From contig JAHDQN010000005.1 of NCBI GenBank assembly GCA_018433775.1, positions 10,272-74,271 of the forward strand: a stretch of DNA of 64,000 nucleotides. The letters are read 5' to 3'. This document shows, one piece after another, positions 1 to 64,000 of this stretch. The notes under the pieces were generated by a model. The model made no database searches, was not told the DNA's origin, and saw nothing but the letters and a program-made list of their open reading frames with translations. The DNA is from Deltaproteobacteria bacterium (GTDB lineage Bacteria > Desulfobacterota > Desulfomonilia > UBA1062). Numbering within the stretch: the stretch's first letter is position 1; each line of letters opens with the position of its first letter. The position numbers and the translations under genes were made by a program.

Positions 1-999
1 GTCCGGATAAATCAGCCGGCGGTGCTCGCCCAGCGGCAGCTCCCCCGCCGGGAGACTCAGCACATAAGCCTTTGGACAGGTGCTGCCCGTGACAACGATT
101 CCCGTGGGATACTCCTTCTTGACAGGGATGGTGTCAAGGTCCTTCCGGGCTTTGCCAAGCCGGCCGTCCAGCTGTTTCTGCAATTTCCCCTGGACCGCGT
201 CCCTTCCGGACAACCTGGCCCCGTCAACCTTGGCCCGGGCATCGTGGTCTTTGGCCGAGAGGCCCCGTTTGGGGTTCATTCCGGCGGATTTCGATGCCTT
301 GTGCTTGCGTCTGGCGTGCTCGCGCTCGAGCTTGTCCAGCCTGAAACGGGCGGCATCGAGCCGGCTCGCAGCCGATTCCTTTTCCATCCGTGCCTGCTCT
401 GCTCCGGCTGAATAATTGCCGGGCCGCAGAATCGCAGCGGGGCTCTCGATGAACACACACTCCCTGCAGAGATTATCCAGGAGCTCGCGGTCGTGGCTCA
501 CGAGCAGCCCGGTTCCCCTGTACCTCTTCAGGGCACGGTACAGCAGGTTTTTCGTGGCTGCATCCAGGTGGTTGGTGGGTTCGTCCAGGGCCAGCAGATC
601 GGGATTGAGATACAGGGCGGACGCGATCTGAAACCTTTTGCGCTCGCCGAAGCTCAGGCTCTCCCAGCGGAGCAGGTCCTCGTCTTTCAGATCGAGATCG
701 GCCTTCAGGATGAGAGAGTCGCGGTCCTGGGCTGCCATGAGCTGTTCGACCCCTTCGGGCGGGTCGTCCGTGCGCTGCGGGCAGTAGCAGACCAGCTCCG
801 GAATGCTGACGAGGCCACGGTCGGGCTGCAGCCTTCCGCACGCAAGGAAGAGAAGGGTGGTTTTGCCGGCGCCGTTGGGACCGACAACACCGGTCCAGCC
901 GCGGGAAAAATGGAGGGTCACGCCGCTCAGCAGCTCACCCGTCATGGAGTCGTAGGAAAAATCGACATTGTCGAAACGCAAGAAAGTCCGATGGGTCAT
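1..999 (-). CDS. ABC-F family ATP-binding cassette protein (N-terminal ATPase domain plus linker; 3' part lies beyond the window edge)
   Basis: Reverse-strand ATG at comp(997-999) gives MTHRTFLRFDNVDFSY... The reading frame stays open to position 1. Walker A is GPNGAGKTT, the ABC signature is LSFGERKR, and Walker B is LLALDEPTNHLD. The PTNHLD motif is the ABC-F hallmark. A charged coiled-coil linker follows (ARMEKESAASRLDAARFRLDKLERE). Confidence 0.8.
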   Translation of the reverse strand, partial: MTHRTFLRFDNVDFSYDSMTGELLSGVTLHFSRGWTGVVGPNGAGKTTLLFLACGRLQPDRGLVSIPELVCYCPQRTDDPPEGVEQLMAAQDRDSLILKADLDLKDEDLLRWESLSFGERKRFQIASALYLNPDLLALDEPTNHLDAATKNLLYRALKRYRGTGLLVSHDRELLDNLCRECVFIESPAAILRPGNYSAGAEQARMEKESAASRLDAARFRLDKLEREHARRKHKASKSAGMNPKRGLSAKDHDARAKVDGARLSGRDAVQGKLQKQLDGRLGKARKDLDTIPVKKEYPTGIVVTGSTCPKAYVLSLPAGELPLGEHRRLIYPD

Positions 1000-1403
1000 T
1001 CGTAAGCACCTTTCATACCTACCCGGGCCGGCCCGGAAGAGGGAAGACAGTGCAGCGGCCCATGAACAGGTGCGATGAATGTTCGAGTGTTTCCTGACAG
1101 CCGCTGGGCTCGATCCCCCGGGCCGGAACGGTTGGTTTCTTTTAGGAAAAAGCCGCGGCTTTTCCAAAAAAAGGATGTTCCTCTGTTCCTGGCTTGGGGA
1201 CAGGTTCCATTAGCGGCTGTTTTTCATTCCCGTGCTCTCCAGATATGAAGGATTCTAAAAGGATGCATACTTCATTCAGACCGTGACTGTCAACATCTGC
1301 CCGGCGAGACCAAAGCCGCATCTCAAGAAAACAGAAGGCCGTGGCTTGCATCAAACGCAGATCCACCTCCTTCTTGAACCGGTCGATTCTCTCTGACAGG
1401 AAA

Positions 1404-1444
1404 GTTGACAATAAAACGAATAATGAGTTGACAACAGGTTGACG
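1404..1444 (+). promoter_or_regulatory. Triad of GTTGACA boxes (GTTGACA 1404-1410, GTTGACA 1427-1433, GTTGACG 1438-1444) immediately upstream of the HTH-ATPase-STAS gene; candidate operator and/or -35 elements
   Basis: Read directly in the sequence. The three boxes sit at offsets 0, +23 and +34, the same as the second triad at 2470-2510. The ATG at 1456 lies 12 nt downstream. Confidence 0.5.
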
Positions 1445-1455
1445 ATAGATACTAT

Positions 1456-2481
1456 GTGCATATGATATCAAGGGAAGAAGTGCTTTATTTTATCAAGATG
1501 AACAAGTCTGTAAACGGGCACGATGTCGCCGGACATTTTGGAATCTCCCGGCAGGCAGCCAACAAACATATCAAGGCGCTGCTGATCGAGGGGAAGATCA
1601 TAAAGGAAGGCGTTACCAGGGGCGCACGGTACAAGCCGGCCGATGCAGCCGGCAGGGCGGCGCGATCACGGGGCATTCAAAGAAAATATGCATTGAGCGG
1701 CCTTGAGGAGCATGAGACATTCAGCCGGATATCAACCCTGCTCAATCTTGAAAACAGCGTAAGCAACGCTGCGTATACAATCATCAGGCACGCATTTACC
1801 GAGATGCTCAACAATGCGATCGATCATTCACTGTCAGAGTCCTGCGTTGTCCATTTTGAGCTTGATCAGTACGAATGCAGCTTCACTGTCCGGGATTTCG
1901 GCATCGGCATCTTTCACTCCATCTGCACGAAAATCGGCCTTAAGGATGAACATGATGCGCTCGGCCAGCTCCTGAAAGGGAAAACCACGACCATGGAGGA
2001 GCGGCATTCCGGCGAGGGCGTTTTTTTCACCTCCAAGGCCGGCGACCGGATGTCCATCAGATCACATCGCATAAGGATCGAATTTGACAATGTCCGGAGA
2101 GACGTCATTGTTGAAGAAAAGCGTTTCATCAAAGGGACAGAGATATTCTTCTCTATTTCCAGGCGCTCAAGGCGGGATCTCTCCGCCATTTTCAGGGAGT
2201 ACTCACCTGAAATGTTCGATTTCCGGTTCGAGAAAACCAGGGTGCGCGTCAACCTGACAATAAAGGAGCTTGTCTCACGATCCGAGGCCAAGCGGCTCCT
2301 GTTCGGCCTTCACAAATTCCGGGAAATCGTTCTGGATTTCAGAAAGGTAAAGACCATAGGGCAGGGGTTCGCCGATGAGATATTCCGCGTCTTTCCCAGG
2401 GAAAACCCGGGAACGGTCATAAAACCCGTGAATGAGAACCAGGTCATAGCGCAGATGATCAGGCACGTGGTTGACAAATAA
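1456..2481 (+). CDS. Fusion protein: N-terminal winged-helix HTH + GHKL (RsbW/anti-sigma-kinase-like) ATPase + C-terminal STAS-like (DUF4325-like) domain
   Basis: The HTH region is GHDVAGHFGISRQAANKHIKALLIEGKI. The GHKL N-box is FTEMLNNAIDHS, the G1 box is VRDFGIGIF and the G2-like box is GEGVFF. The C-terminal stretch ...LDFRKVKTIGQGFADEIFRVF resembles a STAS/anti-sigma-antagonist fold. An alternative ATG exists at 1462. Confidence 0.65.
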   Translation: MHMISREEVLYFIKMNKSVNGHDVAGHFGISRQAANKHIKALLIEGKIIKEGVTRGARYKPADAAGRAARSRGIQRKYALSGLEEHETFSRISTLLNLENSVSNAAYTIIRHAFTEMLNNAIDHSLSESCVVHFELDQYECSFTVRDFGIGIFHSICTKIGLKDEHDALGQLLKGKTTTMEERHSGEGVFFTSKAGDRMSIRSHRIRIEFDNVRRDVIVEEKRFIKGTEIFFSISRRSRRDLSAIFREYSPEMFDFRFEKTRVRVNLTIKELVSRSEAKRLLFGLHKFREIVLDFRKVKTIGQGFADEIFRVFPRENPGTVIKPVNENQVIAQMIRHVVDK

Positions 2482-2510
2482 TGTTTGGACAGGTTGACAA
2501 TCGGTTGACA
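2470..2510 (+). promoter_or_regulatory. Second triad of GTTGACA boxes (2470-2476, 2493-2499, 2504-2510) overlapping the stop codon of the HTH-ATPase-STAS gene
   Basis: Three perfect GTTGACA heptamers sit at offsets 0/+23/+34. This is the same geometry as the upstream triad at 1404-1444. The TAA stop (2479-2481) lies inside the module. Confidence 0.5.
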
Positions 2511-2734
2511 AGAAGGTTCGAGGGAAAGATGACGTCAGGACCAAGAAGGGGATGCTTTCCCCGCACCCTCTTAAGCGGTACCGGAAACCGGCGACCGCTT
2601 CCCGGGTGATCGGATCTGAAGGCCCGGCCATGAGTGTGAGCGGACAATCAGTGGTATGAATTTTCAACGGCAAACCCTGGCCTTTCCCCGGCAAGCTCCA
2701 GGGGAATCAGCCCCGCCCTTTTAACTACACGGTG

Positions 2735-2846
2735 TCGTAAGTGCGCAAGCGAAATATCCAAGCAACCAAAGAGTGATTTTTGGCTGCGGGATAGCGGTTC
2801 TGTTCACTCAGTACCTGCTGCCGTAAGTGCGCATACGAAAATCAAG
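2735..2846. repeat. Two ~26-bp direct repeats (CGTAAGTGCGCA[A/T][G/A]CGAAA[T/A]AT-CAAGCA) at 2735-2760 and 2821-2846 inside a ~460-bp non-coding stretch
   Basis: tCGTAAGTGCGCAagCGAAATATCCAAGCA aligns with cCGTAAGTGCGCAtaCGAAAATCAAGCA. There are only two copies and they are not CRISPR-like. Confidence 0.45.
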
Positions 2847-2945
2847 CAGTCGTAGGGCGTTTTATTGACTGCATGATTGTGATTGCGGAAACTTAATCCT
2901 CAAGTAGAGAAGGCGAATGAGTATTGATGTCATAAGGGCGCTTTT

Positions 2946-3143
2946 TTATGAGCCAGGCTCGTGCGCCTTCCTGCCGTAGACACGCTCGTATGCCCTGCAG
3001 AACGGGCACAGGCCGTCCTCGATGGACTTGACGAACCAGAAGGCAAAGCCCTTCTGCTCGGCCCTTGCCCGGCGGCATACCGGGCACTCGACGCACCGTT
3101 GCGCCATCTTCCTGTCCCTTTCGCTGACTGCTGCCGGTTTCAT
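2946..3143 (-). CDS. Small zinc-ribbon protein (65 aa, two CxxC pairs)
   Basis: Internal ATG at comp 3143 is preceded by AGGAGG about 8 nt upstream on the reverse strand. Translation is MKPAAVSERDRKMAQRCVECPVCRRARAEQKGFAFWFVKSIEDGLCPFCRAYERVYGRKAHEPGS. The longer 114-aa ORF extension lacks an RBS. Confidence 0.5.
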   Translation of the reverse strand: MKPAAVSERDRKMAQRCVECPVCRRARAEQKGFAFWFVKSIEDGLCPFCRAYERVYGRKAHEPGS

Positions 3144-3389
3144 TCCCTGACCTCCTTTTCTCTTCCACTGTGGGGAAGAGACACGTACACACACTGTATC
3201 CGGATACGGACCACGAATGGCCTGTGGAGCAACCCCCGCAGGGATATCCTTCCAGGTCCGCTTTGGATGACTAAGAAGGTGGAACCACATCCCCCTTCGA
3301 TAGTGCGGCGTGATGCCGGACCGAAGGGCTCGCCCTCTCAGAAACCCATGCCGCTGATCGATGCCGTATAAATAATAACGGCCCGGCGG

Positions 3390-5504
3390 CTAGAAGGAAT
3401 GCTTCCCGGTCGAGATGCCCATGGCCTTCATCTTCTCATAGAGCCACGACCGGCTGATGCCGAGGATTCTGGCCGCCTGGGCCTTGTTCCCCCGGGCCTG
3501 CTCCAGTGCCTGGAGCACGATCTCCCGTTCGTGGTCTTCCCGGCTGGACTTAAGCATCCGCCGCCCCGGCGGGGATTCGGGCCTTGCGGGGGCGTGGCGG
3601 GCTCTCTCGCGCAGGTACCGGGGCAGGTCGTGCCTTTCGATGACAGCGCCCCGGGCGAAGTTGATGCCCCGCTCGATCACGTTCTCCAGCTCGCGGACAT
3701 TGCCCGGCCAGTCGTGGTCGAAGAAGATCTCCCGCACCTCTGCCGACACGTTCCGGATGCCGGTCCCGAAGATGCGGTTGTACTTGTCCAGGAAATACTG
3801 CACCAGCAGGTCGATGTCCCGGCAGCGCTCCCTCAGCGGAGGGATGTGCAGGTGGATGACGTTGAGCCGGTAGAAGAGGTCGGGACGGAACCGCCCCTGC
3901 ATCACCAGCTCCTCGATGTCCTGGTTGGTGGCTGCGATGAACCGGGCATCGACCCTCTGGGGCGTGTTCGATCCGATGGGCTCGAAGCACTTGTCCTGGA
4001 TCACCCGAAGGAGCTTGCCCTGCAGCGTCAGGGGCAGGTCCCCGATCTCGTCCAGGAAAAGCGTGCCGCCGTCGGCCATGGCGAGCTTGCCTTTTTTGCC
4101 GGAGCGGCTGGCACCCGTGAACGCGCCGGGTGCATAGCCGAAAAACTCCGACTCCATGAGGCTGTCGGGAATGGCGGCGCAGTTCACCTTGACGAGCGGG
4201 CCCGTGCGGTAGCCGCTGCCGTGGTGGATGGCCTGGGCGATGAGCTCTTTGCCCGTGCCGCTCTCGCCGGTGATGAGGATGTTCGAGGTGCCCCGCGACA
4301 CGATCCCGGCCTCGTCGATGATCTGCCGAAAGGCCGGGTCAGCGGTGACGATCTGATGGAATCCGTCTCCGGGCTCGGTCTCCTCTGGCCCGGACCGGGC
4401 GGAGCCCGCGATCTCCCGGTCGACGTGCGCGAGCTTCCGGGCCAGCTCCTTGATCTCGTCGAGGTTCCTAAACAGAATCTTGCCCACGGCCCCCACCACC
4501 TGTCCTTTCCGGATGATGGGCAGGGAGGACACCACATAGGGGGTGCCTGCGATGAACTGCAGCCGGTTCATCTCGGGCACTCCGGTCCTGATGACCTTCA
4601 TGATCCGGGTGTTCTCGATGACCTCCTCCACGGGCCTGCCCAGGATGTGGTTCTCGTCCCTCCTCAGGAAGCGCTCCGCCGCCTGGTTTGCCATGGATAT
4701 CAGGCCCTGTTCGTCCACCACGATGATCCCGTCATAGGCGAGGTCCATCACCGACTGCAGGGTCCGGTAGAGCTTGGTGACGCTCTCCAGTTCGGTGATG
4801 ATGCGCACCAGGTCGGTCACGTCCTGGAACACGATGATGGCGCCCGTGATCTCCCCCTCACGGGTGATGGGGGTGATGTTGCACAGGAGGCTCATGTCCT
4901 GGCCGGTGTAGAGATATCCCACCGAGGGCCGGCCGCCGATCAGTACCTCGTCGAGCTTCAGCCCGGGCAGGAGGGATTCGGCCCGCATGCCCCCGGCCCG
5001 CTCCTGTGTGGTGGAGAGGATCTTCTCCGCGGCCCTGTTGAGATTGACGACGGTGCTGTTCGTATCGAGGACCAGCAGGCCGTTGTACATGGTCTGCAGG
5101 ATCGCGTTGAGCTCGCTGTTGATCTGGGTTTCGCGCCTGAGCATGGCCATGATCAGGCCCGTCTTGGTGAAGATTCCCGTGATCTCCTGATCGTCGTTCA
5201 CCACGACCGCATTGCCGGCCCTGCTCGTACGGACGATCTCCCGCACCTCTTCATAGGGAAGGTTCTCGTTGAGCATCAGGATGTCGGCAGTGAAGAGGCC
5301 GCGTATGGGCGTGTCCGGCAGTGCGCCTTTCGCCAGTGCATCGAAGAGGTTTGCCTTGGTCATGATGCCGATGAGCCGGCCTTTCCCTCTCTCGACCGGA
5401 AGGGCCTCCAGATGTGTCTCCCGGAAGAGCCGGGCCACGGTGCGAAGATCGTCCTCCGGCTTCAGCCTCCGGAAGGAGCAGGTCATCATATCCTTCAGAA
5501 ACAT
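3390..5504 (-). CDS. Sigma-54-dependent transcriptional activator (enhancer-binding protein) with a CBS pair, PAS domains, an AAA+ sigma-54 interaction domain and a Fis-type HTH
   Basis: CBS-like N-terminus (..GIMTKANLFDALAKG.., ..NAVVVNDDQEITGIFTKTGL..). PAS region. AAA+ Walker A GESGTGKELIAQAIHH and GAFTGA motif. C-terminal ARILGISRSWLYEKMKAMGI. The start is taken at ATG comp 5504 (MFLKDMM...). The track's 5516 start is a TTG. Confidence 0.85.
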   Translation of the reverse strand: MFLKDMMTCSFRRLKPEDDLRTVARLFRETHLEALPVERGKGRLIGIMTKANLFDALAKGALPDTPIRGLFTADILMLNENLPYEEVREIVRTSRAGNAVVVNDDQEITGIFTKTGLIMAMLRRETQINSELNAILQTMYNGLLVLDTNSTVVNLNRAAEKILSTTQERAGGMRAESLLPGLKLDEVLIGGRPSVGYLYTGQDMSLLCNITPITREGEITGAIIVFQDVTDLVRIITELESVTKLYRTLQSVMDLAYDGIIVVDEQGLISMANQAAERFLRRDENHILGRPVEEVIENTRIMKVIRTGVPEMNRLQFIAGTPYVVSSLPIIRKGQVVGAVGKILFRNLDEIKELARKLAHVDREIAGSARSGPEETEPGDGFHQIVTADPAFRQIIDEAGIVSRGTSNILITGESGTGKELIAQAIHHGSGYRTGPLVKVNCAAIPDSLMESEFFGYAPGAFTGASRSGKKGKLAMADGGTLFLDEIGDLPLTLQGKLLRVIQDKCFEPIGSNTPQRVDARFIAATNQDIEELVMQGRFRPDLFYRLNVIHLHIPPLRERCRDIDLLVQYFLDKYNRIFGTGIRNVSAEVREIFFDHDWPGNVRELENVIERGINFARGAVIERHDLPRYLRERARHAPARPESPPGRRMLKSSREDHEREIVLQALEQARGNKAQAARILGISRSWLYEKMKAMGISTGKHSF

Positions 5505-5671
5505 GGCTCTCGGCAAAATCCTCCATTAGATGCCAACGATTTATATTTCATACATATATCATTCCCGGCCTGAAATGAAGGTCGATTTTCAAAAACGGCA
5601 TCTGCGGACAGGCAGTCATTTTCGATGAAGGCGCCTAACCAGAGGAAAACAATTGATAAAACAACAGGCCA

Positions 5672-5685
5672 GGCCCTTGATAAGC
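5672..5685 (+). promoter_or_regulatory. Candidate sigma-54 (-24/-12) promoter GGcccttgataaGC upstream of the decarboxylase gene
   Basis: It obeys the GG-N10-GC rule. It lies about 90 nt upstream of ATG 5777 and opposite a divergent sigma-54 activator gene. Two TTGATAA direct repeats (5654-5660 and 5677-5683) are spaced 23 bp apart. The match to the TGGCAC-N5-TTGC consensus is only partial. Confidence 0.3.
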
Positions 5686-5776
5686 TCAGATAATATGTTA
5701 ATATTACAATACATCCTCATCTGATCTTAAAAGGTGTGTCCATTTCAAGGCAGATGCCTGGTAAAGGAGGTTTCGT

Positions 5777-7306
5777 ATGGAGAAAAGCGCAAAGGTGATC
5801 GATGAGTGTCTCTCGGTTCGCGGCAGCCGTCTGTTCATGGAGGAGTGCGATACGGTGGGCCTGGTGGAGCGGTTCGGGTCTCCCATCTTCGTGATCTCGG
5901 AAGACCAGCTGAGACGCAATATGAGGAGGTACGTCAAGGCCTTCTCGGACCGGTGGAGGGAGGGGGAGGTGAACATCCTGCCCGCCATCAAGGCCAACTG
6001 GCTTCTCGCCCTGCGCCGGATACTCACCCAGGAAGGGGCGGGATGTGATGTGTATTCCGCAGGGGAGCTGCACTCGGCCCTCCAGTCGGGGGTCGACCCC
6101 ATGCTCGTCTCGGTCAACGGCGGAGGCAAGAGCGAGGAGCACATCGCCAACTGTATCGGTGCCGGGGTGAAGATTACCGTGGACGATCTGGACGAGCTCG
6201 ACCTCATCGAGCAGACAGCCCGCAAGGCAGGCGGGAAGGCAAGCATCCGCCTCAGGCTGAGGCCCGATTTCCCCAATCTCTGGCAGCCCACCGGCTTCGC
6301 CAATGAGCTCGTACCCATCGACATCGGGTTTCAGGTCTACAAGAACGGCATCCCCACCGAGCACGTGGTCTCCATGGGCAGAAGGGCCCTTGCATCCGAA
6401 CACCTGGATCTGGTGGGCGTCCACATCCATCTGGGCCGCCATCACTACAGCCTCGCCGTCTGGGAGGAGCTCATCAGGCGCTATGTGGAGCTCATTGCCG
6501 AGCTGAAAACCCTGTGGGGGGGCTGGGAGCCATCCGAGATCGATGTGGGCGGCGGCATTCCCTCTCCCCGAGATCCCTTCGGGAAGATCATCGGCTCCAC
6601 GGCGGACAACCTCCTGTTCGCGGGCCTGTTCGCCGGCATGTATGCGCTGAAGGCGCTGGGAGAGCAGAGGAGGTACCGGATCATCTCCCGGCTCATGGGC
6701 CTCATCCTGGGAAGGAAGGGGAATAAGGCCAAGATCCCTTCCATCGAGGAGTACGCGGACCGGATCACCACCACCTTAAGAACCGGGATGACCCGCCGCG
6801 GCCTCACCACCAGAGGGGTGAGGCTGCAGATCGAGCCTGGACGGAGCATGTACGGCAACGCGGGCATCCACCTGAGCAGGGTGCTCAAGACCAAGCACCA
6901 GACCCGGCCCATCGCATGGAACTGGGTGCTGCTGGATACCACGTACTTCTTCATGGCGGGGGGTGTGTTCGAGAACAATCTCCACCCCTTCATCGTAGCC
7001 AACAGGGCGGACGAGAAGCCCTGCAAGCTCGCCGACATCGTGGGCAGGTCGTGCTATGCCGACCGGATGATCCCCGAGGTGCGCATACCCGACGTACAGC
7101 CGGGCGACATCTTCGCCATCCTGGAGACGGGGGCCTATCAGGAGGTGTCCACCAGCAATTTCAACGCCATGCCCAGGCCAGCCACCATCCTGGTCACGGG
7201 CGATCAGGCGCAGGTCATCAAGCGGGCCGAGACACAGGAGGAGGTGTTTGCCAGGGACATCGTTCCCAAGAGGTTGCTGAAGAATACCATGAAGAAGACG
7301 GGATAG
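5777..7306 (+). CDS. PLP-dependent decarboxylase of the Orn/DAP/Arg decarboxylase (alanine-racemase-fold, group IV) family, unusually long (509 aa) with an internal insertion
   Basis: RBS AAAGGAGG precedes the ATG. PLP-lysine motif ILPAIKAN, GGG(I)P motif DVGGGIPSP, and C-terminal ETGAYQ. The substrate cannot be assigned from sequence. Confidence 0.7.
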   Translation: MEKSAKVIDECLSVRGSRLFMEECDTVGLVERFGSPIFVISEDQLRRNMRRYVKAFSDRWREGEVNILPAIKANWLLALRRILTQEGAGCDVYSAGELHSALQSGVDPMLVSVNGGGKSEEHIANCIGAGVKITVDDLDELDLIEQTARKAGGKASIRLRLRPDFPNLWQPTGFANELVPIDIGFQVYKNGIPTEHVVSMGRRALASEHLDLVGVHIHLGRHHYSLAVWEELIRRYVELIAELKTLWGGWEPSEIDVGGGIPSPRDPFGKIIGSTADNLLFAGLFAGMYALKALGEQRRYRIISRLMGLILGRKGNKAKIPSIEEYADRITTTLRTGMTRRGLTTRGVRLQIEPGRSMYGNAGIHLSRVLKTKHQTRPIAWNWVLLDTTYFFMAGGVFENNLHPFIVANRADEKPCKLADIVGRSCYADRMIPEVRIPDVQPGDIFAILETGAYQEVSTSNFNAMPRPATILVTGDQAQVIKRAETQEEVFARDIVPKRLLKNTMKKTG

Positions 7307-7481
7307 TACTACAGTCCCTTCATCAGGTGATCGGGATCAGCAACATACCGCCGCAAGGCCGGCACAGGCCATCATCACGACCGTGCCGGCCAACTCGGAA
7401 GGATCGCGGGGGGAATGCATCGCAGTTGTCACAGTGACCGTCTCCATCGCTGTCCGACCATTGGGTGTCGTCGTATGCGAA

Positions 7482-7512
7482 GATTATTTTATTTTTTAAA
7501 TAAAAAATAATC
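7482..7512. other. 31-bp pure A/T imperfect palindrome (gattattttattttttaaataaaaaataatc) in the intergenic region between the decarboxylase and thiolase genes
   Basis: The 9-bp arms GATTATTTT / AAAATAATC flank an AT loop. This is highly atypical for this GC-rich DNA. Its role is unknown; it could be a weak terminator, an UP element, or a binding site for a DNA-bending protein. Confidence 0.4.
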
Positions 7513-7588
7513 CACGAGCACCTGGGTTCGAGTGTTTCTTCCCTGTGGTTATTGACACAGAAACCGGAAGATTCTATATTTACGGGCA

Positions 7589-9088
7589 ATGACAGCAGCT
7601 TATACCCCCATCCTCGCCGGCGTGGCCCAGTATACCCAGCCCAGGGACGCGCAGCGGCCCCTGGACCCCATGGGTCTCATGATCCGCGTGTGCGCCGGGG
7701 CCCTGGAGGATGCCGGCTCCGATAAGCTCAAGGATCTCATCGATGCTCTGTACGTGGTGAACCTGTTCCAGTGGCCCTACCGCGACGCACCGGGCATGCT
7801 GGCGGATGCCCTGGGCATCAATCCGGCAGGGAAATACTATACCCCCATCGGCGGCAACACGCCCCAGATGCTCGTGAACAGGGCCTGCCGGGCGCTGGCC
7901 GCAGGCACGGTCCGGGCCGTGCTCATCACCGGGGCGGAGGCCATCTACTCCCTCAGGCGCGCCCTGGCGGGAAAGATCGTTCTCGACTGGCCCGAGAGCG
8001 GACAGCCCGAACGTATCGACGGCGAGGAGCGTGGAAGCGTAAACCGGATCGAGGCGGACTATGACCTCTTTTTCCCGGCCGTCATGTACCCCCTGTTCGA
8101 GACCGCGCTGAGGGCATCGTCCGGCCGTAGCGTCGAGGGTCACCGGGAGTACGTGGGCAGGCTCTGGGAACGCTTCTCCCGGACTGCGGCCGTCAATCCC
8201 CACGCCTGGATCAGGAGAGAGCTGAGCGCCCGGGAAATCATCGAGGTCACGCCGGACAACCGCTATATCAACTATCCGTACACCAAATACATGAACGCGA
8301 ACATCAATGTCGACCAGTCGGCCGCAGTGCTCATGACCACGGCGGAGACAGCCCGGCGGCTCGGGATCGACCCGGCAAGGCTGGTCTACCCCCTGGGAGG
8401 GGCTGATTTCTCCGATGTCTGGTACGTGTCCAGGCGGCCCCGGCTCGACTTCTCGCCCGCGATCCGGAACGCCTCCCGGCTCGCGCTGACGCAGGCGGGG
8501 CTGGATTTGAGCGACATCGACTTCTTCGACCTCTACAGCTGCTTCCCCTCGGCCGTGCAGATCGCCATGAAGGAGATCGGCATCGCGGAAAATGACCCGA
8601 GAGATCTCACTCTCACCGGCGGGTTGGCCTTTTTCGGCGGTCCGGGAAACAACTACTCGCTGCACGGCATTGTCTCCGCGGCCGAGCGGGTCAGGGCCGA
8701 CCGGTCGAAAAAGGCCATGGTCACGGCAAACGGCTGGTACATCACCAAGCACTCCATCGGCGTCTACGGCGGCGACCCCCCGGAGCGGCCCTGGGGAGAG
8801 CGGGACGACGCTCCCGTCCAGGCGGCGATCGATGCAGAGGCGCTGCCCGAGCCGGCGGAAAGGGCCGAGGGCGACCTGAGGGTTGAGGCCTACGTGATCC
8901 GGCACGGCAGGGAGGGCAAGCCCACGCTCGGCACCGTGATCGGCAGGCTCCCGGACGGACGGAGGACCCTGGCCCATATCGAGGCCGGGGCAGATGAGCT
9001 GGAGGAAATGGAACGGGTCGAAATGGTGGGGCGGACAGGGCAGGTGCACACCATTTCCGGCAAGGCCGGGAATCGGGTGCGCTTGTAA
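7589..9088 (+). CDS. Thiolase-family protein (SCP-x / non-decarboxylating condensing-enzyme type) with a fused C-terminal OB-fold (DUF35-like) domain
   Basis: Thiolase-like core (..CSSGLTA-like region; C-terminal GGLAFFGGPGNNYSLHGIVSAAERV). A ~100-aa C-terminal extension, EAYVIRHGREGKPTLGTVIGRLPDGRRTLAHIE...RVEMVGRTGQVH, is OB-fold-like. Confidence 0.6.
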   Translation: MTAAYTPILAGVAQYTQPRDAQRPLDPMGLMIRVCAGALEDAGSDKLKDLIDALYVVNLFQWPYRDAPGMLADALGINPAGKYYTPIGGNTPQMLVNRACRALAAGTVRAVLITGAEAIYSLRRALAGKIVLDWPESGQPERIDGEERGSVNRIEADYDLFFPAVMYPLFETALRASSGRSVEGHREYVGRLWERFSRTAAVNPHAWIRRELSAREIIEVTPDNRYINYPYTKYMNANINVDQSAAVLMTTAETARRLGIDPARLVYPLGGADFSDVWYVSRRPRLDFSPAIRNASRLALTQAGLDLSDIDFFDLYSCFPSAVQIAMKEIGIAENDPRDLTLTGGLAFFGGPGNNYSLHGIVSAAERVRADRSKKAMVTANGWYITKHSIGVYGGDPPERPWGERDDAPVQAAIDAEALPEPAERAEGDLRVEAYVIRHGREGKPTLGTVIGRLPDGRRTLAHIEAGADELEEMERVEMVGRTGQVHTISGKAGNRVRL

Positions 9089-9177
9089 GGTCTTCCGACA
9101 AAGAGGTGCCCCGCAGGGGGTGCACAGGGGAAGCGCGATGAGCAGGGGATTCGGCGGACAGGGGGAATGCAGGGGTA

Positions 9178-9458
9178 TGAAAAGCCGGATCGCGCTCGAA
9201 AGGTTCACGGGCGGATACAACTGTGCGCAGTCGGTGACCTCGGCCTTCTGCGACGAGCTGTCGATCGCCAAGGACCTTGCCCTGAAAGCCGCCTGCGGTT
9301 TCGGTGCCGGCATGGGGCGCAAGGGAGAGGTCTGCGGAGCCGTGACCGGCGGGATCATGGTGATCGGGGCGCTCTACGGCAAGGGCGAGACCGGCGGGCA
9401 TTCAGCCCTGGAGACAACCTATTCACCGTGCCGGGAGCCATTGTCGGATCGATCGTGA
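9178..9458 (+). CDS. C_GCAxxG_C_C family Cys-rich protein, apparently C-terminally truncated (93 aa from ATG 9178; alternative ATG 9138)
   Basis: MKSRIALERFTGGYNCAQSV...GFGAGMGRKGEVCGAVTGG matches the family's N-terminal C and GCAxxG signatures. The C-terminal Cys pair typical of the family is missing. This could be a short variant or a gene remnant. Confidence 0.5.
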
Positions 9459-9488
9459 GAGAAAAGGGCTGATCATGCATCATCGGAG

Positions 9489-10025
9489 GTGTTCATGAGG
9501 CTTTCACCCGGCCGGATGCGGCTGCTGAAGCTCGTCCACATCATCCTGTCGTCTGCGTGGCTGGCATCGGCGATGATCCTCGTGTTCTTCTTCACGGCCG
9601 TGGTTCCCGAGGCGCCCCGGGCAGACCTGCACGGCATTCTGATCGCGCTCAAGACAATCGACGACTGGGTCATCATCCCTGCGGCAAACGGCATACTCAT
9701 AACCGGGATCGTGTACGGCATCGCCACGCATTGGGGCTGGTTCAGGCACGGCTGGATAACGGCAAAGTGGGGAATCACGCTCTACGGCATTCTCTTCGGC
9801 ACCTTCCTCCTGGGCCCCAGGCTCAACCGGCTGCCCGAGCTCGCGGCGTCCGTTCCCCTCGATGCCCCGCTCCCGGCTGAATTCACTGCAAATCTCGCGT
9901 TCCTGCAGGCCTGGGGATCTGTCCAGCTCGCAACCCTCCTTGCGGCATATCTGCTCTCCGTGTATAAATGGAAGAGAAAGGGCTCTTCCCCGCCGGCACA
10001 CCGGGCGGAAAGAGACCCTTCTTAG
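9489..10025 (+). CDS. Integral membrane protein, about 4 predicted TM helices, family unassigned
   Basis: Hydrophobic segments are read by eye (LLKLVHIILSSAWLASAMILVFFF; IIPAANGILITGIVYGIA; ITLYGILFGTFLLG; VQLATLLAAYLLSVY). Confidence 0.55.
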   Translation: MFMRLSPGRMRLLKLVHIILSSAWLASAMILVFFFTAVVPEAPRADLHGILIALKTIDDWVIIPAANGILITGIVYGIATHWGWFRHGWITAKWGITLYGILFGTFLLGPRLNRLPELAASVPLDAPLPAEFTANLAFLQAWGSVQLATLLAAYLLSVYKWKRKGSSPPAHRAERDPS

Positions 10026-10204
10026 AATATGGTCCCTGCGATGCGTAAGGACCGCCGCCGTGTTCACGACACGGCCTGAAACCTCCTGCATCCGCTCAGG
10101 GAGGATTTTGAAGGCAGGGGAGCATTCCCCTCCAACAGTGCGGCTTGAAGTAGGATCGAAGGGCTTGCCCTTGAGATCCATACCATTGATAAAGGAGTGG
10201 TTCA

Positions 10205-10591
10205 ATGACATGGGACGAGGCAACCGGTTTCTGTGACTCGTGGCTGGCCGCCTGGAGCGGGAACAACCCGGACAGGCTCATGGAATTCTACGCCCTGGAT
10301 GCATACTATTCCGACCCTTCGGTGCCCGGCGGATTGAAGGGGCACGAGGGCATCCGGCCCTACATCGAAAGGCTGCTGGCACGGAATCCCGGCTGGGAGT
10401 GGAGGCGGGAGGAGCTGTTCCTGACTGACACGGGCTTCACCCTGAAATGGAGGGCCAGGATCCCGGTGGGAGGCAGCGATGTGGTGGAGAACGGGCTCGA
10501 CATCGTCGAGGTCTCGCAGGGTCAGATCACCCGCAATGAGGTGTACTTCGACAGGACGCAGCTCCTTTCGGCCCTGAAGGCGCAGAGGTGA
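10205..10591 (+). CDS. SnoaL-like / NTF2-fold protein
   Basis: MTWDEATGFCDSWLAAWSGNNPDRLMEFYALDAYYSDP... has the pattern typical of SnoaL-like polyketide-cyclase-fold proteins. Confidence 0.55.
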   Translation: MTWDEATGFCDSWLAAWSGNNPDRLMEFYALDAYYSDPSVPGGLKGHEGIRPYIERLLARNPGWEWRREELFLTDTGFTLKWRARIPVGGSDVVENGLDIVEVSQGQITRNEVYFDRTQLLSALKAQR

Positions 10592-10682
10592 CCGGCGCCC
10601 CGTCCGCCCCTGCGGCGGGCGTTCCATTCAGGATGGATCGGAACTGTCCGAACAGGTGACATCCTGACAGAAGGAGGAATTC

Positions 10683-11255
10683 ATGAAAAAGGTCTTTACC
10701 GGGAGAAGCGTGCTCTTCGGGTTTTTTCTGGTGGCCTTCATCATCGTTTTCGAGATCGTTCTGGAAAGGCTCAAGCTTCCGGCCTGGCCGGCATTCATGG
10801 TCATGATATGCTTTTTCATCGAGCACGAAGACCCCGGGTCGGTGCCTCGCATCCTGATCGGAGGGCTTGCCGGGATCGGCTGCGTGGTGCTCCTTGGACA
10901 CGTTGGACCGGCCTTGACGCCATACCTCGGCACCGAGGCGTCCAAGCTGCTCTTCATCGGCATCTTCGTGTACTCCATCGTCCTGTTCAAGGATGCCCTG
11001 CCCCCTGTCTTCAACGCCTTTGCCTTCCTGTTCTTTCTGGCTGCATCCGTCGCCTCCCGGGCACCGAATCCCGAGCCCTATGTCTGGATGGGGGTGGAGA
11101 TCGTGGTAGGCGGGATCTTCATCGTGGGCATTCTCGGCATCAGCCGGCTGGTGGAGGCCGTTCTCGATGAGGAGAAGGCCCTTGAAACAGCTCTTTCGGC
11201 CGATCCATCGTCCCTTGCGGAAAAGACCGCTCAAGAGCCTGATTCCAAACACTGA
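10683..11255 (+). CDS. Integral membrane protein (about 5 TM helices), hypothetical
   Basis: RBS GAAGGAGG precedes the ATG. The sequence is largely hydrophobic (FGFFLVAFIIVFEIVL..., IGGLAGIGCVVLLGHVG..., VEIVVGGIFIVGILGI). Confidence 0.55.
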   Translation: MKKVFTGRSVLFGFFLVAFIIVFEIVLERLKLPAWPAFMVMICFFIEHEDPGSVPRILIGGLAGIGCVVLLGHVGPALTPYLGTEASKLLFIGIFVYSIVLFKDALPPVFNAFAFLFFLAASVASRAPNPEPYVWMGVEIVVGGIFIVGILGISRLVEAVLDEEKALETALSADPSSLAEKTAQEPDSKH

Positions 11256-11264
11256 ACGCCGCAG

Positions 11265-12173
11265 GTGACGCCCTTGTTTCTGCTCAAGAAGATCGCGAGC
11301 CAGTTTTTCATGCCCGTGTCCGTCATAACCGGGCTGCTGGTCATCGGCCTGATCATGCTCCGGTTCAGCAGGCGCCGGCGTGCGGCCGGGGTCATATTCG
11401 CCGCGGCAACGCTCGCGTTCTTGATCATGGGCTACGGCGTGTTCTCCGATTCGATTCTCGCGGGCCTGGAGCGGCGCTACCCGCCGATCGACATCCAGGC
11501 CGCGCGTGGTGCCGGCATCCGGTGGGTGGTCGTTCTGGCGGGCGGGCATGTCTCGAGCAGGAGCCTGCCCGTGGCCAGCCAGCTCCTCGATGAGACGCTG
11601 GTACGTCTCGTAGAGGGCATCCGCATCCAGCAGAGCCTCCCGGGAGCCCGGCTGCTCGTGTCGGGAGGCTGCATCTCCGATCCAGAGGCAAGCGCGACCC
11701 TCATGGCTGAGCTGGCCCGCGGGCTCGGGGTCGATCCGGCGGACATCGTGGTGGAAGATGAGTCCAGGGACACCCATGAAGAGGCCCTGCTCATCCGGCC
11801 CATGATGGGGCCGCAGCAGTTCGTCCTGGTGACCTCGGCATACCACATGCCCAGGTCCATGGCGCTCTTCCGCGCCCAGGGCATGCATCCCGTGGCCGCC
11901 CCGGTGGGGCATCGAATCATCGATCGGGATTATCTCTCTGTCTGGTCCTTCTTTCCCCATGCAAACAGGCTCCGCAACTGCGAGATCGTGATCCACGAGC
12001 TGCTGGGCATCCTCCAGGCGCATCTCACCGGCAAGCTCAGGCAGAAGCCCGTGGAAGGAACGGAAGCAGGCTCAGGATGCGCCCCCGATGTTTTCGGTCC
12101 GCCGCGAACGGCTGTCCCATCCCGGGATACGCAGAGCGCCGGTGCGGGATACGCTCTGAGGCAAGGTGCTTGA
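11265..12173 (+). CDS. YdcF / ElyC / SanA (DUF218) family protein with an N-terminal TM anchor
   Basis: The DUF218-like motifs RWVVVLAGGHVSS and LVTSAYHMPRS are present. Confidence 0.6.
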   Translation: MTPLFLLKKIASQFFMPVSVITGLLVIGLIMLRFSRRRRAAGVIFAAATLAFLIMGYGVFSDSILAGLERRYPPIDIQAARGAGIRWVVVLAGGHVSSRSLPVASQLLDETLVRLVEGIRIQQSLPGARLLVSGGCISDPEASATLMAELARGLGVDPADIVVEDESRDTHEEALLIRPMMGPQQFVLVTSAYHMPRSMALFRAQGMHPVAAPVGHRIIDRDYLSVWSFFPHANRLRNCEIVIHELLGILQAHLTGKLRQKPVEGTEAGSGCAPDVFGPPRTAVPSRDTQSAGAGYALRQGA

Positions 12174-12304
12174 GTCTGGCGGCAATTCATGTATTATATT
12201 CATAAAATGACAGCATGACGGGCGCCGGGACCGGTACCGCGGTGCGGCATCCCTGGATTCGGGTACGCAAGTTGTTTTAAGAATAAACTGATCGAGGAGG
12301 AATC

Positions 12305-14011
12305 ATGAGCCAGGCATTCTCATACAGTCCTGATGGAAAACCCTATCCGCTGCCCGCGGAATCCGATTATCTCAAAGAGTTCGAACGGCTTGAAAGTGAG
12401 GTGCGCGAGCAGCGGGCACGCGGAAGAGAGATCGTGGTGGTCATGGGTCTGGGGTTCGTGGGCGCGGTCATGGCCGCGGTGGTGGCCGACAGCACGGACA
12501 AAAAGACCGGCGAGGCCATGAAATTCGTCATCGGCATGCAGCGGCCCAGCACCAGGAGCTTCTGGAAGATCCCCATGTTCAACAGCGGTGTCTCACCCGT
12601 GAAGGCCGAAGACCCGGAGGTGGACACCCTGATCCGGCGCTGTGTGCTCGAGCGCAGGAATCTCACGGCCACCTACACCTACGATGCCCTGAGTCTTGCG
12701 GACGTGGTCGTAGTGGACGTGCAGTGCGATTTTCTCAAAGAGGAGCTGGGCAACTGCCGGAGCGGCAGGGCCGAGATCGCGGCCCTGGAGGAGTCCATGA
12801 AGATCATCGGCGAGAAGATCGGTCCCAAAAGTCTGGTGCTCGTCGAGACCACGGTGCCGCCCGGCACCACCGAGTACATCGCCTATCCCACCATGAAAAA
12901 GGCCTTTACCGCGCGCGGCATCCAGAGTGAGCCGCTGCTGGCCCACAGCTATGAGCGGGTCATGCCGGGCAAGGACTACGTGAAGTCCATCCGTGACTTC
13001 TGGCGCGTGTGCAGCGGGATCAACGAGGAGAGCAGGGCGAGGGTGGAGCGATTTCTCTCCGACGTGCTCAACGTTGAGAAGTTTCCACTCACGGTCCTGG
13101 ACAGGCCCCTGGAGAGCGAGACCGCCAAGATCGTGGAGAACAGCTTCCGGGCGACGATCCTGGCCTTCATGGACGAGTGGAGCAACTTCTGCGAAAAGAA
13201 CGGCGTGGATCTCGTCAAGGTGATCAAGGCCATCAAGGTCAGGCCCACCCACAGCAACATGATCTTTCCCGGGCCCGGCATCGGAGGCTACTGTCTGCCC
13301 AAGGACGGAGGCCTGGGCGTGTGGGCCTACCGGCACCTCATGGGCTACGAGGACGAGAACTTCACGATCACACCCGAGGCGATCGACATCAACGATACCC
13401 GCGCGCTCCACGCCGTGCAACTCATCCGGGACGCCTTGAGGAACATGGGCAAGATCGTGGCCGCCTCCGTGGTCACGGTGCTCGGTGCGTCGTACCGGGA
13501 AGATGTGGGCGACACGCGCTACAGCGGCACTGAGCTCATGATCCGGAAGATCGCCGAGATGGGCGGCGACGTGCGGGTGCACGACCCCTATGTGGAGCAC
13601 TGGTGGGAGTTCGAGGCCCAGGACACCTACCCCTCGGTGGGGGCGAGCTGGGCGCGGTTTTTCAGAAACCAGGAGGGGTTGAAGAACTTGCGGGTAAACA
13701 AAGACCTCGGCGCCGTGCTGTGCGGCTCCGACGCGGTGGTGCTGGCGGTAAGGCATGCCGAATACCTGGACCTCGATCCCGATGCCGTGGTGGCGATGAC
13801 CGGCTCCCCTGCAGCGATCATCGACTGCTTCGGGATCCTGGACGACGAAAGGATCCGACGGTTTTTCGAGCTCGGCTGCGAGGTGAAGGGGCTGGGCCGC
13901 GGGCATATTCAGCGTATCAAGGAAGAGGTGCGATCCCGGATGATCGCCCCGGTTCGCGAACCCGGGGAGCCTCAAGGGGAGGCGCCGGGCAAGGAGGCCC
14001 TGGAGGCCTGA
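12305..14011 (+). CDS. Nucleotide-sugar dehydrogenase (UDP-glucose/GDP-mannose dehydrogenase family), unusually long (568 aa)
   Basis: RBS GAGGAGG precedes the ATG. Rossmann motif VVVMGLGFVGAVMAAVVA. Conserved ENSFRA motif. Catalytic-Cys motif GIGGYCLPKD. There are N-terminal and C-terminal extensions relative to typical ~400-450-aa members. Confidence 0.75.
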   Translation: MSQAFSYSPDGKPYPLPAESDYLKEFERLESEVREQRARGREIVVVMGLGFVGAVMAAVVADSTDKKTGEAMKFVIGMQRPSTRSFWKIPMFNSGVSPVKAEDPEVDTLIRRCVLERRNLTATYTYDALSLADVVVVDVQCDFLKEELGNCRSGRAEIAALEESMKIIGEKIGPKSLVLVETTVPPGTTEYIAYPTMKKAFTARGIQSEPLLAHSYERVMPGKDYVKSIRDFWRVCSGINEESRARVERFLSDVLNVEKFPLTVLDRPLESETAKIVENSFRATILAFMDEWSNFCEKNGVDLVKVIKAIKVRPTHSNMIFPGPGIGGYCLPKDGGLGVWAYRHLMGYEDENFTITPEAIDINDTRALHAVQLIRDALRNMGKIVAASVVTVLGASYREDVGDTRYSGTELMIRKIAEMGGDVRVHDPYVEHWWEFEAQDTYPSVGASWARFFRNQEGLKNLRVNKDLGAVLCGSDAVVLAVRHAEYLDLDPDAVVAMTGSPAAIIDCFGILDDERIRRFFELGCEVKGLGRGHIQRIKEEVRSRMIAPVREPGEPQGEAPGKEALEA

Positions 14012-14097
14012 GAAGAGAAGCGGGATCGACCGGGAGCCTCGTTTGATCTTGACTGGGAGAATTATCCTGCTATCTTTTCTCCGGAGAGTTTGAAGAG

Positions 14098-15102
14098 GTG
14101 ATTTACGAGATCGTCGCTACCCTGGGGCCGAGCAGCAGCACCCAGGACATGTGGAACCGGATGACCCGCGCCGGGGTCACGGCCTTTCGTCTGAACACCT
14201 CTCACTTCAGCCTGCCGGAGCTTTTTCGCTGGCTTGAGAGGCTCGGGCCGTTTCTGGATTCCCTGGAGCGGAAACCGCCGGTGGTCCTGGACCTCCAGGG
14301 GAGCAAATGGCGGCTGGGAGATTTCGATCCCTTCCTTCTGGAACCGGGCGGGAACATCGAGCTGGTGCATGCCGGGACCGCCCGCGGGCGGGATATCCTG
14401 CCGGTCCCGCACCCCGACTTTTTCCAGGCGGCCCCTCTGTCCGGTGGCGAGATCGTGCTCGGCGATACCCGGGCCGTGCTCGCCGTGGAGTCTTTCGCCC
14501 CCGGGTCGGTGAAGGCGCGCGTGCTGCAGGGAGGGATCGTCTCCTCCCGAAAGGGGATCACCCTCCCGCATTCTTCCTTCCGCAGCGAATCCCTGCAGGA
14601 AAAAGACCGGGAGATTCTGGAACAGAGCCGGCACCTGGATTTCATTCTCTATGCCGTCTCCTATGTAAAAGACGCCGTCGAAATGGCGGGCTACCGCCGC
14701 GTCCTGGGAGACCGGGCCTACGTCATCGCCAAGATCGAGCGCGAGAGTGCGGTCCATGATGCAAGGCGCATCGCCCTGTCCGCGGACGAGCTGTGGATCT
14801 GCCGGGGCGATCTGGGAGCGGAGACAGGGTTCGTCCGCATGGCGCAGGCCGTCCACGGGTTTTCGGATACCCTGAAGGAGATGACCGTGCCCGTGCTCCT
14901 TGCCGGGCAGGTGCTGGAGCACATGACCGGCAGCATCGTCCCCACCAGGTCCGAAATCTGTCACCTGTACGATGCGCTGACCAGGGGGTATGGCGGGGTA
15001 GTTCTGTCGGACGAGACCGCGGTGGGGCGGTACCCGGAAGAGAGCTGCCGGGCGGCCGCATTGTTTCTTTCTTCATCCGGGCAGGAAGCCGCGTATGGAT
15101 AA
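14098..15102 (+). CDS. Pyruvate-kinase-like protein, barrel (A) domain only, no C-terminal regulatory domain (334 aa, GTG start)
   Basis: GTG at 14098 has a GGAGAG RBS 9 nt upstream. EIVATLGPSSS and AFRLNTSHFS match PK N-terminal motifs (TKIVCTIGPAS / RLNFSHG). WICRGDLGAE matches MVARGDLG. Confidence 0.6.
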   Translation: MIYEIVATLGPSSSTQDMWNRMTRAGVTAFRLNTSHFSLPELFRWLERLGPFLDSLERKPPVVLDLQGSKWRLGDFDPFLLEPGGNIELVHAGTARGRDILPVPHPDFFQAAPLSGGEIVLGDTRAVLAVESFAPGSVKARVLQGGIVSSRKGITLPHSSFRSESLQEKDREILEQSRHLDFILYAVSYVKDAVEMAGYRRVLGDRAYVIAKIERESAVHDARRIALSADELWICRGDLGAETGFVRMAQAVHGFSDTLKEMTVPVLLAGQVLEHMTGSIVPTRSEICHLYDALTRGYGGVVLSDETAVGRYPEESCRAAALFLSSSGQEAAYG

Positions 15103-15139
15103 CTCGGCGCGGACGTGGTAGAATATGTGGATCTTATGA

Positions 15140-15896
15140 GATGTCGAGAGCGCTCGAGGGCATGATGATGCGGATCACCCCCGCCGGGGGTCGCGGGATC
15201 GGGAGGATGGGCATCTTCCTGATGCGGTTTGTGCTCGGCAGTCTGTTTCTGCTTTCTGCCGGCATGGGTCTTTCATCGTGCGCCGGCAATCATTACCCCA
15301 GGCCGGAGTCCTGGCCCAAGCCCCTTGCTGCTGCGGAAGCTCCCTGCGACAGCATTGCCGGAATATACCGCGACCAGGGCGCCAGCAGTTGCGAGTGGTT
15401 CCTTCCGGGCTTCAAGAGCCTCAGCTATATCTTGGAACCCTGCCTTTTTTATGACTTCGTCCCTGCCAGGCATCTCGGTAAGGCAGACCGCGTGGAAATA
15501 ACCAAGACAGGCCGCGACCGGATCGCCGTAGCCGTCTATGACGCGCAGGGAAACCTGCTGTCCCCGGATATGGGCGAGGACCTGGAAGGCAGATGCGTGG
15601 ACGGGGGCGTCCTGCTCTCGTACAGGCCGAGAATCGACCCGCGGGAAGGCATCGAGCTCGTCAGCGGGACGGTGCTTCTTTCCCGGGCCGCCGACGGGTC
15701 GCTTGTCTGCAGAGTGGTCGAGCACAGGCTGTTCTGCTCGTTCATCATCCCGATGCCCTTGCTCAGCAAGAGTTATACGGTGTGGTACCGCTTCGAAAAT
15801 CACAGGAAAAAGGCCCTGCCCGGCGGGCGGGCCGGGGAGCCTTTTTTTGCCGGGAAAGATTCCTGCGGGGAAGGATTCCCGGGTGAAATCCGATAG
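15140..15896 (+). CDS. Hypothetical lipoprotein (signal peptide ...FVLGSLFLLSAGMGLSSC)
   Basis: The first third of the track ORF 14793-15896 is an out-of-frame overlap with the PK-like gene. The likely true start is at ATG 15140, 15164 or 15209. A lipobox-like LSSC follows a hydrophobic segment. Confidence 0.5.
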
Positions 15897-15977
15897 GTAA
15901 TGTGGTTTCATCGACGATGGTAAGAGGATACAGAAACACTGCATCACAGGCGATAAAACGAAAGGGGAGGAAAAGAA

Positions 15978-16316
15978 ATGATTGCGTGTTGCGGCTTGGA
16001 CTGTTCTCTCTGCGAGGCATACATGGCCACCAGGTCCGACGACGATGCCCGGAGAGCTCAGGTAGCCAAGGAATGGTCGGTTCTCTACAACACCGACATT
16101 CAACCTGAACACATTTGTTGCGATGGCTGCAGGGCTGGAGGAAGGCTGTTTTTTTACTGCGATACAATGTGTGAGATCCGCAAATGCTGTATGGAAAACG
16201 ATCTGGCAAACTGCGCGGAGTGCGTGGACTACCCGTGCGACATACTCAGGGGCTTCATCAAGATCGCTCCGGAAGCGGGGGAGTCCCTTGAGCAGCTCCG
16301 CGCGGAGCTCGAATAA
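15978..16316 (+). CDS. DUF3795-family Cys-rich protein
   Basis: RBS AAAGGGGAGG precedes the ATG. MIACCGLDCSLCEAYMA...HICCDGCRAGG...CEIRKCCMENDLANCAECVDYPC matches the DUF3795 pattern common in anaerobes. Confidence 0.65.
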   Translation: MIACCGLDCSLCEAYMATRSDDDARRAQVAKEWSVLYNTDIQPEHICCDGCRAGGRLFFYCDTMCEIRKCCMENDLANCAECVDYPCDILRGFIKIAPEAGESLEQLRAELE

Positions 16317-16394
16317 CATGCCTGTGCAGGCAGGCTGCCCGGAAGGCGGCGTCCGTGCCGGGCGGCTCTGTTCCGGCAGAATCGTGAGCAGGCC

Positions 16395-17468
16395 ATGACC
16401 GGCTGCCTCGAGATCCTCGCAGGGACAAAGGCATTATCGCTCATCCGGGACGGGGGGCTCGATCCCGGGGCCGTAGACGTGGTCGCCGGGGCCGCGGGCG
16501 GGCCCAAGTGGCTGGTGCTGGGAGGGCTCGACCGGGCCGTGTTCTCTTCATGGCTCACCGGATCATCCCGCCCGGTCTTTCTCGTGGGCTCATCCATAGG
16601 GAGCTGGAGGTTCGCAGCCATCGCGCAGGGCATGGACAGCGGTTCGTACGAGGCTTTCGAGTCAGCCTATCTCGACCAGCGCTATTGTGCCTCCCCTGGC
16701 GCCGCCGAGGTGACCCGGGGTTCCCGGGCGGTCATGGATGCCTTTCTCGACGAGGCGGGCACGCAGGCGGTGCTCGACCATCCCTTTTTCCGGCTGAGCA
16801 TCCTTTCCGTCCGGTGTCGCGGGCCGTTCGCCCGCGAAGGGCGATACCGCCTGGGCGCGGCCATGCTCATGGCAATGGCGGCCAATGCGCTCAGCAGGAG
16901 ATGTCTCAGGCTCTTCTTTACGCGCACCCTGTTTTCGGATCCCCGCGATCCTCCGGCGTTTTTCGGGCGGGACGGGTTTACGCTCCAGGAGGTTCCGCTC
17001 AGCCCTGAGAACCTCAAGAGCGCCCTCATGGCCTCGGGGTCCATTCCGCTGGTGATGGAAGGAGTGAAATCACCGGGCGGGGCGCGGCCCGGGGTATACC
17101 GCGACGGGGGCCTCATCGACTACCACCTGGATCTCCCGTTTCGCAGCGAGGGGCTCGTGCTCTTCCCGCACTACTGCAACCGCATCGTCCCGGGCTGGTT
17201 CGATAAGATGCTGCCCTGGAGAAGGCCCCGGGGAGGCAACCTGGACAACGTGGTGCTCATAAGTCCGTCTCCCGGCTTTGTCGGACGCCTGCCGTTGGGC
17301 AGGATTCCCGACCGGGACGATTTCATCCGGTTCCGCGGGCGTGACCGCGAGCGCAGGGCGTGCTGGGAGCAGGTTATCCGCGCCTGCAGGTCGCTCGGCG
17401 AAGAGTTCCTGGACCTGGTGCATTCAGGGAGGATCAGGAATGCGGTCCGGCCTCTGGAAACCGGATAG
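16395..17468 (+). CDS. Patatin-like phospholipase family protein
   Basis: Gly-rich oxyanion region GAAGGPKWLVLGG. Nucleophile GxSxG as LVGSSIGSW. Catalytic DGG as YRDGGLIDY. Confidence 0.6.
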   Translation: MTGCLEILAGTKALSLIRDGGLDPGAVDVVAGAAGGPKWLVLGGLDRAVFSSWLTGSSRPVFLVGSSIGSWRFAAIAQGMDSGSYEAFESAYLDQRYCASPGAAEVTRGSRAVMDAFLDEAGTQAVLDHPFFRLSILSVRCRGPFAREGRYRLGAAMLMAMAANALSRRCLRLFFTRTLFSDPRDPPAFFGRDGFTLQEVPLSPENLKSALMASGSIPLVMEGVKSPGGARPGVYRDGGLIDYHLDLPFRSEGLVLFPHYCNRIVPGWFDKMLPWRRPRGGNLDNVVLISPSPGFVGRLPLGRIPDRDDFIRFRGRDRERRACWEQVIRACRSLGEEFLDLVHSGRIRNAVRPLETG

Positions 17469-17630
17469 CCGTCTCGGAAATCTCGGGCCGGTCCTTCTCA
17501 CGGGTGCTTCCCGCCACGACAGTGCGCCGTGCTTTGTCCACCCGTCCGGAAAGATCCTTTTTCCCGGCTCTTGAATCTCTCCGTGCAGGACGTACATTTA
17601 CTGGTAAATCGACATTTCAGGAGGAGGTAC

Positions 17631-18167
17631 ATGGCAAAGAACACGGCAGGTGAGGCAAGACAGAGGGTCATCGATGTGCTCAACGAGGCCCGGGCCATGG
17701 AGCTGCAGGCGATCTACCAGTACATGAACCAGCACTACAACCTGGATGATATGGACTACGGAGAGCTGGCGGCAAAGATCAAGCTGATCTCCATCGACGA
17801 GATGCGCCATGCCGAGATGTTTGCGGAGCGCATCAAGGAGCTGGGGGGCGAGCCCACGGCCGATCCCCGGGAAAAGATTCACAAGGGGCAGAAGGTCGAG
17901 GTGATATTCGGGTTCGACGCCCGGCTCGAAGACGACACCATCGATGCCTACAACCGTTTTCTCCGGGTATGCGTGGAAAACGGCGACAGTGTCAGCGCCA
18001 AGATATTCGAAACCGTAATCGATGAAGAGCAGGTCCACACCAACTATTTCGCCAACGTGGACAGGCACATCGAGCACCTGGGAGCAGTGTACTTGGCCAA
18101 GATCGCAGGCACCTCCTCGGCAACGGGGCTTGGGCCGAGCGGATTCGTGATCAGCTCGAACGAATGA
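17631..18167 (+). CDS. bfr: Bacterioferritin / ferritin-like di-iron protein
   Basis: RBS GGAGGAGG precedes the ATG. VIDVLNEARAMELQAIYQYMNQHY and ISIDEMRHAEMFAERIKELGGEP match the bacterioferritin helix A/B and ligand regions. Confidence 0.7.
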   Translation: MAKNTAGEARQRVIDVLNEARAMELQAIYQYMNQHYNLDDMDYGELAAKIKLISIDEMRHAEMFAERIKELGGEPTADPREKIHKGQKVEVIFGFDARLEDDTIDAYNRFLRVCVENGDSVSAKIFETVIDEEQVHTNYFANVDRHIEHLGAVYLAKIAGTSSATGLGPSGFVISSNE

Positions 18168-18175
18168 GATAGTTC

Positions 18176-19129
18176 TCACTGCATCAGGAGCTGTTCCGCG
18201 TTCGTACCCATGAGCCGCCTCATGATCTTGGGCCCCAGCCCGAGCGATTTGAGGAGATCCTCGTGGCCGAGGGGATAGTTGTCTGTCCCGAAGAGCAGCT
18301 TGTTGCTGAATTCCGAGAGGAATCTGCGTGAAAAGGCATGGTCCCTGTTCAGTGCATGGAAACCGCTCGGTGCCGATATGTCGGCATAGAGGTTGGGGTA
18401 GTTCCTCAGAAACGAGCAGGTCAGGCCCTCCTTCCGGATGATGCCCTGCTGCTGGATGCATGCGTTCTTTCCCCCATCGGCGGAGATATGCTGCCAGAAC
18501 AGAGGGCCGTGCCCGATGAATTTGACCATGGGATACTCCTTGAGCACCACGCGCAGCGATGCAAAATCGAGCTTGTAGCCGGGGAAGAGGGTCCGCTGTT
18601 TTTTCCATCTCTCCAGGGGGGCATATACCTCGACCGCCATTTCCAGAACCCTTTTGGGTATGCCCTTGAGCCTGCCGCTCTGCAGAATCTTGAGCAGAAC
18701 GACCTCCAGCCGGGTATCGGTTTTCAGATTCTCAAGCACCTCAGGCCGGTTTTCCATGTGGAACACAACCGGTATCTTTACCTTCAGCACTGCATCGAGG
18801 AGCCTCTTGAGCTTGACGGATCGCCAGTTTACGGTGGTCTTCAGCTCCGCGCCCCCCCGCACGCCCCTGCTGCACCATTGGAGGAGCTTTCCCGGTGCGT
18901 CGTCGCACTGGGGATCGGGGGCGTACATGGGAATGATCCGGGTGGGATGGCGCAAGAAGGTATTGTACACGTTCTCGATGGGGAGGTTCTGGATGTTCCA
19001 TTTCTCCGGGGCGGCATCCTCCCATGTCATCAGCCAGCAGCAGTCGTATCTGTGTTTGTTGAGATAATCGATGATGTTTTGTGTCGATATGTTCCTGAAG
19101 TTGATGTGCATGTGCGCGTCAATCCTCAT
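18176..19129 (-). CDS. Amidohydrolase-family (TIM-barrel metal-dependent hydrolase, amidohydrolase_2-like) protein
   Basis: MRIDAHMHINF (HxH metal motif), ...VVFHME..., ...FGTDNYP... are typical of PF04909-type amidohydrolases. Confidence 0.6.
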   Translation of the reverse strand: MRIDAHMHINFRNISTQNIIDYLNKHRYDCCWLMTWEDAAPEKWNIQNLPIENVYNTFLRHPTRIIPMYAPDPQCDDAPGKLLQWCSRGVRGGAELKTTVNWRSVKLKRLLDAVLKVKIPVVFHMENRPEVLENLKTDTRLEVVLLKILQSGRLKGIPKRVLEMAVEVYAPLERWKKQRTLFPGYKLDFASLRVVLKEYPMVKFIGHGPLFWQHISADGGKNACIQQQGIIRKEGLTCSFLRNYPNLYADISAPSGFHALNRDHAFSRRFLSEFSNKLLFGTDNYPLGHEDLLKSLGLGPKIMRRLMGTNAEQLLMQ

Positions 19130-19405
19130 TGAATCCTCCCTTCACCAGTTCCGGTATGCCCTTCATGCAAGATCAGCCGTTCTCCGGGAAAAAGCCGGCA
19201 TTCTCACGCAGCCAAGCCCCTGGTTCAGCTCGTCGCCGGGCCGGGGAGATCCCGATGCCGGGTGCGTCCGCTGCTGGGCAAGCTGTTTTTTTGAGGTGTT
19301 CTTCTCGAATCTGCGGCTGCCGGAGACGAGCTGAAATCACTGTCGAGAGGTGAATGCCCTTAAGATCCATGATCAGCAGATGCCCGCTTGAGAATCAGCA
19401 CGCTT

Positions 19406-19477
19406 CTCCTCGTTTCTCTCATCCGGTGTCATCTGGCGCTGCCCGAATCTTGCCGGGAGAGAAACGAGGCTCTTTTT
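19406..19477 (+). terminator. Orphan intrinsic-terminator-like structure: a perfect 13-bp stem (CCTCGTTTCTCTC / GAGAGAAACGAGG) with a 36-nt loop, followed by CTCTTTTTG
   Basis: Stem arms lie at 19408-19420 and 19457-19469. The T5 run lies at 19473-19477. No plus-strand CDS lies upstream within the 550-bp intergenic region. Confidence 0.4.
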
Positions 19478-19680
19478 GCCATATACCTTAGAATAGCCCT
19501 GCCTTCCCGGGTTTCAAACGTCATGGCTCCCGGCAGTACAACCGGACTGATTGTGCGTTTACAGCAGCAGGTTGATTCACGGCGGCGTGCACCTATCAAT
19601 AGTTGTGATGAAACCGGTCTGCCGCCGGTGCCATGGCGTGTGTCAAAAAGCGCATGAGCTTAAAAAAATGAGGCGATCTG

Positions 19681-20562
19681 ATGCAGGACCCGAAACCCTC
19701 CAATGCCGAGATCGCATCCGAGCTCGACAGCATAGCGGATCTCCTGGATGCCGGAGAGGCCAACGTCTTCCGGGTCAGGGCGTACCGTCAGGGCGCCCGT
19801 CAGGTGAGGCACACAGAAGACCCGCTGGCCGATCTGGTGCTGGAGGGCAGGGAGGATAGGCTCAAGGATCTGCCCGATATCGGCGAAGGACTGGCCGGGG
19901 TGATCGCGGAGTTCGTAAGGACCGGCAGGACCGCTCTCCATCAGGATCTTCTGGGCGAGGTTTCCCCTGCGGACGTCTTCAGGCAGGTGCCCGGAATCGG
20001 GGACGATCTGGCTCGAAGGGTGGTTGAATCACTGGGCCTGTCGACCCTGGAAGAGCTGGAACGTGCCGCATACGACGGGAAGCTGGGCCGGGTGGAGGGC
20101 TTCGGCGAACGGCGGGTGCAGATGGTCAGGGACGTCCTTGCAGGCATGTTGAGCAGGTCGGCCGGAAGGATGCTCCGCAAGGACGCGGCGGACAAAGGCG
20201 GGACCCCGGAGAAGCCCCCGCTGGGCCTGCTGCTGGAGATCGACAGGGAGTACCGGGACAAGGCGGCTCAAGACAAACTGCGCACGATCGCCCCCAAGCG
20301 GTTCAACCCCGAGGGCAGAGCCTGGCTGCCGGTAATGAGCGTCCGGAGGAAAGGCTGGGACTTCACCGTCCTGTACTCGAACACGCAACGCGCTCATGAG
20401 CTCCGTAAAATCCGCGACTGGGTGGTGATTTATTATGATCACGACGGATCGGGGGGGCAGGTGACCGTGGTAACGGATACCCTCGGCGACCTTGGAAAGC
20501 AGCGGGTGGTCAGGGGACGGGAGAGGGAAAGCTTCCATTATCATGCCTCCAGGGTGACATGA
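19681..20562 (+). CDS. DNA polymerase X (Pol-beta-like) N-terminal region only (8-kDa/lyase domain plus HhH fingers), fused to an uncharacterized ~110-aa C-terminal domain; no palm or PHP domains
   Basis: NAEIASELDSIADLLDAGEANVFRVRAYRQGARQV is the PolX N-terminal signature. HhH motifs are LKDLPDIGEGLAG and FRQVPGIGDDLARR. The C-terminus is ...RKGWDFTVLYSNTQRAHELRKIRDWVVIYYD... Confidence 0.6.
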   Translation: MQDPKPSNAEIASELDSIADLLDAGEANVFRVRAYRQGARQVRHTEDPLADLVLEGREDRLKDLPDIGEGLAGVIAEFVRTGRTALHQDLLGEVSPADVFRQVPGIGDDLARRVVESLGLSTLEELERAAYDGKLGRVEGFGERRVQMVRDVLAGMLSRSAGRMLRKDAADKGGTPEKPPLGLLLEIDREYRDKAAQDKLRTIAPKRFNPEGRAWLPVMSVRRKGWDFTVLYSNTQRAHELRKIRDWVVIYYDHDGSGGQVTVVTDTLGDLGKQRVVRGRERESFHYHASRVT

Positions 20563-20604
20563 ATACGGGGATAGCGGTCTCCCCGGTCCCGTTCCGCTGT
20601 TTTT

Positions 20605-21546
20605 TTGAAATCCCGCCTGGAAAAGAGAACGGAGAATAATGGTATGACCCTGGAGAGAGTGCGCCCTGGATCAGCCGATCCCCGGCTCAAGAAGAGCTAT
20701 GATCGCGCGATTGCCATCCTGATCGGGGGGAATGCGGCTCTCGCCCTCATAAAGGGTGTGCTGGCATGGACGACCGGGAGCAGCGCGATCTTCTCGGATG
20801 CGGCAAATTCCTTTGCCGACACGCTGTACAGCATACTGATGGGCATTGGACTCTCCCTGTCGCAGAAGCCCGCTGACATCAGCCACCCGCAAGGCCACAG
20901 CCGGTTCGACCCCCTCATCGGCATGCTGGTCACCGCCGCCATGGCAGGGGCAGGGGCTGCCGCCCTGTACGAGAGCATCCAGCGGTTCCTGGGAGATGTC
21001 CGGACCATTCCGCTTCCTTTGCCGACCCTGGTGCTGCTCACGGCTGCCCTGATCAAGCTGGTCATGTACCGGTCGATATCACGGATCGGGCGGAAGACCG
21101 GCAGCCCGGCAATACACGCCGGCGCACAGGACAATCTGATGGACACGCTCACCACTGCCTCTGCGATGATCGGTATATGGGGCGCCCGATACCTGCATCC
21201 CATAGCCGATCCGGTGGCCGGGGTTCTGGTTGCTCTGTGGATCTTCCGGACCACCTGGAGGGTTGGCAGGCAGAGCCTCGGTTATCTCACGGGACGCGGA
21301 GCCGAGCAGGAGGTTGTCAGGGAGATCATTCACAGGGCAGGGCAAGTGCCCGGCGTGGAAAACGTCCACCGGGTGATCGCCGATTATGTGGGGCCGAAGC
21401 TTCGCGTGGAGATCCATGTGGGAGTCGACGGCAGGATCACGCTGGAGCGCGCCCACGGAGTGTCCGATGAGGTGGAGGCAAGGATCAAGACCCTGCCGAG
21501 CGTGGACCTTGTGTTTGTCCATGTGGACCCGGTCCGCAAGACATGA
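20605..21546 (+). CDS. Cation diffusion facilitator (CDF) family divalent-metal efflux transporter
   Basis: TM1-2 motif ALIKGVLAWTTGSSAIFSDAANSFAD and the HxxxD-type site are present. There is a C-terminal cytoplasmic domain. The start could be ATG 20644. Confidence 0.7.
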   Translation: MKSRLEKRTENNGMTLERVRPGSADPRLKKSYDRAIAILIGGNAALALIKGVLAWTTGSSAIFSDAANSFADTLYSILMGIGLSLSQKPADISHPQGHSRFDPLIGMLVTAAMAGAGAAALYESIQRFLGDVRTIPLPLPTLVLLTAALIKLVMYRSISRIGRKTGSPAIHAGAQDNLMDTLTTASAMIGIWGARYLHPIADPVAGVLVALWIFRTTWRVGRQSLGYLTGRGAEQEVVREIIHRAGQVPGVENVHRVIADYVGPKLRVEIHVGVDGRITLERAHGVSDEVEARIKTLPSVDLVFVHVDPVRKT

Positions 21547-21624
21547 CCCTGCCACCAGCCCTTCCTCGCTCCCGCGCCCCGGGGGCTCTCTCCGCAGACG
21601 TTGCGGTGCACCCATTCCCGGGTG

Positions 21625-22794
21625 CTATTTACGGAATCTCAGGCGCAGAATCTTGTCGTCACCCTCTCTGGGGGTCCCCCTGCCGTCGCGATTGCTCGTC
21701 AGCACGTAGAGGCTGCCGTCGGGTCCTGTCGTGACATGCCTGAGCCTTCCATGTTCCCCTCGGTACCAGTCGGTTGCAAAGAGCCTCTGGATCGATTCTG
21801 TTTCATAGCTGCCGTTCCTGTGCCGGAACGATATGCGGATGAGCGCTTCGCCCCGCAGGCTTGCCACGTAGAGAACCCCGCGGGAAAAGGTCATGCCGGC
21901 GGGAGGCGTCGCCTTGGGCCAGAACACGACGGGATCCTCATAGGGCTCCATGTCCACGGCACCGAGGACCAGAGGCCAGCCGTAGTTTCCCCCTTTGCGG
22001 ACGACATTGATCGAATCGCTCCCGAAGAGGCCGAACTCGCCGGAGGGGCCGTGCTCGGAGGAAAAAAGATCACCGGTATCGGGATGCCAGGCGAGCCCCT
22101 GGGGATTGCGGTGCCCGTACGAATACACCGGTGAATCGCGGAACGGGTTGTCCCCGGGAACGTCCCCCTCAGGGGTGTAGCGGAGTATCTTGCCGCCCAG
22201 GTTCTCGATATCCTGCGCAATGCCGGCCCGGCCTATGTCCCCGGTGCATACGTAGAGCATGCCGTCCGGACCGAACGCGATCCTGCCGCCGTCGTGCACC
22301 CGATGCCCGGGGATCCTTTCCACGATGATCCTGTCCTGCGCCGCGGTCTCACCCGTGTCGCGCAGCCGGACGACCTTGTTGAACAGGTCCGTTCCGACCC
22401 GGTAGGTATACATGATGTAGACATAGGGCTGCTCGGGATAATCCGGGTGCACCGCCAGGCCCATCAATCCCCCCTCGCCGATCGCCGCGGTATCTACTGT
22501 TGCGTAGGGCTCGTCTGTCAGCCGCCCGTTCACGATGAGACGGACCCTGCCAGGCCTTTCCGTCACCAGAGCCCTGCCGTCGGGCAGAAAATCGAGATCC
22601 CAGGGGACTTCGAGATTTTCCACGAAAGGTTCCACAAGAAAATCTCCGGGCTCAGGAACAAACACGTCCTCTACTTCCTGCGGCTGCCCGCCGACAACCG
22701 GATCCCCGGCATCCGGTTCACGCGAGGCCTCGGACCGGACAACGCCTGCGGCGACGACCAGCACGGCGATGAGGATCCAGTGCAGGCCGGACAT
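21625..22794 (-). CDS. PQQ-dependent sugar dehydrogenase (soluble glucose/sorbosone dehydrogenase, beta-propeller) with a signal peptide
   Basis: Start at comp 22794, with GGGAGG about 5 nt upstream. Signal peptide MSGLHWILIAVLVVAAGVV. Motifs DGRALVTERPGRVRL, LMGLAVHPDY, GHRNPQGLAWHP, and a C-terminal GPDGSLYV propeller repeat. Confidence 0.7.
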   Translation of the reverse strand: MSGLHWILIAVLVVAAGVVRSEASREPDAGDPVVGGQPQEVEDVFVPEPGDFLVEPFVENLEVPWDLDFLPDGRALVTERPGRVRLIVNGRLTDEPYATVDTAAIGEGGLMGLAVHPDYPEQPYVYIMYTYRVGTDLFNKVVRLRDTGETAAQDRIIVERIPGHRVHDGGRIAFGPDGMLYVCTGDIGRAGIAQDIENLGGKILRYTPEGDVPGDNPFRDSPVYSYGHRNPQGLAWHPDTGDLFSSEHGPSGEFGLFGSDSINVVRKGGNYGWPLVLGAVDMEPYEDPVVFWPKATPPAGMTFSRGVLYVASLRGEALIRISFRHRNGSYETESIQRLFATDWYRGEHGRLRHVTTGPDGSLYVLTSNRDGRGTPREGDDKILRLRFRK

Positions 22795-23327
22795 GGCAGC
22801 CTCCCTCATGAGAATACGGCGGAACACCCGCCTATGGAACTGTTTTTCCCGATTCATCATTGGTTCTCCCTGAATCCTCCTCCTTCTTCTCAGTCAGCTA
22901 CTCAAGGACTCGGAGGGAGGGGTCACATTATCTTCTAGCTTCAGGCTTCAACTGGATCCAGGGCTTGCCCTGGGGTCCATGCCATTGAATGACACCATGA
23001 AAAATTCCTCGATTCCTTGATAGTGAAGAATAAGGATGTCCTCTCCAAGCTCAATCGGAAAGACCCTTCCTTGTCCGGGTGAAGGGATGCCCTGCCGGTG
23101 ATGATGAGGATGCGGGTGAATGGATTTTCTGGGGGAAGGCACCGGCGGTACAGGGCGAGGGCGCTTCGGAAAAGAAGTTAGGAAAATCCTTGCCTTCGAC
23201 GCCATGGAATACACGGCGGGCGGTTGTTTTTTAAGGGCAATGGCATCAGGTATCTGTGAGATAATACGTCTGGTTATGGTATTCCCCGGTCGGATAAAAG
23301 AAGAGAATTCTCCAGAAGAAGCGATCA

Positions 23328-23355
23328 TTGAGAATGGTAAGTGAAGGCTTATAAT
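23328..23355 (+). promoter_or_regulatory. Candidate sigma-70-type promoter for the small-gene array (TTGAGA -35 at 23328-23333, 16-bp spacer, TATAAT -10 at 23350-23355)
   Basis: A perfect TATAAT hexamer lies about 60 nt upstream of ATG 23416. This is read by eye only. Confidence 0.3.
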
Positions 23356-23415
23356 AAGTATTCAGTACATCCTTGGTTGTGGAAGAACATCAGGAATATC
23401 TGTGAGGTAAGGCAC

Positions 23416-23607
23416 ATGGCAGTACATCCGATCGACTTGGAGAGGTATCTGAGCGGTATCATGTTTCCCGCGAGCAAGAACGATCTGAGGCAGAAAGCCC
23501 GCGACAACCATGCCCCCGATGTCGTCATCGATATCATCAATAACCTGCCGGAACGGAATTTTTCCTCGTCGGGAGACCTGAGCAAGGCTGTCGACGAGAT
23601 CGAGTGA
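23416..23607 (+). CDS. DUF2795-like small protein, paralog 1 (63 aa)
   Basis: RBS GAGGTAAGG precedes the ATG. MAVHPIDLERYLSGIMFPASKNDLRQKARDNHAPDVVIDIINNLPERNFSSSGDLSKAVDEIE carries the motif shared by all six paralogs. Confidence 0.7.
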   Translation: MAVHPIDLERYLSGIMFPASKNDLRQKARDNHAPDVVIDIINNLPERNFSSSGDLSKAVDEIE

Positions 23608-23689
23608 CTTGGGGGCACGTTTGCGGCGGCCGGGCGTGAACCCGCCGAGGGCGGTGAACCCCGGTGATGGCACAGCGAGGAGAGAGAGG

Positions 23690-23881
23690 ATGGAAATCAA
23701 TACAGCCGAAATACAGTGGTACCTGGAAAATATCACTTTCCCGGCGACCAAGATGCAGATCGTGAACCTTGCACGAGACAACCATGCGCCCGACGGCGTC
23801 ATGGATCTGCTCAAGGGGTTGCCGGACCAGGAATATTCGTCGCCAGACGAGGTCATACGGACCGCAGGCGTGAAGCAGTAG
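23690..23881 (+). CDS. DUF2795-like small protein, paralog 2 (63 aa)
   Basis: RBS GAGGAGAGAGAGG precedes the ATG. MEINTAEIQWYLENITFPATKMQIVNLARDNHAPDGVMDLLKGLPDQEYSSPDEVIRTAGVKQ. Confidence 0.7.
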   Translation: MEINTAEIQWYLENITFPATKMQIVNLARDNHAPDGVMDLLKGLPDQEYSSPDEVIRTAGVKQ

Positions 23882-23987
23882 GCAAGGCCAGGTTGGGAAA
23901 AGTGGAAGCTGAAAACTCGATGTGGCGTTGGAAATTCTCGGATGATGAGCAGAGGTGTTTTTTGAAAAACCAAACTGGAGGTGAAAA

Positions 23988-24176
23988 ATGGTAAGTACAG
24001 GAGAAATTCAGCAGTTTCTTCACGGTATGGACTATCCGGCACGGAGGAATGATCTGGTCAAGAAGGCACAGAGCAACAATGCGCCCGGCGATGTGATCGA
24101 CATGCTCAGCAAGTTGCCGGACCAGGATTTCAACTCCCCGGTGGACGTCAACAAGGCTATCGGGAAAATGTCGTAA
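23988..24176 (+). CDS. DUF2795-like small protein, paralog 3 (62 aa)
   Basis: RBS GGAGGTG precedes the ATG. MVSTGEIQQFLHGMDYPARRNDLVKKAQSNNAPGDVIDMLSKLPDQDFNSPVDVNKAIGKMS. Confidence 0.75.
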   Translation: MVSTGEIQQFLHGMDYPARRNDLVKKAQSNNAPGDVIDMLSKLPDQDFNSPVDVNKAIGKMS

Positions 24177-24205
24177 CTCCCCCCTTAAAGCGATTGGAAA
24201 TAAGA

Positions 24206-24246
24206 CAGGAAATCATCTGAACAAAGATGGTTTCCTGTTCTTGTAT
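24206..24246 (+). terminator. Terminator-like hairpin after paralog 3 (CAGGAAATCATC-tgaacaaa-GATGGTTTCCTG, then TTCTTGTAT)
   Basis: 12-bp stem with one U-G wobble (24206-24217 / 24226-24237) followed by a T-rich tract. It separates the two halves of the array (395-bp gap). Confidence 0.4.
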
Positions 24247-24570
24247 CCTCCGGAAGACGAGAGCCGTTCCGGCGAAAAATGGAGAAAAAACCAAGAGAGC
24301 CGGGCGCCGAGAGAATACAGGAATCTTCTCACCACATGGGTCATCCCGCAAAAAGAACATCATCCCTGACAAGCCCGACAGCACAATGAACCCGATGACG
24401 TCGCCGGATGGTCTCAAAGAAGCTGCCCGGATACAGTCCATCTCAGCCCCGGACCCGAGCAGGGAGTGTGGGGGATAGCGAACAGCGCGTGACCCGAGCA
24501 GGTGGCCGGAACGCATCGCAAGCCCCTCAGGCAAGAACCCCGGCATTGATAAGGGAAAGGAGGAACGGGC

Positions 24571-24774
24571 ATGGCAAGATACGGCGATGTGAGCGCCGCA
24601 GAGGTGCAGCAGTTTCTGCACGGACTAGATTATCCTGCAAGAAAGAACGATCTGATAAAGAAAGCCCGTGACAACGGCGCGTCCGACGATGTCATGAGTG
24701 TGCTGAACGATTTCCCGGATCAGGACTTCATTTCGCCGATGGACGTGAGCAAGGCGATCGGTGGCTTAAGGTAA
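24571..24774 (+). CDS. DUF2795-like small protein, paralog 4 (67 aa)
   Basis: RBS AAGGAGGA precedes the ATG. MARYGDVSAAEVQQFLHGLDYPARKNDLIKKARDNGASDDVMSVLNDFPDQDFISPMDVSKAIGGLR. Confidence 0.75.
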   Translation: MARYGDVSAAEVQQFLHGLDYPARKNDLIKKARDNGASDDVMSVLNDFPDQDFISPMDVSKAIGGLR

Positions 24775-24854
24775 CCAGGTTCCAAAGGTCTGAGTAACAG
24801 GTGTACGACAGTCCCCGTTCTCAGGCAAGCACAATGCCGGAGAAGGAGTGGATA

Positions 24855-25046
24855 ATGGCTGTAAGCGCAGTGGAGTTGCAACATTATCTTCAAGGAATGG
24901 ATTATCCCTCGCGAAAAGAGGACCTCATCAGGAAGGCGCGTGAGAATCAGGCCCCCCGGGATGTAATCGATCTCATCAACAATCTCCCGGACCGGGAGTT
25001 CAACTCGACGGTGGATGTCAGCAGGGCGGTGGGTGAGATCGGATGA
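24855..25046 (+). CDS. DUF2795-like small protein, paralog 5 (63 aa)
   Basis: RBS GAAGGAG lies 6 nt before ATG 24855. MAVSAVELQHYLQGMDYPSRKEDLIRKARENQAPRDVIDLINNLPDREFNSTVDVSRAVGEIG. Confidence 0.7.
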   Translation: MAVSAVELQHYLQGMDYPSRKEDLIRKARENQAPRDVIDLINNLPDREFNSTVDVSRAVGEIG

Positions 25047-25152
25047 TCGTATAGTCCGTACACAAATGGGAATCAGGTGCAAGAGGCCCTGTGGGATCGG
25101 ATGCATCATCCGTCCTCATGCTTTTTGAAAAAGTCGTGAAGGATGCAAGCTC

Positions 25153-25341
25153 ATGACAGGCACTGCCGGTATGCAGGAATTCCTGGGAGATATCGATTAC
25201 CCCGAGGATACGGGAGCGATCGTGAAGCATGCGCAGTCCATGGGAGCCCCTCAGGGCGTGATCGACATGCTCAGGAAACTTCCCGACAGGATGTATGGCA
25301 ATGCCGCGGAGATCAATCAGGCAATCGGGGATATCGAGTAG
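25153..25341 (+). CDS. DUF2795-like small protein, paralog 6 (62 aa, most divergent)
   Basis: MTGTAGMQEFLGDIDYPEDTGAIVKHAQSMGAPQGVIDMLRKLPDRMYGNAAEINQAIGDIE. The YP..., AP.GVIDML and LPD motifs are retained. Confidence 0.65.
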   Translation: MTGTAGMQEFLGDIDYPEDTGAIVKHAQSMGAPQGVIDMLRKLPDRMYGNAAEINQAIGDIE

Positions 25342-25474
25342 GCATTCATCGGAAGCGGAATCATGGTGAGCAGTGCCCGGATTCTCTGACGCCTCAAGGA
25401 GGGAGAGGCCTTCCGCAGACCGGCCGGCAGAAGTTCCTCCATGGCGATATCCCATGATCTTCCGAAGGAATGCT

Positions 25475-26896
25475 TCAGGGCAAGGCCGGGGCAGCGGCGC
25501 TCTTCGGGGACATCGATGTCCCGGGTATGCCCTGGTGATAATAGCCGGTCTTGAGGCGGTTCAGGTAACCGGCATTTTCCCTGGCCCATCTGCGGATGAG
25601 CATATAGCCTCCCAGACGGTATCCGGCTCTCCAGGCCCGGCCGGGCCGGTAGGCGTCGAGCACGTTCCTGACACTATAGAACCTCTTCATCTGGCGGACG
25701 ATCTCCACCTGCATCTCGTAGGCGGAGCACGTCGCGGGCTTCACCACCACGTGCATGCCGTCATAGTAGCGCCAGCACTGGTGAAGGATCCGGTCCCGGT
25801 AATCCTCGTGGCTCTGCGTGCCAGGGAAAGGGGTGAGCGCGCAGATCTGTATGGTGTCGATGTCGGTCTCCATCGCATAATCGACGATCTTTTTCACCGA
25901 ATCGAGCGTATCGTCGGGACCGACCACGAACATCCCGTGGATGCCGATGCCGTGGCAATGGAGATTGTCGATGCACCGGGGGATCACCTGCGCCTGGTGC
26001 GCCTTGCCCATCCGTTTCAGGGCGTCGTCGTCGATGGACTCGATGCCTACGTACACCGTCCGGCAGCGCGTCTTGCGCATGAGATCGAGCAGCTCATCAT
26101 CGAGGGCCGCCTTGATGGCCATCTCCCCCGACCACCTGAGCGGTACGGCGTCGCGGTCGATCATCTCCCTGAGCAGAGATTTGGCCCGGTTGGGATCGGC
26201 GCAGAAGTTGTCGTCGCCGAAGCACACGCTGCGATGGAGCAGGGGCCTGAGCTCGCTGATGACCTGCTCGTTGCTCTTGAACCGGTATTTCCGCCCGAAG
26301 ACCGCGGTCACCGTGCAGAAGGTGCACTTGTGGGGGCAGCCCCGCGAGGTCGTGATGATCGGTGGAACGCTTGCGCCGGTCATCTGGGGGCACAGGGAAA
26401 AATCCGGGGAAGGCAGGCCGGCGAAATCGACGTGCCCGCTGCTCTCCGTGATCCTCAGCGCCCCATCGGAGCGGAGAAAGGCCAGGCCTCCCACGGACTC
26501 CGGATCTCCGCCTTTTTCGATCGAATCGATCAGCGAGAGGAGGACATCCTCCCCTTCGCCCATCACGACATAGTCGCAGTGATCGAGTGCTTCCCGCGGC
26601 ATGAAGGTGGCATGGGGCCCGCCCATCACGACCGTGGTACGGCTTTCCCTGAGCGAATCGGCAAGCCGGTATGCCGACTCGATGGTGCTGGTGAGGGATC
26701 CGATTCCCACTACGTCATAGGCCCGGAGGTCATCGGCGTTGACGGGAGAGAGGGCTTCGAAAAAGATATCGCAGGCATGTCCTTGCTGCTTCAGCACGGC
26801 CCCCATGGTGGGGATGCCCACCCTCGGGAGGTATGTTCTGCTGAAGATATGCGTTGACGGAGTCCCTGATTCAACAAGTGCTATTCTCAAGCCCAT
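25475..26896 (-). CDS. B12-binding-domain radical SAM protein (class B radical SAM)
   Basis: N-terminal cobalamin-binding-like Rossmann region (..YDVVGIGSLTSTIESA.., DYVVMGEGE). Radical-SAM cluster motif CPHKCTFC. There is a C-terminal extension. Confidence 0.75.
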   Translation of the reverse strand: MGLRIALVESGTPSTHIFSRTYLPRVGIPTMGAVLKQQGHACDIFFEALSPVNADDLRAYDVVGIGSLTSTIESAYRLADSLRESRTTVVMGGPHATFMPREALDHCDYVVMGEGEDVLLSLIDSIEKGGDPESVGGLAFLRSDGALRITESSGHVDFAGLPSPDFSLCPQMTGASVPPIITTSRGCPHKCTFCTVTAVFGRKYRFKSNEQVISELRPLLHRSVCFGDDNFCADPNRAKSLLREMIDRDAVPLRWSGEMAIKAALDDELLDLMRKTRCRTVYVGIESIDDDALKRMGKAHQAQVIPRCIDNLHCHGIGIHGMFVVGPDDTLDSVKKIVDYAMETDIDTIQICALTPFPGTQSHEDYRDRILHQCWRYYDGMHVVVKPATCSAYEMQVEIVRQMKRFYSVRNVLDAYRPGRAWRAGYRLGGYMLIRRWARENAGYLNRLKTGYYHQGIPGTSMSPKSAAAPALP

Positions 26897-27138
26897 AACG
26901 AAGCGCTCCTTTCATTCATTATTCCACTTCAAGGACAGGCGTTTTCACCTTAACATGCAGGGGTGGAATAGCAATCCCTTTGCTCTTTTTTTACGTTTCC
27001 CGCGGGGAAGGGGCTGTATGGCCTTTTTAAGGCAAGGGATCTCTTAGAAGAGCCGCGGTTTTTGTTTTTCGTCCTTGTGGGAATTCTTGGAGAGGTTATA
27101 AGGGAGTACAGGCGAGTTTCATGAAACAGGAGGGAAAA

Positions 27139-28731
27139 ATGTCCGGAGTCTTTGCCCTGATGCTCCACGCCCACATACCCTACTGCCGGAAGTCCGGCAC
27201 CTGGCCTGCAGGCGAGGAATGGCTGTTCGAGGCCATGATCGAGACCTATATCCCGCTGCTCGGGTCTCTGCGCGCGCTGCATCTCGAGGGAATCCGGCCC
27301 GGGGTGATGATCGGGCTGGTGCCCGTGCTCATGGAGCAGCTTGCGGACGAATACCTGAAGGACCGCTTCTGCGAATACATGGAAGACCGGATCCGCCGCG
27401 CCCGGAGTGACATCGAGCGCTTCCGCGGTGATCAGGCCAGGCAGGCGGTGGCCGGATACTGGCTTGAAACCTTTGAAGAGAATTACCGGCTCTGGCGTGG
27501 CGAATTCCACCGCGATATCCTGGGCACCCTTCGGTGGCTCCAGGACGAGCGGGCGGTGGAGGTGCTGACCTCCGCGGCCACGCACGCCTTTCTCCCGCTG
27601 CTGGAGCACGACAGCGCGGTCTTCTCCCAGGTGCGCACCGGCATCCGCACCTATGAAAAATATTTCGGCCGCAGGCCCCGCGGGTTCTGGCTTCCCGAAT
27701 GCGCCTATCGGGGCCCGGAATACTCGGGCAGAGAGCGGCGCATGCGGGCCGGTATCGACGATTGGCTCGCCGCGGAGGACATCGGGTTTTTCTTTGTGGA
27801 GAGCATCGGCATCACCAGGGCCGCGCTCGTGGAGAACCGCCGTGGAGAGACGTCCCCCGACACCTGCCGGGGCTATCGCCTGCCCTCCGGGGTGTCGGTG
27901 TTCGGGAGAAACGAGGCCACGGGCAAGCAGGTCTGGTCGCCTGACCAGGGTTATCCGGGCGATCCATTCTACCTGGAGTTTCATCAGAAAGACCCCGAGT
28001 CGGGGCTGCACTACCTGCGGGTCACCGGCGGGCCGGAGAAGCTGGTCTACGACGTTCAAGCAGCCGGGGAACGCGTGAAGACCCATGCGGAGCACTTCGT
28101 CTCCCTCCTGGAGAGCATCTCCCGACGGGCCGATGTTCCGGAGGCCGAGCCGGTCATCGTGTCCCCGTACGACTGCGAGCTCTTCGGCCACTGGTGGCAC
28201 GAGGGCGTGGCCTGGCTCGAGCAGGTCTGGCGCCTGCTCGCCCGCAAGGGCACGGTGGAGCACAGACCCCTGGGAGAGTACATCGACCGGTACGGGGGCG
28301 GTTTTTCCACCATCACCATGGAGCCGAGCACCTGGGGCCTGAACGCGGACTTTACGGTCTGGCTCAACCCCGAGCACGGCTGGATCTGGCCCTACCTCAA
28401 TTCGAGCGCCTCCCAGATGGAGCAGATCCTCGAACAGGCCGCTCCGGGCGACGAGCGCGATCATCGCATCCTGCGTCAGATGGGAAGGGAGCTCCTCCTC
28501 ATGGAGGGGAGCGACTGGCCTTTCCTGCTCTACACCCTGCAGGCGAAGGAATATGCCAACCAGCGCTTCCATCACCACCACCAGCGCTTCCTCAAGCTCG
28601 TCTGGGCTGCAAAGGACCTGCGGGACAGGGGCCGGATCTCAGATGACGAGCTGGGCCGGATGGAGGAGATCGACTGCCCGTGGCAGGACCTTGAGTACGA
28701 TCTTTTCCGTCATCGAGGCGGTCCGTCCTGA
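27139..28731 (+). CDS. Glycoside hydrolase family 57 protein (1,4-alpha-glucan branching-enzyme-like, with DUF1957-type C-terminal domain)
   Basis: RBS AGGAGGG lies 5 nt before ATG 27139. The GH57 hallmark HAHIPY (HxHxPY) is present. Motifs WLPECAY and SPYDCELFGHWWHEG. The track start 27121 is also possible. Confidence 0.7.
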   Translation: MSGVFALMLHAHIPYCRKSGTWPAGEEWLFEAMIETYIPLLGSLRALHLEGIRPGVMIGLVPVLMEQLADEYLKDRFCEYMEDRIRRARSDIERFRGDQARQAVAGYWLETFEENYRLWRGEFHRDILGTLRWLQDERAVEVLTSAATHAFLPLLEHDSAVFSQVRTGIRTYEKYFGRRPRGFWLPECAYRGPEYSGRERRMRAGIDDWLAAEDIGFFFVESIGITRAALVENRRGETSPDTCRGYRLPSGVSVFGRNEATGKQVWSPDQGYPGDPFYLEFHQKDPESGLHYLRVTGGPEKLVYDVQAAGERVKTHAEHFVSLLESISRRADVPEAEPVIVSPYDCELFGHWWHEGVAWLEQVWRLLARKGTVEHRPLGEYIDRYGGGFSTITMEPSTWGLNADFTVWLNPEHGWIWPYLNSSASQMEQILEQAAPGDERDHRILRQMGRELLLMEGSDWPFLLYTLQAKEYANQRFHHHHQRFLKLVWAAKDLRDRGRISDDELGRMEEIDCPWQDLEYDLFRHRGGPS

Positions 28732-28951
28732 CCGCTATGCAGCAATTTCGGGGCATGTCCCTTCTTCAGTCCGAGCCGGGAGGAGCGCCCAATCCCTCAA
28801 GGCCCTGATGCCTCTTGCGTCCCGAGGCAGGGAGGCCCACCCATACCACCGGCAAAACGTGAGTCCGAGGCGAAACCCGCGGGCGAAGGATCTATTCGGC
28901 CGGGCAAAAATCTGTGGTGCAGGTCGTCACAGAGGCCGCCTGCAATGTCTC

Positions 28952-29878
28952 TCAGGCATGAGCGGGCCGGGAAGGGGCCTTCCCGGCAGGGACCTCTCCG
29001 GTGCTCAGGCTTGCGCCTGGTATCGCATCCAGAAGCTGTTCCCTGGAAACCGACCCCCGGGCATAGCCGTACGTCGCAAGCATCATGGCGAGCGCCATGC
29101 CCCGGGCGCGGGCGAAGAGGGTGTTCAGGGACACCCGCTTCCCGCTGCGGGTTTTGCCGTCGTAGCAGCCGAGAGGATCCTGCAGACAGCCGTCGTCGCT
29201 GCCGATGTCCGCGTAGAACAGGGAAAGCACCTCCTGTTGGCGGACGATGCCCAGCCCGTAGAGCAGCCTGACCGAGGCATACGCGGTCCGGCTCGCAAAG
29301 AGCCGGTTGATGAGGAGCTGCTTGAAGAGCGTGATCTCGAGCGCTCGTCTGGATACGGAAAACCTGCTGACGATAAAGTCTTCGTACGCCAGCCCCCGGA
29401 TGATCCCCGGACTGGTGAGGCGGTAGATGCGCAGGCGGTTGTCGATGCGCATGTCGATGCAGGTCTCGATCCTCCGGTGCAGATATGCGGAGCGGCTTCT
29501 CCGCACCGGGTCTTCGTCGTAGTAGTCTCCGGCAAGTGCGTTGACCACCGGGTGGAACACGATGTCAAGCGCGCAGTGGGTGACGTAGCCCAGGGCAAAG
29601 GCGATGTCGTGCATGCCGCGCGCATGATCGAGCACGCTGAGAACGGCCTCGTTGGTGAGGGCGCCGCCCTTGCCGTGGAGGGTCTCCGAGATATCGGAGA
29701 GGGCGCGGTCCGAGGCATAGAAGAAGGTGTCCGGGATAAACGACCCCAGATAGTATCGGCCCATGTGCCCGGACACGTCCCGCAGCAGCTGCGGGTCAGG
29801 CACGTGGTGCAGCGTCTCCTGGGCGAACCAGAGATGCGTGTTCTCCTTCGGCATGGCGGTCTTTCCCCTGTTATTCAT
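28952..29878 (-). CDS. Hypothetical protein, possibly zinc-dependent phospholipase C-like (H-L-W... His-rich N-terminus)
   Basis: MPKENTHLWFAQETLHHV resembles the HxW zinc-ligand start of PLC/P1-nuclease-type folds. The assignment is tentative. The opposing 462-aa plus-strand ORF has a low-complexity translation and was rejected. Confidence 0.4.
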   Translation of the reverse strand: MNNRGKTAMPKENTHLWFAQETLHHVPDPQLLRDVSGHMGRYYLGSFIPDTFFYASDRALSDISETLHGKGGALTNEAVLSVLDHARGMHDIAFALGYVTHCALDIVFHPVVNALAGDYYDEDPVRRSRSAYLHRRIETCIDMRIDNRLRIYRLTSPGIIRGLAYEDFIVSRFSVSRRALEITLFKQLLINRLFASRTAYASVRLLYGLGIVRQQEVLSLFYADIGSDDGCLQDPLGCYDGKTRSGKRVSLNTLFARARGMALAMMLATYGYARGSVSREQLLDAIPGASLSTGEVPAGKAPSRPAHA

Positions 29879-30014
29879 TATACGGGCAAAGGGGGTGGGT
29901 GTAAACTGCCCCGTGAATCTCCCATGCTGAAAAAGAATTGACGGGTTTCGGGAAACATGGAATCAATAATGGAGTACTTGAGATGAACCCTTATTTCTGT
30001 CCGAGGAGAGTTGC

Positions 30015-31499
30015 ATGGAATCCGTTATCACTGAATCTGCCCGAGACGCCTTTGACCGCATTTTTCACCCCCGGAGTGTGGCGATCGTCGGGGTATCGGC
30101 CCGGGGGAACGTCTTCGGCACCGGAATACTGAGCGCCTTGAAGGCAATCGGATTCGAGGGAAGGCTTTATGCGGTGAACCCCAAGGGCGGCGAGTACAAC
30201 GGGATGAAGATCTATACCGGACTGAGCGAGATACCCGAGCCGATCGATTTCGCCATTATTGCGGTGCCTGCCGAGCGTGTGCCCCAGGCCCTCGAAGAGT
30301 GCAGGCTCGTGGGCGTGGCCGGTGCGGAGATCCTTTCGGCCGGGTTCTCCGAGCTGGGCACCGAGGCGGGGTCCCGCCTCGAACAGGAGATCAGGGACAT
30401 CGCCTCCCGCGGCATCAGGGTGGTCGGACCGAACTGTTTCGGCATCTACTGTCCCTTGAGCGGCCTCACCCTCCTTCCCGGACCGGACCTCTCCCGGAAG
30501 AGCGGGCCCGTGGGCTTCGTGTCCCAGAGCGGAGGCATGTCCATCGACTTCGCCCATATCGGCAAGTGGATGGGGATCGGGTTTTCCAAGGTGGTGAGCT
30601 TCGGCAACGGCGCCGACCTGAGAGAAATCGAGCTGCTGGAATATCTCGGCAGCGACCCTGAAACCCGGGTGATCGCCATGTATATCGAAGGCGTCAAGGA
30701 TGGCAGGCGGTTTTTCCGGGTTCTGAAGGAGGTTGCCGCGAGAAAGCCGGTGATCGTCAACAAGGGAGGGCTCACCGAGGCGGGCGCCAGGGCGGTGGAG
30801 AGCCATACCGCATCCATGGGCGGCAGCAAACGCATCTGGGAGGCCGTACTGAGACAGGCAGGGGCCGTGCAGGTGGGAGACCTCTGGGAGATGGCCCAGA
30901 CATGTCTGGCCTTTTCCCTGCTGCCGCCCCGGGTGTACGGGCACATCACCGTGGCCGGAGGAGGCGGGGCCTTAGGCGTGAGTGCATGCGATGAGGCCGA
31001 GCGCTACGGCCTGAGCATCCCCCCGCTCGATCCTGAAATAACCGAAGCCATTCTCCAGCACCTGCCCAGGCCCGGATCCAGTGCCAAGAACCCCATCGAC
31101 GCGGCCAACCCCTTCGTGGGTCCACAGGCCTACCGGGAGGTCTTCCTCAATGCGGCCGGAGATCCCCGGGTGGACGTCCAGATTCTCATCCAGCTCCTCC
31201 ACCACTACAAGTCCCTGTCATCGGCAATGGGCCTGACGTCCCCCAAGGAGGTCGCGCCCTACCGGCAGCTGGCCGACGGGATGAAAGAGGTGGCAGATAT
31301 CACCGGCAAACCCCTCATGCTGGTGCTTCCCGACTTCAAGCAGGGTATGGAGTCCATGGACATCGAGGAGATGATCCGGGAGGCCAGGGGCATATTCCTG
31401 GACAGGGGCATCCCGGTGTTCGACGACCTGGGCGACTGCCTGAGGGCTCTCGGCCATGTCTCGCGATACTATGCAGTGAGAAAGGCGAGGGGGCTGTAG
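30015..31499 (+). CDS. ADP-forming acyl-CoA synthetase alpha-like / CoA-binding-domain protein (paralog A)
   Basis: CoA-binding Rossmann motif PRSVAIVGVSARGNVFGTGIL. Ligase-CoA domain GIRVVGPNCFGIYCP. The phospho-His loop region reads VSQSGGMSIDFAHIGKWMGIGFSKVVSFGN, with an Ile in place of the Gly of the canonical GHAGA loop. No ATP-grasp beta subunit lies nearby. Confidence 0.65.
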   Translation: MESVITESARDAFDRIFHPRSVAIVGVSARGNVFGTGILSALKAIGFEGRLYAVNPKGGEYNGMKIYTGLSEIPEPIDFAIIAVPAERVPQALEECRLVGVAGAEILSAGFSELGTEAGSRLEQEIRDIASRGIRVVGPNCFGIYCPLSGLTLLPGPDLSRKSGPVGFVSQSGGMSIDFAHIGKWMGIGFSKVVSFGNGADLREIELLEYLGSDPETRVIAMYIEGVKDGRRFFRVLKEVAARKPVIVNKGGLTEAGARAVESHTASMGGSKRIWEAVLRQAGAVQVGDLWEMAQTCLAFSLLPPRVYGHITVAGGGGALGVSACDEAERYGLSIPPLDPEITEAILQHLPRPGSSAKNPIDAANPFVGPQAYREVFLNAAGDPRVDVQILIQLLHHYKSLSSAMGLTSPKEVAPYRQLADGMKEVADITGKPLMLVLPDFKQGMESMDIEEMIREARGIFLDRGIPVFDDLGDCLRALGHVSRYYAVRKARGL

Positions 31500-31762
31500 A
31501 TCGAGGGCGGCAGACCGGGAGGGAAAGCGAAAGAGGACAGCCGGGAGCGCAGCAGGGGTCCGGCACGGGCAAGTCAGGGACGGAGAAGCGCCGATTCCTT
31601 GCCGGACTGGCAATAAACCGCACCGGGCCTTTTCCTCCACCAGGACGGCAACCCTCGGATATGCAGGGCAGCACCGGCTCGTTCCCGCCGTATTCTCAGC
31701 GCTCTTCTCACGGTAAGACGGTCATGTCAAAACAAATGCCTCAGGGTTGTAAGACAGGTATA

Positions 31763-31802
31763 TTGACATATATTTTCAGGCATGATATTTTATTATAAAA
31801 TA
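31763..31802 (+). promoter_or_regulatory. AT-rich promoter plus operator candidate for the PadR gene: TTGACA (31763-31768), 17-bp spacer, TATTTT (31786-31791), overlapped by the perfect inverted repeat TATTTTAT-T-ATAAAATA (31786-31802)
   Basis: Read directly in the sequence. The consensus -35 has ideal spacing. An 8-bp inverted repeat overlapping the -10 is a typical autorepressor geometry. Confidence 0.45.
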
Positions 31803-31853
31803 TAGTTAATAAAACTAACTGAAAAAACAGCACAGAACGGAGACTCTCCATCC

Positions 31854-32363
31854 ATGGACACTGATCAGATCATTCTCGGCTTCCTCATGTCCGGACCGAA
31901 AAGCGGCTACAAGATCAAAAACATCACCGGCAGGCTGATGATGGCCTACAACCTGAGCCTCAACCAGATCTACCCCGCGCTTCGAAAGCTCGAGGCAGCG
32001 GATCTGGTGCGCAAAGAGGTGGTCATCCAGACGGGCAAACCCAATAAGCACGTGTATTCCATCACCGAGAAGGGAAGGAAGGGATTCCTGAAATCCCTGG
32101 TTTCGCCGCCCATCCCGGTGGATTACCAGCTCGATTTTCTCACCAGGGCGTTCTTTTTCCGGTTTCTCACCCGCGAGCAGATCATCGAGCAGTTCGAGAA
32201 CGAGATCGGCTCGCTGGAAGAGCAGCTGGAGGACCTGGGACACATGAAGGACGACGCGGAGCAGGCAGGCGATGAAAACGGCCAGTTCATCTACCGGGTC
32301 ATCGTGGGAATGATCGAGATGCTCAGGGACGTGTATCGCAGCGAGCTGGAGAGAAGGAAGTAA
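31854..32363 (+). CDS. PadR-family transcriptional regulator
   Basis: ILGFLMSGPKSGYKIKNI...LSLNQIYPALRKLEAADLVRKE is a typical PadR winged helix. There is a C-terminal coiled-coil. Confidence 0.75.
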   Translation: MDTDQIILGFLMSGPKSGYKIKNITGRLMMAYNLSLNQIYPALRKLEAADLVRKEVVIQTGKPNKHVYSITEKGRKGFLKSLVSPPIPVDYQLDFLTRAFFFRFLTREQIIEQFENEIGSLEEQLEDLGHMKDDAEQAGDENGQFIYRVIVGMIEMLRDVYRSELERRK

Positions 32364-32389
32364 TCGTAAGAACAGCTGCCCGGGAAAGC

Positions 32390-33877
32390 ATGGAGGGGCT
32401 TCCGGCCTGGAAAAGCCGGATAAAGACATCAGAGATGGGTGGTGCTATGCATACTTTTTTTCATCCCGAATCCGTTGCCGTCATAGGGGCGTCGAACTCA
32501 CCTTTTAACCTGGGGGCCACCATCTGCAGGGCCTTGAACGAGATCTCCCCGTGGGGCGGGGCCGTCTGCGCCGTGAACCGCAAGGGCGAGACCGTGCACG
32601 GGTGCCCGGGCTATGTTGCCGTGACGGATATCCCGCAGGAAATCGATCTGGCGGTGATCATCACCCCGGCAGCCGTGGTTCCGCAGTTCGTGGAGCAGTG
32701 TGCGGAAAAAGGCATCAGGCACGTGATCATCGAAAGCTCGGGGTTCTCGGAGGGGGGCGAGCAGGGCAGGGCCATGCAGCGCCGGATCGATGAGACCGCG
32801 CGAACGCACGGCATGCGGATCATGGGCCCCAACTGCCTGGGCGTGCTCAACACCCGGAATCAGTTCTGCTGCTTCTACGGCATCCAGGCAGACGATTTCC
32901 ACACCTTTGCCCAGGAGAGCGGTGCGGTCTCCTACATCATCCAGAGCGGCGGGATCGTGGTGATCGTGCTGGAGTCGTTCACCACGGACGTGGTCAAGGC
33001 CAACAAGATCGTGAGCATCGGCAACAAATCGGACATCGACGAGGCCGACGTGCTGGAGTACTTCGACCGGGACGAGTCCACCGAGGTCATCGGCATGTAC
33101 CTCGAGAACATCAAGGACGGCAGGAAGTTCATCGAGACGGCCCGGAGGGTGAGAAAGCCCATCCTGGTCTTCAAGGTCGGAAGGACCGGCGAGGGCGCGC
33201 GGGCCGCCATGTCGCACACCGCGGGCATGGCAAACAACGACGACATCTTCGACAATGCGTGCACTCAGGCGGGTGTCATCCGGGTGAACTCCATCTCCGA
33301 GCTCCATGCCATGCCCAAGATTTTCACGCACATGCCGCCTCTGAAGGGCAGGAGGATCGCGGTGTTCACCAACTCGGGCGCCTTCGGCGGCATCACCGCC
33401 GATCTGCTGGTGCAGGCAGGCCTGGAGATGGCCCGCCTCTCGCCCGCCACCCAGGAGAAGCTGAGCAGGACGGGCCAGATCTTCAACGTGGCGAACCCCA
33501 TCGACCTGGGCCCGGCCCTTTCCATGCAGACCTTTCTGGAGATTTTCGACATCCTGCTTTCATCCGGCGAGGTGGACGGGCTCCTGCCGGTGCCGAGCCT
33601 CTGGCACCCCATGGTGATCGACGCCATTGTCGAGCTGGTGAAGAAATGCCATGAATACGGCAAGCCTGCCGCGATCTATACGCCCAATGCCGTGCACAAG
33701 ACCGTGACCTACCGGCAGAAGTACCAGGTGCCGATCTTCGAGTCGCCCGAGGAGGCGGTCCGGGCGCTGCAGGTCTCCTACCGGCAATACCGCTATGGAG
33801 AGATGAAGGACGCGCTCCGGAACCTGTCAGGTGCCGGGCATCGGGAAGAGCACCTGGTCGCCCAGGGCGCGCTCTGA
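32390..33877 (+). CDS. ADP-forming acyl-CoA synthetase alpha-like / CoA-binding-domain protein (paralog B)
   Basis: PESVAVIGASNSPFNLGATI, GMRIMGPNCLGVLN, IQSGGIVVIV. The architecture is the same as the 30015-31499 gene. The start could be ATG 32447 (MHTFFHPESV...). Confidence 0.65.
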   Translation: MEGLPAWKSRIKTSEMGGAMHTFFHPESVAVIGASNSPFNLGATICRALNEISPWGGAVCAVNRKGETVHGCPGYVAVTDIPQEIDLAVIITPAAVVPQFVEQCAEKGIRHVIIESSGFSEGGEQGRAMQRRIDETARTHGMRIMGPNCLGVLNTRNQFCCFYGIQADDFHTFAQESGAVSYIIQSGGIVVIVLESFTTDVVKANKIVSIGNKSDIDEADVLEYFDRDESTEVIGMYLENIKDGRKFIETARRVRKPILVFKVGRTGEGARAAMSHTAGMANNDDIFDNACTQAGVIRVNSISELHAMPKIFTHMPPLKGRRIAVFTNSGAFGGITADLLVQAGLEMARLSPATQEKLSRTGQIFNVANPIDLGPALSMQTFLEIFDILLSSGEVDGLLPVPSLWHPMVIDAIVELVKKCHEYGKPAAIYTPNAVHKTVTYRQKYQVPIFESPEEAVRALQVSYRQYRYGEMKDALRNLSGAGHREEHLVAQGAL

Positions 33878-34037
33878 GGAGGCCTGGCTCGACGGATTGC
33901 CCTGCAGAGGGATGGAGCGGCCGGTTCCACGGGAAAGACGGCGCTTCGCCGCACGGCCGAAGGCGCCCTCGAGCGCGATCAGGCCCGGCCACCGCTCGTT
34001 ATCAGGCCTCTCGGGAACGAACCTGTTACAGACTGTG

Positions 34038-34520
34038 TCAGGACGTGGTCCGCTTTTTCGTCTCCGGGGCGGGGATGATGGTCCTGAGGATATCCTCCTT
34101 GCCGACGATACCCACGAGCCTGTCGTCTTCATCCACCACCGGGATGGTGTGGATCTTTTTATCCACCATGATCGTCGCGATATCCTCCACCGGCGTGTCG
34201 GGATGAACGCACACAGGGTCGGGGGTCATGGCGTGCTCGACCGTGGTGGCCGCGATTTTCTCCAGCTCCTTTTCCACCTGTCCGCTGGAGTGCAGGGGAA
34301 TGAGCGCGTCGAGCACCATGAAGTACGAGGGCAGGGGGATCTTCTTCTGCTGGGTGACGAGATCGTCCTGGCTGAGAATGCCCACGATGGCGCCGCTTTC
34401 GTTCACCACCGGGGCCCCGTTGATATGGTTGTCCATGAGAACCCCGGCTGCAGTGACGATCTCCATGCCGGGTGTAAGGGTGATGACCGCTGTGGACATG
34501 ATGTCTTTTGCCGTGAGCAT
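34038..34520 (-). CDS. CBS-domain-pair protein
   Basis: Start at comp 34520 with a GAAGGAGG RBS. Two CBS modules (MLTAKDIMSTAVITL...GAPVVNESGAIVGILSQDDL; VEHAMTPDPVCVHPDT...TIPVVDEDDRLVGIVGKEDIL). Confidence 0.7.
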   Translation of the reverse strand: MLTAKDIMSTAVITLTPGMEIVTAAGVLMDNHINGAPVVNESGAIVGILSQDDLVTQQKKIPLPSYFMVLDALIPLHSSGQVEKELEKIAATTVEHAMTPDPVCVHPDTPVEDIATIMVDKKIHTIPVVDEDDRLVGIVGKEDILRTIIPAPETKKRTTS

Positions 34521-34696
34521 GCCTCCTCCTTCTCTGTTTTTCCTCATCTCAGACGATAGCGGAACGCTGCGTGATTTGCAAAGGAAAGAATGCCCGCGTC
34601 TGTCCGTCTCGTGAAGCAAAGCGCAAGGTTGAAACCTTCCGGCAAAGAGTGGTATAAGCGGCAGCGCTCCATCGGCTAAAATGAAAGGAAAAGATT

Positions 34697-35776
34697 ATGA
34701 AAATCGGCCTCATAGGGCTCGAGAAGTCCGGCAAGACAACGATCTTCAATGCACTCACCGCATCCGACGTGCAGACCAATGCCTATGCCTCGTCGCGGCC
34801 TGAACCGAACATGGCCGTGGTCGCGGTGGCAGACCCGCGGGTGGACCGGCTCAAGGATATGTACCAGCCCCGGAAGACCACCTATGCAACCATCGAGTGC
34901 GTGGATTTCGTGGGATTTTCGTCGGGAGAAGACAAGAAGGAGATCTTCACCGCATCCGAGCTGACCCTGGTGAAGACCGCCGACGCCCTTGCCCTGGTGT
35001 TGAGGAACTTCCATGACGAGGTCATAGACGGCATCCTGGGGCCGCCCGACCCCCTGGCCGACCTGGAAACGGTTCTCACCGAGCTCGTGCTCTCCGATCT
35101 CATCATGGCCGAGAACCGGCTCGAACGGATCGAGCACTTCGTCAAACGGGGCGCATCGACCCCTGACATGGAGATCGAGAAAAAGGCGCTGCTCAAGGTT
35201 TGCGAGGCCCTGGAGAAGAACGCACTCATCAGCTCTCTCGACCTCTCTCCCGATGAGGTCAGGCAGCTCAAGGGGTTTCGCTTTCTCACGGAAAAGCCCC
35301 TGATGGTCATCGTGAACTCGGACGAGGAACGGTTCAACCGCAGTGAAGACCTGCTGGCCGCCACCAGAGGCATTATGCCCGCGGTCGAGTTTGCCGGCAG
35401 GTTCGAGATGGAGCTCTCCGGACTCTCCCCGGAGGATGCCCGGGAGTTCATGGAAGACATGGGCATCGAGACATCCGCCCGGGACCGTCTCACCATGCTC
35501 GCCTACCGGGTGCTGGGCTACATCACCTTCTTCACCGTGGGGCCGGACGAGGTCAAGGCGTGGACCGTCATGCAGGGCGATACGGCCGTGGATGCGGCAG
35601 GAGCGATCCATTCCGACCTTGCCCGGGGGTTTATCAGGGCGGAATGCTTTTCCTATGACGACCTCATCCGGCTCGGCAGCGAAAAGGCGCTGAAGGACAA
35701 GGGGCTCTTCAGGCTCGAGGGCAAGGGCTACCTGGTCCAGGACGGCGACATCATGAGCATCCGGTTCAGCGTGTAG
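34697..35776 (+). CDS. YchF/Obg-like GTPase (ribosome-binding ATPase YchF family) with C-terminal TGS domain, divergent
   Basis: P-loop GLIGLEKSGKTTIFNALT. C-terminal TGS-like ...DLIRLGSEKALKDKGLFRLEGKGYLVQDGDIMSIRF. Confidence 0.65.
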   Translation: MKIGLIGLEKSGKTTIFNALTASDVQTNAYASSRPEPNMAVVAVADPRVDRLKDMYQPRKTTYATIECVDFVGFSSGEDKKEIFTASELTLVKTADALALVLRNFHDEVIDGILGPPDPLADLETVLTELVLSDLIMAENRLERIEHFVKRGASTPDMEIEKKALLKVCEALEKNALISSLDLSPDEVRQLKGFRFLTEKPLMVIVNSDEERFNRSEDLLAATRGIMPAVEFAGRFEMELSGLSPEDAREFMEDMGIETSARDRLTMLAYRVLGYITFFTVGPDEVKAWTVMQGDTAVDAAGAIHSDLARGFIRAECFSYDDLIRLGSEKALKDKGLFRLEGKGYLVQDGDIMSIRFSV

Positions 35777-35913
35777 CCGGAGGGGGACACCGCCCGGTTC
35801 CATTGCCCGAAACGGTTGCCGGGCCGTCTATTCATCCTGGGAGAAAAGCCCGGGCCTTTCCCGGTATGCGCCGGTGTGGTAACCTGGTGCACAGGAGGGC
35901 ATGGAAAAACACG

Positions 35914-36273
35914 ATGAAAACCGGGTATAAGCAGATCACTCCCTTTGTCACCAAGGACGGGTCCGTCATCCGGGAGCTCATCCACCCCCGGCAGGGGACG
36001 GATACCTGCCAGAGCCTCGCAGAGGCGACCGTCCTTCCGGGCTCCGAGACCGTTCTCCACCGGCACCATAAGGCAGAGGAGATCTACCATGTCACCCGGG
36101 GCCGGGGCACCATGACCCTGGGCGAAGAGGTGTTCGAGATCGGGCAGGGGGACAGCATCCTCATCCCGCCGGGCACGCCTCACAGGCTCCGGAATTCCGG
36201 ACAGGCGGATCTGGTGGTCCTGTGCTGCTGCTGTCCGCCCTACAGCCACGAGGACACCGAGCTGCTCGCTTGA
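35914..36273 (+). CDS. Cupin-domain protein
   Basis: The two-His cupin motifs HRHHKAEEIYHV...G and PPGTPHRLRN are present. Start at ATG 35914. Confidence 0.6.
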   Translation: MKTGYKQITPFVTKDGSVIRELIHPRQGTDTCQSLAEATVLPGSETVLHRHHKAEEIYHVTRGRGTMTLGEEVFEIGQGDSILIPPGTPHRLRNSGQADLVVLCCCCPPYSHEDTELLA

Positions 36274-36410
36274 AGAGGGAGCAATCCCGGGCGACATCGC
36301 CTCTCTCACGGGAGAAGTGCCCGGGGTTCGGACTACTGCAGGATACCCGGAACCATGCATCGTGTGTCGGCCGCCCGTTGCAGTGACAGGCGCTCCGGCA
36401 GGAGGGATAT

Positions 36411-37022
36411 ATGAAAAAGGCGGTCATCGTCTCTGCGGCGGCCTGTCTGCTCTTTGCCGCGTACCTGGCTCTGTCGCCGGATCAGCCGGTCAGGAACGCC
36501 GATCATGCAGCAGGACCGGTCGTCTGCTTCGGAGACAGCCTCACCTACGGGACCGGGGCGTCTCCGGGCATGGATTATCCCTCCCGGCTCTCCGGCCTCC
36601 TGGGTGTCCCCGTGGTCAATGCCGGCCGGCCGGGAGACACGACCGCAGACGCCTTGGATCGGCTCCACCGGGATGTCCGGTCCCATTCCCCGGGAATCGT
36701 GCTCATCACCCTGGGAGGCAACGACCTCAAAAACCGTCTTCCCCGGCAGGAGGCGTTCGCCAACCTCAAGATGATCATCGAACAGCTCCAGGAAAGCGGC
36801 GCCCTCGTGGTGGTGGGTGGCATCCGCGTGCCCCTGCTCGGCCGAGGTTTTAGTGAGGAATACGAGCGGGTGTGCAGGGAGACCGGGGCCCTGCTCATCC
36901 CGGACATCTACGAGGGCCTGCTCGGGCGCGATGAATTCATGAGCGACCCCATCCACCCCAACGACAGGGGGTATCGGATCATGGCCGAACGCTTTCATGC
37001 AGCCCTGCGACCGTATCTGTGA
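36411..37022 (+). CDS. SGNH/GDSL-family esterase (TesA/arylesterase-like) with signal peptide
   Basis: RBS AGGAGGG precedes the ATG. Block I VVCFGDSLTYG, block III GGNDL, block V DPIHPN. Confidence 0.75.
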   Translation: MKKAVIVSAAACLLFAAYLALSPDQPVRNADHAAGPVVCFGDSLTYGTGASPGMDYPSRLSGLLGVPVVNAGRPGDTTADALDRLHRDVRSHSPGIVLITLGGNDLKNRLPRQEAFANLKMIIEQLQESGALVVVGGIRVPLLGRGFSEEYERVCRETGALLIPDIYEGLLGRDEFMSDPIHPNDRGYRIMAERFHAALRPYL

Positions 37023-37286
37023 GGGCTCGTTTCAGGGAAGGGAGCTTCCCCGGGATTTCTGTTGGGCGAGGGCTCGGTCCTCCGCCGGTTCTTGATGCCC
37101 CCTCGAAGGATACGCGCCGCTCTTTCAGACGGGGGTTCCCGGGCGGCAGCCGGGAAATCACGGATTCTTTCCTGTTCTCGCCCGGATCTAGAGAACCCGC
37201 ACATAAAAAAACATTCGTCCGAGCTTCAATCCGGACATACGGCCCCTGATCCAGGGATCCCCGAATACTGCGCAGGGCTCTTCGCT

Positions 37287-37958
37287 CTACTGTCCGAGAA
37301 AGTCCGACACCTTGCCTTCAAGCCACGCGGCCCAGGCATCGATGCCCTCGCCGGTACGGCACGAGACCGGAATGACGGGCATCGTGGCGTTGAGCCTGAG
37401 CACCCGCTCCTGCAAGAGCTGCATGTCGAAGTCCGAGAGGCTCAGGTAGTCGGTTTTGTTCACCAGGAGCACCTGGCTCACGGAAAACATGAGCGGGTAT
37501 TTGAGCGGCTTGTCGTCGCCCTCGGGAACGCTCAGGATCATGGCGTTGTGGATCGCCCCGGTATCGAACTCGGCGGGGCACACGAGGTTGCCCACGTTTT
37601 CGATGATGACGAGATCGAGTGCGTCCAGGTCGAATGCCTCGAGCCCTGCCGCGACCATGCCGGCGTCCAGGTGGCAGAAGCCGCCGGTGCGGAGCTGCAC
37701 CGCCTGCACCCCCGATGCCGCGACCCTCTCGGCGTCCACGATCGAGTCGATATCCGCCTCCAGCACGCCGATGCGGAACCGGTCTTTCAGCCTCTCCACG
37801 GTCTTGAGGATCAGGCTCGTCTTGCCTGCGCCCGGCGAGGACATGAGGTTCAGAAGATAGGTCTTGTGCCTCTTGAGTCTGGACCTGAGCGACGACGCAA
37901 GCTCCCGGTTGTCGGAGAGGATGTCCTCCCTGATCTCGATGAGTCGGATCTCCCTCAT
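37287..37958 (-). CDS. hypB: Hydrogenase/urease nickel-incorporation GTPase HypB
   Basis: P-loop MSSPGAGKTSL. Motifs ENVGNLVCPA and NKTD. The start codon overlaps the hypA stop (TAATG). Confidence 0.8.
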   Translation of the reverse strand: MREIRLIEIREDILSDNRELASSLRSRLKRHKTYLLNLMSSPGAGKTSLILKTVERLKDRFRIGVLEADIDSIVDAERVAASGVQAVQLRTGGFCHLDAGMVAAGLEAFDLDALDLVIIENVGNLVCPAEFDTGAIHNAMILSVPEGDDKPLKYPLMFSVSQVLLVNKTDYLSLSDFDMQLLQERVLRLNATMPVIPVSCRTGEGIDAWAAWLEGKVSDFLGQ

Positions 37959-38308
37959 TATTCGGCCTCCATGTCCCTGATATAGTATTCCCTGCCCGAA
38001 ACCAGGGTCAGCTCTTTGCCGCCGCATCCGGGGCAGGTGAAGTCCTTCATCCGCCCGGTCTCGACCCCGGACTCCCGGCCGCAGGCATTGCACCGGAACA
38101 CCACGGGGATCCGCTCGATCACCAGCCTGGCGCCTTGGGCGAGCGTGCCTTTGCTGATGTAGTCGAAATATTTCTGGATCCATTCGTCCTCGAGGTCGCT
38201 CATTTCGCCGATGGCGAGGTTGATGGCGTGCACCCTGCGCACCCGGTTCATGCGCGCGTGCTTCAGGACGATGTCGAGAATGCTCTGGGTCACGGGCAGC
38301 TCGTGCAT
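37958..38308 (-). CDS. hypA: Hydrogenase nickel-insertion metallochaperone HypA
   Basis: The MHE N-terminus carries the Ni site. The zinc ribbon is CNACG...CPGCG. Length 116 aa. Confidence 0.8.
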   Translation of the reverse strand: MHELPVTQSILDIVLKHARMNRVRRVHAINLAIGEMSDLEDEWIQKYFDYISKGTLAQGARLVIERIPVVFRCNACGRESGVETGRMKDFTCPGCGGKELTLVSGREYYIRDMEAE

Positions 38309-38404
38309 GACTACTTCCTTTTTTTATGATTTGTCCCTGAATATCAGGGGCCTGTCAAGTGTCTGCTCGTCCCACGGCGGGGAAAGGCTGTTCACCGGGG
38401 GCGA

Positions 38405-39751
38405 CTACTCCCTGCCGGTGACCGAGTCAGTTTTTCTCCTGAGCCTGGCCAGGCGGTGGGCAAGGGATTGTCTCTCGGCCGGGGAGAGGCCGCGTGAGCC
38501 TGCGAGGATGGCCTCCACCACGACGATTGCCCGGGCGTGGTCGTATGCCCGGTGCTCCAGCCATTTTGCCAGCTCCTCAACGGCAAAAAGGTCGTAGGGG
38601 TCGCGGGAGACCATGTCCTCCCAGATTCTGACCGCGTCTTCCCATGCTCCCTTCCTCTTGTGGAAGAGAGAGAGGGTCATTCCGGCATTGCGGACAACGA
38701 GGGAATCCCGGGACTTCGCCAGTGCATCCAGGAGGGCCCGGGCAATGGTTTCGTCTCCGTGCTTGAGGTGCATCCTGGCAGCCGCCAGGAGGTCGCCCGG
38801 ATGGGCATGGGGCTGTTCGCACCCGCCGGTGAGGAGATCCGTAAAATGCGCGGCTAGGGCCGCCATGGACACGATGTCCAGCCGGTTGTGGTGGAAGACC
38901 TCCTCGAGAGGCGTGGCGTCGCGGTGTTTGAGCCAGGAAAAGTATCTCCCGGGGATCTCGTATCCGGGCACGTCGCCGGTTCGGTGAAAGTCGATGACCT
39001 CGTTCTCCAGCGTCCCCAGCCTGCAGTTTTCGAGCCGGTATCCGGCGAGTCTTCTGGAGGGAAAGAGCAGGTCGAGGTGCGGCATGCCCGTGAGCGGGTT
39101 TTGCAGCCTGTTGAGGATATACCGGGCGGAGAGCAGGTTCACGTCGAAAGCCCTGCCGTTGAAGGTGACCAGAAAGCGCTTTTCTGCCGCCATGTCGCTG
39201 AGCAGGGCCAGCATCGAGCCCTCTTCATGAAAGTCGCGGGCAAAGAGCTGGCACACGACAAAGTCCCGCCCCTCGTACCATCCCAGCCCGATGAGGAAGG
39301 CGAAGGTGCCGGTCCCGCCGGCGAGCCCGGTGGTCTCGGTATCCAGGAACAGGGCATCGGAGATGTCCATGCCCGCGATCTCGGGGTGTCCGGCAAGCAG
39401 GGCGGCGGCCTTCATATCGGCGGCGGTGAGGCGGGCGATCTGGATCTTGCCGTGGTACGATTGCGCCTTGAACGTGCATCGCGAAAAAAAGCACGCACCC
39501 AAGTCCGTTGCCACCTCCTCGCCGGTGATGACCTCGTGGAGCGGCCGGGCCGGCAGGGGCGTGCGGAAGGCAACGGTGCGCTGCGGGTAGGCGGCCCTGC
39601 GGGCCATGATGTCATCGATCTTCCGCCGCAGCTCGCTGAGCTGCTCCTGCCGCGGGCTCTTCGATGCAGCCGGCTGCCCTTCTCCTGTCAGGCGCTTCAG
39701 TCTGTCTTTCACGCTCATAGGTTCTTCTGCCGGGATTCTATGAGCTGACAA
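38405..39751 (-). CDS. RNase H-fold DEDD-type 3'-5' exonuclease-like domain protein with C-terminal TPR/helical repeats
   Basis: The Exo I-like motif FLDTETTGL is present, and a second acidic motif lies around FNGRAFDVNLL. The helical repeat C-terminus is ARALLDALAKS..., WEDAVRIWEDM... Confidence 0.55.
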   Translation of the reverse strand: MSAHRIPAEEPMSVKDRLKRLTGEGQPAASKSPRQEQLSELRRKIDDIMARRAAYPQRTVAFRTPLPARPLHEVITGEEVATDLGACFFSRCTFKAQSYHGKIQIARLTAADMKAAALLAGHPEIAGMDISDALFLDTETTGLAGGTGTFAFLIGLGWYEGRDFVVCQLFARDFHEEGSMLALLSDMAAEKRFLVTFNGRAFDVNLLSARYILNRLQNPLTGMPHLDLLFPSRRLAGYRLENCRLGTLENEVIDFHRTGDVPGYEIPGRYFSWLKHRDATPLEEVFHHNRLDIVSMAALAAHFTDLLTGGCEQPHAHPGDLLAAARMHLKHGDETIARALLDALAKSRDSLVVRNAGMTLSLFHKRKGAWEDAVRIWEDMVSRDPYDLFAVEELAKWLEHRAYDHARAIVVVEAILAGSRGLSPAERQSLAHRLARLRRKTDSVTGRE

Positions 39752-39883
39752 TGAATCCGGAGGAGCCGGCCTGTCAAGGGCTTTGATTCGTTTTTTTCAG
39801 GCGTGCAGTACGGTTTTTTGATTTTTCAGAAGAAAACTCTATACCATTTTCTAGGCTCGAAAAGAAATCTGTCTGACAAAGGA

Positions 39884-40711
39884 ATGTACATGATCGATGA
39901 ACCGGGTTTTCCCAAGGGCATGCTCTTCTCCCTGATTCTGACCGCGCTTCTCTTCCTGACCGCTTGCTCCTCGGATAGCGATGATTCACAGGCCATACCC
40001 GAGGCTCTGGCACTGGACATACCGGCCCTGTATTCCACGGTGGATACCATCACCGTCCTGGTTGCCCACGAGTCCGAGGTCGAGCCGTTCACCGGCACGA
40101 TCCACAGCGACATCCCATGCTGGTCGGTTCTGGAAAGCAATATCGAGGCCCTGTTCGAGGGCCGAACCCTGGAGCCGGACGTGTATGTGCCATCCGCACT
40201 CTCCGAGATGGAGGAGATACCCTCTCAGGAACAGGTTACCTGGACCTCGGAGGAAATCTTGAGCCTGGCACGGGATGTCTGGGACGCAGATCCGTCGAGC
40301 TACGAAGCGGAGTTCTTCGTGCTCTTTCTCAAGGGATATTTTGAAAGAGAGGGCGCGCCTGACAACCAGATCATCGGGGTCTCCATCGTAGGGACGCCGG
40401 TGATCGCGATTTTCAAGGACATCGTCCTCTCTTCGAGCTTCATCCCCCAGGTTGCCCGGTTCGTCGAGCAGGCCACCCTGGTCCATGAGTTCGGCCACGT
40501 CATGGGACTGGTGAACAACGGGGTGCCCATGGTGTTGGATCATCTGGACCCAGAGCACCCGCGGCACTGCACGAACGACCGGTGCGTCATGTACTGGGTG
40601 AACGAAGGGGCCTCCGACATGTCGGAATTCGTCCAACAGATGATCGACAGCGACTCCCTGGTCATGTTCGGCGAGCAATGTCTGGATGATACCCGGAGTT
40701 ATGTTCCTTGA
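39884..40711 (+). CDS. Lipoprotein zinc-metallopeptidase-like protein (HExxH)
   Basis: Signal peptide and lipobox LFLTAC. The HEFGHVMG (HExxHxxG) motif lies near the C-terminus. Confidence 0.5.
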   Translation: MYMIDEPGFPKGMLFSLILTALLFLTACSSDSDDSQAIPEALALDIPALYSTVDTITVLVAHESEVEPFTGTIHSDIPCWSVLESNIEALFEGRTLEPDVYVPSALSEMEEIPSQEQVTWTSEEILSLARDVWDADPSSYEAEFFVLFLKGYFEREGAPDNQIIGVSIVGTPVIAIFKDIVLSSSFIPQVARFVEQATLVHEFGHVMGLVNNGVPMVLDHLDPEHPRHCTNDRCVMYWVNEGASDMSEFVQQMIDSDSLVMFGEQCLDDTRSYVP

Positions 40712-40837
40712 AAAGCACGGGCTTCCGATAGCAGTGCCGCATTCATCGAGGTCGCCGTCCCTTCCGGTTCCGGCGATGCCGATGGTGAAAAACGGCAAGC
40801 CAATGCCCGTGCTCAAGGCAATTTGTCACCGCGGTGC

Positions 40838-42007
40838 TCAGGGACGGTTTGCTTCTCCTCTTCCGAACAGGTCCTGTACGGCGCTGTTCAGCCCCTTGAT
40901 CATCTCTCCGGCGGTGTCCCTGCCCATGGTCCCGATCGCGCCCGCACCCTCGACCGCTCTGCCCAGGCTCCCCTGGATCAGGTCTGTCATGGAGGCTGCG
41001 AGGCGCCGGGAAAGGGCGTCGTTGAACGAGAACCGGGGGCTGGACAGGTCGCCTTCCAGCGTGAAGTCCAGAGTGATGGCGTTGTCGGAGCTTTTCAGGA
41101 GCTTGAGCACGGCGCTGCGGGGCGCGCCCATGAATGTCCCCCAGGGAGTCCGGGGACTCGCGAGCTCGAGGCCGGATATCCTCACCGCTCCCGGGGCCTT
41201 GAGATAGTTGCCCTCCACGCCGCACGTAAGGTCGAGATCCAGGGTGCCTCCAATGATCTCCGCCTCGTCGGCCCCGATCAGGTACGGCTGGATCGTGGTC
41301 ATGTCCACTGATTCCAGTTTCAGCGAGAGGGATGTGTCTTTCGATGCGAGCTCGGTCCATCCCGCAAGGCGTACGTGTCCGTCGTTGCTCGCGCCCTTGA
41401 CCACCCCTGCGAGCTCGAAGCGGGTGGTGTCCGCAAACGAGGGAATCGTGATTTCTCTTACCTCCGCCCGGATTCCTTCCATGCGGATCTTCAGCGGCGG
41501 GTTCTTCGCCGCCGTGGCATCGAACAGCTCGACCACACCGTCCTGAAGGACGATGCGGCCGATGGAAACAGCAGGCGCGGCATCGTCCTGCGTCGCAGGG
41601 GCATCGCACGGGCCGCCCGTTTGACCGGTTTCCAGCAGGCCGGGCAGAATCCGGAGCCGCCCCTCACCGGTTCTCAGCACCGAGAGGTAGGGTCTGACCA
41701 CGGTAATGGACCGGACCCGATACTCTCCCGACAACAAGCTGCGCAGGCTGGGAACCACCTTGATGTGCCCGGCGCGGAACTCGTAACCGGCCGGCCATTG
41801 CGGGTTCCCCCTGATGCTCACCTGCCCGGCCTCGACCCCGGTCAGGCCGAGCCGCATGCTTCCGATCTCGCTCCGGGGGCCGAGCGCGGCCGCCACCTTA
41901 TCCTCGAGGATGCGGCCGGCGAGCCGGAAGCCGGCGGCACCCACCGTCCCGAGCAGCACGGCTGCCACAAGGGCCGCCGCCATCCATTTCTTCTTTTTCC
42001 CCTCCAT
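40838..42007 (-). CDS. Membrane-anchored AsmA-like/DUF748-like protein
   Basis: N-terminal TM (WMAAALVAAVLLGTVGAAGF). The long beta-rich periplasmic region resembles AsmA/TamB-like lipid-transfer folds. The assignment is tentative. Confidence 0.45.
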   Translation of the reverse strand: MEGKKKKWMAAALVAAVLLGTVGAAGFRLAGRILEDKVAAALGPRSEIGSMRLGLTGVEAGQVSIRGNPQWPAGYEFRAGHIKVVPSLRSLLSGEYRVRSITVVRPYLSVLRTGEGRLRILPGLLETGQTGGPCDAPATQDDAAPAVSIGRIVLQDGVVELFDATAAKNPPLKIRMEGIRAEVREITIPSFADTTRFELAGVVKGASNDGHVRLAGWTELASKDTSLSLKLESVDMTTIQPYLIGADEAEIIGGTLDLDLTCGVEGNYLKAPGAVRISGLELASPRTPWGTFMGAPRSAVLKLLKSSDNAITLDFTLEGDLSSPRFSFNDALSRRLAASMTDLIQGSLGRAVEGAGAIGTMGRDTAGEMIKGLNSAVQDLFGRGEANRP

Positions 42008-42173
42008 TGTCCGTATGCCTGTCTCCTCCGTAATTGCGTGATCTCAAATCAGCCCGGGATCGCCCGGGTGATCCCTCATGTATCCCCTCCCGTGTAATAC
42101 GCGGTCCTTCCCGGGGGCCAAGGTCGCCCCTTCCGCCCGTCAGTGGCCGGCCGCGCCGGCGGGTGTGATTCCC

Positions 42174-42647
42174 TCAAGGCGCCGGGTTTCCGGTTATGGC
42201 CTCATACGTGTCAAGGTACTCGGCCCTGCGCTCCCTTGCAAGGGCGCTCACTATCAGCTCCAGTGCCTCGGCGTCCTCTCCGAGCTCGTGCAGGACATGG
42301 GCCAGGTTGTTCATCACGTCGGCATCCGTTCCGTCCAGGGCAAGGCATCGGCGATAGAAGTGCGCCGCCCGGTCCGGGTCTCCCTGGGCATAGGCCAGGT
42401 TTCCCAGATTGAAGAGCGGAACCGGCCACGACGCATCCTTCTTCGCCGCCTTGAGATACTCCTGCCGGGCCAGAACGGGATCACCGCCGCGCTCGTAGAT
42501 CACGCCCAACTCATTGTGCTCGGAGGCCGAGAGGGGATCTTCGAGCACGACGATCCGGGGCATGGAGCACGACCACATGAGCAGCAGGACGGGCAGGAAG
42601 GCCTTTAGGGGAAGACGAGCAGATAGGCCGAGCCTTTCTTTTTCCAT
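42174..42647 (-). CDS. TPR-repeat (lipo)protein
   Basis: TPR motifs are EHNELGVIYERGGDPVLARQEYLKAA, LFNLGNLAYAQGDPDRAAHFYRRCLAL and MNNLAHVLHELGEDAEALE. N-terminal signal peptide. Confidence 0.6.
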   Translation of the reverse strand: MEKERLGLSARLPLKAFLPVLLLMWSCSMPRIVVLEDPLSASEHNELGVIYERGGDPVLARQEYLKAAKKDASWPVPLFNLGNLAYAQGDPDRAAHFYRRCLALDGTDADVMNNLAHVLHELGEDAEALELIVSALARERRAEYLDTYEAITGNPAP

Positions 42648-43093
42648 ATCCTTTCGAACTCCTCCCGGCTGAAGACCTGTGCGGCTTGGTGTCCGGTATG
42701 GGCTCTCAGCGAGCCGTCCGTAACGTCGGTCACCACGAGGTAGTGGGGCCTTGAGACGACCCAGAAGCCCATGTCCACGAGCACGATGACCGGCCGGCCC
42801 GCATCCGTGAAACGCCTGAGATCGTCGATCCCCCCCTGTGCGAGCCGGGTATTGAATCCCTTGCCCCGGGCGAATGTCTCCAGGTCGGTGATGAGCGAGC
42901 CTTTGAGCCTCTCGCAGTACACGGCCTGCGCGATTGTGCCCTGGTCGATGTCGCGCCCGTAGTATGCCATAACCGAAGAGAGGGCGGCAGGGCCGCAGAA
43001 GCGCGACTCCTGCCTGACGAAGGGTACTCCCTCTATCCCGGATGCTTCCTCGCTAAGCGAAAAGAGCGCGAGGAGCAGAATCAGCAGCTTCAC
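42605..43093 (-). CDS. C39-like (papain-fold) cysteine peptidase domain protein, PA2778-like, secreted
   Basis: Signal peptide MKLLILLLALFSLS. Catalytic Cys in CGPAALSSVMAYYG. A His is present downstream. Confidence 0.6.
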   Translation of the reverse strand: MKLLILLLALFSLSEEASGIEGVPFVRQESRFCGPAALSSVMAYYGRDIDQGTIAQAVYCERLKGSLITDLETFARGKGFNTRLAQGGIDDLRRFTDAGRPVIVLVDMGFWVVSRPHYLVVTDVTDGSLRAHTGHQAAQVFSREEFERIWKKKGSAYLLVFP

Positions 43094-43493
43094 CGTTCAG
43101 CGTGATGACGATGTCCTTGCCCAGCAGCTTGAGGATGACAATGACCAGGATGACGATGATCAGCACCCCGATCACCGCACCCAGCCCGTCTCCGCCTGCA
43201 AGCACATCGTCGGAGGCCTGGGCCAGGAGATGGATCTGGGATGGGGTCATTTCCGAGAGTTTCTCCCTGACCTCATCGGCCGAGAGCCCGTATGCCCGGA
43301 GCTTTTCCTGGACGAGTTTGTTTTCCAGCGCGAGCCGGATCTTCTCCACATCCTGCTGGATCAGGGTGTCGCCGGCATCTCCGGAAAGACCCTTCGAGGG
43401 GATCATGGCGGCCCACGCGGGAGAAACGAGGAAGCCGATCATGTAGGCGGTAACGGTCAGCACGAGGACCCGGTTTCTCATCAACGATGTCAT
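43053..43493 (-). CDS. PA2779-like family protein (signal peptide, C-terminal TM)
   Basis: Start at comp 43493 with a GAGGAGG RBS. MTSLMRNRVLVLTVTAYMIGFLVSPAWAAMI...LSADEVREKLSEMTPSQIHLLAQ...GAVIGVLIIVILVIVIL. It is frequently paired with a C39-like peptidase. Confidence 0.5.
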   Translation of the reverse strand: MTSLMRNRVLVLTVTAYMIGFLVSPAWAAMIPSKGLSGDAGDTLIQQDVEKIRLALENKLVQEKLRAYGLSADEVREKLSEMTPSQIHLLAQASDDVLAGGDGLGAVIGVLIIVILVIVILKLLGKDIVITLNGEAADSAPRALFA

Positions 43494-43560
43494 TGTCTTA
43501 CCTCCTCTTCTCATTTTCCCTCCAGATATCCCGCTTTTTACGCCCTGTGTCAATTCAGAT

Positions 43561-43935
43561 TCACTTAATCATCCGTATGGTGAGGGGATACCGGTAGAGC
43601 TCGTGGTTGCTCGCCCTGACAGCGGCAATGATGGTGAGGACCAGATCCGCCACCACGATCAGCGCCACCACGGGATAAAACAGGAGCCCGATCAGCACGG
43701 GGGTGAACCCGATGGCGATGATGAGGGCGAGAACGGCATAGATCGTCATGGATATCTGGAAATTCATGGACTCCTTGCCCTGATCGTTGACGCTGGGATA
43801 CTTGTCCTTGGTGAACAGCCAGACAATGAACGGGCCGAGGATATTCCCGAACGGGATGCCCAGCAGGACGATCAGTGCTGACAAATGGCTGATGATGGCC
43901 CAGGTCCGGGACTTTTCGTCATGGATCATCTCCAT
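43561..43935 (-). CDS. DUF4870-family membrane protein
   Basis: WAIISHLSALIVLLGIPFGNILGPFIVWLFTKDKYPSVNDQGKESMNFQIS matches the DUF4870 consensus. Confidence 0.6.
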   Translation of the reverse strand: MEMIHDEKSRTWAIISHLSALIVLLGIPFGNILGPFIVWLFTKDKYPSVNDQGKESMNFQISMTIYAVLALIIAIGFTPVLIGLLFYPVVALIVVADLVLTIIAAVRASNHELYRYPLTIRMIK

Positions 43936-44204
43936 CGCTTGTCTCCTTCAATGCTATGATAGTTCTTCAATAGTGTCTTTGCGCCCGAGAGCAACGCATC
44001 GGTTGCAGATACCGGGGACCGGGAGGCTCTCACGGCTTTTTTAACGGCCCCCGGCCGCCAATCCGGAAGGTTTCGCCCGCGGCATCCTGGAGCACGGCTG
44101 CCAACCCTCGGTCCGGCCGGCCTGCCTTCCTGGAGCATGTCCCTGTCGGCGCCGGTCATCAACCGGTAAAAAAAGAAATGTGAACCCGTCCCCGATAGGG
44201 GTTT

Positions 44205-46730
44205 TCATTGGGCTGGTTTCCCGTCGAGGCCCTGGTTCTCCAGTCTGGGCAGGAGCACTTTGAAGATCGATCCCTGTCCGGGTCTGCTCCAGACGCTGAC
44301 AGTGCCCCGATGATCCCTGATGATTCCCCGGACCACCGACAGACCCATGCCTGTTCCCTCCCCGTGGCGCTTGGTGGTGAAAAACGGGTCGAAGATGCGC
44401 TGCTGCGTCGTTTCATCCATGCCCTCGCCGGTGTCCCTCACGGCCACCTCCACGTACGAACCCGAAGGCAGCCCCGGAGAAATACTCGCGGCAGCGTTCT
44501 CGTCGAGATCTACGCCGGCGACGTTCACCTCCAGGAGCCCGGTCTTGCCCCTCATGGCATGTGCGGCGTTGCTGCCGAGATTCATGAGCACCTGTTTGAT
44601 CTGGGTGGGATTGGCCCATACCTTCAGTTCTTCGTCGCGGAAACGGGTGATGATGTTGATCGTCTTGGGTATGGCCGACCTGAGTAACGACAGGGTCTCT
44701 TGTATTGCGGGCGAGATATCCATGGGTATCTTTTCCTCGGACGTCTGGCGGGTAAAGGTCATGATCTGCTTCACCAGGTCAACTCCCAGTCTGGCCGCTT
44801 CCTGTATCTCCTCGAGCAGGGGGTGCGCCGGGTTGTCCCTGCCGACATCCTCCACCGCGATCTCGGCATTGAGCAGAATGGGGGTGAAGATGTTCTTCAG
44901 GTCGTGGGCTATACCGCCTGCAAGCGTTCCGATGGCCTCCAGCTTCTGCGACTGGGCGATCATGTGCTGAAGCCTGACGAGCTTGGAGATATCCTGAATC
45001 ACCCCGACATAGTTGACGATCTTTCCCGTTTGATCCCGTACCGGTGATACGGTAAGGTGAATGTCGATCATCTCGCCGCACTTTTTCCTTCTTCTGGCAG
45101 TGCCTCTCCAGGTCTCCCCCCTGGTTGCCACCGTATAGGGTGCGTCGGGATAAAACTCGGTGACGAAATCCTTTCTGAGAAAATCCACACTCCTGCCGAG
45201 CAGATCCTTCCGGGTGTACCCGCTCAAGCGTTCGTACGCCGGGTTCACATACTCGATGATCCACCCGGTATCGAACAGGGCGATGCCTTCTCCTGCCTGG
45301 TCCACGGCCGTTGTCAGGCGTATCATATCCCGCTCCATCTTTCTCCGGGCGTCGAGGATGCTCAGGAGCTCATCCTTTTGGGCTCTCAGCATGCGGTTTG
45401 CTTCTTCGAGCTCCCGGGTGCGGTCCTGCACCTTCTTCTCGAGCTCTTCATTTACTGTTTCGAGAGACGCCTGGGCATTTTTGAGCCGGGTGATATCGAC
45501 TGCTGCCCCGATCATGCGGACGGGTTTGCCGGCGGTGTCATAGGAAATCACACCCCGGCCCGACAGCCAGCGCACCTCACCGTCCGGCCGCATGACGCGG
45601 AATTCGCCCTCGTCCACGCTTTTGTGCTCCAGGACCGCCTGTTCCATCTCGTCTTTTGTCCGTTGGAAATCCTCGGGATGGACCAGCGTTCTCCAGGCCT
45701 CATCGGTATGGATATTGTTCTTTGGGATGCCGAGGATTTTTTTACCTTCATCTGACCAGTATACCCTGTCGCCCGGTATGTCCCAGTCGAAGATGCCCAC
45801 TCCTCCTGCCTGCTGGGCCAGCCTCAGGCGTTCTTCGTTCTCGCGCAGGGATTCTTCCGTTCGTTTGCGCGCCGTTATGTCCTGAAGAACCGTTATGGCC
45901 CCGATGATCGCTCCCCCACGACCCCGCAGGGGGCTTGCGGATGCCAGTATCACAACCTTGCTGCCGTCGCGTCTCCGGACCAGGATTTCCACTCCCCGGC
46001 TCGGTTCCCCTTTCTGCAGGGACCGCCTAAGAGGCAGATCATCGGGCGGAAAAGGAGAACCGTCCAGGGTCATGAGCCGATAACCGCCATCCGGTCCATA
46101 TGTCGTTCCGGAGGCAGATTCCCCGAAGATCTCTTTCACCGCTTCACTTGCCACGATGATCCTTCCCGAGCGATCGGCGACCAGCAGCCCGGAAGGAACG
46201 TTTTTGAGCACGGCCTGCAGCAGCTCCCGGTTTTTCCATCGGGGTTCGTCGGCAGGCGTATAGCCGAAAGCGTGCTCAATACCCGGCCGGACGTTCCGGG
46301 CCCGATCCCCCCTTCGCCCCCCGGATGGAGGTTCATTGTTGCGGTATGCCTTTCCCCGGCGGTTCCTCTTGACTGCGCGATGAAAGACCACGAGGGTGCC
46401 TTCATCGGTCGGCAGGCAATGGACGTCGAGCAGGTGGCCTTGCGGTGCGGGAGAGTGTTCCTGGAACCCGGTATCGGCACCCTCGTCCAGGACCTTCAGG
46501 ACAGCTTCCCTGAGCCTGGTCCCGAGCGGTCCGGGAACGGCATCCAGGAGGCCCAGACCCGTCAGTTCGTCACGCTGTTTCTGCAGGAGCCTGGAGGCGG
46601 TGTCGTTCACATATGTCAGGATCAGGCCGTTATCGAGACAGACCATTCCATGACCGATTCTGTCGAAGATATCACCGGTGGAAGAGATTGTCGAAGGGCC
46701 CAGCTTTTCTTTGCCGGATTGCTGTTTCAT
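44205..46730 (-). CDS. Multi-PAS sensor histidine kinase (cytoplasmic, no receiver domain)
   Basis: At least three PAS/PAC modules. HisKA H-box AHDLKNIFTPI. HATPase N, G1 and G2 boxes are LMNLGSNAAHAM, DTGEGM and GTGMGLSVV. Confidence 0.85.
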   Translation of the reverse strand: MKQQSGKEKLGPSTISSTGDIFDRIGHGMVCLDNGLILTYVNDTASRLLQKQRDELTGLGLLDAVPGPLGTRLREAVLKVLDEGADTGFQEHSPAPQGHLLDVHCLPTDEGTLVVFHRAVKRNRRGKAYRNNEPPSGGRRGDRARNVRPGIEHAFGYTPADEPRWKNRELLQAVLKNVPSGLLVADRSGRIIVASEAVKEIFGESASGTTYGPDGGYRLMTLDGSPFPPDDLPLRRSLQKGEPSRGVEILVRRRDGSKVVILASASPLRGRGGAIIGAITVLQDITARKRTEESLRENEERLRLAQQAGGVGIFDWDIPGDRVYWSDEGKKILGIPKNNIHTDEAWRTLVHPEDFQRTKDEMEQAVLEHKSVDEGEFRVMRPDGEVRWLSGRGVISYDTAGKPVRMIGAAVDITRLKNAQASLETVNEELEKKVQDRTRELEEANRMLRAQKDELLSILDARRKMERDMIRLTTAVDQAGEGIALFDTGWIIEYVNPAYERLSGYTRKDLLGRSVDFLRKDFVTEFYPDAPYTVATRGETWRGTARRRKKCGEMIDIHLTVSPVRDQTGKIVNYVGVIQDISKLVRLQHMIAQSQKLEAIGTLAGGIAHDLKNIFTPILLNAEIAVEDVGRDNPAHPLLEEIQEAARLGVDLVKQIMTFTRQTSEEKIPMDISPAIQETLSLLRSAIPKTINIITRFRDEELKVWANPTQIKQVLMNLGSNAAHAMRGKTGLLEVNVAGVDLDENAAASISPGLPSGSYVEVAVRDTGEGMDETTQQRIFDPFFTTKRHGEGTGMGLSVVRGIIRDHRGTVSVWSRPGQGSIFKVLLPRLENQGLDGKPAQ

Positions 46731-47090
46731 TCATGCTCCCCGGGAATCCGCCGCGCGGAAGAGCGCTTGTTCCCATATTTTTCCGCGTATGCCCTGGTGT
46801 TTCAGCGAGAAAAACAGAGATCAGACCGGAAGGGACTCCCCTTCCGTGCAAAATGGTTCCATGATATTTTGATAAAACAGAACCAAGATTGATTCAAGAT
46901 TATAATTTGTCTGATCTTTTGCAGGCGAATCATTGACGCTTGTCTGAACGGGCCCAAAAGGGTCCGGGACAGGCCGCATCTTTTTTCAAGCTCGATCCCG
47001 GCAATGCCGGACCCCGCTCCCCCGATCGCTGCACGGACGGGTGTTCCCCTGTGCGAAACACCCCTGCCGAAGGACCTTGAAGCGGCGCTC

Positions 47091-47759
47091 CTACCGGGTG
47101 CTGTCCGGTCCGGGCTCGCCGGGTTCATGGCGGGGACGGGAAAGGGCCTCCGGCAGGGCGGCGACGGCCCGGGCCATCTCCCTGCTCAGGTCGGCAACCA
47201 GCTCGCTGTGAGCGGAGACGAGCGATGCATAATCCTTCCCGGGCACGGGCGTCGCGAGCCGGGATCTGCGGCTCGCGACCACGCGGCTGTCTCGGGCTCC
47301 GACGATGGACCATTCGGCGTCCAGGACGGCCTGGCCCCCGAGGCTCCCCTCCAGGCGATTCACCCGGACCTGCAGCCGGTAGTCCACGGGCCTGGACCGC
47401 CCTGCGGGCGCGGCTTCCACCACGTCCGCACAGGTCAGCGACTCCAGGTTCTGCGAAACGACCCGGCTGATGTTTTCCTTGAGCGGCTCTGCCCACTGGT
47501 TGAACTCCGAGATGGCGAGCTCGTTCCTGCCGGTCCTGACCATGATCTGGCGCCGGTCGAGATAGGACGGGATCTCGACCGGACGCATGCCGATGGTCAC
47601 GCACGCCTGCCGGATCCGGTCACTCTCTCCGGTCTGTGCCGCGGGCTCCAGGAGGTAATAGGCGGGAGGCTGCGTTGTGGCGCACCCGCCGTGCACGACC
47701 GCAAGGCCCAGCATCATCGCCAGGATGACGAGCGGAACCGGTTGCACCCGAAACTTCAT
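47091..47759 (-). CDS. ABC-type transport auxiliary lipoprotein (PqiC/YmbA, DUF330-like)
   Basis: Signal peptide plus Cys (LGLAVVHGGC). It sits immediately downstream of the MCE gene in the same operon. Confidence 0.5.
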   Translation of the reverse strand: MKFRVQPVPLVILAMMLGLAVVHGGCATTQPPAYYLLEPAAQTGESDRIRQACVTIGMRPVEIPSYLDRRQIMVRTGRNELAISEFNQWAEPLKENISRVVSQNLESLTCADVVEAAPAGRSRPVDYRLQVRVNRLEGSLGGQAVLDAEWSIVGARDSRVVASRRSRLATPVPGKDYASLVSAHSELVADLSREMARAVAALPEALSRPRHEPGEPGPDSTR

Positions 47760-47772
47760 GGCATTACCCTCC

Positions 47773-48741
47773 TCACTGACTGCCCCTGCCGCGGACTATT
47801 GCCTCAGGATGCCGCTCGAGATAGTCCGCCAGGTTGCGGACCGACTCTGCCGCGGCAGAGATCTCCCGGAGCGTCTCGCTCAACTGATAGACTACGGATG
47901 AATCACCTCCTGCCACGTCCCCGATGGTGCCGAAGGTCTGTTCGGCCTGAGACATGGCCGATTCCGTGGCACGGGTCGTCTGTTCGATCTCGGCCTGCAT
48001 CGCCGTCACCCGTGCATCGATACTCTTCACGAGCTGCCGGGTGTCCGCCAGGGCCGCCTTGAGCTCTCCGGAGATGGGCTCCACCTGACTGTCCACGTCG
48101 CGTATCAGGCTGCGCATGTCCGCCAGGGTGAGATTGAGCGAAGAGACGGTTTCCTTGAGCTCGGGTGACGTGGCCGCCTCCTCGATGCCCTCCACCGCGG
48201 AGATGAGCTTGGTGGCGAGCTCATTCAAGGGGAGGTCCTCGATGGCCTTGGTGAGCTGCTCGAGGCTGGAAGGGATCGTGGGTATCTCCGGGTACCTGCT
48301 CTCCGTATCCACCAGGCGAATGGGTTTGTCCGGGTAGAAATCCAGGGCGATGACGAGCTGGCCGGTCAGGACGTTCTGCATCTGGAGCTGGGCCTTGAGG
48401 CCCTTGTCGATGAGTTGTCTGAAATACCGCTGCTGGGCCGATCTGCTCTGCGCACCGGTGATGGTCTGGGGATCGAGCTCGGCCAGCACGGGTATGCGGA
48501 CCGATGCGGCGTCGGGGTCGAAATGCAGGCTGATGTTTTTCACGGACCCTATCCTGACCCCCCTGAACACCACGGGAGCCCCTTCGTACAGGCCTTTCAC
48601 CGACCCCTCGAAGTACATCACGTAGCGTGGCCGCTGCGAGAAGAGCTCTCCCGAACCCAAGAGGATGATGCCCGCCACCGCCAGAATAATCGCTCCGATA
48701 ACGAATGCGCCGATGAGTGTCTTGTTCAGTTTTTCTTTCAT
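47773..48741 (-). CDS. MCE-family (MlaD/PqiB-like) substrate-binding protein
   Basis: N-terminal TM. MCE domain YVMYFEGSVKGLYEGAPVVFRGVRIGSV. Long C-terminal coiled-coil. Confidence 0.75.
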   Translation of the reverse strand: MKEKLNKTLIGAFVIGAIILAVAGIILLGSGELFSQRPRYVMYFEGSVKGLYEGAPVVFRGVRIGSVKNISLHFDPDAASVRIPVLAELDPQTITGAQSRSAQQRYFRQLIDKGLKAQLQMQNVLTGQLVIALDFYPDKPIRLVDTESRYPEIPTIPSSLEQLTKAIEDLPLNELATKLISAVEGIEEAATSPELKETVSSLNLTLADMRSLIRDVDSQVEPISGELKAALADTRQLVKSIDARVTAMQAEIEQTTRATESAMSQAEQTFGTIGDVAGGDSSVVYQLSETLREISAAAESVRNLADYLERHPEAIVRGRGSQ

Positions 48742-48799
48742 GCTTCTCTCAACTTAAGGTCCTCTGAGTGCATATCATATGGGGTCTGTTCTCCCGATA

Positions 48800-49576
48800 T
48801 CATCCCTCCGGGGCGCCGCTCAATCTGCCTCGGGTGAGAAATCTGCGGACCCTCGGATCCTCGGACTGCTCCAGGAGGACTCGAGGATTTCCCCATGCTA
48901 TCATGGTTCTGTCGGCCGAGTCGAGAAAGATGGAGGTGTCCGCGATGGAGAAAATGCTTTCCAGATCGTGGGTGATGACCACGATGGTGGTATGGAGGTT
49001 TTCCCTGAGCTCCAGGATCAGCTCGTCCAGAAGCCTCGCGCTTACGGGGTCCAGCCCTGCCGAAGGCTCGTCGAAAAAGAGGATTTCGGGGTCGAGTGCC
49101 ATGGCTCGGGCCAGGGCCGCTCGCTTCATCATGCCCCCGCTGATCTCCGAGGGATAGGAGTTCTCGAATCCGGACAGCCCCACCAGGGAGAGCTTGAAAC
49201 TCACGAGGTCGCGGATCTCCCCGGGTCTCAGGCCCGTAAACTCTTCCAGCGGCAAGGCCACGTTCTCGGCCAGGGTCATGGAGCTCCACAGGGCTCCCCG
49301 CTGGTAGAGGACGCCGATACGGCGGAGGATGCGCCTGCGGACATCCGGGTCCGCCTCCCAGAAGCTCGTCCCGCCATAGAGCACCCGGCCCCTGGCAGGC
49401 TGGAGAAGCCCCACCATGGCCTTCATGAGTGTGCTCTTGCCGCTCCCGCTTCCGCCCATGACCACAAAGATTTCCCCCTGCTTCACACAGAAGCCGATGC
49501 CGCTGAGCACGGCGGTGCCGTCGTAGGACACGGTCACGTCGTGCACCGAGATGGGATGCTCGCGCTCACGGTTCAT
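48800..49576 (-). CDS. ABC transporter ATP-binding protein (MlaF-like)
   Basis: Walker A GGSGSGKST. Signature LSGGMMKR. Walker B ILFFDEPSAGLD. Start at ATG comp 49576. Confidence 0.8.
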   Translation of the reverse strand: MNREREHPISVHDVTVSYDGTAVLSGIGFCVKQGEIFVVMGGSGSGKSTLMKAMVGLLQPARGRVLYGGTSFWEADPDVRRRILRRIGVLYQRGALWSSMTLAENVALPLEEFTGLRPGEIRDLVSFKLSLVGLSGFENSYPSEISGGMMKRAALARAMALDPEILFFDEPSAGLDPVSARLLDELILELRENLHTTIVVITHDLESIFSIADTSIFLDSADRTMIAWGNPRVLLEQSEDPRVRRFLTRGRLSGAPEG

Positions 49577-49602
49577 ATCCCTATTCAATATGTCTCCATT
49601 TT

Positions 49603-50790
49603 TTAGATCCACAACGCATTGGTGATGACGGCAAAGACACCGTCCGCCACCACGATGAACACGATCCCGGCAACCACGGACCTCGTGGTGGCCTCGCCCA
49701 CCGCCGACGCGCTCCTGCCGCAGCGCATCCCGTAGAAACATCCCGATATGGCGATGATCATGCCGAAGACGATGCTCTTGGACAGGCCGATCCCGAACTG
49801 GGTGAGGGTCAGCGCCGCGCGGGTCTGGTCCAGATACTGGGGAAGCGAGAGATCGAACATCCCCACCCCGACGAGCGCCCCGCCCAGGATGCCTATCAGA
49901 TCAGCGTAGATGGTGAGCAGGGGCATCATCACCACCAGGGCGACCATCCGGGGCAGCACCAGAAACTCCATGGGGTCGATCCCCCACGTCCTGAAGGCGT
50001 CGATCTCCTCGTTGGTTTCCATGGTGCCCAGGTGCGCGGCAAAAGAGGCGCCGGTGCGGCCCATCATGATGATTGCGGTCATCATGGGCCCCATCTCCCG
50101 GGCCATGGCAATGCCCACCACATCGGCGATGTAGACCTGGGCCTCGAACATTTTGAGCTGAACCGCACCCACGAACGCCAGAATCACTCCCACCAGGGCG
50201 CTGATGAGAAAGATGATAGGCAGTGCGTTGGGCCCGCTCTGCTGCAGCACGTGCACGAGCTCGGACAACCGGAAGCGGGCCCTGCCCCGGGCGAGGCGCG
50301 CCAGGGAAAGGGTCGCGCTCCCGATGAACTCCAGGAGATCGAGAAAAGACCGGGAGAAGTCGATGGAACGCTCTCCGGCCAGGGCAAAAAAAGATCCGCC
50401 CGGTTCCGGCCTTTTTGCATCCATCCTCCTGCCGAAGGCTGCGGCAAGCTGGAGCAGCCTCTGAACGCCCGAAGGGAGTCCTTCAGGCTCTGCCTGGATA
50501 TGGCGGCGCTCGCATTCCCGGAAGAACGCTGCGAGAAAGGTCGCCAGCGAGCTGTCCCAGGACACGATTTCCGAAGAGTCGAAGACTGCACGCCGGATAC
50601 CCGAGATGTCGCCCGCACGGACCAGGACATCTTTGGCTCCGGGCAGCGATATTCCCATTCTCCAGCTCCCCGCAAGCCGGACCAGGAGCGTGTCCGCCCC
50701 CAGACGGCTCAGGCTCGCGGAGCCGGGCATCACTGGTTTGTTTTCAGTATCCATCATCTGCTTTTTCATGCATACCGTATTCTCTTCCAT
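49603..50790 (-). CDS. MlaE-family ABC permease with an N-terminal STAS-like cytoplasmic domain
   Basis: The C-terminal ~260 aa match the MlaE permease (..NALPIIFLISALVGVILAFVGA.., MGRTGASFAAHLGTMETNEEIDAF). The N-terminal ~130 aa are soluble and STAS-like. Confidence 0.7.
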   Translation of the reverse strand: MEENTVCMKKQMMDTENKPVMPGSASLSRLGADTLLVRLAGSWRMGISLPGAKDVLVRAGDISGIRRAVFDSSEIVSWDSSLATFLAAFFRECERRHIQAEPEGLPSGVQRLLQLAAAFGRRMDAKRPEPGGSFFALAGERSIDFSRSFLDLLEFIGSATLSLARLARGRARFRLSELVHVLQQSGPNALPIIFLISALVGVILAFVGAVQLKMFEAQVYIADVVGIAMAREMGPMMTAIIMMGRTGASFAAHLGTMETNEEIDAFRTWGIDPMEFLVLPRMVALVVMMPLLTIYADLIGILGGALVGVGMFDLSLPQYLDQTRAALTLTQFGIGLSKSIVFGMIIAISGCFYGMRCGRSASAVGEATTRSVVAGIVFIVVADGVFAVITNALWI

Positions 50791-51104
50791 GGGTAAACCA
50801 CCTTCATTTCGATGACCACGTGTAAGTCGTCAACCACAGAGATATTCATCCTGTCGCAGAGGTCCGGCAACGGGGTGCCGGGGTGACGCTCATCCGTGAC
50901 TCTGCATCTCCGATCAGTCTTCCCGTATGGCCCTGCTTGATTTCTGTTGCTTTTCTCCGGATCCCGGCCATATAATCCGCGGCCAGATTTGTGCGGCTCG
51001 AAAATGGCGGCAGATGCCGGTTGCGCCCGTGACCGGCCTGATGAAGGAACCTGAGAAAAAGGGCCCACCTGTATGGGGTGAGCATCTTGTAAGGAGAGGC
51101 ACCA

Positions 51105-51479
51105 GTGGAAAGACCCAATCCGTGTCTTATGTGTGGGGCGTGTTGTGCATACTACAGGGCATCGTTTTACTGGGCGGAGGCGGATGACGAAACACCCGGA
51201 GGGGTCCCGGTCCATCTGACCCGGAAGCTCAACGAGCACAGGCGGGTGATGATCGGGTCCGAGGGGAGCAAGCCCTGGTGCATAGCCCTGGAAGGAACCG
51301 TAGGAGAGCAGGTCTGTTGCACTATCTATGAGAGACGCTCTTCGGTCTGCCGCGAATTCGAGGCAAGCTGGATCAACGGGAAGCCCAACGAACGGTGCGA
51401 CGCAGCCCGGATTGCCTGGGGACTCGCCCCGCTCGAGCCGGATGCCTGGGACTTCCCGAATCTGCCCCGGGCGGCCTGA
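51105..51479 (+). CDS. YkgJ-family (UPF0153) Fe-S/zinc-binding protein
   Basis: CLMCGACC (CxxCGxCC) plus additional Cys residues (CIAL..., CCTIYERRSSVCREF). Confidence 0.6.
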   Translation: MERPNPCLMCGACCAYYRASFYWAEADDETPGGVPVHLTRKLNEHRRVMIGSEGSKPWCIALEGTVGEQVCCTIYERRSSVCREFEASWINGKPNERCDAARIAWGLAPLEPDAWDFPNLPRAA

Positions 51480-51754
51480 GCCGGGTGCGGTCACTGGACG
51501 TCCCCGGCCGCATCGCATCCGGGAGCGAAATCTGTCTGCGGATATCAATACACGGTTATCAAGAAATCAACTGTCTTTTCCGATGGATTAGTCCGCGAAA
51601 ACAGGGAAAGGATCAATGGGCATGTGGATACGGGCTGCCGGGTGATCGCCGACCTGATCCGTGAACAGGGATGGCCGTTGTAGCGTGAAGCCTGTGGCGA
51701 CGAGGGTCCTTGAAAAAATATCACGCGATTGCAGAGGATGGGTAGGTATCGGGA

Positions 51755-53428
51755 ATGCTGAAGAACCTTGGAATCAAAGCGAAACTTGCAATACTGGTAA
51801 CCGGCGCGATCATTGTCGTGCTGATAGCGGCGACAAGCGTCTGCTTTCTGAATTTCCAGAAAGAGCTCAAGAGAATCGCCCAGGCGAATCAGGAGACGAG
51901 GATACAGGTGTTCTGGAACCTCCTGGGGCAGAAGGGATCGGAGTTCCGGATCGAGAACGACAGGCTGATGGTCGGCGATTACGTGATCAACGGCAATCAT
52001 GAGCTGCCCGATAAGGTCCAGGAGATCTGCGGCGGAACCGCGACCGTATTCATGCACGATGAGCGGGTCGCCACCAACGTGAGGAAGGGCGATGGCACCA
52101 GGGCCGTGGGTACGACCCTGAAAGGGGTGGCCTATGACACCGTCTTCCGGGAGCACCGTTCATACCGGGGAGAGGCGGATATTCTGGGCGTCCCCTATTT
52201 TACGGCGTACGATCCCATCAGGGACCGCGATGGCGCTATCATCGGGGTGCTCTACACGGGCATCACGCGAAGCGAGTTTTTCCAGAGATACGATAGACTG
52301 AAGATCCAGATCACCGTCGTTGCCCTGCTGTTTGTGGCCGTGATCTGCGGACTCCTGAACATGGTCATCTCCCGGATGATCACGCGACCGCTCACCCGGG
52401 TCGCCGACACGATCAGGGGCATGGACTGCGATCTCACCAAGAGGCTTCAGGTAACCGGCAACGATGAGATCGGCAGCATTGCCCGCTGGTTCAATACCTT
52501 CGTGGGCAGCATGGATCAGATCATCTCCCGGGTGAAGAGCATCACCAGAGACGTCGACAACGCCACCCAGGAGGTGGCCACGGGAGGTCAGGGCCTGTCC
52601 CAGGCGACCCAGGAGCAGGCGGCCGCCATCGAACAGGTGGCGGCAACCATCGAGGAGATGACCGCATCCATCAAGAACAACGCCCTGAACGCGGACAAGG
52701 GCCGTGAGATGGCGCTTGCCATGGTGAACATGGCCAGCACGAGCGGCGATGCCTCCCAGCGGCTCATGGAGGCCATGGACGAGATATCGGTTGCCTCCAG
52801 AAGGGTAGGGGATATTATCACGACCGTCAACGAGGTGGCGTTCCAGACCAACCTCCTTGCGCTCAACGCCGCCGTGGAAGCCGCGCGCGCCGGCGAGCAC
52901 GGGAAAGGGTTTGCCGTGGTCGCCGAAGAGGTGAGGGCGCTTGCCCAGCGATCCGCCGAGGCAGCCAATGAAATCAAGAGTCTCATCGAGGACACGGTGC
53001 AGAAGGTCAACGCCGGGGATGAGATCGTCCGGAGCTCGGTGGAGTCGCTCAACCAGATCATCACCAACATCAACGATCTCTCCCGGAACATGGATGAGAT
53101 CGCTGCGGCATCGGGCGAGCAGGCAACCGGGGTGGATGAGGTCAACCGTGCCCTCGCCCAGATCGACGGCACCACCCAGCAGAACGCATCTATTGTGGAA
53201 GAGCTCGCAATGACCTCCGATGCCCTGCGCTCCGAAGCCGGGCAGCTTGCCGACCTGGTGGAGCAGTTCCGGGTCTCGGATGCATCCGGGCCGGGGCACT
53301 CAGGCCAGGCGCGTCAGGGGAAGGAAAGGCCCCGGCGACCCGGGAGAGCCGGTTCCCCCGGGCGCGTGTCCTCGGCTGTTCGGAAGAACCGGGGTGCTGA
53401 TATAGCCGGGGGTTTCGAGGAGTTCTAG
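51755..53428 (+). CDS. Methyl-accepting chemotaxis protein with a periplasmic Cache-type sensor, HAMP and MCP signalling domain
   Basis: TM1, Cache-like region (..[16 protein letters not shown]..), TM2, HAMP, and the highly conserved MCP hairpin [38 protein letters not shown]. Confidence 0.85.
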
Positions 53429-53599
53429 GAAAGAATGCTCTCCGCGGGGCCGTCCACCGGGGCAACCCACATGCCGGGAACCATGTGGAAAGAGCCCCCA
53501 GGGAGACGGCAGACGGCATGCGGTGCGTGTGTCGGATAAGGAAACCGCCGATGGCCGGTATCCTCCCCTGGGCGGTCCCTGATCGGACACACGTGTCTC

Positions 53600-53953
53600 C
53601 TACGCCGACTTGCGTGAGAGTTTCTTGAGACGGTTGATCCTGCGGCGGAGGATGTCTGCCCGCGACTTGTCCTGAACGGATTTCTTCTCCTCACGCAGCT
53701 CGCTGATCTTTTTTTTGATTTCCTGCTTGGTCAGCTCGGTTTTCGGCTGGGCCTTCTGCTTTTTGGCAGGAAGATCGCCGGTGATGCCTCTGGCCTTTTT
53801 AATGAATGCCACGAGCTCGTCCTTCTTCATGTCGCTGACAGCGACCTCGGTGTGTTCATGGGGGATGGTCAGGGCGATCTCCTTGAGGTCCTTCACCGTC
53901 ATCTTTTCGAGGGGTTTGTTCTCTTTGGCCGGATGGTTCTTATGCTCTTCCGC
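53600..53953 (-). CDS. Lys-rich small protein (117 aa), possibly nucleoid-associated or Rho-N/SAP-like
   Basis: Start at comp 53953 with a GAAGGAGG RBS. MTVKDLKEIALTIP... is followed by a K/E-rich tail (KKQKAQPKTELTKQEIKKKISELREEKKS). Confidence 0.5.
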   Translation of the reverse strand, partial: AEEHKNHPAKENKPLEKMTVKDLKEIALTIPHEHTEVAVSDMKKDELVAFIKKARGITGDLPAKKQKAQPKTELTKQEIKKKISELREEKKSVQDKSRADILRRRINRLKKLSRKSA

Positions 53954-54186
53954 CATGCTTTCCTCCTTCTTCATGTAAGTGTAATAAAAAAACCTGCGTA
54001 TCGGGCCGCGATCCTTCCATGGTCTGATGGAAGGGACTGCGACGCGCCGGAAATGATGAAATTGTATATGAATGGGCTGATCCGGACAACTGGAAAAGCG
54101 CAGGATCATGCAAAAAGAAATGAAGTCTTCTCACCATCCGGGAAAGGATGCAGCCTGAAAAAGAGTTGGGCTCTTAAGGAGGATTC

Positions 54187-54351
54187 ATGAAACCCTTTAC
54201 ATTCATAGTGCTGATTCTTTCATTTCTATTATTCCCGAGTTGTTTGCTCTTCCCCAAGAAGCTGAAAATGGTAATTGGTCCTCTTTATCTCAATAAGCAG
54301 AATAAACGCCCAACCAGGCATGCACACGGACGCGCTGACGCGCGCCGGTGA
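54187..54351 (+). CDS. Unannotated 54-codon ORF with strong RBS; hydrophobic N-terminus (MKPFTFIVLILSFLLFPSC...), absent from the >=60-aa ORF track
   Basis: AAGGAGG (54176-54182) lies 4 nt before ATG 54187. The region is locally AT-rich. Translation is MKPFTFIVLILSFLLFPSCLLFPKKLKMVIGPLYLNKQNKRPTRHAHGRADARR. Confidence 0.35.
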   Translation: MKPFTFIVLILSFLLFPSCLLFPKKLKMVIGPLYLNKQNKRPTRHAHGRADARR

Positions 54352-54363
54352 TGCCTGCCGTTA

Positions 54364-55134
54364 TCATGGGTTTTCAATCTCTATGGGTTCGTTGTGAAGC
54401 TCGTAATCGAAGGCAAGGAAGACCTGCCGGGGCAGGAAGCTGTAGATGTGCGTCATGAACTGACTCGCCTTTGCGAGGGAAGATTTCGGGACAAAGACGA
54501 TGTCGTACGCCCTGAGCCGGTAATCTTCGAACGCAAGTCTGCCCTTGAGCGCCCTGCCCAGGTTCACCCGGCGGGCAACGGGCCGCTGGTCGGGCCCCCG
54601 GCTGATGATGACCACCCCGGACACGTCGGCATCAGGCTTGAATCCGCCCGCCATGAACACGGCCTGGAGGGCGTTCATCCGCTCCTTGATGTGAATGACC
54701 CGGGGAGAGTACACCTCTCCTCCCACATAGATTTTCTGGGCGTTGAAGGACCTGACGAACACCGTGATCATCACCTGATCGAGCAGGAGGGAATATTTCT
54801 GGGTGAGAAGGGTATCCAGTTGGGACGGGGTGAACCCCGCGGCTCTCACCTCATCGATCATCTGCAGCGATATCATGCCGTCCGGTCTGATGGTGACGGT
54901 CTCGTTGAGGCCGGGGTTATAGAAAAATTTGATTTCCAAAGTGTCGTACGGCTGGAGGATGTATTCGTCGATGATCCCTGTGCCCGGAAGATGCGGGGGC
55001 AGGCGCGGGGATGCCGGCTGACGGGCGCACCCGGAGAGGCAGAGCATGGCCGCGACAAGCAGGAAGACTGCCGCTGCTGAGCCGCTGACAGTCGCCCGGG
55101 CGGTTCGGTTATTCTTCGCAATCATAGGGTTCAT
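54364..55134 (-). CDS. Polysaccharide export protein (Wza/GumB-like, Poly_export plus SLBB), lipoprotein
   Basis: Signal peptide plus lipobox LCLSGC. Poly_export motif PYDTLEIKFFYNPGLNETVTIRPDGMISL. SLBB-like C-terminus. Confidence 0.65.
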   Translation of the reverse strand: MNPMIAKNNRTARATVSGSAAAVFLLVAAMLCLSGCARQPASPRLPPHLPGTGIIDEYILQPYDTLEIKFFYNPGLNETVTIRPDGMISLQMIDEVRAAGFTPSQLDTLLTQKYSLLLDQVMITVFVRSFNAQKIYVGGEVYSPRVIHIKERMNALQAVFMAGGFKPDADVSGVVIISRGPDQRPVARRVNLGRALKGRLAFEDYRLRAYDIVFVPKSSLAKASQFMTHIYSFLPRQVFLAFDYELHNEPIEIENP

Positions 55135-55641
55135 GCCCTTCCTCTCCCCTTTTTTTTGCGGACAGGGGTTACAATCACGAGCTATTTGACGGCGGAAACC
55201 TTTTTTGTATCATTCTCCCGTCTCATACCGCCGCCGTCCGGCGGCTCGTGGAACAAGCGGCTGCAAAAGCGGGAGCCCACCTGGTGTCGCGTGCCCGGTC
55301 ATCTCAATCGGAATCCACTGCCCTTATATTCCATTACCATTATAAGTATGGGAGTGACCGGTGAATCTCAAGATGAACCGCTTGAGGGGGATGCCGCCGT
55401 CCCCCAAGAAGATGCGCCGGAGCCTCGCTGCCTGGGGACGCACCGGCTCCCGCCAGCGACCGGATCGGATGCTCCTTTGCCGGCCTCGCTTTTCTCAAGG
55501 GCGGGAAGGACCCTTCCCATTCCTCTTGCGCTTGCGGCGGGAGTGAGGCCCGGGGCTCGAGCTTGAGGATCATGTCGCTGATAGAAACCGCCTTCGCGCC
55601 GTGGGGCCTCTGAGACCGCGGCCCCGATCCGGGGTGACCCG

Positions 55642-56835
55642 TCAGACGGAGAGTGCCCCGGCCATGTTTTTCCCGAGCGCGATGCACTCGTCCAGCTGAT
55701 GTTCGTCAGGGGCGCACTTGACCTCCACGACGGGCTCCACGAGGCTCCAGGCGCTTTTTTCTGCAAAACTCTTCAGATTCTTCACGGCCCCGCCGGTCCA
55801 GCCGAACGATCCGAAGATGCCCAGGCTGCGGTTTTTCAGCCCCTTTTCATCGAGCAGCTCCACGAGATTTCTCATGGCGGGGAAGAGCCCCATCTCGTAG
55901 GTGCAGCTCCCCAGGATGACGCCCTTGTACCGCCAGGCGTCACGGATGATGTAGGACGGGTGGGTGCGCGCGACATCGTGCATCCTGATCTCCCTGATCC
56001 CGGCCAGGGAGAGCCCCCGGCTCACGGCCTCGGCCATCTCCAGCGTGCTGCCGTACATGGAGGCATAGGCCACCACCACACCGGGCTCCGCCATGTACCT
56101 GCTCCACAGGTCGTACTTGTCCAGGATATAGCTCGGGGCCTTTTTCCACACCGGGCCGTGGGTCGATGCGACCACCTTGATATCGATCCCCTGGAGCCTG
56201 GCCATGGCCTTCTGCACCATGAGGCTGTACTTTCCCACAATGTTGGAGAAGTATCGCAGGATCTCGTCGTCGTACCGGGCGATATTGATTTCGTCGTCGA
56301 AGAGCCCGCCGTCGAGCGTCTTGAACGAGCCGAAGGCGTCACCTGAAAAGAGCACCCGGGAGGTCTCGTCAAAGGTCATCATGGTTTCCGGCCAGTGGAC
56401 CATGGGGGTGAGGACGAACCGGAGCGTATGCCCGCCCAAATCGAGCACGTCACCATCCGCGATGGTCGTGGTATCGGTGGTGATGCCGTAGAACTCCTTG
56501 ACGAGGTCAAGGGTCTTTTTGTTGCCCACGATGTTCATCTCAGGGAAGAGCTGCTTCAGCACGGGAACCGATCCGGAATGATCGGGCTCCATGTGGTTGA
56601 TGATCAGGTAATCCACTTTCCGGCCGCCCTCTGCAAGCCTTCTGACCTTCTCCACGTACTGGGTCAGGTGGGTCTTTTTGACCGTGTCGATCAGGGCCGT
56701 CTTCCCGGCCCGGATCAGGTACGAGTTGTACGACACTCCCTCGGGGAGCGGCCACTGGGCTTCGAAGAGGTCTGTCTCATGGTCGTTCACCCCTATCCAG
56801 TAAATGTCGTTTGTAACGGGTATGGGATTATGCAT
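55642..56835 (-). CDS. Flavodiiron protein (FprA / rubredoxin:oxygen oxidoreductase / NO reductase type; MBL-like diiron domain plus flavodoxin)
   Basis: Start at comp 56835 with a GGAGG RBS. Diiron ligand motif INHMEPDHSGS. The flavodoxin-like C-terminus is VVAYASMYGSTLEMAE. Confidence 0.8.
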   Translation of the reverse strand: MHNPIPVTNDIYWIGVNDHETDLFEAQWPLPEGVSYNSYLIRAGKTALIDTVKKTHLTQYVEKVRRLAEGGRKVDYLIINHMEPDHSGSVPVLKQLFPEMNIVGNKKTLDLVKEFYGITTDTTTIADGDVLDLGGHTLRFVLTPMVHWPETMMTFDETSRVLFSGDAFGSFKTLDGGLFDDEINIARYDDEILRYFSNIVGKYSLMVQKAMARLQGIDIKVVASTHGPVWKKAPSYILDKYDLWSRYMAEPGVVVAYASMYGSTLEMAEAVSRGLSLAGIREIRMHDVARTHPSYIIRDAWRYKGVILGSCTYEMGLFPAMRNLVELLDEKGLKNRSLGIFGSFGWTGGAVKNLKSFAEKSAWSLVEPVVEVKCAPDEHQLDECIALGKNMAGALSV

Positions 56836-56995
56836 GAACCAATCCTCCTTTTCGTATGCATCCCTCCTCTTCTCCGGAAGAACGGGATCGGGGCCTGCCA
56901 AAAGACCTATGTCCGGCTCTTTTTTTACAAGCCATGAACACATTCGGCGTTCATCCCGAATATTCGGCCTTCATCCCGAACCGTATTGTGCAGGG

Positions 56996-58342
56996 TCACA
57001 TCACGATCATGAGCTGGATATCGCAGACGTTGGTGTTCGTGGGGCCGGTAATGAACAACCCTCCCGCCTTCTGGAAAAAGTGGTATGAGTCGTTGTTTTC
57101 CAGGTATGCTCCCGGATCCAGGCCGATCCGCGCTGTTTTGTGCGGGAGATCCGGCCCGACGATCGCGCCTGCCGCATCGGTGGGGCCGTCCGTTCCGTCA
57201 GTGCCTGCGCTGAGAAAGTAGATGTCCTCCGTGCCGGCCTGATCCTCGGAAAACTCGTTGAGGAAGGACAGCGCCATCTCCTGGTTCCTTCCGCCTTTTC
57301 CGAAGCCCCTGATGGTAACCGTGGTCTCGCCCCCGGCGACGATGAGCGCCGGCCGCGCGAAATCGGCGGTGCCCCGGCGGATGTCGCGGGCCACGGCGGC
57401 AAAGAATTTCGCCGCTTCCCGCGCCTCGCCGGTGAGCGTGGAGGTGACGAGGACGGCCCGGTAGCCCAGGCTTGCGCCGTGGTCCCGGGCGGCGCTGCAC
57501 GCGGCCAGGTTGTTGCCGAGCAGGACGTTGATCACCCGGGCGAACACGGGATCGCCCTGCTTGGGTGTGTCGGGGACCTCTCCCTTCTCTCCTGATTCGA
57601 GGTAATCCACCACGGACTTGGGAAGCCTGTCCCGGATGCGGTACCTGTTTACGATGTCGAGCGCCTGGGCATAGGTGGTGTCGTCCGGGACCGCTATCCC
57701 GGATGCGATGGTATCGAGGCGGTCGCCGACGACATCGGAGAGGATGATATTGATCATCCGGGCTGGGAAGGCGGCCCGGGCGAAGCGGCCGCCCTTCACC
57801 CGCGACAGGTGCTTGCGGATGCTGTTGATCTCCCGGATATCCGCTCCGGATTCCAGGAGCACTTTCGTGGTCTTCTGTTTGTCTTCAAGGCTGATGCCCT
57901 CGGGCGGAAGGCTGAACAGGGCCGATCCTCCCCCTGAAACGAGGTTGATGATCAGGGTTTTCTCATCCGCACCCGATGCGAGGTCGAACAGGGCGCCGGC
58001 GCCGGCGACGCTGTTTTCGTCCGGTATGGGATGGCCCGCCTGCATGACCCGTATGCGCTTCAGCGGCTCGGCATGGCCGTACTTCGTGACCACGGTTCCC
58101 CGGGAGATCCTCTCTCCCAGAACCTCTTCCATTGCCATGGCCATCTTGGAAGAGGCCTTGCCGATGCCCAGGACCACGATATCGCGGTAGGAGGCCAAGC
58201 CCTCCCGGGTCGTCCCGGCCCCGTGGGATATGACGAGGGTGTCGTCTTCCACGGACATGGATCGTATGATCATCTCATAGGGGTCGACACGTCTGATCGC
58301 GTGAGAAAAGATCGATCGTATGTCTTTTTCCGGGTTCATCAT
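56996..58342 (-). CDS. Glycerate 2-kinase (MOFRL / DUF4147 family, TtuD-like)
   Basis: VLGIGKASSKMAMAME, NLVSGGGSALF, and the C-terminal LSAGTDGTDGPTDAAGAIV (MOFRL). Confidence 0.7.
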   Translation of the reverse strand: MMNPEKDIRSIFSHAIRRVDPYEMIIRSMSVEDDTLVISHGAGTTREGLASYRDIVVLGIGKASSKMAMAMEEVLGERISRGTVVTKYGHAEPLKRIRVMQAGHPIPDENSVAGAGALFDLASGADEKTLIINLVSGGGSALFSLPPEGISLEDKQKTTKVLLESGADIREINSIRKHLSRVKGGRFARAAFPARMINIILSDVVGDRLDTIASGIAVPDDTTYAQALDIVNRYRIRDRLPKSVVDYLESGEKGEVPDTPKQGDPVFARVINVLLGNNLAACSAARDHGASLGYRAVLVTSTLTGEAREAAKFFAAVARDIRRGTADFARPALIVAGGETTVTIRGFGKGGRNQEMALSFLNEFSEDQAGTEDIYFLSAGTDGTDGPTDAAGAIVGPDLPHKTARIGLDPGAYLENNDSYHFFQKAGGLFITGPTNTNVCDIQLMIVM

Positions 58343-58412
58343 CCCCCCTGCCTCTAAGGAGTATGTCATGGGGTTGCACAGCATCTTTTCAAAGGCGAAA
58401 TACACAACAGTA

Positions 58413-58432
58413 TGTGTCTTTATGTATGACAC
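58413..58432. promoter_or_regulatory. Palindrome TGTGTC-N8-GACACA in the divergent promoter region between the glycerate kinase and alpha/beta-hydrolase genes
   Basis: The 6-bp arms are 58413-58418 and 58427-58432. A second ACACA...TGTGT pair sits immediately upstream. The region is locally AT-rich. Confidence 0.3.
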
Positions 58433-58592
58433 ACTTGCCGTGAGGCTCAAGGCGTTTTTGCATTATTGCTGATAACCGTTTGGAATGATACTTAAAAATA
58501 TGCTGTTTCCCGGATATTTGCTTTTTGTTATGGTGGGCCGGTCAGATCCGGTATCCAGGGAGTGACTCTGGCTGGCGGAAGGGAAACAACTC

Positions 58593-59501
58593 GTGAAAAA
58601 GGACAGACAGTCAGTCATCCGCACGGATGAATCAAGGGTGCACGCCAACGGGGTGGAGGTGGTCTACGACACCTTCGGGGATGAGTCCGATCCGGCCCTG
58701 CTGCTCATCATGGGCTTAAGCACCCAGATGATCGTGTGGGAGGACGAATTCTGTGAACGGCTTGCAGGCAGAGGCTTTTTCATTGTCCGCTTCGACAACC
58801 GGGACGCGGGGAGGTCCTCCAGCTTCGACCCGCCGGGGATGCAGAGCCTGCGCAGCGTTTTTCGCGGTGGACAGACAGGGATTGCCTATACGCTCGACGA
58901 CATGGCGGACGACACCCTCGGCCTCATGGATGCCCTGGGCATAACCTCCGCACACGTGGTCGGGGCCTCGATGGGAGGAATGATCGCGCAGATTCTGGCC
59001 CTGAACAATCCCGGGCGCGTGCAGACCCTCACGCTCATCATGTCCTCCTCGGGCAATCCTTTTCTTCCCGCGCCCAGGCCCGAGGCCCTGAGGGTTCTCT
59101 TCAAGCCTTATCCGACCCGGCGTGAACCGTACATCGAGTATTTCCTCGAGACATGGCGGGTGCTGAACGGCGGGGAGATACCCGTAGACAAAGGCCGGAT
59201 GCGCAGACTGGCCGAACGTTCATTCGAGCGGGGCGTGTCGCCGGGGGGGAGCGCACGGCAGCTCGCGGCCATATTCGCCGCGGGGAACAGGAAGGGCTCG
59301 CTCGCGGCGCTCAAAGTCCCCACGCTGGTCGTGCACGGCGATGCGGACCCTCTTCTGCCCGTGGAGTGCGGAATTGACCTTGCCGAGAGCATTCCCGGGT
59401 CGCGTCTCAAGATCATCAAGGGCATGGGCCACTGGATTGCGCCCGCAGTCTGGAACGAGGTCATCGAGGCCTTGGACCGGCACATCCGCTGCAGCAGGTA
59501 G
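58593..59501 (+). CDS. Alpha/beta-hydrolase fold protein
   Basis: Nucleophile elbow GASMGG. HGDADP region. Typical length. Confidence 0.7.
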   Translation: MKKDRQSVIRTDESRVHANGVEVVYDTFGDESDPALLLIMGLSTQMIVWEDEFCERLAGRGFFIVRFDNRDAGRSSSFDPPGMQSLRSVFRGGQTGIAYTLDDMADDTLGLMDALGITSAHVVGASMGGMIAQILALNNPGRVQTLTLIMSSSGNPFLPAPRPEALRVLFKPYPTRREPYIEYFLETWRVLNGGEIPVDKGRMRRLAERSFERGVSPGGSARQLAAIFAAGNRKGSLAALKVPTLVVHGDADPLLPVECGIDLAESIPGSRLKIIKGMGHWIAPAVWNEVIEALDRHIRCSR

Positions 59502-59684
59502 ACTTCGACGTTTGGGCACGTCTTTCACCGGGAGGAACCATGCCTCCCGGGCCCCGCAGGGTGTTTCACCGAGGCTTACGCCCCGTTCTTTTTTAAGGTG
59601 AGCGGCCCTGTGTGTTCTTGATTCCTGACGCCTTTTCCCCTATCAGATACAGGGAAAAACATGTGAGCAGGTAGGGAATATCGT

Positions 59685-60194
59685 ATGGGAAAGATTCGCA
59701 GCACTCTCGACATCGTCATGGAACGGACCCGGGGCATGAGCATGTCCCGGGAAGACAGGGACAGGCTCCATGAAAAAGAGCTGTCCGACACGGCAAGGGC
59801 CTGGGCGCAGAAATACCTCGACGGCAGGATGGCCTGGGAAGAGGTCGAGACCCGGCTCGATGCCGCGGGGGGAGACAAGCCTCTGCTTTCTGCCCTGCTG
59901 AAGGGCGAGCTTGCCTCGGATATCCGTCCGGGCGTTGACAATGCGCGGCACGTCCATGCCCTGGACAGGCTCAGCATGGCCGGCCGGGACCGGATCATGG
60001 CGATCATCGGCGATCACGAGCAGGCGTTGAACAGCAGGACAGCACAGCGCCTGGAACTCCTCAGGGCCCGGCTTGAAGATGAGGGGATCAGGGGGACGTC
60101 CGTCATCCCCAACGTGGAACAGGACCCGTCCTGGCAGGATATTGTCCGCGAGGTTCAGGGACACCTGACCGCCGAGCTCCACGCCCTTTCATAG
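59685..60194 (+). CDS. Hypothetical protein (169 aa), helical, no recognised motif
   Basis: The ORF has coding-like composition and a GGGAATATCGTATG RBS-like context. Its 3' end overlaps the convergent MBL gene by 6 nt. Confidence 0.4.
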   Translation: MGKIRSTLDIVMERTRGMSMSREDRDRLHEKELSDTARAWAQKYLDGRMAWEEVETRLDAAGGDKPLLSALLKGELASDIRPGVDNARHVHALDRLSMAGRDRIMAIIGDHEQALNSRTAQRLELLRARLEDEGIRGTSVIPNVEQDPSWQDIVREVQGHLTAELHALS

Positions 60195-60836
60195 AGAACG
60201 GAACCAGTAGTCCCGGATGATCCTGAAGTTCTCCCGGACCGGCTCCTTCCCGGCGATGACGTTGCCGTGGCCGCTCAGGAGAAATTCGATGTCGAGGTCC
60301 ATGATCTTCACGATACTCTCCTTGAGCCGCTCCCCGCTTCCGCCGGGCAGGTCGGTCCGGCCTACGCCCTGCGGGAACACCAGGTCGCCCGAAAAGAGCA
60401 CCTTTTTTGCGGGCCAGTACAGGCATACGGAACCCGGGGTGTGCCCGGGGGTATCGATGACGTCGAAGCAGTCGCTGCCGATGTCCAGGCCCCCCTCCTG
60501 GAGGAAGAAGTCCGGCTCCGGTTCCCGGTAGCGGCCCCCGGTGAGCTCTACGATATAGTCGTACTCGGTCCGGCTCATGGTGAACCGGGAGGTGTCCTTC
60601 AGGAAAGCGGCCGCCTCCACGTGATCGGGATGACCGTGGGTGGCCAGCACGAGGTCGATATCCGCCAGGGACACCCGGAGGGCATCCAGGCCCTGCCGGA
60701 CATTGGCGAAGAGGTGCGCATGCCCCGGGTCGATGAGGATCTTCTTCGATGAATCGACGAGGTAGGTGTTGCAGTTGTTCTGCGAGTAGTCGTCCCAGAT
60801 GAATCCGTACAGTCCTTCGGATATTTTTATCAGCAT
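60189..60836 (-). CDS. MBL-fold metallo-hydrolase (glyoxalase II-like)
   Basis: The LATHGHPDH (HxHxDH) metal-binding motif and downstream His/Asp ligands are present. Confidence 0.75.
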   Translation of the reverse strand: MLIKISEGLYGFIWDDYSQNNCNTYLVDSSKKILIDPGHAHLFANVRQGLDALRVSLADIDLVLATHGHPDHVEAAAFLKDTSRFTMSRTEYDYIVELTGGRYREPEPDFFLQEGGLDIGSDCFDVIDTPGHTPGSVCLYWPAKKVLFSGDLVFPQGVGRTDLPGGSGERLKESIVKIMDLDIEFLLSGHGNVIAGKEPVRENFRIIRDYWFRSL

Positions 60837-61053
60837 CTCTTAGTTCCTTCTTGTTTTTATCATATGGTACGGATCTTTGGAGGGCAAGGCCCTGGACCAG
60901 GCTTCAAGCATGAAAGCTTGAACGGGAATGCGGCCTTTCCTCCAGATCCTCTGTAGAGGCTGCGAAGGAGGAATCAAGAGGACGGCCGGAGAAGGGGGCT
61001 GCCCGGTCACGGATAAACCGGCCGAGGCGCAGTCCCGCCAAGGGGCCGGGGTA

Positions 61054-61632
61054 TTACCCTTCGCCCTTCAGTCCGATCTCGTCGGCGGCCTCTCTCATAC
61101 CCATTATAGTGTCTTCGACGAGTGCGGACACCTCCACGCCCAGCATCCCGGCGCCCCTGGTGACGATCGACCGGTCGACACCCGCGGCAAAGGCGGGAGA
61201 TTTCCATTTCTTCATGACAGACTTGGTGGTGAGATCCATGACACTCTTGGACGGCCGCACCAGTGCGCTCGCCGCCACGAGGCCGGTGAGCTCGTCGATT
61301 GCGTACAGGGTCTTATCGAGCCTGCTCACGGGCTCCACGTCGGAGCATATGCCCCACCCGTGAGAAACCACCGCCCGGATATAGTCCTCGGGCCATCCAT
61401 GCTGCTGCAGTATCTCACGGGTCTTGGTGCAGTGCTGGTCCGGGTACTGCTCGTAATCGAGGTCGTGCACCAGCCCGATGATTCCCCACTTCTCCTCGTC
61501 TTCGCCGGCCTGGCGGGCCATGTAGCGCATCACGGCCTCTACGGCGTATGCGTGTTTCTGCAGATTGTCTGTCTTGGTATATTCAAGCAGAAGGCTGAGC
61601 GCATCATCGCGGCTCGGGACATATGCAGGCAT
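61054..61632 (-). CDS. HD/HDIG-domain phosphohydrolase
   Basis: The H...HD motif is LQKHAYAVEAVM...IGLVHDLDYE. Confidence 0.7.
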   Translation of the reverse strand: MPAYVPSRDDALSLLLEYTKTDNLQKHAYAVEAVMRYMARQAGEDEEKWGIIGLVHDLDYEQYPDQHCTKTREILQQHGWPEDYIRAVVSHGWGICSDVEPVSRLDKTLYAIDELTGLVAASALVRPSKSVMDLTTKSVMKKWKSPAFAAGVDRSIVTRGAGMLGVEVSALVEDTIMGMREAADEIGLKGEG

Positions 61633-62044
61633 GCTGTCCTCCTTTCAGATTGTTTGATTTCTTAGTATGGTTTTTTTGTAGAGGCCGCGCAAGGGAAAAC
61701 TTCCCGCTCATTCCCGCAGAAAAGGGATGATGACCGACCATGCTGAACCGGGCTGCGGGCTTGTGGGTGATATTGCTCATGGGCACCCGGCTGATTGGAC
61801 AAATACAGCGTAAAAGGGTAAACAAATTCACTGAAAAATGAGGAAAAAGGGAAAAATTTTACACTTACCATGTGGGTCGAGGCGGGGTTATAGGCCTTTG
61901 TAAATGACGTAACATAATAAATTAACAATGAAAAAAAGGATAAGTTACAATTGGCATGGCTCTTGAATAATTATAGTCTGCTTGGATGCTTCACCTGCTC
62001 GACATGAAACATCCATACAAAAGACGTCATACAAGGGGAAAAAG

Positions 62045-62404
62045 ATGAGAGCACCAATTTTAGGGGTTACGGCTATCGTGGGTATCGTGGCCGTAACCCT
62101 ATTTTTTATGCTGGCGCGGGAAAGCGAGGCGCGTATCACCCGTGCGGGTGCTCCGTACCATCAATATAAGCTGCAGTACTCGTACAACGGAAAGATCTGG
62201 CACGACCTGATCGTTATCGAGAACGGGGATATCTCAAAACACATCAAATACCTGCGGAAGGAAGACCGGTTACCCTCTCTGCGATACTGGTATTCCTATA
62301 TCGATGACGAGGGAATCCGGCGCTATCACAGCATTCCGCTCACCATAGACGGGAGGCCGAGGCTTCAGGCGAACAACGCGCCTGCAAAGGAAAAAAGGGG
62401 GTAG
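62045..62404 (+). CDS. Hypothetical membrane-anchored protein (119 aa)
   Basis: ATG 62045 follows the RBS-like GGGGAAAAAG. N-terminal TM ILGVTAIVGIVAVTLFFML. Confidence 0.45.
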   Translation: MRAPILGVTAIVGIVAVTLFFMLARESEARITRAGAPYHQYKLQYSYNGKIWHDLIVIENGDISKHIKYLRKEDRLPSLRYWYSYIDDEGIRRYHSIPLTIDGRPRLQANNAPAKEKRG

Positions 62405-62497
62405 CCCCCCTGGGCCGGGCCGTGCCCCGTGGAACGGGCATAACCGGAGAATACAGGTATTTTTTATACTATTTTAAAGTTTTACCCTATTCCTCCT

Positions 62498-62536
62498 CAG
62501 GCCGCAACCTTACCCTGCAACTGAGGTTGCGGCCTG
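62498..62536 (-). terminator. GC-rich perfect 13-bp hairpin (CAGGCCGCAACCT / AGGTTGCGGCCTG) about 90 nt downstream of the M24 peptidase gene on the minus strand
   Basis: Arms at 62498-62510 and 62524-62536. The flanking sequence on the minus strand is A/T-rich but lacks a clean U-tract. The region is convergent with the plus-strand gene ending at 62404. Confidence 0.4.
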
Positions 62537-62628
62537 CTCCCTCACAAGGCTCCTGATTCGAGAAAGGAAAGAGGGCAACAAGGGTGGTCCTCCCCTCCAT
62601 TCGCCGGGAAAAGATACGAACCCATCAT

Positions 62629-63852
62629 CTACTCGATGACTTCCACCTTCAGGCCGAATCTGGAGAGGGGCTCGCATCCGTCTTTGCCGATGAGAATGGG
62701 GTTTTCGTACCGGAAGCCGGTATCCTCCTGGGGACACGCATACTGCATGGCACAGATGACGATCTCGTTTTCCCGGTATGTGTGGTCGGGATTCGTCCAG
62801 TAGGGCATGGGCCCGTCATTCATGCCGATCCGCCATTCGTCTCCCATCATGCCGATGCCGTGCTCGAACCCGGGGACCATGAACTCGGAAAACCCCCGGG
62901 TTTCTGCGAAGTCCATCATCTCTTCGGCAATGCTTACCGGAGATGCGCCCGCCTTATATGCCTTGAGCGTGCCCGAGACGATATCCAGGAAATTCCGCGC
63001 ATGCCAGAGCTGCCTTTTGGTGGCGCGCCCGATGAGATAGTTATGCGAATGATCGCCAAGGGCGAGCTTGAACATGGCGTGGATGTCCACCATGAGCCCG
63101 TCGCCCGCTTTCAGTTTTCTGGTGGTTGCCGGGGTGCAGGCCCCGCCGGCGAGCCCGGTGCGATAGCCGCTGGCGATTTCATTGCCGCCGGTGAAGGACC
63201 ATTCCCACACACTGCCTGCCCGGCGCATGGCCAGTGCCGCGATTCCCGCAATCTCCGTCTCGGTCATGCCCTTCCACCCGCCGTGGGATATGGCCCCCTT
63301 CACCGCCCGGTGCCCCTTGTCCACGATCCGTGAGGCTTCCCTGAATCGGTTGATGGTGCCCTGGTCCTTGATGATGGAGAGACTGTCGATGATGTGGTGG
63401 GCATTCACCAGACTGAAGCCGGACAACGACTCCTTGAAGCACTCGTGCTCGTAATGGGTGAGGTTGCCTTCGGGCAGGTAGTTGGACATGCCGTTCTCCA
63501 CCCCGATGTGGCCCTTGTGCAGCCCCAGGGTGTCCCTGATGAAATCGGAAATCTGCGTGATCTGGTCCATTCCTCCCAGGGGGGCGTATCCCAGCACATG
63601 GTCCTCATCGAGCCACGAATCGTCGGCCACGCGGGCCGCGTCGATGACAAAGGTGAAAACCGTGGGAAGGCCGTGTGCCGGGATCACGATATATGACCTC
63701 CACGGGCAGAAGGCATCCGTTATCCAGGACAGCGTCCTCAGCCGGGAGCCGAGGTAGACATCGATGTCCTCAGCCGCCATCTTTTCCTGGATCTGTGAAA
63801 GACGATGGGGAAAATCGATGAAATACGGATCGTTCAGCGTGGTTTTCTTCAT
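62629..63852 (-). CDS. M24-family metallopeptidase (creatinase/prolidase-type, Xaa-Pro peptidase-like)
   Basis: Creatinase-like N-terminal domain plus M24 ligand motifs (FEHGIGMMGDEW; YENPILIGKDG). Confidence 0.75.
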   Translation of the reverse strand: MKKTTLNDPYFIDFPHRLSQIQEKMAAEDIDVYLGSRLRTLSWITDAFCPWRSYIVIPAHGLPTVFTFVIDAARVADDSWLDEDHVLGYAPLGGMDQITQISDFIRDTLGLHKGHIGVENGMSNYLPEGNLTHYEHECFKESLSGFSLVNAHHIIDSLSIIKDQGTINRFREASRIVDKGHRAVKGAISHGGWKGMTETEIAGIAALAMRRAGSVWEWSFTGGNEIASGYRTGLAGGACTPATTRKLKAGDGLMVDIHAMFKLALGDHSHNYLIGRATKRQLWHARNFLDIVSGTLKAYKAGASPVSIAEEMMDFAETRGFSEFMVPGFEHGIGMMGDEWRIGMNDGPMPYWTNPDHTYRENEIVICAMQYACPQEDTGFRYENPILIGKDGCEPLSRFGLKVEVIE

Positions 63853-63874
63853 GATCTGAGGGCCTCCTTCTCAA

Positions 63875-64000
63875 TAGATGGTGGGGATCCGGGACATGAT
63901 CTTGTTGATCCGGTCGGAAAGCGACGCGAGCTTGAGGGCCTTCACCATATTCCCCTTGAGCCTGAGCTTGCCGCTCATGAGCGCCCGCTGCGATGTGACG
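63875..64000 (-). CDS. SCP2 sterol-carrier-like domain protein, C-terminal fragment (5' part beyond the window)
   Basis: The reverse-strand frame ends ...ALMSGKLRLKGNMVKALKLASLSDRINKIMSRIPTIY*. This matches the SCP2 C-terminal consensus (GKLKIKGNM..AMKL). Confidence 0.55.

Follow-up and report, generated by a model that had tools for sequence, protein, structure and literature searches.

A duplicated three-box direct-repeat module accompanies a family of winged HTH-GHKL-STAS genes and forms candidate operator arrays for autoregulation

Why should a gene for a putative regulator carry the same array of short direct repeats at both of its ends? The question is raised by a single gene in the 64-kb stretch of DNA analyzed here (the window), which encodes a protein with helix-turn-helix (HTH), ATPase and STAS domains. 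The original prediction for this locus held that identical triads of a GTTGACA box bracket the gene in the same orientation and with the same 0/+23/+34 geometry, that such a duplication is unlikely to arise by chance and that the downstream triad spans the stop codon, and all three statements are borne out. The six boxes lie on the forward strand. The promoter-proximal module consists of box U1 (GTTGACA, 1404-1410), which lies 58 nt 5′ of the start codon, an A+T-rich spacer of 16 nt that reads ATAAAACGAATAATGA (1411-1426), box U2 (GTTGACA, 1427-1433) and box U3 (GTTGACG, 1438-1444), the last identified both by reading the sequence and by pattern scan. The 3′ module begins inside the coding sequence with box D1 (GTTGACA, 2470-2476), which supplies codons V337 and D338 and the first base of K339. 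Its spacer (2477-2492) takes in the end of codon K339 (its last two bases, 2477-2478) and then the TAA stop codon (2479-2481), and boxes D2 (GTTGACA, 2493-2499) and D3 (GTTGACA, 2504-2510) both lie 3′ of the stop codon. In both modules the box-to-box spacings are 23 and 11 bp.

What sets these modules apart from chance is the arrangement of the boxes, rather than the abundance of the heptamer. Taken alone, neither the heptamer (GTTGACA, 7 occurrences vs 4.2 expected) nor the hexamer (GTTGAC, 23 vs 22.5 expected) is enriched in the window. The composite pattern GTTGACA-N16-GTTGACA-N4-GTTGAC occurs twice in the 64 kb, starting at 1404 and 2470. Allowing up to three mismatches to the 40-nt pattern returned only these two positions in the window and no match in any of 100 dinucleotide shuffles, and a relaxed three-box scan of both strands over all 64 kb, at a threshold (≥17/21) that yields one false match per 778 kb of shuffled DNA, again recovered only the modules at 1404 and 2470. 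The likeness of the two copies is limited to the module of about 41 bp. Past box 3 the flanks have a similarity of 0.36 within loci, compared to 0.34 between loci (permuted), and because the likeness stops at box 3 a remnant of tandem gene duplication was rejected. No known RNA was matched in the flanks by an Rfam scan of positions 1000-3400 with E up to 1. Separately, a resemblance of the form ATGA..TCA..AAGAAG after box 3 was seen in the window and its closest relative (L105) only.

The gene flanked by the two modules (1462-2481, forward strand; 339 amino acids plus stop) is read from the ATG at 1462, where alignment fixes its start. Pfam, an AlphaFold2 model of the protein (mean pLDDT 76.5) and fold matches place in it, with approximate borders, a winged HTH (wHTH; residues 1-60, nt 1462-1641), a SpoIIAB-like GHKL ATPase (residues ~70-235, nt 1669-2166) and a DUF4325/STAS-like domain (residues ~258-339, nt 2233-2478; Pfam DUF4325, E 1.2e-12). 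The best solved-structure matches (Foldseek, PDB) are SpoIIAB (target-normalised TM 0.62-0.67; E 4e-6 for the match at 0.67), UsfX and RsbW, and the C-terminal domain matches RsbS and RsbV. The HTH scores as HTH_11, MarR or BirA-like, and sequence and profile searches of the PDB returned weak wHTH matches only. Throughout the family this is a single gene of uniform length, about 340 amino acids, with the domain order wHTH-GHKL-STAS. Across 115 sequences no variation was seen in the ATP-binding motifs N, G1 and G2, with E114, N117, N118, D145-x-G147-x-G149 and G184-E-G186 invariant or almost so, and the N-terminus of the STAS helix is marked by an invariant G-Q-G-F. Residue 298, the candidate STAS phospho-acceptor position according to an equivalence drawn from secondary-structure order and not from residue-level superposition, is S or T in only 74 of the 115 (T in the protein of the window), whereas S272 and S274 are invariant. 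NCBIfam and PADLOC provided no family assignment for the protein, and PADLOC no defence match. A literature search found DUF4325 mentioned in three papers, only in passing, with no description of the family's function, and a search with the motif string returned primers and tac/trp-type promoters.

Scans starting from the DNA and from the protein converge on the same association. Among 185,579 species genomes, the DNA-first scan recovered at least 142 modules, spread over at least 119 stretches, for a pattern expected by chance about twice in 596 Gb (our own calculation, equal base frequencies assumed). Of these modules 73% adjoin a homologue of the gene, with 66 lying just 5′ of it and 37 at its 3′ end. 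The protein-first sample comprised 61 full-length homologues, with identities down to 44%, and in 57 of them the proximal module stands at a fixed offset. In most homologues the position of box 1 relative to the start codon is −57 to −61, and the spacing of box 2 and box 3 is 11 bp in nearly all modules. The spacer between box 1 and box 2 is A+T-rich, with the family consensus AATAAAATT.A.A, and may contain a degenerate fourth box on a lattice of ~11.5 bp. The triad is kept in a syntenic relative that is 90% identical and in a WOR-3 bacterium, at 55% identity and with different neighbours. Orthologous loci therefore carry it, and it occurs above background and with a clear bias of position, as the original prediction implied; the 41-bp module is a hallmark of the wHTH-GHKL-STAS gene family that it flanks. 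That family comprises at least 866 protein clusters at 50% identity (E up to 1e-30), and CP070686.1 is one of the complete genomes with a copy of the gene. Cis-regulatory DNA is seldom recognisable across phyla, and here hosts from at least 15 phylum-level lineages share the 41-bp array, its duplication and its offset from the start codon.

The proximal module is also where a promoter can be read. In the window, the TTGACA of box U2 (1428-1433) is the predicted −35 hexamer, followed after a 16-nt spacer by the predicted −10 hexamer TACTAT (1450-1455), itself 6 nt 5′ of the ATG. The layout thus runs from box 1 through 16 nt, box 2 (−35), 4 nt, box 3, about 5 nt, the −10 and 6 nt to the ATG, with box 3 inside the −35/−10 spacer. 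The same TTGACA-spacer-(−10) geometry is also seen in other phyla and agrees with the earlier suggestion that the upstream copy doubles as a promoter. Across the family, a −10 lies 16-18 nt after box 2 in 53 of 129 proximal modules, and the assignment of a promoter is secure only for the A+T-rich members, because G+C-rich clades have no recognisable −10 after box 2. Where a clear −10 is present (56 distinct promoters of the family), it is followed by the start codon after 5-7 nt in 43 cases and after exactly 6 nt in 35, a placement that suggests a leaderless mRNA. With a consensus −35 and a leaderless start, the predicted promoter should function in E. coli. The 3′ module was considered as a promoter and rejected, in keeping with the earlier claim for the downstream copy: no −10 follows D2 in the window, and one follows box 2 in just 2 of 86 3′-end modules across the family. 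Among distal modules, which lie further upstream of the gene, the corresponding figure is 3 of 31.

These counts bear on a rival explanation, in which the boxes are not bound by the encoded protein but make up promoter architecture that RNA polymerase itself reads, with clustered −35-like hexamers and a UP-like A+T tract. In its favor, box 2 coincides exactly with the −35 and TTGACA matches the consensus for that element, resemblance to a −35 persists in the variant boxes TTTACA and TTGCGA/TTGCTA, and the A+T-rich spacer between box 1 and box 2 resembles an UP element. Given the identity of the box with the sigma-70 −35 consensus, part of the conservation of box 2 could indeed be due to RNA polymerase rather than to the regulator. 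As an account of the module as a whole, we nonetheless consider this explanation improbable, since the same boxes occur almost without a −10 at the 3′ end and in the distal position, and since the triad is tied to one gene family and not to strong promoters generally. Moreover, a promoter role leaves unexplained the codon usage at the end of the gene. In genes with a 3′ module the terminal codons are GTT for V in 50 of 50 cases and GAC for D in 60 of 60, with no synonymous variants, whereas D residues that are invariant elsewhere draw on both GAT and GAC (ratios of ~2:1 to 1:1) and invariant V residues on all four codons. This pattern indicates selection at the DNA level on box 1 of the 3′ module, inside the open reading frame (ORF), and the fixed GTT GAC codons would provide a clear case of coding sequence constrained by a regulatory site. 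A further point against RNA polymerase as the sole reader of the boxes comes from one protein clade with an altered middle box, CTTGCnAAT, in which the change is present in both modules, the promoter-less distal one included, at 10 of the 13 loci read. Residues of the recognition helix could not be matched in any simple way to the box variants.

The placement of the second module varies across the family. The proximal module is accompanied by a 3′-end module in 70 of 115 genes and by an upstream distal module in 28, stands alone in 13 at the threshold used and is undetected, as is any other module, in 4; no gene has a second module in both locations, and clade-level counts of this kind are not phylogenetically independent. 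The second module either overlaps the stop codon, at a distance of about 1066 bp as in the window, or lies about 65 bp upstream of the first, and the two mutually exclusive architectures switch a few times on the protein tree. Bracketing, on which the original prediction had centered, accordingly holds for the window and the 70 genes like it but is not essential: given that other clades carry their second module ~65 bp upstream, the constant feature is a pair of modules for each gene. The spacings of tandem modules fall into groups at 54-56, 64-67 and 74-76 bp, ~10-11 bp apart (Rayleigh R ~0.7), and represent few independent events, because these groups largely follow clades. The linker between box 2 and box 3 is identical in the two copies of a locus at 18 of 74 loci, compared to 8.9 expected, an excess that is partly phylogenetic and suggests at most modest concerted evolution of the two copies. 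This distribution also weighs on the notion that the 3′ array is a protein roadblock against read-through or convergent transcription, making no contact with the promoter array. Its position exactly at the end of the ORF, often with a convergent gene beyond, would suit such a function. An upstream second array, as found in other clades, cannot stop read-through of this gene, however, and that no gene uses both locations points to a single role common to them, so that we regard a roadblock as very improbable.

Alternatively, the 3′ module might be the operator of a downstream gene, with bracketing incidental, like the second site of the repressor CapS, which lies 3′ of the capS gene and serves the adjacent immune operon as its promoter (Chambers et al., EMBO J 2026, PMC13373217). 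Some loci do have a co-directional ORF that starts 60-150 bp past the 3′ module, and a few solitary modules stand just 5′ of ORFs (e.g. L071/L072 and L064/L095). Yet the 3′ module is hardly ever followed by a −10, the gene beyond it is convergent at 29 loci and co-directional at 14 (by a crude ORF analysis), the next ORF in the window (2946-3140) is on the opposite strand and no downstream gene family recurs across clades, all of which leads us to assign this possibility a low probability. No conserved gene neighbourhood was found across clades, beyond close relatives of the window. The expectation that a search for the module would define a wider regulon was not realized either: the window holds two modules only, and the solitary modules precede no recurrent gene. 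About 15 canonical solitary modules were found, with no homologue within 1.1 kb. They are a minority, lack a −10 and are followed by heterogeneous ORFs (glycosyltransferase-like, helicase-like and thiolase-like, by our own reading of the sequences), and they could be relics or extra targets.

Solitary modules would also be expected if the direct repeats delimited a gene cassette that moves or recombines, in which case they would be scars of gene loss. Consistent with this, members of the family occur in different phyla with 45-60% identity and unrelated neighbours, and the locus L093, in a Cloacimonadota genome, matches the locus L011 at 99.8% exactly from the module on, with the gene absent. 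At L050 and L078 the module is fused to the last codons of the gene, and the lack of a −10 in solitary modules is as expected of a recombinant between the upstream and 3′ copies. However, the upstream flank of L093 shows no clean junction, and inspection of the window and related loci showed no recombinase or transposase, nor inverted termini or a target-site duplication. Searches with tblastn over 72,556 plasmids and 50,697 phage genomes found no homologue, and six pattern matches in viral contigs are coding sequence or unrelated 12-bp arrays. In addition, the 28 of 115 genes with both modules on one side have no cassette that these could delimit, and repeat-mediated loss can be a by-product of operator duplication, not its purpose. 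A cassette is therefore, in our judgment, an unlikely explanation of the repeats.

The interpretation that we favor, and regard as reasonably probable, is that the two triads are operator arrays of the encoded protein, mediating autorepression by promoter occlusion with a required auxiliary operator. The original prediction had already proposed that the protein acts on its own gene, and the comparisons across the family support that idea. The gene would constitute a self-contained unit with a fixed promoter-operator layout, encoding a single-polypeptide regulator with an N-terminal winged HTH, a GHKL ATPase/kinase of the SpoIIAB/RsbW type and a C-terminal STAS-like DUF4325 domain. This protein would sit head-to-tail on the TTGACAAT direct repeats, about one and two helical turns apart, covering the −35 and the spacer and thereby turning its own promoter off. 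The second, promoter-less array would act as an auxiliary operator, with occupancy raised via protein-protein contacts between the arrays, through a loop of ~1.07 kb in the clade of the window and through a phased array ~65 bp upstream in others. Binding and repression by this protein, and communication between the arrays, are what we infer from the layout and conservation of the DNA. By analogy with CapK/CapS, the GHKL and STAS domains would switch DNA binding or oligomerisation on some signal, although the switching mechanism of that system is not simply transferable, because the STAS phospho-acceptor position is not conserved here. A more elaborate version, which we put forward tentatively and as a whole, envisages a portable, host-independent unit, equipped with a consensus −35, a leaderless ATG and operators of its own, in which three dimers pair the triads box for box, the loop encloses the gene (or wraps the ~65-bp turn) under ATP/STAS gating, the 3′ operator is dual-coded with the C-terminus and the solitary modules are recombination scars. 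A further possibility is that a regulator with an anti-sigma fold that reads the −35 consensus competes directly with sigma region 4. With autorepression from two arrays as the working model, the uncharacterised DUF4325 family gains a concrete predicted DNA target, and an auxiliary operator that alternates between 65 bp upstream and 1.07 kb downstream would offer a natural comparison for the evolution of operator placement.

Several known systems share elements of this design. In phage lambda, the OR and OL three-operator arrays bracket the gene of the CI repressor, and looping over ~2.4 kb tightens autoregulation; the CI operators are 17-bp near-palindromes, and both arrays contain promoters. 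LacI, GalR and DeoR use a main operator at the promoter and an auxiliary operator upstream or in coding sequence (in lac, O3 at −82 and O2 at +401 within lacZ), each a single palindrome bound by a tetramer. As in these systems, the predicted primary operator overlaps the promoter, with box 2 as the −35 and box 3 in the spacer, and a distant predicted operator of the same sequence lacks one, a −10 being present in 2% of 3′ and 10% of distal modules. As with CI, two three-site arrays bracket the gene, one of them over its own promoter, but the HTH proteins are unrelated, and looping is demonstrated in lambda and proposed here. Unlike in LacI, GalR and DeoR, both sites are three-box direct-repeat arrays, with one auxiliary position per gene.

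With regard to the mode of binding, the winged-helix domains of the OmpR-family regulators PhoB and PhoP bind head-to-tail on direct repeats with 11-bp periodicity in the −35 region, and the repeats of B. subtilis PhoP are TT(A/T/C)ACA. The protein described here likewise has a winged helix, and its candidate sites include direct repeats 11 bp apart at the −35, but PhoB and PhoP are activators of the response-regulator type, which have a receiver domain and lack GHKL and STAS domains, and the HTH here instead scores as HTH_11, MarR or BirA-like. By structure, the middle and C-terminal domains most resemble the partner-switching pairs SpoIIAB-SpoIIAA and RsbW-RsbV. In these pairs the partners are separate proteins, which regulate a sigma factor and lack a DNA-binding domain, whereas here there is no evident sigma partner.

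Of the characterised systems, CapK/CapS, which regulates anti-phage operons, comes closest (Chambers et al., EMBO J 2026, PMC13373217). Its genes, capK (HTH-STAS-GHKL) and then capS (STAS-wHTH), lie adjacent to each other upstream of the immune operon, and CapS, a repressor under the control of the GHKL kinase, has sites upstream and downstream of its own gene and autoregulates, with further copies binding cooperatively along the DNA (PMC13373217). The CapS operators are made of palindromic TTAA half-sites, CapS has an absolutely conserved phospho-acceptor Ser/Thr at the start of STAS helix 2, and single-stranded DNA activates the CapK kinase (PMC13373217). The wHTH-GHKL-STAS family has the same components, with a GHKL kinase domain of anti-sigma type, as indicated by the SpoIIAB, UsfX and RsbW fold matches, a STAS domain (DUF4325) and a winged HTH. 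These are joined in one polypeptide instead of being divided between two genes, and the operators are predicted to be triads of direct repeats at offsets 0, 23 and 34 in place of TTAA palindromes. In contrast to the downstream site of CapS, the second array has neither a −10 nor a conserved neighbour, the phospho-serine of CapS has no conserved counterpart, and the immune setting is replaced by neighbours that are unrelated between clades, with no PADLOC defence match. The family is thus a different, fused architecture with different operators, and it would carry the kinase-STAS-HTH logic seen in CapK/CapS beyond defence islands, in a form that is fused and stands alone.

The paired GTTGACA arrays are a real feature of this locus. 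All six boxes of the original prediction were confirmed in the window sequence, on the forward strand and spaced by 23 and 11 bp, in modules starting at 1404 and 2470. Individual boxes are not over-represented in the 64 kb (7 GTTGACA heptamers against 4.2 expected, 23 GTTGAC hexamers against 22.5 expected), and five of the seven heptamers are confined to two 41-bp stretches. That the triads are not due to chance is supported by the full pattern, which at up to three mismatches matches only 1404 and 2470 and had no match in 100 shuffles. Scanning both strands with a relaxed three-box model yielded no further modules in the window, and an Rfam scan of the flanks gave no match. The two copies are alike only as far as the third box. 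The seventh heptamer lies inverted (1288-1294, minus strand), 110 bp 5′ of the promoter module, and also occurs in a close relative (L001).

Orthologous loci retain the triads. Both modules are present in the 90%-identical syntenic relative, in a WOR-3 bacterium homologue with 55% identity and entirely different neighbours, and in Desulfatiglandales and Cloacimonadota homologues. A DNA-first scan of 596 Gb of species-representative genomes with the pattern GTTGAC-N17/18-GTTGACAA-N3-GTTGAC, for which we estimate about two chance matches assuming equal base frequencies, yielded at least 119 matching stretches. Among the 142 copies listed, 66 immediately precede a homologue, 37 sit on the 3′ end of one, 16 are too near a block edge to be judged and 23 are solitary. 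A protein-first sample comprised 61 full-length metagenome homologues with sufficient flank, of which 57 have a module with box 1 about 57 to 61 nt ahead of the start codon; the other four belong to a clade carrying altered boxes or branch close to it. Hosts span at least 15 phylum-level lineages, all gene-bearing loci in the sample come from metagenome-assembled genomes, and no gene neighbours conserved across clades were found among the compared loci. In one clade only, the Desulfatiglandales loci L008-L010 (1338-3101), rpoD, encoding the primary sigma factor, is found about 900 bp upstream of the gene. Two paralogues, sharing 50% and 51% identity with the window protein, occur on a single 23-kb contig (CAYHGV010000043.1; L020 and L033), and each has modules of its own.

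The family consensus reads GTTGACAATAAAATT.A.A...GGTTGACAATa.GTTGACAAT; most modules are spaced at 23 + 11 bp, and many of the rest at 24 + 11 bp. A −10 element, defined by at least four of six matches including A2 and T6 at 16-18 nt after box 2, follows 53 of 129 proximal modules, TATAAT being its commonest form. The suggestion that the upstream copy doubles as a promoter fits the window, where box 2 provides the −35 element (TTGACA, 1428-1433), followed by a 16-nt spacer and TACTAT (1450-1455). The window start codon lies 6 nt past the predicted −10 (1450-1464), a spacing shared by family promoters from many phyla: of 56 promoters, 43 have a distance of 5-7 nt and 35 one of exactly 6 nt, so that the mRNA is predicted to be leaderless. 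Together, a consensus promoter and a leaderless start would free the unit from host-specific signals, and such independence would fit its wide distribution.

Across 115 different full-length genes with sufficient flanking sequence, the proximal module is accompanied by a stop-codon module in 70 and by a second upstream module in 28; 13 genes have the proximal module alone, four have none, and no gene combines the 3′-end and upstream second modules. The original prediction needs changing here: what is invariant is the presence of two arrays per gene, not the bracketing. Architectures are largely clade-specific, with a few switches on a neighbour-joining tree. The commonest separation of proximal and 3′ modules is 1066 bp (range 1046-1132, n = 89); for tandem modules it is 65 bp, with clusters at 54-56, 64-67 and 74-76 bp. 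In line with the original prediction for the downstream copy, second modules are not promoters: a −10 element follows just 2 of 86 3′-end modules and 3 of 31 distal ones. In the altered-box clade the middle box is CTTGCnAAT. In 10 of 13 loci, as read from the printed sequences, the change affects the proximal module and also the distal one, which lacks a promoter; this is an argument that both are read by one factor, distinct from RNA polymerase. At L152 (300-390) the upstream module has grown to five boxes, with four copies of TTGACAATTAG ahead of the last.

In the window, box 1 of the downstream module is formed by the terminal codons GTT GAC A (V337-D338-K339), and the stop codon is at 2479-2481. 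Among genes with a 3′-end module, the penultimate valine is encoded by GTT in 50 of 50 and the aspartate by GAC in 60 of 60; at other invariant aspartates GAT:GAC varies from about 2:1 to 1:1, and all four valine codons occur at invariant valines. The C-terminal VDNK is wholly absent from clades that have no 3′ module. These fixed codons and this absence indicate that the 3′ box is under selection at the DNA level.

The gene itself (ATG at 1462 to 2481, forward strand) encodes 339 aa matching Pfam DUF4325 (STAS-like, E = 1.2e-12), with sub-threshold matches to HATPase_c_2, HATPase_c and several winged-HTH families; NCBIfam, PADLOC and PDB sequence searches returned no family assignment. An AlphaFold2 model built with 30 homologues as input (mean pLDDT 76.5) is nearest, among solved structures, to the anti-sigma kinase SpoIIAB (target-normalised TM 0.62-0.67), then to UsfX and RsbW, and its C-terminal domain matches RsbS and RsbV. 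The ATP-binding motifs do not vary among 115 family members. The family comprises 6766 clusters at 90% identity (E ≤ 1e-3, among the candidates examined) and, by exhaustive search, 866 clusters at 50% identity (E ≤ 1e-30), nearly all of about 340 aa and matching end to end. No prior description of family or motif was found in the searchable literature.

Downstream neighbours are convergent twice as often as co-directional in a crude ORF analysis. In the window, a small Cys-rich ORF with CxxC motifs (2946-3140, minus strand, about 65 aa) is convergent with the regulator gene; in the syntenic relative L001 it is annotated as a 65-aa gene, for which Pfam gave no hit. Beyond the 3′ module, 430 bp of non-coding DNA contain a copy-number-variable small repeat of about 86 bp with core CGTAAGTGCGCA and no Rfam match. 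It is present twice in the window (2726-2754 and 2812-2840, within 2700-2890) and once in L105, a 94% relative, and is absent from L001, the 90% relative.

About 15 of the 23 solitary copies listed look canonical, the remainder being unrelated repeats or coding sequence. Solitary modules have no −10 and are followed by unrelated ORFs; with only two modules in the window, the proposed triad search thus provided no evidence of a wider regulon. Three solitary modules look like relics of gene loss. L093 (1-700) matches L011 (3475-5100), from closely related Cloacimonadota, minus the gene: one module is kept and 99.8% identity starts exactly there, the upstream side showing only 90% identity plus an unrelated stretch of about 350 bp. 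L050 (module at 4833, own orientation) and L078 (738-900), where the module is joined directly to the gene's last ~50 codons (IGQGFADEIF...), resemble internal-deletion remnants. Flanking direct repeats would favour such loss, which we regard as a side effect of their presence and not as their function. No homologue was found in the plasmid and phage collections searched, and viral-contig matches to the scan pattern are unrelated to the family. A long array of 12-bp GGTTGACAAnnT repeats in an IMG/VR contig (L217, 3800-3960, reverse orientation) was rejected as an unrelated iteron-like array matching the pattern, with no family gene nearby. Equally unrelated are GTTGACAAAC-type tandem copies past the end of an integrase-like ORF in two Dehalococcoidia (L038, 1170-1240; L081, 1975-2020).

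Invariant bracketing and a wider regulon aside, the original prediction stands as far as the comparative evidence reaches. The reading best supported by these comparisons is autorepression via promoter occlusion. The encoded protein would bind the arrays, occupancy of the proximal array would occlude its own promoter, and the second, identical array would act as an auxiliary operator communicating with the first; ATP may also have a role in the regulator. The direct-repeat, one-turn plus two-turn geometry resembles that of sites bound head-to-tail by winged-helix proteins such as PhoB and PhoP. Paired three-site arrays around a repressor gene recall lambda OL/OR, and an auxiliary site that is interchangeably upstream or intragenic recalls lac O3/O2. 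Among characterised proteins, CapK and CapS come closest. Single-stranded DNA activates the GHKL kinase CapK, which phosphorylates the STAS domain of CapS, a wHTH repressor that binds on either side of its own gene, at one site upstream and one downstream (PMC13373217). In contrast to these, the family has its three domains fused and in a different order, its operators differ, it is not linked to defence operons, and the canonical phospho-acceptor position is not conserved (residue 298 is S/T in 74 of 115). The family would therefore work like CapK/CapS in outline but is not a member of that system.

Follow-up and report, generated by a model that had tools for sequence, protein, structure and literature searches.

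A single protein of 339 residues unites a DNA-binding domain with both halves of a bacterial partner-switching pair, and its gene carries at either end a triad of short direct repeats in fixed geometry. Together, the gene and its triads look like a compact, portable and self-regulated switch. The explanation that we favour, with belief and doubt about equally divided, is that of a single-polypeptide, self-repressing, ATP-dependent DNA-binding switch placed on a small accessory cassette.

Gene, domains and the STAS acceptor site

The open reading frame at 1456..2481 was confirmed on the forward strand of the window, by which we mean the whole 64-kb stretch of DNA that was analysed (all stranded features given below lie on this strand), and it contains FTEMLNNAIDHS, DFGIGIF and LDFRKVKTIGQGFADEIF as quoted in the original prediction. 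While the predicted gene is real, its start at GTG 1456 did not stand, because both the alignment of homologues and the promoter geometry favour ATG 1462, two codons further 3', as probably the true start. The coding sequence then runs over 1462..2481 (339 aa plus stop), and the first residue of the homologues aligns to the methionine at 1462.

The reading of the protein as a winged helix-turn-helix (wHTH), a GHKL ATPase and a STAS-like domain was borne out by HMMs as well as by fold. The wHTH occupies 1462..1638 (residues 1-59, from AF2 secondary structure and HMMs), has ISRQAANKHIK as its recognition helix, and is modelled by AF2 over residues 4-59 as three helices with a beta-hairpin wing. 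Several wHTH families are weak Pfam matches to the window protein, and among 116 homologues HTH_11 is found in 114, HTH_24 in 109 and MarR_2 in 103; a profile search of the N-terminal domain against the PDB matched AdcR and AspA at E 4e-4 to 3e-3, and ArsR too. The GHKL domain, a SpoIIAB/RsbW-like ATP-binding domain according to HATPase_c_2 and fold matches, extends over 1669..2169 (residues about 70-236), and its motifs were located by invariant residues at 1795-1830 (N-box), 1894-1914 (G1) and 1969-2034 (lid/G2). In the window protein HATPase_c_2 and HATPase_c reach E about 4e-5, slightly below the Pfam gathering scores (24.3 bits against 27.4 for HATPase_c_2), and HATPase_c_2 is detected in 102 of the 116 homologues at E<1e-3 (2e-8 in the best case). 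The AF2 model (pLDDT 85) has SpoIIAB as its best PDB fold matches in Foldseek (E 1e-5, TM 0.65-0.71). The N, G1 and G2/lid motifs are all intact, with a lid of the form TTxxxxRHSGEGxFF which we take to be similar to that of SpoIIAB, and residues E114, N117, N118, H122, D145, G147, G149, K172-G-K, T176, T177, H182, G184 and G186 are invariant in 135 family representatives sharing no more than 50% identity.

The C-terminal DUF4325/STAS-like domain covers 2209..2478 (residues about 250-339, from Pfam and fold). PF14213 (DUF4325) matches the window protein at E = 1.2-1.3e-12 and 47.7 bits (gathering score 23), and is present in all 116 homologues. The fold of this domain is that of STAS, its matches being SpoIIAA, RsbV, RsbS and TM1442 (rmsd 2.6-3.0 Å over about 90 residues, target TM 0.55-0.66 with the AF2 model superposed over residues about 250-339), and on this result a Toprim- or MutL-like reading of the C-terminal domain, with its idea of a mini-topoisomerase, was dropped. 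The BFVD fold search returned generic GHKL, wHTH and STAS matches only; the PDB sequence search with the window protein as single query gave no relevant match, and the NCBIfam search weak partial matches only.

The STAS domain had further been proposed to act as a classical phosphorylatable antagonist, and a phosphorylatable Ser or Thr was looked for in it. In VapS, a free 116-aa antitoxin bound to a PIN toxin, the phosphorylated residue is Ser48 (PMC13373217; PDB 9Z7O). This residue aligns to Gln301 (codon 2362-2364), at which STAS helix 2 begins in the AF2 model, and the glutamine is kept in 132 of the 135 diverse family members; it is preceded by G300 in 133 of them and followed at position 302 by G (82), A (49) or S (4). 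Where STAS helix 2 begins, the family thus has no conserved Ser or Thr as acceptor, and the proposal of a phosphorylatable antagonist was not upheld. The partner-switching interpretation therefore survives in part only: the ATP-binding motifs are invariant, but the phospho-acceptor serine of the STAS domain is replaced. Since an acceptor serine has given way to an invariant glutamine, the domain, by analogy with CapK/VapK, looks less like a kinase substrate than like a domain with a regulatory or pseudosubstrate role. Counting against our main explanation, Ser272 and Ser274 could serve as alternative acceptors; they form an S-R-S motif at the start of helix 1 which is invariant in 135/135 representatives.

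Operator-like triads at both ends of the gene

The operator-like triads reported to flank the gene are real: six of the seven occurrences of GTTGACA in the 64-kb window fall within 1288-2510. Upstream, box 1 (GTTGACAAT, 1404..1412) is centred near -58 relative to ATG 1462, box 2 (GTTGACAAC, 1427..1435) supplies with its TTGACA (1428-1433) the -35 hexamer, and box 3 (GTTGACGAT, 1438..1446), 11 nt after box 2, lies in the promoter spacer. The promoter scan found TTGACA-16-TACTAT at this locus with 10/12 matches, and its -10 hexamer TACTAT (1450..1455) is located only 6 nt 5' of ATG 1462, which implies that the mRNA is probably leaderless.

This layout is not peculiar to the window. Three GTTGACAAT boxes at a spacing of 23+11 nt are found at -58/-35/-24 in about 65 of the 80 loci compared, which together represent more than 10 phyla. 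Box 1 is 23 (sometimes 24) nt 5' of box 2 in 60/69 loci, box 2 starts 35-37 nt ahead of the start codon in 40/69, and the spacing from box 2 to box 3 is 11 nt (rarely 12) in nearly all. A -10-like hexamer occurs in 38 of 47 loci, its distance to the start being exactly 6 nt in 20 loci and 7 nt in 4 others, and no Shine-Dalgarno-like motif was seen in any of these 47. Some loci have tandem double triads upstream. Part of the upstream conservation is promoter conservation, TTGACA being also the -35 consensus, but this fails to explain the flanking G and AAT of the boxes, nor does it explain a 3' triad that has no -10. The recognition helix, (S/T)RQAxNxH, is kept in all 80 loci and conserved jointly with the box, and phage relatives with a different HTH carry different, palindromic operators; such co-conservation suggests that the wHTH binds the boxes and may thereby repress the promoter.

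The downstream triad repeats the same geometry, with box 1' (GTTGACAAA, 2470..2478) in the last three codons, V-D-K, box 2' (GTTGACAAT, 2493..2501) 23 nt after it, and box 3' (GTTGACAAG, 2504..2512) a further 11 nt on; no -10 accompanies it in the window. Of 79 loci, 30 have a 3' triad of 23+11 geometry, as against none of 1293 background windows. Box 1' is in frame as V-D-N in 26/29 loci, where the codons are GTT (24/24), GAC (26/26) and AAT (17/17), while elsewhere in the same genes these account for 29%, 33% and 64% of the codons for V, D and N, respectively. As far as codon usage can tell, this invariance proves that selection on box 1', and so on the 3' triad, acts at the DNA level. The C-terminal VDN is not conserved in subfamilies that have no 3' triad, among which those of Nitrospira and of gammaproteobacteria are also without a clear -10.

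Two other roles for the 3' triad were considered and rejected. It does not precede co-directional genes as a rule, since the gene beyond it is convergent in 19 of the 27 loci, and the frequencies of intrinsic terminators (6/30 vs 5/48) did not differ in the way expected were the triads to substitute for them. No Rfam family was found in the whole window at gathering scores, nor in 1000-3500 at E<=1, and TRF detected no repeats in 2450-3450.

The two triads of one locus resemble each other more closely than triads from separate loci do, with a spacer identity of 0.50 within against 0.40 between loci (0/5000 permutations as high), and in L029, L033 and L059 they are near-identical; the spacers of the window's own two triads are unrelated (3/14 positions identical). 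The rest of the 64-kb window holds no further box dyad. In metagenomes about 10 solo triads were counted among about 55 genuine triad-bearing loci, leaving out orphan exact dyads, many of which are chance matches, tandem 11-mers or eukaryotic DNA. The scarcity of dyads elsewhere, together with the lack of a conserved partner gene, indicates that the main target is the gene itself, although the solo triads could be real targets and as such count against our explanation. The triads are the strongest result of the analysis. Conserved as they are both over the promoter and at the 3' end, they support the original prediction of a compact, presumably autoregulated module with operator-like triads far better than the window by itself could.

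Distribution, mechanism and rival explanations

The architecture turned out not to be rare but very common, forming a family of fixed length with 614 clusters at 50% identity (E<=1e-30). The survey of its distribution and neighbours found members in at least 540 species of many phyla, with relatives across phyla at 50-58% identity, and full-length relatives also in phage genomes. They are annotated merely as 'DUF4325/STAS-like domain-containing protein', and the literature searched contained no functional study of the wHTH-GHKL-STAS architecture. Clustering of all neighbours in 80 loci revealed no conserved neighbour, and neither a linked sigma factor, a separate STAS antagonist or a PP2C phosphatase nor a PIN (VapC) gene, a capS-like gene or a recombinase recurs beside the family gene in these loci. 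The suggested link with the adjacent ABC-F gene likewise fell away, as relatives keep ABC-F without the cassette.

The cassette is in fact polymorphic. A segment of about 2.0 kb (1341..3387), made up of the cassette and about 875 nt of extra DNA, is present in the window and in L001 and absent from the close relatives L224/L225, in which ABC-F directly adjoins a sigma54 regulator. With blastn, window positions 1-1340 align to L224 9482-8140 (88.9%) and 3388-5589 to L224 8117-5913 (86.7%), and the empty site in close relatives contains no boxes. Presence and absence among close relatives recurs, decay remnants are found too, and once the cassette is bounded exactly by triads: L010 reads flank-triad-gene-triad-flank, and its about 80% identical relatives L189/L199, from two independent metagenomes, read flank-single triad-flank, with the junction exactly within the 43-bp triad. 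In L010, L189 and L199 a triad stands 145-230 nt 5' of one and the same ammonia-lyase-like gene, both where the regulator gene is present and where it is missing, and arrays of boxes also sit 5' of phage genes.

In the mechanism that we propose, the N-terminal winged helix would bind the 9-bp GTTGACAAT boxes, which are set head-to-tail, and with three boxes occupied, over -58, -35 and the spacer, RNA polymerase would be occluded from the sigma70-type promoter of the gene itself, so that less of the leaderless mRNA would be made. The GHKL domain, whose fold is nearest to the anti-sigma kinase SpoIIAB, would bind ATP. The DUF4325/STAS domain, with Gln instead of Ser, would escape phosphorylation at the canonical site and would be the intramolecular or inter-protomer partner of the GHKL domain, acting either as a pseudosubstrate or in a regulatory manner like the internal STAS of CapK/VapK. 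A signal, by analogy single-stranded DNA, DNA damage or the ATP/ADP state, would alter the GHKL-STAS contact and the oligomerisation on the direct repeats, leading to de-repression and possibly to kinase activity on some substrate. The 3' triad may be a second anchoring site for cooperative binding or for looping over the 1.07-kb gene, or alternatively a roadblock that shields the cassette from neighbours transcribed towards it; its absence from the Nitrospira and gammaproteobacterial subfamilies implies that looping or insulation would not be universal. Since a mainly self-regulating repressor has no obvious benefit, an output, be it a kinase substrate, a sigma factor or a regulon, is missing from this explanation.

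The evidence can be read in other ways. It is unlikely, though several observations would fit, that the gene is a fused toxin-antitoxin (TA) or anti-phage sensor-effector, an addiction-type selfish cassette in which a growth-arresting GHKL kinase would be restrained in cis by a pseudosubstrate STAS and released by phage or DNA-damage cues, and whose transcription the wHTH would repress in the manner of type II TA operons; VapKSC, fused CapRel-type systems and HipBA would be comparable cases. The patchy occurrence with decay remnants, the varying intergenic locations without a conserved partner, the spread over many phyla and into phage genomes, and the tight predicted autoregulation by operators over the promoter all agree with it, and the only characterised DUF4325 protein, VapS, serves as antitoxin in a defence TA system that includes a GHKL kinase. 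However, PADLOC gives nothing beyond weak HTH matches, the genes around it in the window and in L010 have housekeeping functions and form no defence islands, no toxic substrate of this kinase class is known, and so wide a spread with so many invariant residues is more typical of a housekeeping regulator. The glutamine at the canonical acceptor site and the lack of a linked sigma factor, PP2C phosphatase or separate STAS gene make it decidedly unlikely that the protein is a true all-in-one partner switch, phosphorylating itself at Ser272 or Ser274, or a DNA-tethered anti-sigma factor, whose GHKL domain would sequester a sigma factor with the STAS competing; in its favour are the invariant S-R-S motif, the sigma70 -35 consensus included in the boxes, and the nearest GHKL fold, SpoIIAB, matched in structures of its complexes with sigma F (1l0o) as well as SpoIIAA.

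The remaining two readings turn on the triads. Solo triads of perfect geometry without an adjacent family gene, the triad that stays ahead of the ammonia-lyase-like gene and the arrays 5' of phage genes would suit a conventional transcription factor with a regulon, for which the 3' and solo triads would be operators belonging to other genes, its own gene merely lying beside one target. We regard this as quite improbable, for the gene past the 3' triad is mostly convergent and never conserved, the window's 3' triad is without a -10, most genuine triads flank the family gene itself, and the window offers no further dyad. Very improbable, in our judgement, is that triad-gene-triad constitutes a minimal selfish or mobile gene cassette with the triads as recombination sites, from which the gene and one triad would excise or integrate and whose protein would bridge the triads through ATP-driven GHKL dimerisation, controlling excision, re-integration or retention. 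The exact junction of L010 with its single-triad relatives, the greater likeness of triads from the same locus and the tandem double triads point that way; yet no recombinase or nuclease fold was found in the protein by Pfam and fold search and no such gene is linked, RecA-mediated deletion between 21-43-bp direct repeats accounts equally well for L189, the window's empty site has no triad and its indel of about 2 kb exceeds the cassette, the spacers of the window's triads are unrelated, and assembly collapse is possible at L010, though the exact shared repeat is only 21 nt. If the selfish-cassette reading were true, solo triads would be leftovers like solo LTRs, and the protein more than a transcriptional autoregulator.

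Comparison with known systems

GHKL-kinase/STAS partner switching is a classic signalling device of bacteria, and it is to SpoIIAB/SpoIIAA and RsbW/RsbV that the GHKL and STAS domains of the family are structurally closest. In those systems, however, kinase and antagonist are separate proteins, the STAS has a phosphorylatable Ser at the N-terminus of its helix 2, a cognate sigma factor and PP2C are in the operon, and a DNA-binding domain is lacking, all of which is otherwise in the family. Partner switching was extended in 2026 to the DNA-damage control of immune operons, with CapK/CapS and VapKSC (Chambers et al., EMBO J 2026, PMC13373217). There, a GHKL kinase with an internal, non-substrate STAS senses ssDNA and controls a STAS-wHTH repressor; CapK is built as HTH-STAS-GHKL and CapS as STAS-wHTH with phospho-Ser54, always 5' of the immune operon, and the operators are palindromic TTAA half-sites (PMC13373217). 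As in that system, the same three domain types would here couple a SpoIIAB-like GHKL kinase/STAS to a repressor predicted to bind its own promoter, and CapK shares the N-terminal HTH and an internal STAS that is not a substrate. In contrast to the two-protein system, the family consists of a single protein with its domains in the order wHTH-GHKL-STAS; it has no acceptor Ser, carries direct-repeat 9-bp boxes at either end of the gene and is followed by no operon. At the sequence level, hhalign of A2 with CapK aligned only 35 HTH columns (probability 10%), that of A3 with CapS gave nothing, and DUF4325 had no match in CapK or CapS.

VapS is a bona fide DUF4325 member (E=2.7e-17) and the only solved or characterised relative of the family's C-terminal domain, which matches it at E=0.047 in the PDB profile search and with a probability of 77% (E=2e-5) in hhalign. 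It likewise acts with a GHKL kinase, but unlike in VapK/VapS/VapC the STAS of the family is fused to the kinase, has an invariant Gln for Ser48, and is without a linked PIN gene.

For the DNA side, the iteron-type autoregulators such as ParR/parC and AspA are small winged-helix/RHH proteins that bind direct-repeat arrays about one helical turn apart, which overlap the protein's own promoter, and form higher-order complexes. Of the PDB sequences matched by the N-terminal domain, AspA ranks among the best (E 0.0015-0.003). Those proteins, however, are encoded in partition operons of plasmids together with a motor ATPase, whereas the family gene is chromosomal and solitary, encodes a fusion to GHKL-STAS, and has a second array inside and after its own 3' end. 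The family would be a single-chain, DNA-bound version of the GHKL-kinase/STAS device. With regulatory DNA that is predictable to the base pair (9-bp boxes, 23+11 nt geometry, a leaderless start and an operator in the last three codons), it would lend itself unusually well to asking how DNA binding is controlled by an ATP/STAS switch, and it bears on why a gene carries its operator at both ends and whether direct-repeat operators drive gene gain and loss.

Domains, fold and the STAS acceptor position

The plus-strand ORF 1456-2481, in which the original prediction saw a winged helix-turn-helix (wHTH), a GHKL ATPase and a STAS-like domain fused in one protein, is real, carries the quoted motifs and keeps its end; its start, however, has to be moved, since the homologues begin at the residue aligned to ATG 1462 and not to GTG 1456. 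In Pfam, residues 277-329 match DUF4325 ('STAS-like') with E=1.3e-12, above the gathering score, residues 101-203 match HATPase_c_2 and HATPase_c with E about 4e-5, just under the gathering scores, and residues 7-58 give weak matches to several winged-helix families. A domain scan of 116 homologues, each taken singly, settles the doubt: DUF4325 matched in all 116, HTH_11 in 114, HTH_24 in 109, MarR_2 in 103 and HATPase_c_2 in 102. The AlphaFold2 model, built from the same 116 sequences, is confident, with a mean pLDDT of 85.2, a pTM of 0.75 and disorder only at the linker 64-66 and the ATP lid 174-184. Its top PDB fold matches are the anti-sigma kinase SpoIIAB (1l0o, 1til, 1tid, 1th8; E about 1e-5, target TM 0.65-0.71), the C-terminal domain matches SpoIIAA, RsbV, RsbS and TM1442 with an rmsd of 2.6-3.0 Å over about 90 columns, and for the N-terminal domain a profile search of PDB sequences led to the MarR-like AdcR and the wHTH protein AspA. 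Pfam, the homologue scan and the fold matches agree on the fused architecture.

Among 135 representatives sharing at most 50% identity, the ATP-site residues E114, N117, N118, H122, D145-x-G147-x-G149, K172-G-K174, T176, T177, H182 and G184-x-G186 are essentially invariant, so the GHKL domain very probably binds ATP. For the C-terminal domain, the only solved or characterised relative is VapS (PDB 9Z7O; E=0.047 in a profile search of PDB sequences). Its sequence, taken from the supplement of PMC13373217, is a clear DUF4325 protein (E=2.7e-17) and aligns to the family's C-terminal profile with an hhalign probability of 77% (E=2e-5). Ser48 of VapS is phosphorylated by the GHKL kinase VapK (PMC13373217). 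It aligns to Gln301 of the family, which is Gln in 132 of the 135 representatives, is flanked by Gly300 (133/135) and Gly/Ala302, and has no Ser or Thr within one residue on either side. In the AlphaFold2 model STAS helix 2 starts at residue 301, the place of Ser58 in SpoIIAA. Because the acceptor position is thus held by a conserved Gln with no Ser/Thr nearby, the STAS domain does not appear to be the classical phosphorylatable antagonist or substrate that the partner-switching comparison implied. It is more like a pseudosubstrate, or like the STAS domain inside CapK and VapK, which is unphosphorylated and forms with the GHKL domain a groove predicted to bind activating ssDNA (PMC13373217). 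All 135 representatives have the tripeptide S272-R273-S274 (window 2275-2283) where STAS helix 1 begins. No counterpart of it was identified in VapS or SpoIIAA, and it may serve as a ligand-binding site or as another phospho-acceptor.

Boxes at the two ends of the gene

The motif GTTGACA occurs seven times in the 64-kb window, six of them within 1288-2510. Upstream of the gene, the 9-bp box GTTGACAAT begins at 1404, 1427 and 1438 (+), with start-to-start distances of 23 and 11 nt. The 11-nt dyad is clear in 69 of 80 related loci (rarely with 12 nt), and in 60 of these 69 a third box lies 23-24 nt farther upstream. In 40 of the 69, box 2 begins 35-37 nt ahead of the start codon, which makes its TTGACA the -35 hexamer and places box 3 in the spacer. 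A -10-like hexamer follows the boxes in 38 of 47 loci, at a gap to the start codon of exactly 6 nt in 20 and of 7 nt in 4, and a Shine-Dalgarno-like motif is found in 0/47. The window fits the pattern with TTGACA at 1428-1433, a 16-nt spacer, TACTAT at 1450-1455, 6 nt and ATG 1462 (+), which predicts a leaderless mRNA. All 80 proteins keep the recognition helix (S/T)RQAxNxH(L/I)(K/R); the boxes are missing from distant relatives on phage contigs whose HTH is of another type, and one of these relatives has two palindromes in their place and a normal ribosome-binding site. This co-conservation of helix and box is good indirect evidence that the wHTH reads GTTGACAAT.

At the 3' end, boxes at 2470, 2493 and 2504 (+) repeat the upstream spacing of 23 and 11 nt. 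Such a triad is present in 30 of 79 loci, the subfamily nearest to the window, and in 0 of 1,293 random 120-nt windows of the same loci; the flanking operator-like triads of the original prediction are real and recurrent. In 29 of the 30 the dyad is preceded, at 23-24 nt, by the third box, which lies within the last codons of the gene; in 26 of these 29 it encodes Val-Asp-Asn in the frame of the gene. Its codons are always GTT (24/24), GAC (26/26) and AAT (17/17), against 29%, 33% and 64% elsewhere in the same genes; this fixation, with a C-terminal VDN that is not conserved across the wider family, shows that the codons are selected as DNA. A few loci have an ORF that runs through the entire downstream triad, with its stop TGA within box 3. 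In 19 of 27 loci the next substantial gene past the 3' triad runs convergently, and no such gene is conserved; the window's 3' triad has no -10, and the triads do not stand in for intrinsic terminators. As a rule, then, the 3' triad is probably not the operator of another gene. The spacers of the two triads in one locus are slightly more alike than across loci (0.50 vs 0.40; 0/5000 permutations as high), and they are nearly identical in three loci, though not in the window.

Several further occurrences of the box were noted. A lone GTTGACA at 1288-1294 (-) lies 116 nt ahead of upstream box 1, and no other copy near the module is inverted. Seven loci (L020, L022, L043, L049, L064, L078 and L080) have tandem triads upstream, or a second triad 90-220 nt farther up, which could be the scar of a lost adjoining cassette or an extended operator. 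Fifteen IMG/VR contigs without the family gene carry exact GTTGACAAT dyads and 3-4-box arrays (e.g. L089, L090/L140, L095, L097, L098). The boxes of L095, at about 1794-1825 after reversal, precede an integrase-like ORF, those of L090 a 203-aa ORF and those of L097 a 355-aa ORF; such sites might act as strong phage promoters, or as targets or decoys for family proteins of the host. Long tandem arrays of 11-nt units containing the box occur with no family gene near on contigs L118 (10984-11106, (GTTGACAATCT)n, at the contig end) and L134 (1098-1150, (GTTGACAATGA)n, with an IF-3-like gene about 100 nt downstream). Four viral contigs (L081-L084) encode full-length HTH-GHKL-STAS relatives, 35-39% identical, with the GQGF/GQAF and SRSQAKR/SRSEAKR motifs kept and the gene lying between replication genes (helicase loader, dUTPase, RuvC, HNH) and terminase/portal genes; the L084 protein has an XRE-type HTH, and L083 has two TATAGTTGAACTATAA-like palindromes upstream.

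Distribution, gain and loss

This is a common architecture. A word-indexed search gave >5,700 matches, the best 120 of which are full-length (334-376 aa, one 438 aa; 50-65% identity) and are named only 'DUF4325 domain-containing', 'STAS-like domain-containing' or 'biotin operon repressor/anti-sigma regulatory factor'. An exhaustive HMMER run on 50%-identity cluster representatives gave 2,205 matches at E<=1e-3, of which 614 reach E<=1e-30, and among the 150 listed nearly all are 330-360 aa and aligned end to end. In GTDB contigs, with one genome per species, at least 540 stretches hold a relative, in Desulfobacterota, Nitrospirota, Gammaproteobacteria, Acidobacteriota, Spirochaetota, Planctomycetota, Verrucomicrobiota, WOR-3, Omnitrophota, Chloroflexota and others. 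This wide phyletic spread is not accompanied by conserved neighbours: when all ORFs within 6 kb were clustered for 80 loci, no gene family recurred beside the family gene, very close relatives excepted, so the adjacency to an ABC-F gene, to which the original prediction drew attention, is a coincidence. The related loci sampled are MAG or metagenome assemblies throughout.

Comparison of related loci indicates that the gene comes and goes. The Desulfatiglandales locus L010 has the order flank, triad, -10, gene, triad, flank, and in the metagenome contig L189 both flanks, about 80% identical, are joined by a single triad, the two blastn segments overlapping by exactly the 43-nt triad; L199, from a different metagenome, has this triad as well, and behind it the downstream flank of L010. 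An assembly collapse is unlikely, though not impossible, because the two L010 triads have only 21 nt in common as an exact repeat. In the window's own lineage, L224 and L225 have the sigma54 activator (88% protein identity) and the flanks (87-89% DNA identity), but only about 22 nt in the alignment between the sigma54 gene and ABC-F and no box at this empty site, whereas the window and the Syntrophaceae MAG L001, which are about 90% identical, carry a segment of about 2.0 kb at this place (1341 to about 3387), made up of the cassette and about 875 nt more. L220 and L221, which carry the sigma54 activator P0276 (87% identical), retain only a degraded 3' remnant of the family gene (8492-8671, the last about 60 codons; aa 280-339, 65% identity), adjoining an ISL3-family transposase (L220 8966-10180, -). 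The chromosomal region around the cassette is a variable spot in this lineage. A scan of metagenomes for exact dyads returned 120 loci: about 45 have the family gene beside the dyad, including a subfamily only 35-38% identical with the same upstream dyad, about 10 are perfect solo triads without the gene, and the remainder look like chance matches or tandem repeats. The family gene is thus accessory and cassette-like; its loss may have proceeded either by ordinary recombination between direct repeats or by something site-specific.

Directly beyond the 3' triad lies a non-coding segment of about 200 nt (2513-2720; about 90% vs L001, 77% vs L220/L221) with a GC hairpin at about 2548-2568 and no ORF or Rfam match. 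Relative to L001 there are insertions at 2723-2894 (about 172 nt) and 3176-3292 (about 115 nt), around which TRF found no tandem array; within the former, a 29-nt sequence is repeated directly (2726-2754 and 2812-2840, 79% identical). A small ORF at 2946-3143 (-), about 65 aa (MKPAAVSERDRKMAQRCVECPVCRR...CPFCRAYERVYGRK), has two CxxC pairs, GGAGG upstream and no Pfam match. It belongs to the 2-kb segment missing from L224/L225, is conserved (about 91% in L001, about 79% in L220) and may be a zinc-ribbon protein travelling with the cassette.

Proposed mechanism, rivals and known systems

We give about an even chance to the reading that the family protein is a self-repressing, ATP-dependent DNA-binding switch. 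The wHTH domains would line up head-to-tail on the three boxes, which cover -58, -35 and the spacer, and would so occlude RNA polymerase; the flexible linker (residues 60-69) would make binding to direct repeats possible. The GHKL-STAS pair would sense a nucleotide state or a ligand, perhaps ssDNA by analogy with CapK, and its response would shift protomer-protomer contacts and hence occupancy, possibly also a kinase output. The 3' triad could serve as a second binding platform for cooperative binding or looping over 1.07 kb, or alternatively block convergent transcription from entering the leaderless gene. The compact, probably autoregulated module first predicted is supported by the triads and the promoter geometry; everything from the seating of the wHTH on the boxes onwards is what we infer. 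The chief weakness is that a regulator chiefly targeting itself needs another output, and none was found.

Other readings have to be weighed against this switch. A fused toxin-antitoxin or defence module would suit the patchy presence, the varied locations without a conserved partner and the antitoxin role of VapS, but PADLOC gave no more than weak matches to the HTH, the neighbours in the window and in L010 are housekeeping genes, and the family is widespread and highly conserved; it seems unlikely. A true partner switch acting via Ser272/274, or one sequestering a sigma factor, would agree with the SpoIIAB-like fold, but with Gln at the canonical acceptor position we consider it quite improbable. 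An ordinary transcription factor with a small regulon would account for the solo triads, but most genuine triads flank the family gene itself, and this reading is given little credence. Least probable of all is a mobile cassette with the triads as recombination sites: the single triad of L189 is what it would leave, and the empty site of L224/L225 has no box.

In the literature searched, DUF4325 has only passing mentions, 'STAS-like' together with 'GHKL' gave nothing, and the combination of GHKL, STAS domain and helix-turn-helix led to the CapK/CapS paper only. The family is built from the same parts as CapK/CapS, VapKSC and partner-switching modules. However, its other domain order and the lack of capS, of sequence homology and of an immune operon rule out membership in CapK/CapS, the lack of a PIN gene rules out identity with VapKSC, and it is not a classical partner-switching operon. 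What is unusual is the operator at both ends of the gene, with one box in the last three codons, the leaderless start and the Gln at the acceptor site, features which are conserved across phyla and directly testable.

Follow-up and report, generated by a model that had tools for sequence, protein, structure and literature searches.

A conserved array of diverged DUF2795 (PF11387) paralogs in the bacterial order UBA1062

The domain DUF2795 (PF11387) describes a protein family of about 3,244 clusters at 50% identity, for which we found neither a solved structure nor a characterised homolog. The domain was rarely mentioned in the literature that we searched, and no mention of the accession PF11387 was found. 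In Nitrosospira multiformis a DUF2795 protein accounted for 0.37% of the proteome (PMC5960693), and the list of intracellular proteins that are induced in Streptomyces SirexAA-E includes another (PMC12772271). Single-domain members are found in Actinomycetota, Cyanobacteriota, Pseudomonadota and other phyla, and consist of one full-length domain of 60-75 aa. Other members (e.g. P0045-P0058) combine several mutually different modules in one polypeptide. Among the 147 best-scoring representatives, a list biased to multi-repeat proteins, 70 held 2-7 repeats with low-complexity linkers. In these proteins the repeats are separated by disordered linkers or abut directly, and fusions to PRC-barrel domains and membrane anchors were found, in some multi-repeat proteins at the N-terminus.

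In other phyla, single-copy DUF2795 genes were often located in islands of stress genes. The genomes of Burkholderia stagnalis and B. multivorans encode the domain within an island of BON, SDR, DUF4142, ferritin-like/DUF892 and ADH genes, to which B. stagnalis adds a glucose 1-dehydrogenase and two Hsp20 genes. DUF4142 and ferritin-like genes are also the neighbours in Caballeronia, while the Rhizobium gene comes after a sigma-factor gene and a metagenomic contig showed a glutathione peroxidase gene next to DUF2795. Many of the single-copy genes examined have unrelated neighbours. A link to the Burkholderia lxa low-oxygen locus was considered and could not be established, the DUF2795 island being located on a different replicon.

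Within the window, i.e. the whole 64-kb stretch of DNA that was analysed, we found an array of six intact DUF2795 genes, all on the + strand and encoding acidic products of approximately 7 kDa. The original prediction of six same-strand genes for proteins of 62-67 aa, each with its own Shine-Dalgarno site, was confirmed. With stop codons included, the genes are located at 23416-23607 (gene 1, paralog type 1; 63 aa, 60 bits to PF11387), 23690-23881 (gene 2, type 2; 63 aa, 67.6 bits), 23988-24176 (gene 3, type 3; 62 aa, 69.5 bits), 24571-24774 (gene 4, type 4; 67 aa, 65.7 bits), 24855-25046 (gene 5, type 5; 63 aa, 67.7 bits) and 25153-25341 (gene 6, type 6; 62 aa, 58.5 bits). All six products thus scored far above the PF11387 gathering threshold of 25 bits (58.5-69.5 bits, E values from 6e-16 to 2e-19), and in every copy the match extended from position 2 or 3 to position 53 or 54 of the 54-position model. 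The family had therefore been assigned correctly before, under the wrong accession (PF10991 instead of PF11387). The conserved residues of the family (L11, P17, K20, A27, A32 and V54 in gene 3 numbering) are kept in copies 1-5 except for K20R in gene 3 and V54L in gene 1, whereas gene 6 has lost the near-invariant Lys20 to Thr and shows Ile in place of V54. Close relatives of these genes are already labelled as DUF2795 domain-containing proteins in NCBI records, and the array genes belong to this catalogued, uncharacterised family.

The array products share with the single-domain members both the full-length domain and the motif L..G..YPA.K..L...A...A......L..LP....(F/Y).S..DV..A. The arrangement differs: single-domain members are typically encoded by one monocistronic copy, whereas the arrays of this clade consist of 5-10 diverged paralogs in fixed order behind one promoter. 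Like the multi-repeat proteins, the array provides several mutually different modules that are used together, but as separate genes with their own ribosome-binding sites, so that the ratios between the modules can differ. A GGAGG-like Shine-Dalgarno sequence precedes each of the six starts, the weakest being that of gene 6 (GAAGGA). Pairwise identity among the six products ranged from 26 to 63%, with only 26-45% between gene 6 and the other five copies; the copies are as diverged as had been proposed, over a wider range than the 35-60% given at the time. The type 4 product carries an N-terminal extension (MARYGDVS), and type 2 is the most distinctive, with the signature residues W9, E12, N25 and L26. 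Between copies, identical amino acids were encoded by the same codon in just 30-63% of cases. The array is therefore not a nucleotide-repeat artefact; such an artefact would have refuted the original prediction.

The spacers between the genes measure 82, 106, 394, 80 and 106 nt, near to the previous values of 83, 107, 395, 84 and 107 bp. Their GC content (0.72, 0.45, 0.56, 0.54 and 0.49, respectively) is not uniformly low, contrary to what had been thought, compared to 0.51-0.56 in the genes and 0.60 in the window. The short gene starts are the true ones and the longer open reading frames are read-throughs, in agreement with the earlier reading: the -10 box of the array promoter falls downstream of the GTG of the long gene 1 frame, and orthologous spacers differ in length by non-multiples of 3, so that an N-terminal extension cannot be conserved.

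Related loci, gathered with a single array protein as query, showed that eight relatives within the order UBA1062 (Desulfomonilia_A, Candidatus Phosphitivorax and relatives; L001-L008) carry such arrays too, with 5-10 copies and a shared gene order, which answers the question raised in the original prediction of whether relatives carry multi-copy arrays. Two genomes outside the clade, a Daviesbacteria MAG and an Arthrobacter, contained a single copy. When 57 copies from 8 clade genomes were placed in a tree with the two single-copy outgroups, they grouped by position and not by genome. Types 1, 2 and 5 each formed a clade (bootstrap 99, 100 and 90, respectively) with exactly one copy from each of the 8 genomes. 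Type 4 was supported with a bootstrap of 100 among close genomes and is absent from L004. The core types 1, 2, 3 and 5 were present in every genome sampled, and type-specific residues were 100% conserved across the order. Ratios of dN/dS were 0.03-0.19 for type 1, 0.11-0.24 for type 2, 0.00-0.24 for type 3, 0.12-0.21 for type 4 and 0.07-0.14 for type 5. Types 1-5 are thus under purifying selection and represent old, individually maintained paralogs, as originally suggested. Type 6 is the exception: it showed a dN/dS of 0.85 in comparison to L002, is absent from L003 and L005, and is, judged by these values, divergent and under relaxed constraint. Extra duplicates were found in L008. Within the order UBA1062 the array is ancient and has undergone birth-and-death turnover, with 5-10 copies around a core of four types, and it provides a clean example of this mode of evolution in small genes. 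We regard its identity and this evolutionary picture as close to certain.

An ancient 3+3 block duplication, which had been proposed on account of the hairpin in the long spacer, did not hold. The pairs it predicts (1-4, 2-5 and 3-6) are only 43, 37 and 45% identical, closer pairs are 3-4 (63%), 3-5 (55%) as well as 1-5 and 4-5 (54%), and the tree also fails to group the predicted pairs. The 394-nt spacer is instead explained by a decayed seventh copy. This frameshifted pseudogene lies at 24306-24480 on the + strand and reads AERIQESSHHMGHPAKRTSSL, followed after the frameshift by QARQHNEPDDVAGWSQRSCPDTVHLSPGPEQGVWGIA. Matches of this region to intact copies in a tblastn search were split over two frames, and the best of them included L007_4 and L008_6, the paralog that L007 and L008 carry between type 3 and type 4; the seventh copy is thus still intact in two distant relatives. 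A frameshift-tolerant HMM gave 9.4 bits in the window, a score reached by 2 of 150 shuffled sequences, and 12.0 and 13.9 bits for the corresponding regions of L001 and L002, which none of 150 shuffles reached in either case. A DNA profile search yielded 12.4 bits in L001 and 19.9 bits in L002 (0 of 300 shuffles each) and nothing reportable for the seventh copy in the window's own long spacer. The region is deleted in L003, L004 and L005. What is new at this locus is the promoter conserved in nine loci, a conserved hairpin and the remnant of the seventh copy, the latter two both lying in the long spacer.

The promoter, located at 23328-23360 on the + strand, is of the sigma-70 type and close to consensus (-35 box TTGAGA at 23328-23333, a 16-nt spacer, and -10 box TATAAT at 23350-23355), with a scan score of 11/12. 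A conserved AAnTAnTnAGnAC block follows the -10 box. The motif occurs once within the 64 kb and is kept in 9 of 9 loci, including the distant L006-L008, where the surroundings are unalignable. A strong stem-loop follows gene 3 at about 24200-24244 (+ strand), so that the hairpin previously placed at 24206-24246 is real and slightly shifted; it probably serves either as a partial intrinsic terminator or to stabilise the RNA. The region 24177-24290 folded with -41.2 kcal/mol (z = -5.3 compared to shuffles). The stem is conserved and the loop variable in L003, L004 and L005, and in L004 a T-run follows the hairpin. Its U-tail is weak in the window, and it was therefore missed by a simple terminator scan. 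A weak terminator-like site was found at 25099-25115, ahead of gene 6. Over 22000-27000 the sole Rfam match was ALIL, at chance level (15.8 bits; gathering score 50). Two transcription units had been suggested; the conserved hairpin fits such a division, but no promoter-like site was found upstream of gene 4 in the promoter scan. We rather propose that one promoter would drive high-level transcription of the whole array, and that the hairpin would cut read-through or stabilise the upstream RNA, leaving genes 1-3 in excess over genes 4-6. The signals for the strong expression originally expected are present, and high expression of the array from its conserved promoter is, on these signals, probable. 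For stress-induced expression, which had been suggested along with it, the sequence gives no indication. The conserved promoter is of the housekeeping and not of a stress-sigma type, and a link to stress therefore relies on guilt by association in other phyla.

What the array might do can be approached from the family as a whole. The array proteins would not be enzymes but small modules that bind or protect and work stoichiometrically. The family appears to work in multiples: in other lineages 2-7 copies are fused through flexible linkers, or copies are tethered to a membrane anchor or a PRC-barrel domain, and the UBA1062 clade would arrive at a like multiplicity by way of separate genes, each of them specialised. 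Stress, starvation or persistence would most likely be the physiological setting. That the proteins are abundant, non-enzymatic modules of stress or persistence which act in several copies is the leading but tentative proposal for their role; we consider it somewhat less than evenly probable, and the overall explanation, array and proposed role together, falls only just short of even.

The copy-specific conservation could alternatively reflect a defined hetero-oligomer, in which the paralogs would be subunits with fixed positions and the array a polyprotein split into genes, the counterpart of the fused multi-repeat proteins. The conserved gene order, the signature residues kept across the order and the existence of natural fusions of 2-7 repeats are compatible with such an assembly, and a directly fused two-domain relative was modelled with a continuous bridging helix (pTM 0.67). 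However, copy number varies between 5 and 10, types 4 and 6 were lost from the genomes named above, one copy is a pseudogene in the window and L008 carries extra duplicates. Most fused repeats are moreover held on long disordered linkers, suggesting independent modules, and a single copy suffices in most bacteria. We therefore judge the hetero-oligomer unlikely. The array reveals no system of a new kind and is of value as a well-defined entry point to DUF2795. With 5-10 specialised copies maintained behind a near-perfect promoter, the clade lends itself to the study of the domain. The conserved core types, signature residues and probable high expression suggest that the array matters to the physiology of slow-growing anaerobes, the Ca. 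Phosphitivorax-type syntrophs commonly met in anaerobic digesters.

The AlphaFold2 model of the gene 3 product, the only one of the six that was modelled, showed four helices (pLDDT 93, pTM 0.80) arranged in two helix-loop-helix units with a short beta-bridge between them; within the domain, the sequences of the other five products could be aligned with it gap-free. Residues that the family conserves appear to be structural and not to form a catalytic set. No significant match of the model to solved structures was found. An alignment of the N- and C-terminal halves with hhalign reached a probability of 25%, so that an internal duplication is undetectable in sequence, and the two-fold symmetry of the domain appears, in the model, to be structural only. 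The same layout of four helices in two helix-loop-helix units with beta-bridged loops is known from MTH865 (PDB 1iio) and EF-hand pairs, which might suggest metal-binding or buffering proteins, or metallochaperones, for divalent-cation homeostasis. The 12-residue EF-hand loop (acidic residues at 1, 3, 5 and 12, Gly at 6) is not found in the array products, however. Inspection of the alignments showed Y-P-A and L-P-D-x-x-F in the DUF2795 loops, the would-be ligand sites being taken by residues that are variable or hydrophobic, and no significant structural match of DUF2795 to an EF-hand pair was obtained. We consider metal binding quite improbable.

The first helix-loop-helix of DUF2795, (F/Y)L.G..YPA.(K/R)..L, further resembles the Ish1/HeH domain (PF10281). 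This might indicate HeH/SAP/Ish1-like nucleoid or nucleic-acid binders that would coat and shield DNA or RNA while cells grow slowly or lie dormant. The alpha/beta-type small acid-soluble spore proteins (SASPs) are likewise a multi-paralog set, with a length of about 60-70 aa and a stoichiometric mode of action. The comparison is one of analogy and not of homology, any DNA binding by DUF2795 being putative: sequence and fold are unrelated, and SASP genes are dispersed and under a sporulation sigma factor, unlike the array. Nucleic-acid binding would agree with the Ish1 matches in each repeat of P0045 (sum E = 1e-18) and in a single repeat (E = 0.0097), with the near-invariant Lys20 and further basic residues in helix 2, and with small, probably abundant, multi-paralog proteins. 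The Ish1 cutoff was exceeded by multi-repeat DUF2795 proteins alone, and only through summation; a related single repeat reached a sub-threshold 16.7 bits (gathering threshold 26.6 bits), and none of the six window proteins matched PF10281 at E <= 1. DUF2795 also differs in packing a second helix-loop-helix on the first. We consider this reading rather unlikely, slightly more so than the hetero-oligomer. An extended version, equally doubtful, would see the diverged paralogs as a counterpart of the fused multi-repeat proteins that is encoded by separate genes. These HeH-like modules would assemble on a polymer of the cell, for example the nucleoid or ribosomes, or bind it multivalently, and would protect this polymer in syntrophic or phosphite-oxidising bacteria of extremely slow growth. 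Paralog-specific surfaces would then fix the role of each copy, and the ratio of the copies would be determined by the internal hairpin. Were this so, the array would be the handle by which a function is assigned to the whole family, with its roughly 3,000 clusters.

Both neighbours of the array named in the original prediction were found again, a GSDH-type PQQ dehydrogenase upstream (- strand, divergent) and a convergent B12-binding radical SAM gene downstream. The GSDH is the sole neighbour conserved beside the array, in L001-L007 and down to 65% identity. The DUF2795 proteins might then be accessory partners of PQQ-dependent sugar dehydrogenases such as this one. A DUF2795 gene of Paraburkholderia sprentiae overlaps by 8 nt with the start of a membrane-bound PQQ glucose/quinate dehydrogenase, and other sugar dehydrogenases adjoin DUF2795 elsewhere. 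Yet L008, holder of the largest array, lacks GSDH, most family members examined have no such neighbour, and adjacency to a PQQ dehydrogenase or to CDF did not recur in four further Burkholderiaceae contexts. The PQQ enzymes of the two cases belong to different families, and the start of GSDH reads as hydrophobic and signal-like whereas the DUF2795 products show no visible signal peptide. Such a partnership seems very improbable, a shade more so than metal binding.

Tandem small genes beside a class-B radical SAM gene are also the typical layout of RiPP precursor peptides and their B12-dependent modifying enzyme, and the enzyme showed a weak, sub-threshold likeness to RiPP methyltransferase models. 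It reached no NCBIfam family cutoff, though, and its gene is convergent and absent beside the arrays of L006-L008. The array products are conserved over their full length, without the pattern of a leader and a hypervariable core, the gene 3 model is confidently globular, and DUF2795 genes are mostly single-copy without a radical SAM neighbour. In the absence of both a leader/core pattern and a co-conserved maturase, the precursor reading is largely refuted, with hardly any probability left to it.

Searches of the array proteins against NCBIfam and PADLOC (E <= 1) gave no hits and the phage genome collection contained no homologs; membership in anti-phage defence was rejected, as no PADLOC model matched. 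A foreign origin of the array was likewise discarded: its GC3 of 0.64-0.72 is modestly lower than the 0.75-0.83 of neighbouring genes, and no strong signal was seen. Antisense open reading frames cross the array (e.g. 23362-24042, - strand) and were taken as spurious, such frames being common in GC-rich DNA.

The window encodes a real and well-conserved array of paralogs from a family that is already catalogued and uncharacterised; new at this locus are its multi-gene organisation, a conserved promoter, a hairpin and a pseudogene. All six small genes of the original prediction were found on the + strand, at 23416-23607 (gene 1, 63 aa), 23690-23881 (gene 2, 63 aa), 23988-24176 (gene 3, 62 aa), 24571-24774 (gene 4, 67 aa), 24855-25046 (gene 5, 63 aa) and 25153-25341 (gene 6, 62 aa), and each start codon was preceded by the expected Shine-Dalgarno site, a GGAGG-like sequence (6/6). 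The six products matched the full Pfam model PF11387 (DUF2795) with 58-70 bits at a gathering score of 25 bits; the family had thus been recognised correctly under a wrong accession (PF10991). Pairwise identities among the copies were 26-63% and not 35-60% as first estimated. Where residues were identical between copies, only 30-63% of them had the same codon as well, and therefore the array consists of coding sequences that have diverged, and not of a repeat at the DNA level, an artefact that had been dismissed from the start. All six exact proteins were already present in public collections, where close relatives are labelled 'DUF2795 domain-containing protein', their accessions running consecutively, and where one UniRef entry names an anaerobic digester metagenome as source. 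One 80-aa homolog of gene 5 (P0021) bears the JGI name 'coproporphyrinogen III oxidase-like Fe-S oxidoreductase', which looks like an annotation error, possibly transferred from the neighbouring radical SAM gene.

Related arrays occur within the order UBA1062, which is home to the published DPO MAGs of class Desulfomonilia_A including Ca. Phosphitivorax. The MAGs carrying them include SV3-B1.1, Phox-21 (Ca. Phosphitivorax anaerolimi), UBA1062 and others, and contig JAHDKO010000048 (Deltaproteobacteria MAG LM3-B1m) showed about 96-97% protein identity to the window. The suggested search for multi-copy arrays in relatives returned 6, 6, 5, 6, 5, 7, 6 and 10 tandem genes by HMM scan in the related loci L001-L008, respectively, and one DUF2795 copy in each of two out-of-clade matches, a Daviesbacteria MAG and Arthrobacter agilis. 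In a neighbour-joining tree of 57 DUF2795 copies, grouping was determined by array position and not by genome. Types 1, 2 and 5, named like all types after array position, were recovered from 8/8 genomes with bootstrap values of 99, 100 and 90. Type 3 (bootstrap 60) was likewise found in 8/8 genomes with additional duplicates in L008, and type 4 (bootstrap 100 among close genomes, its distant members being assigned through a common N-terminal extension) was missing from L004.

That these are old, individually maintained paralogs, as originally proposed, follows from these clades together with dN/dS values of 0.03-0.24 between the window and its orthologs for types 1-5 (dS often being saturated) and signature residues of each type with 100% conservation throughout the order, e.g. 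W9, E12, N25 and L26 in type 2. Gene 6 does not fit this pattern and appears to be drifting: compared with L002 its dN/dS was 0.85, Thr stands in place of the near-invariant Lys20, and L003 and L005 lack the gene. The proposed duplication of a three-gene block found no support in the identities of the pairs 1-4, 2-5 and 3-6 (only 43, 37 and 45%), with higher values outside these pairs (3-4 63%, 3-5 55%, 1-5 54%, 4-5 54%).

A promoter-like TTGAGA-16-TATAAT at 23328-23355 (score 11 of 12) occurs once in the window. Both this motif and a AAnTAnTnAGnAC block downstream of it were kept at all nine loci, even in L006-L008 with their unalignable flanks. The short gene starts are the real ones, as had been argued, because the 88-aa ORF has its GTG upstream of the -10 box and the spacers of orthologous loci differ in length by numbers not divisible by three. 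Two three-gene transcription units had been envisaged; since there is no promoter-like site ahead of gene 4, we read the array as one putative operon whose internal hairpin would have an attenuating or stabilising effect. The spacers were not low in GC, and the promoter type by itself gives no sign of the stress induction once suggested. The 3' half of the spacer between genes 2 and 3 (23930-23987, TTGGAAATTCTCGGATGATGAGCAGAGGTGTTTTTTGAAAAACCAAACTGGAGGTGAAAA) was by eye about 90% conserved between the window and L004, in contrast to the saturated synonymous sites in the flanking genes; it holds a small A/U hairpin (GGTTTTT/AAAAACC) directly ahead of the gene 3 Shine-Dalgarno site and might act in translation or in RNA stability. 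A weak terminator-like site was seen between genes 5 and 6 (25099-25115).

Genes 3 and 4 are separated by 394 nt that hold a stem-loop and the remnant of a seventh DUF2795 copy. The predicted hairpin (about 24200-24244) is strong, with -41.2 kcal/mol and z = -5.3 for the folded segment 24177-24290; L003, L004 and L005 keep the stem while the loop varies, and a T-run follows it in L004. The remnant (about 24306-24480, + strand) is matched by intact copies in two reading frames, and among the best of these are L007_4 and L008_6, which represent the paralog that comes after type 3 and before type 4 in their loci. A frameshift-tolerant protein HMM gave 9.4 bits for the window spacer, a score reached by 2/150 shuffles, and a DNA profile search (nhmmer) of this spacer returned nothing reportable. 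The L001 spacer, 92% identical to that of the window, scored 12.0 bits (0/150 shuffles) and 12.4 bits with nhmmer (0/300), and the L002 spacer 13.9 bits (0/150) and 19.9 bits (0/300). In L002 the remnant still reads ILKGLPGMQNGSAADMSRTLGG, the L008_6 equivalent being ILNQLPDQEYGSAAEVSRAIGK, and in L003, L004 and L005 this part was deleted and the hairpin kept. Lineage-wide, the case for a putative pseudogene is therefore strong; for the spacer of the window itself it is moderate, and the spacer length would reflect gene decay and not a duplicated-block boundary.

An AlphaFold2 model of gene 3 (42 aligned sequences; pLDDT 93, pTM 0.80) has helices at residues 4-10, 20-29, 34-41 and 51-61 and two loops joined by single-residue beta-bridges at 18 and 48, so that the predicted fold is one of paired helix-loop-helix units. 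Metal binding in the manner of EF-hands by such products seems improbable to us. The first helix-loop-helix resembles the HeH-type motif Ish1, because Ish1 matches in multi-repeat proteins fall within each DUF2795 repeat. This is a resemblance only: one repeat reached 16.7 bits (E = 0.0097), below the cutoff of 26.6 bits, and none of the six window proteins matched the Ish1 model. We consider HeH-like nucleic-acid binding by the array products rather unlikely.

An exhaustive profile search yielded 3,244 family clusters at E <= 0.001. Among the best 147 representatives, a list biased to multi-repeat proteins by their higher scores, 77 had one domain, 51 two, 14 three and 5 four to seven. Repeats were joined by low-complexity linkers or abutted directly, and the domain partners were PRC-barrel domains and N-terminal membrane anchors. 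The model of a directly fused two-domain relative has a continuous bridging helix (pLDDT 81, pTM 0.67). Two proteins of 800-1050 aa (P0045, P0064) showed, on reading their sequences, several N-terminal transmembrane-like hydrophobic segments, then a linker rich in Ala, Pro and Thr and, at the C-terminus, 4-6 DUF2795 repeats that alternate between two subtypes, a layout that would tether the domain to a membrane.

Whereas these fused proteins carry several repeats in one polypeptide, the array consists of separate specialised genes; the UBA1062 clade might thus achieve by separate genes the multiplicity that other lineages would obtain by fused repeats. Assembly of the array products into one defined hetero-oligomer is an unlikely reading. 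We tentatively favour the view that the products are non-enzymatic modules with a binding or protective role, made in abundance and acting several at a time, with a probable place in the physiology of stress or persistence. Literature mentions of DUF2795 were found only in proteome work, in which a member made up 0.37% of the proteome of Nitrosospira multiformis (PMC5960693) and another was among the induced intracellular proteins of Streptomyces SirexAA-E (PMC12772271). Single-copy genes are mostly monocistronic with variable neighbours, and certain contexts recur. Burkholderia stagnalis and B. multivorans have the gene in an island of BON, SDR, DUF4142, ferritin-like/DUF892 and ADH genes, with glucose 1-dehydrogenase and two Hsp20 genes additionally in B. 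stagnalis; DUF4142 and ferritin-like genes are neighbours in Caballeronia, a sigma-factor gene precedes it in Rhizobium, and a glutathione peroxidase gene adjoins it on one metagenomic contig.

Upstream of the array lie genes for a PolX-like HhH protein, a CDF cation-efflux protein and a GSDH-type PQQ dehydrogenase (- strand), and downstream a convergent B12-binding radical SAM gene and a GH57 branching enzyme gene, which agreed with the neighbours originally named, the PQQ dehydrogenase and the radical SAM gene. The GSDH gene (21625-22860) is the sole neighbour conserved beside the array in L001-L007, and in Paraburkholderia sprentiae (L029 4450-7231) a DUF2795 gene shares 8 nt with the beginning of the gene for a membrane-bound PQQ glucose/quinate dehydrogenase. 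Four other Burkholderiaceae contexts, however, had no PQQ dehydrogenase adjacency, and a partnership of the array products with PQQ sugar dehydrogenases appears very improbable. RiPP precursors, suggested by the radical SAM neighbour, were essentially excluded, as this gene is missing beside the arrays of L006-L008 and its product stays below every NCBIfam family cutoff. Inside the radical SAM gene, a weak match to the Rfam ALIL pseudoknot (25624-25724, - strand; 15.8 bits, E = 0.81, gathering score 50) is almost certainly due to chance.

Downstream synteny is not conserved, since the genes following the array differ: a VgrG-like gene (Phage_GPD and Gp5 domains) in the distant relative L006 (9394-11460), a PP2C phosphatase gene in L007, and DUF362 Fe-S and NlpC/P60 genes in L008. 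The PolX-like gene (19681-20562) encodes a 293-aa product with only N-terminal HHH_8 and HHH_5 helix-hairpin-helix domains; it appears to be without the polymerase and PHP parts, because its match to the NCBIfam PolX model covers positions 6-150 of 571. The CDF gene (20605-21546) lies two genes upstream of the array, and in Arthrobacter agilis (L010 7989-9297) 25 nt separate the single DUF2795 gene from a downstream CDF gene in the same orientation. Farther downstream, two paralogous genes close together (30015-31499 and 32390-33877) with CoA_binding and Succ_CoA_lig domains are of the acyl-CoA synthetase type by domain content, and both were kept in related loci.
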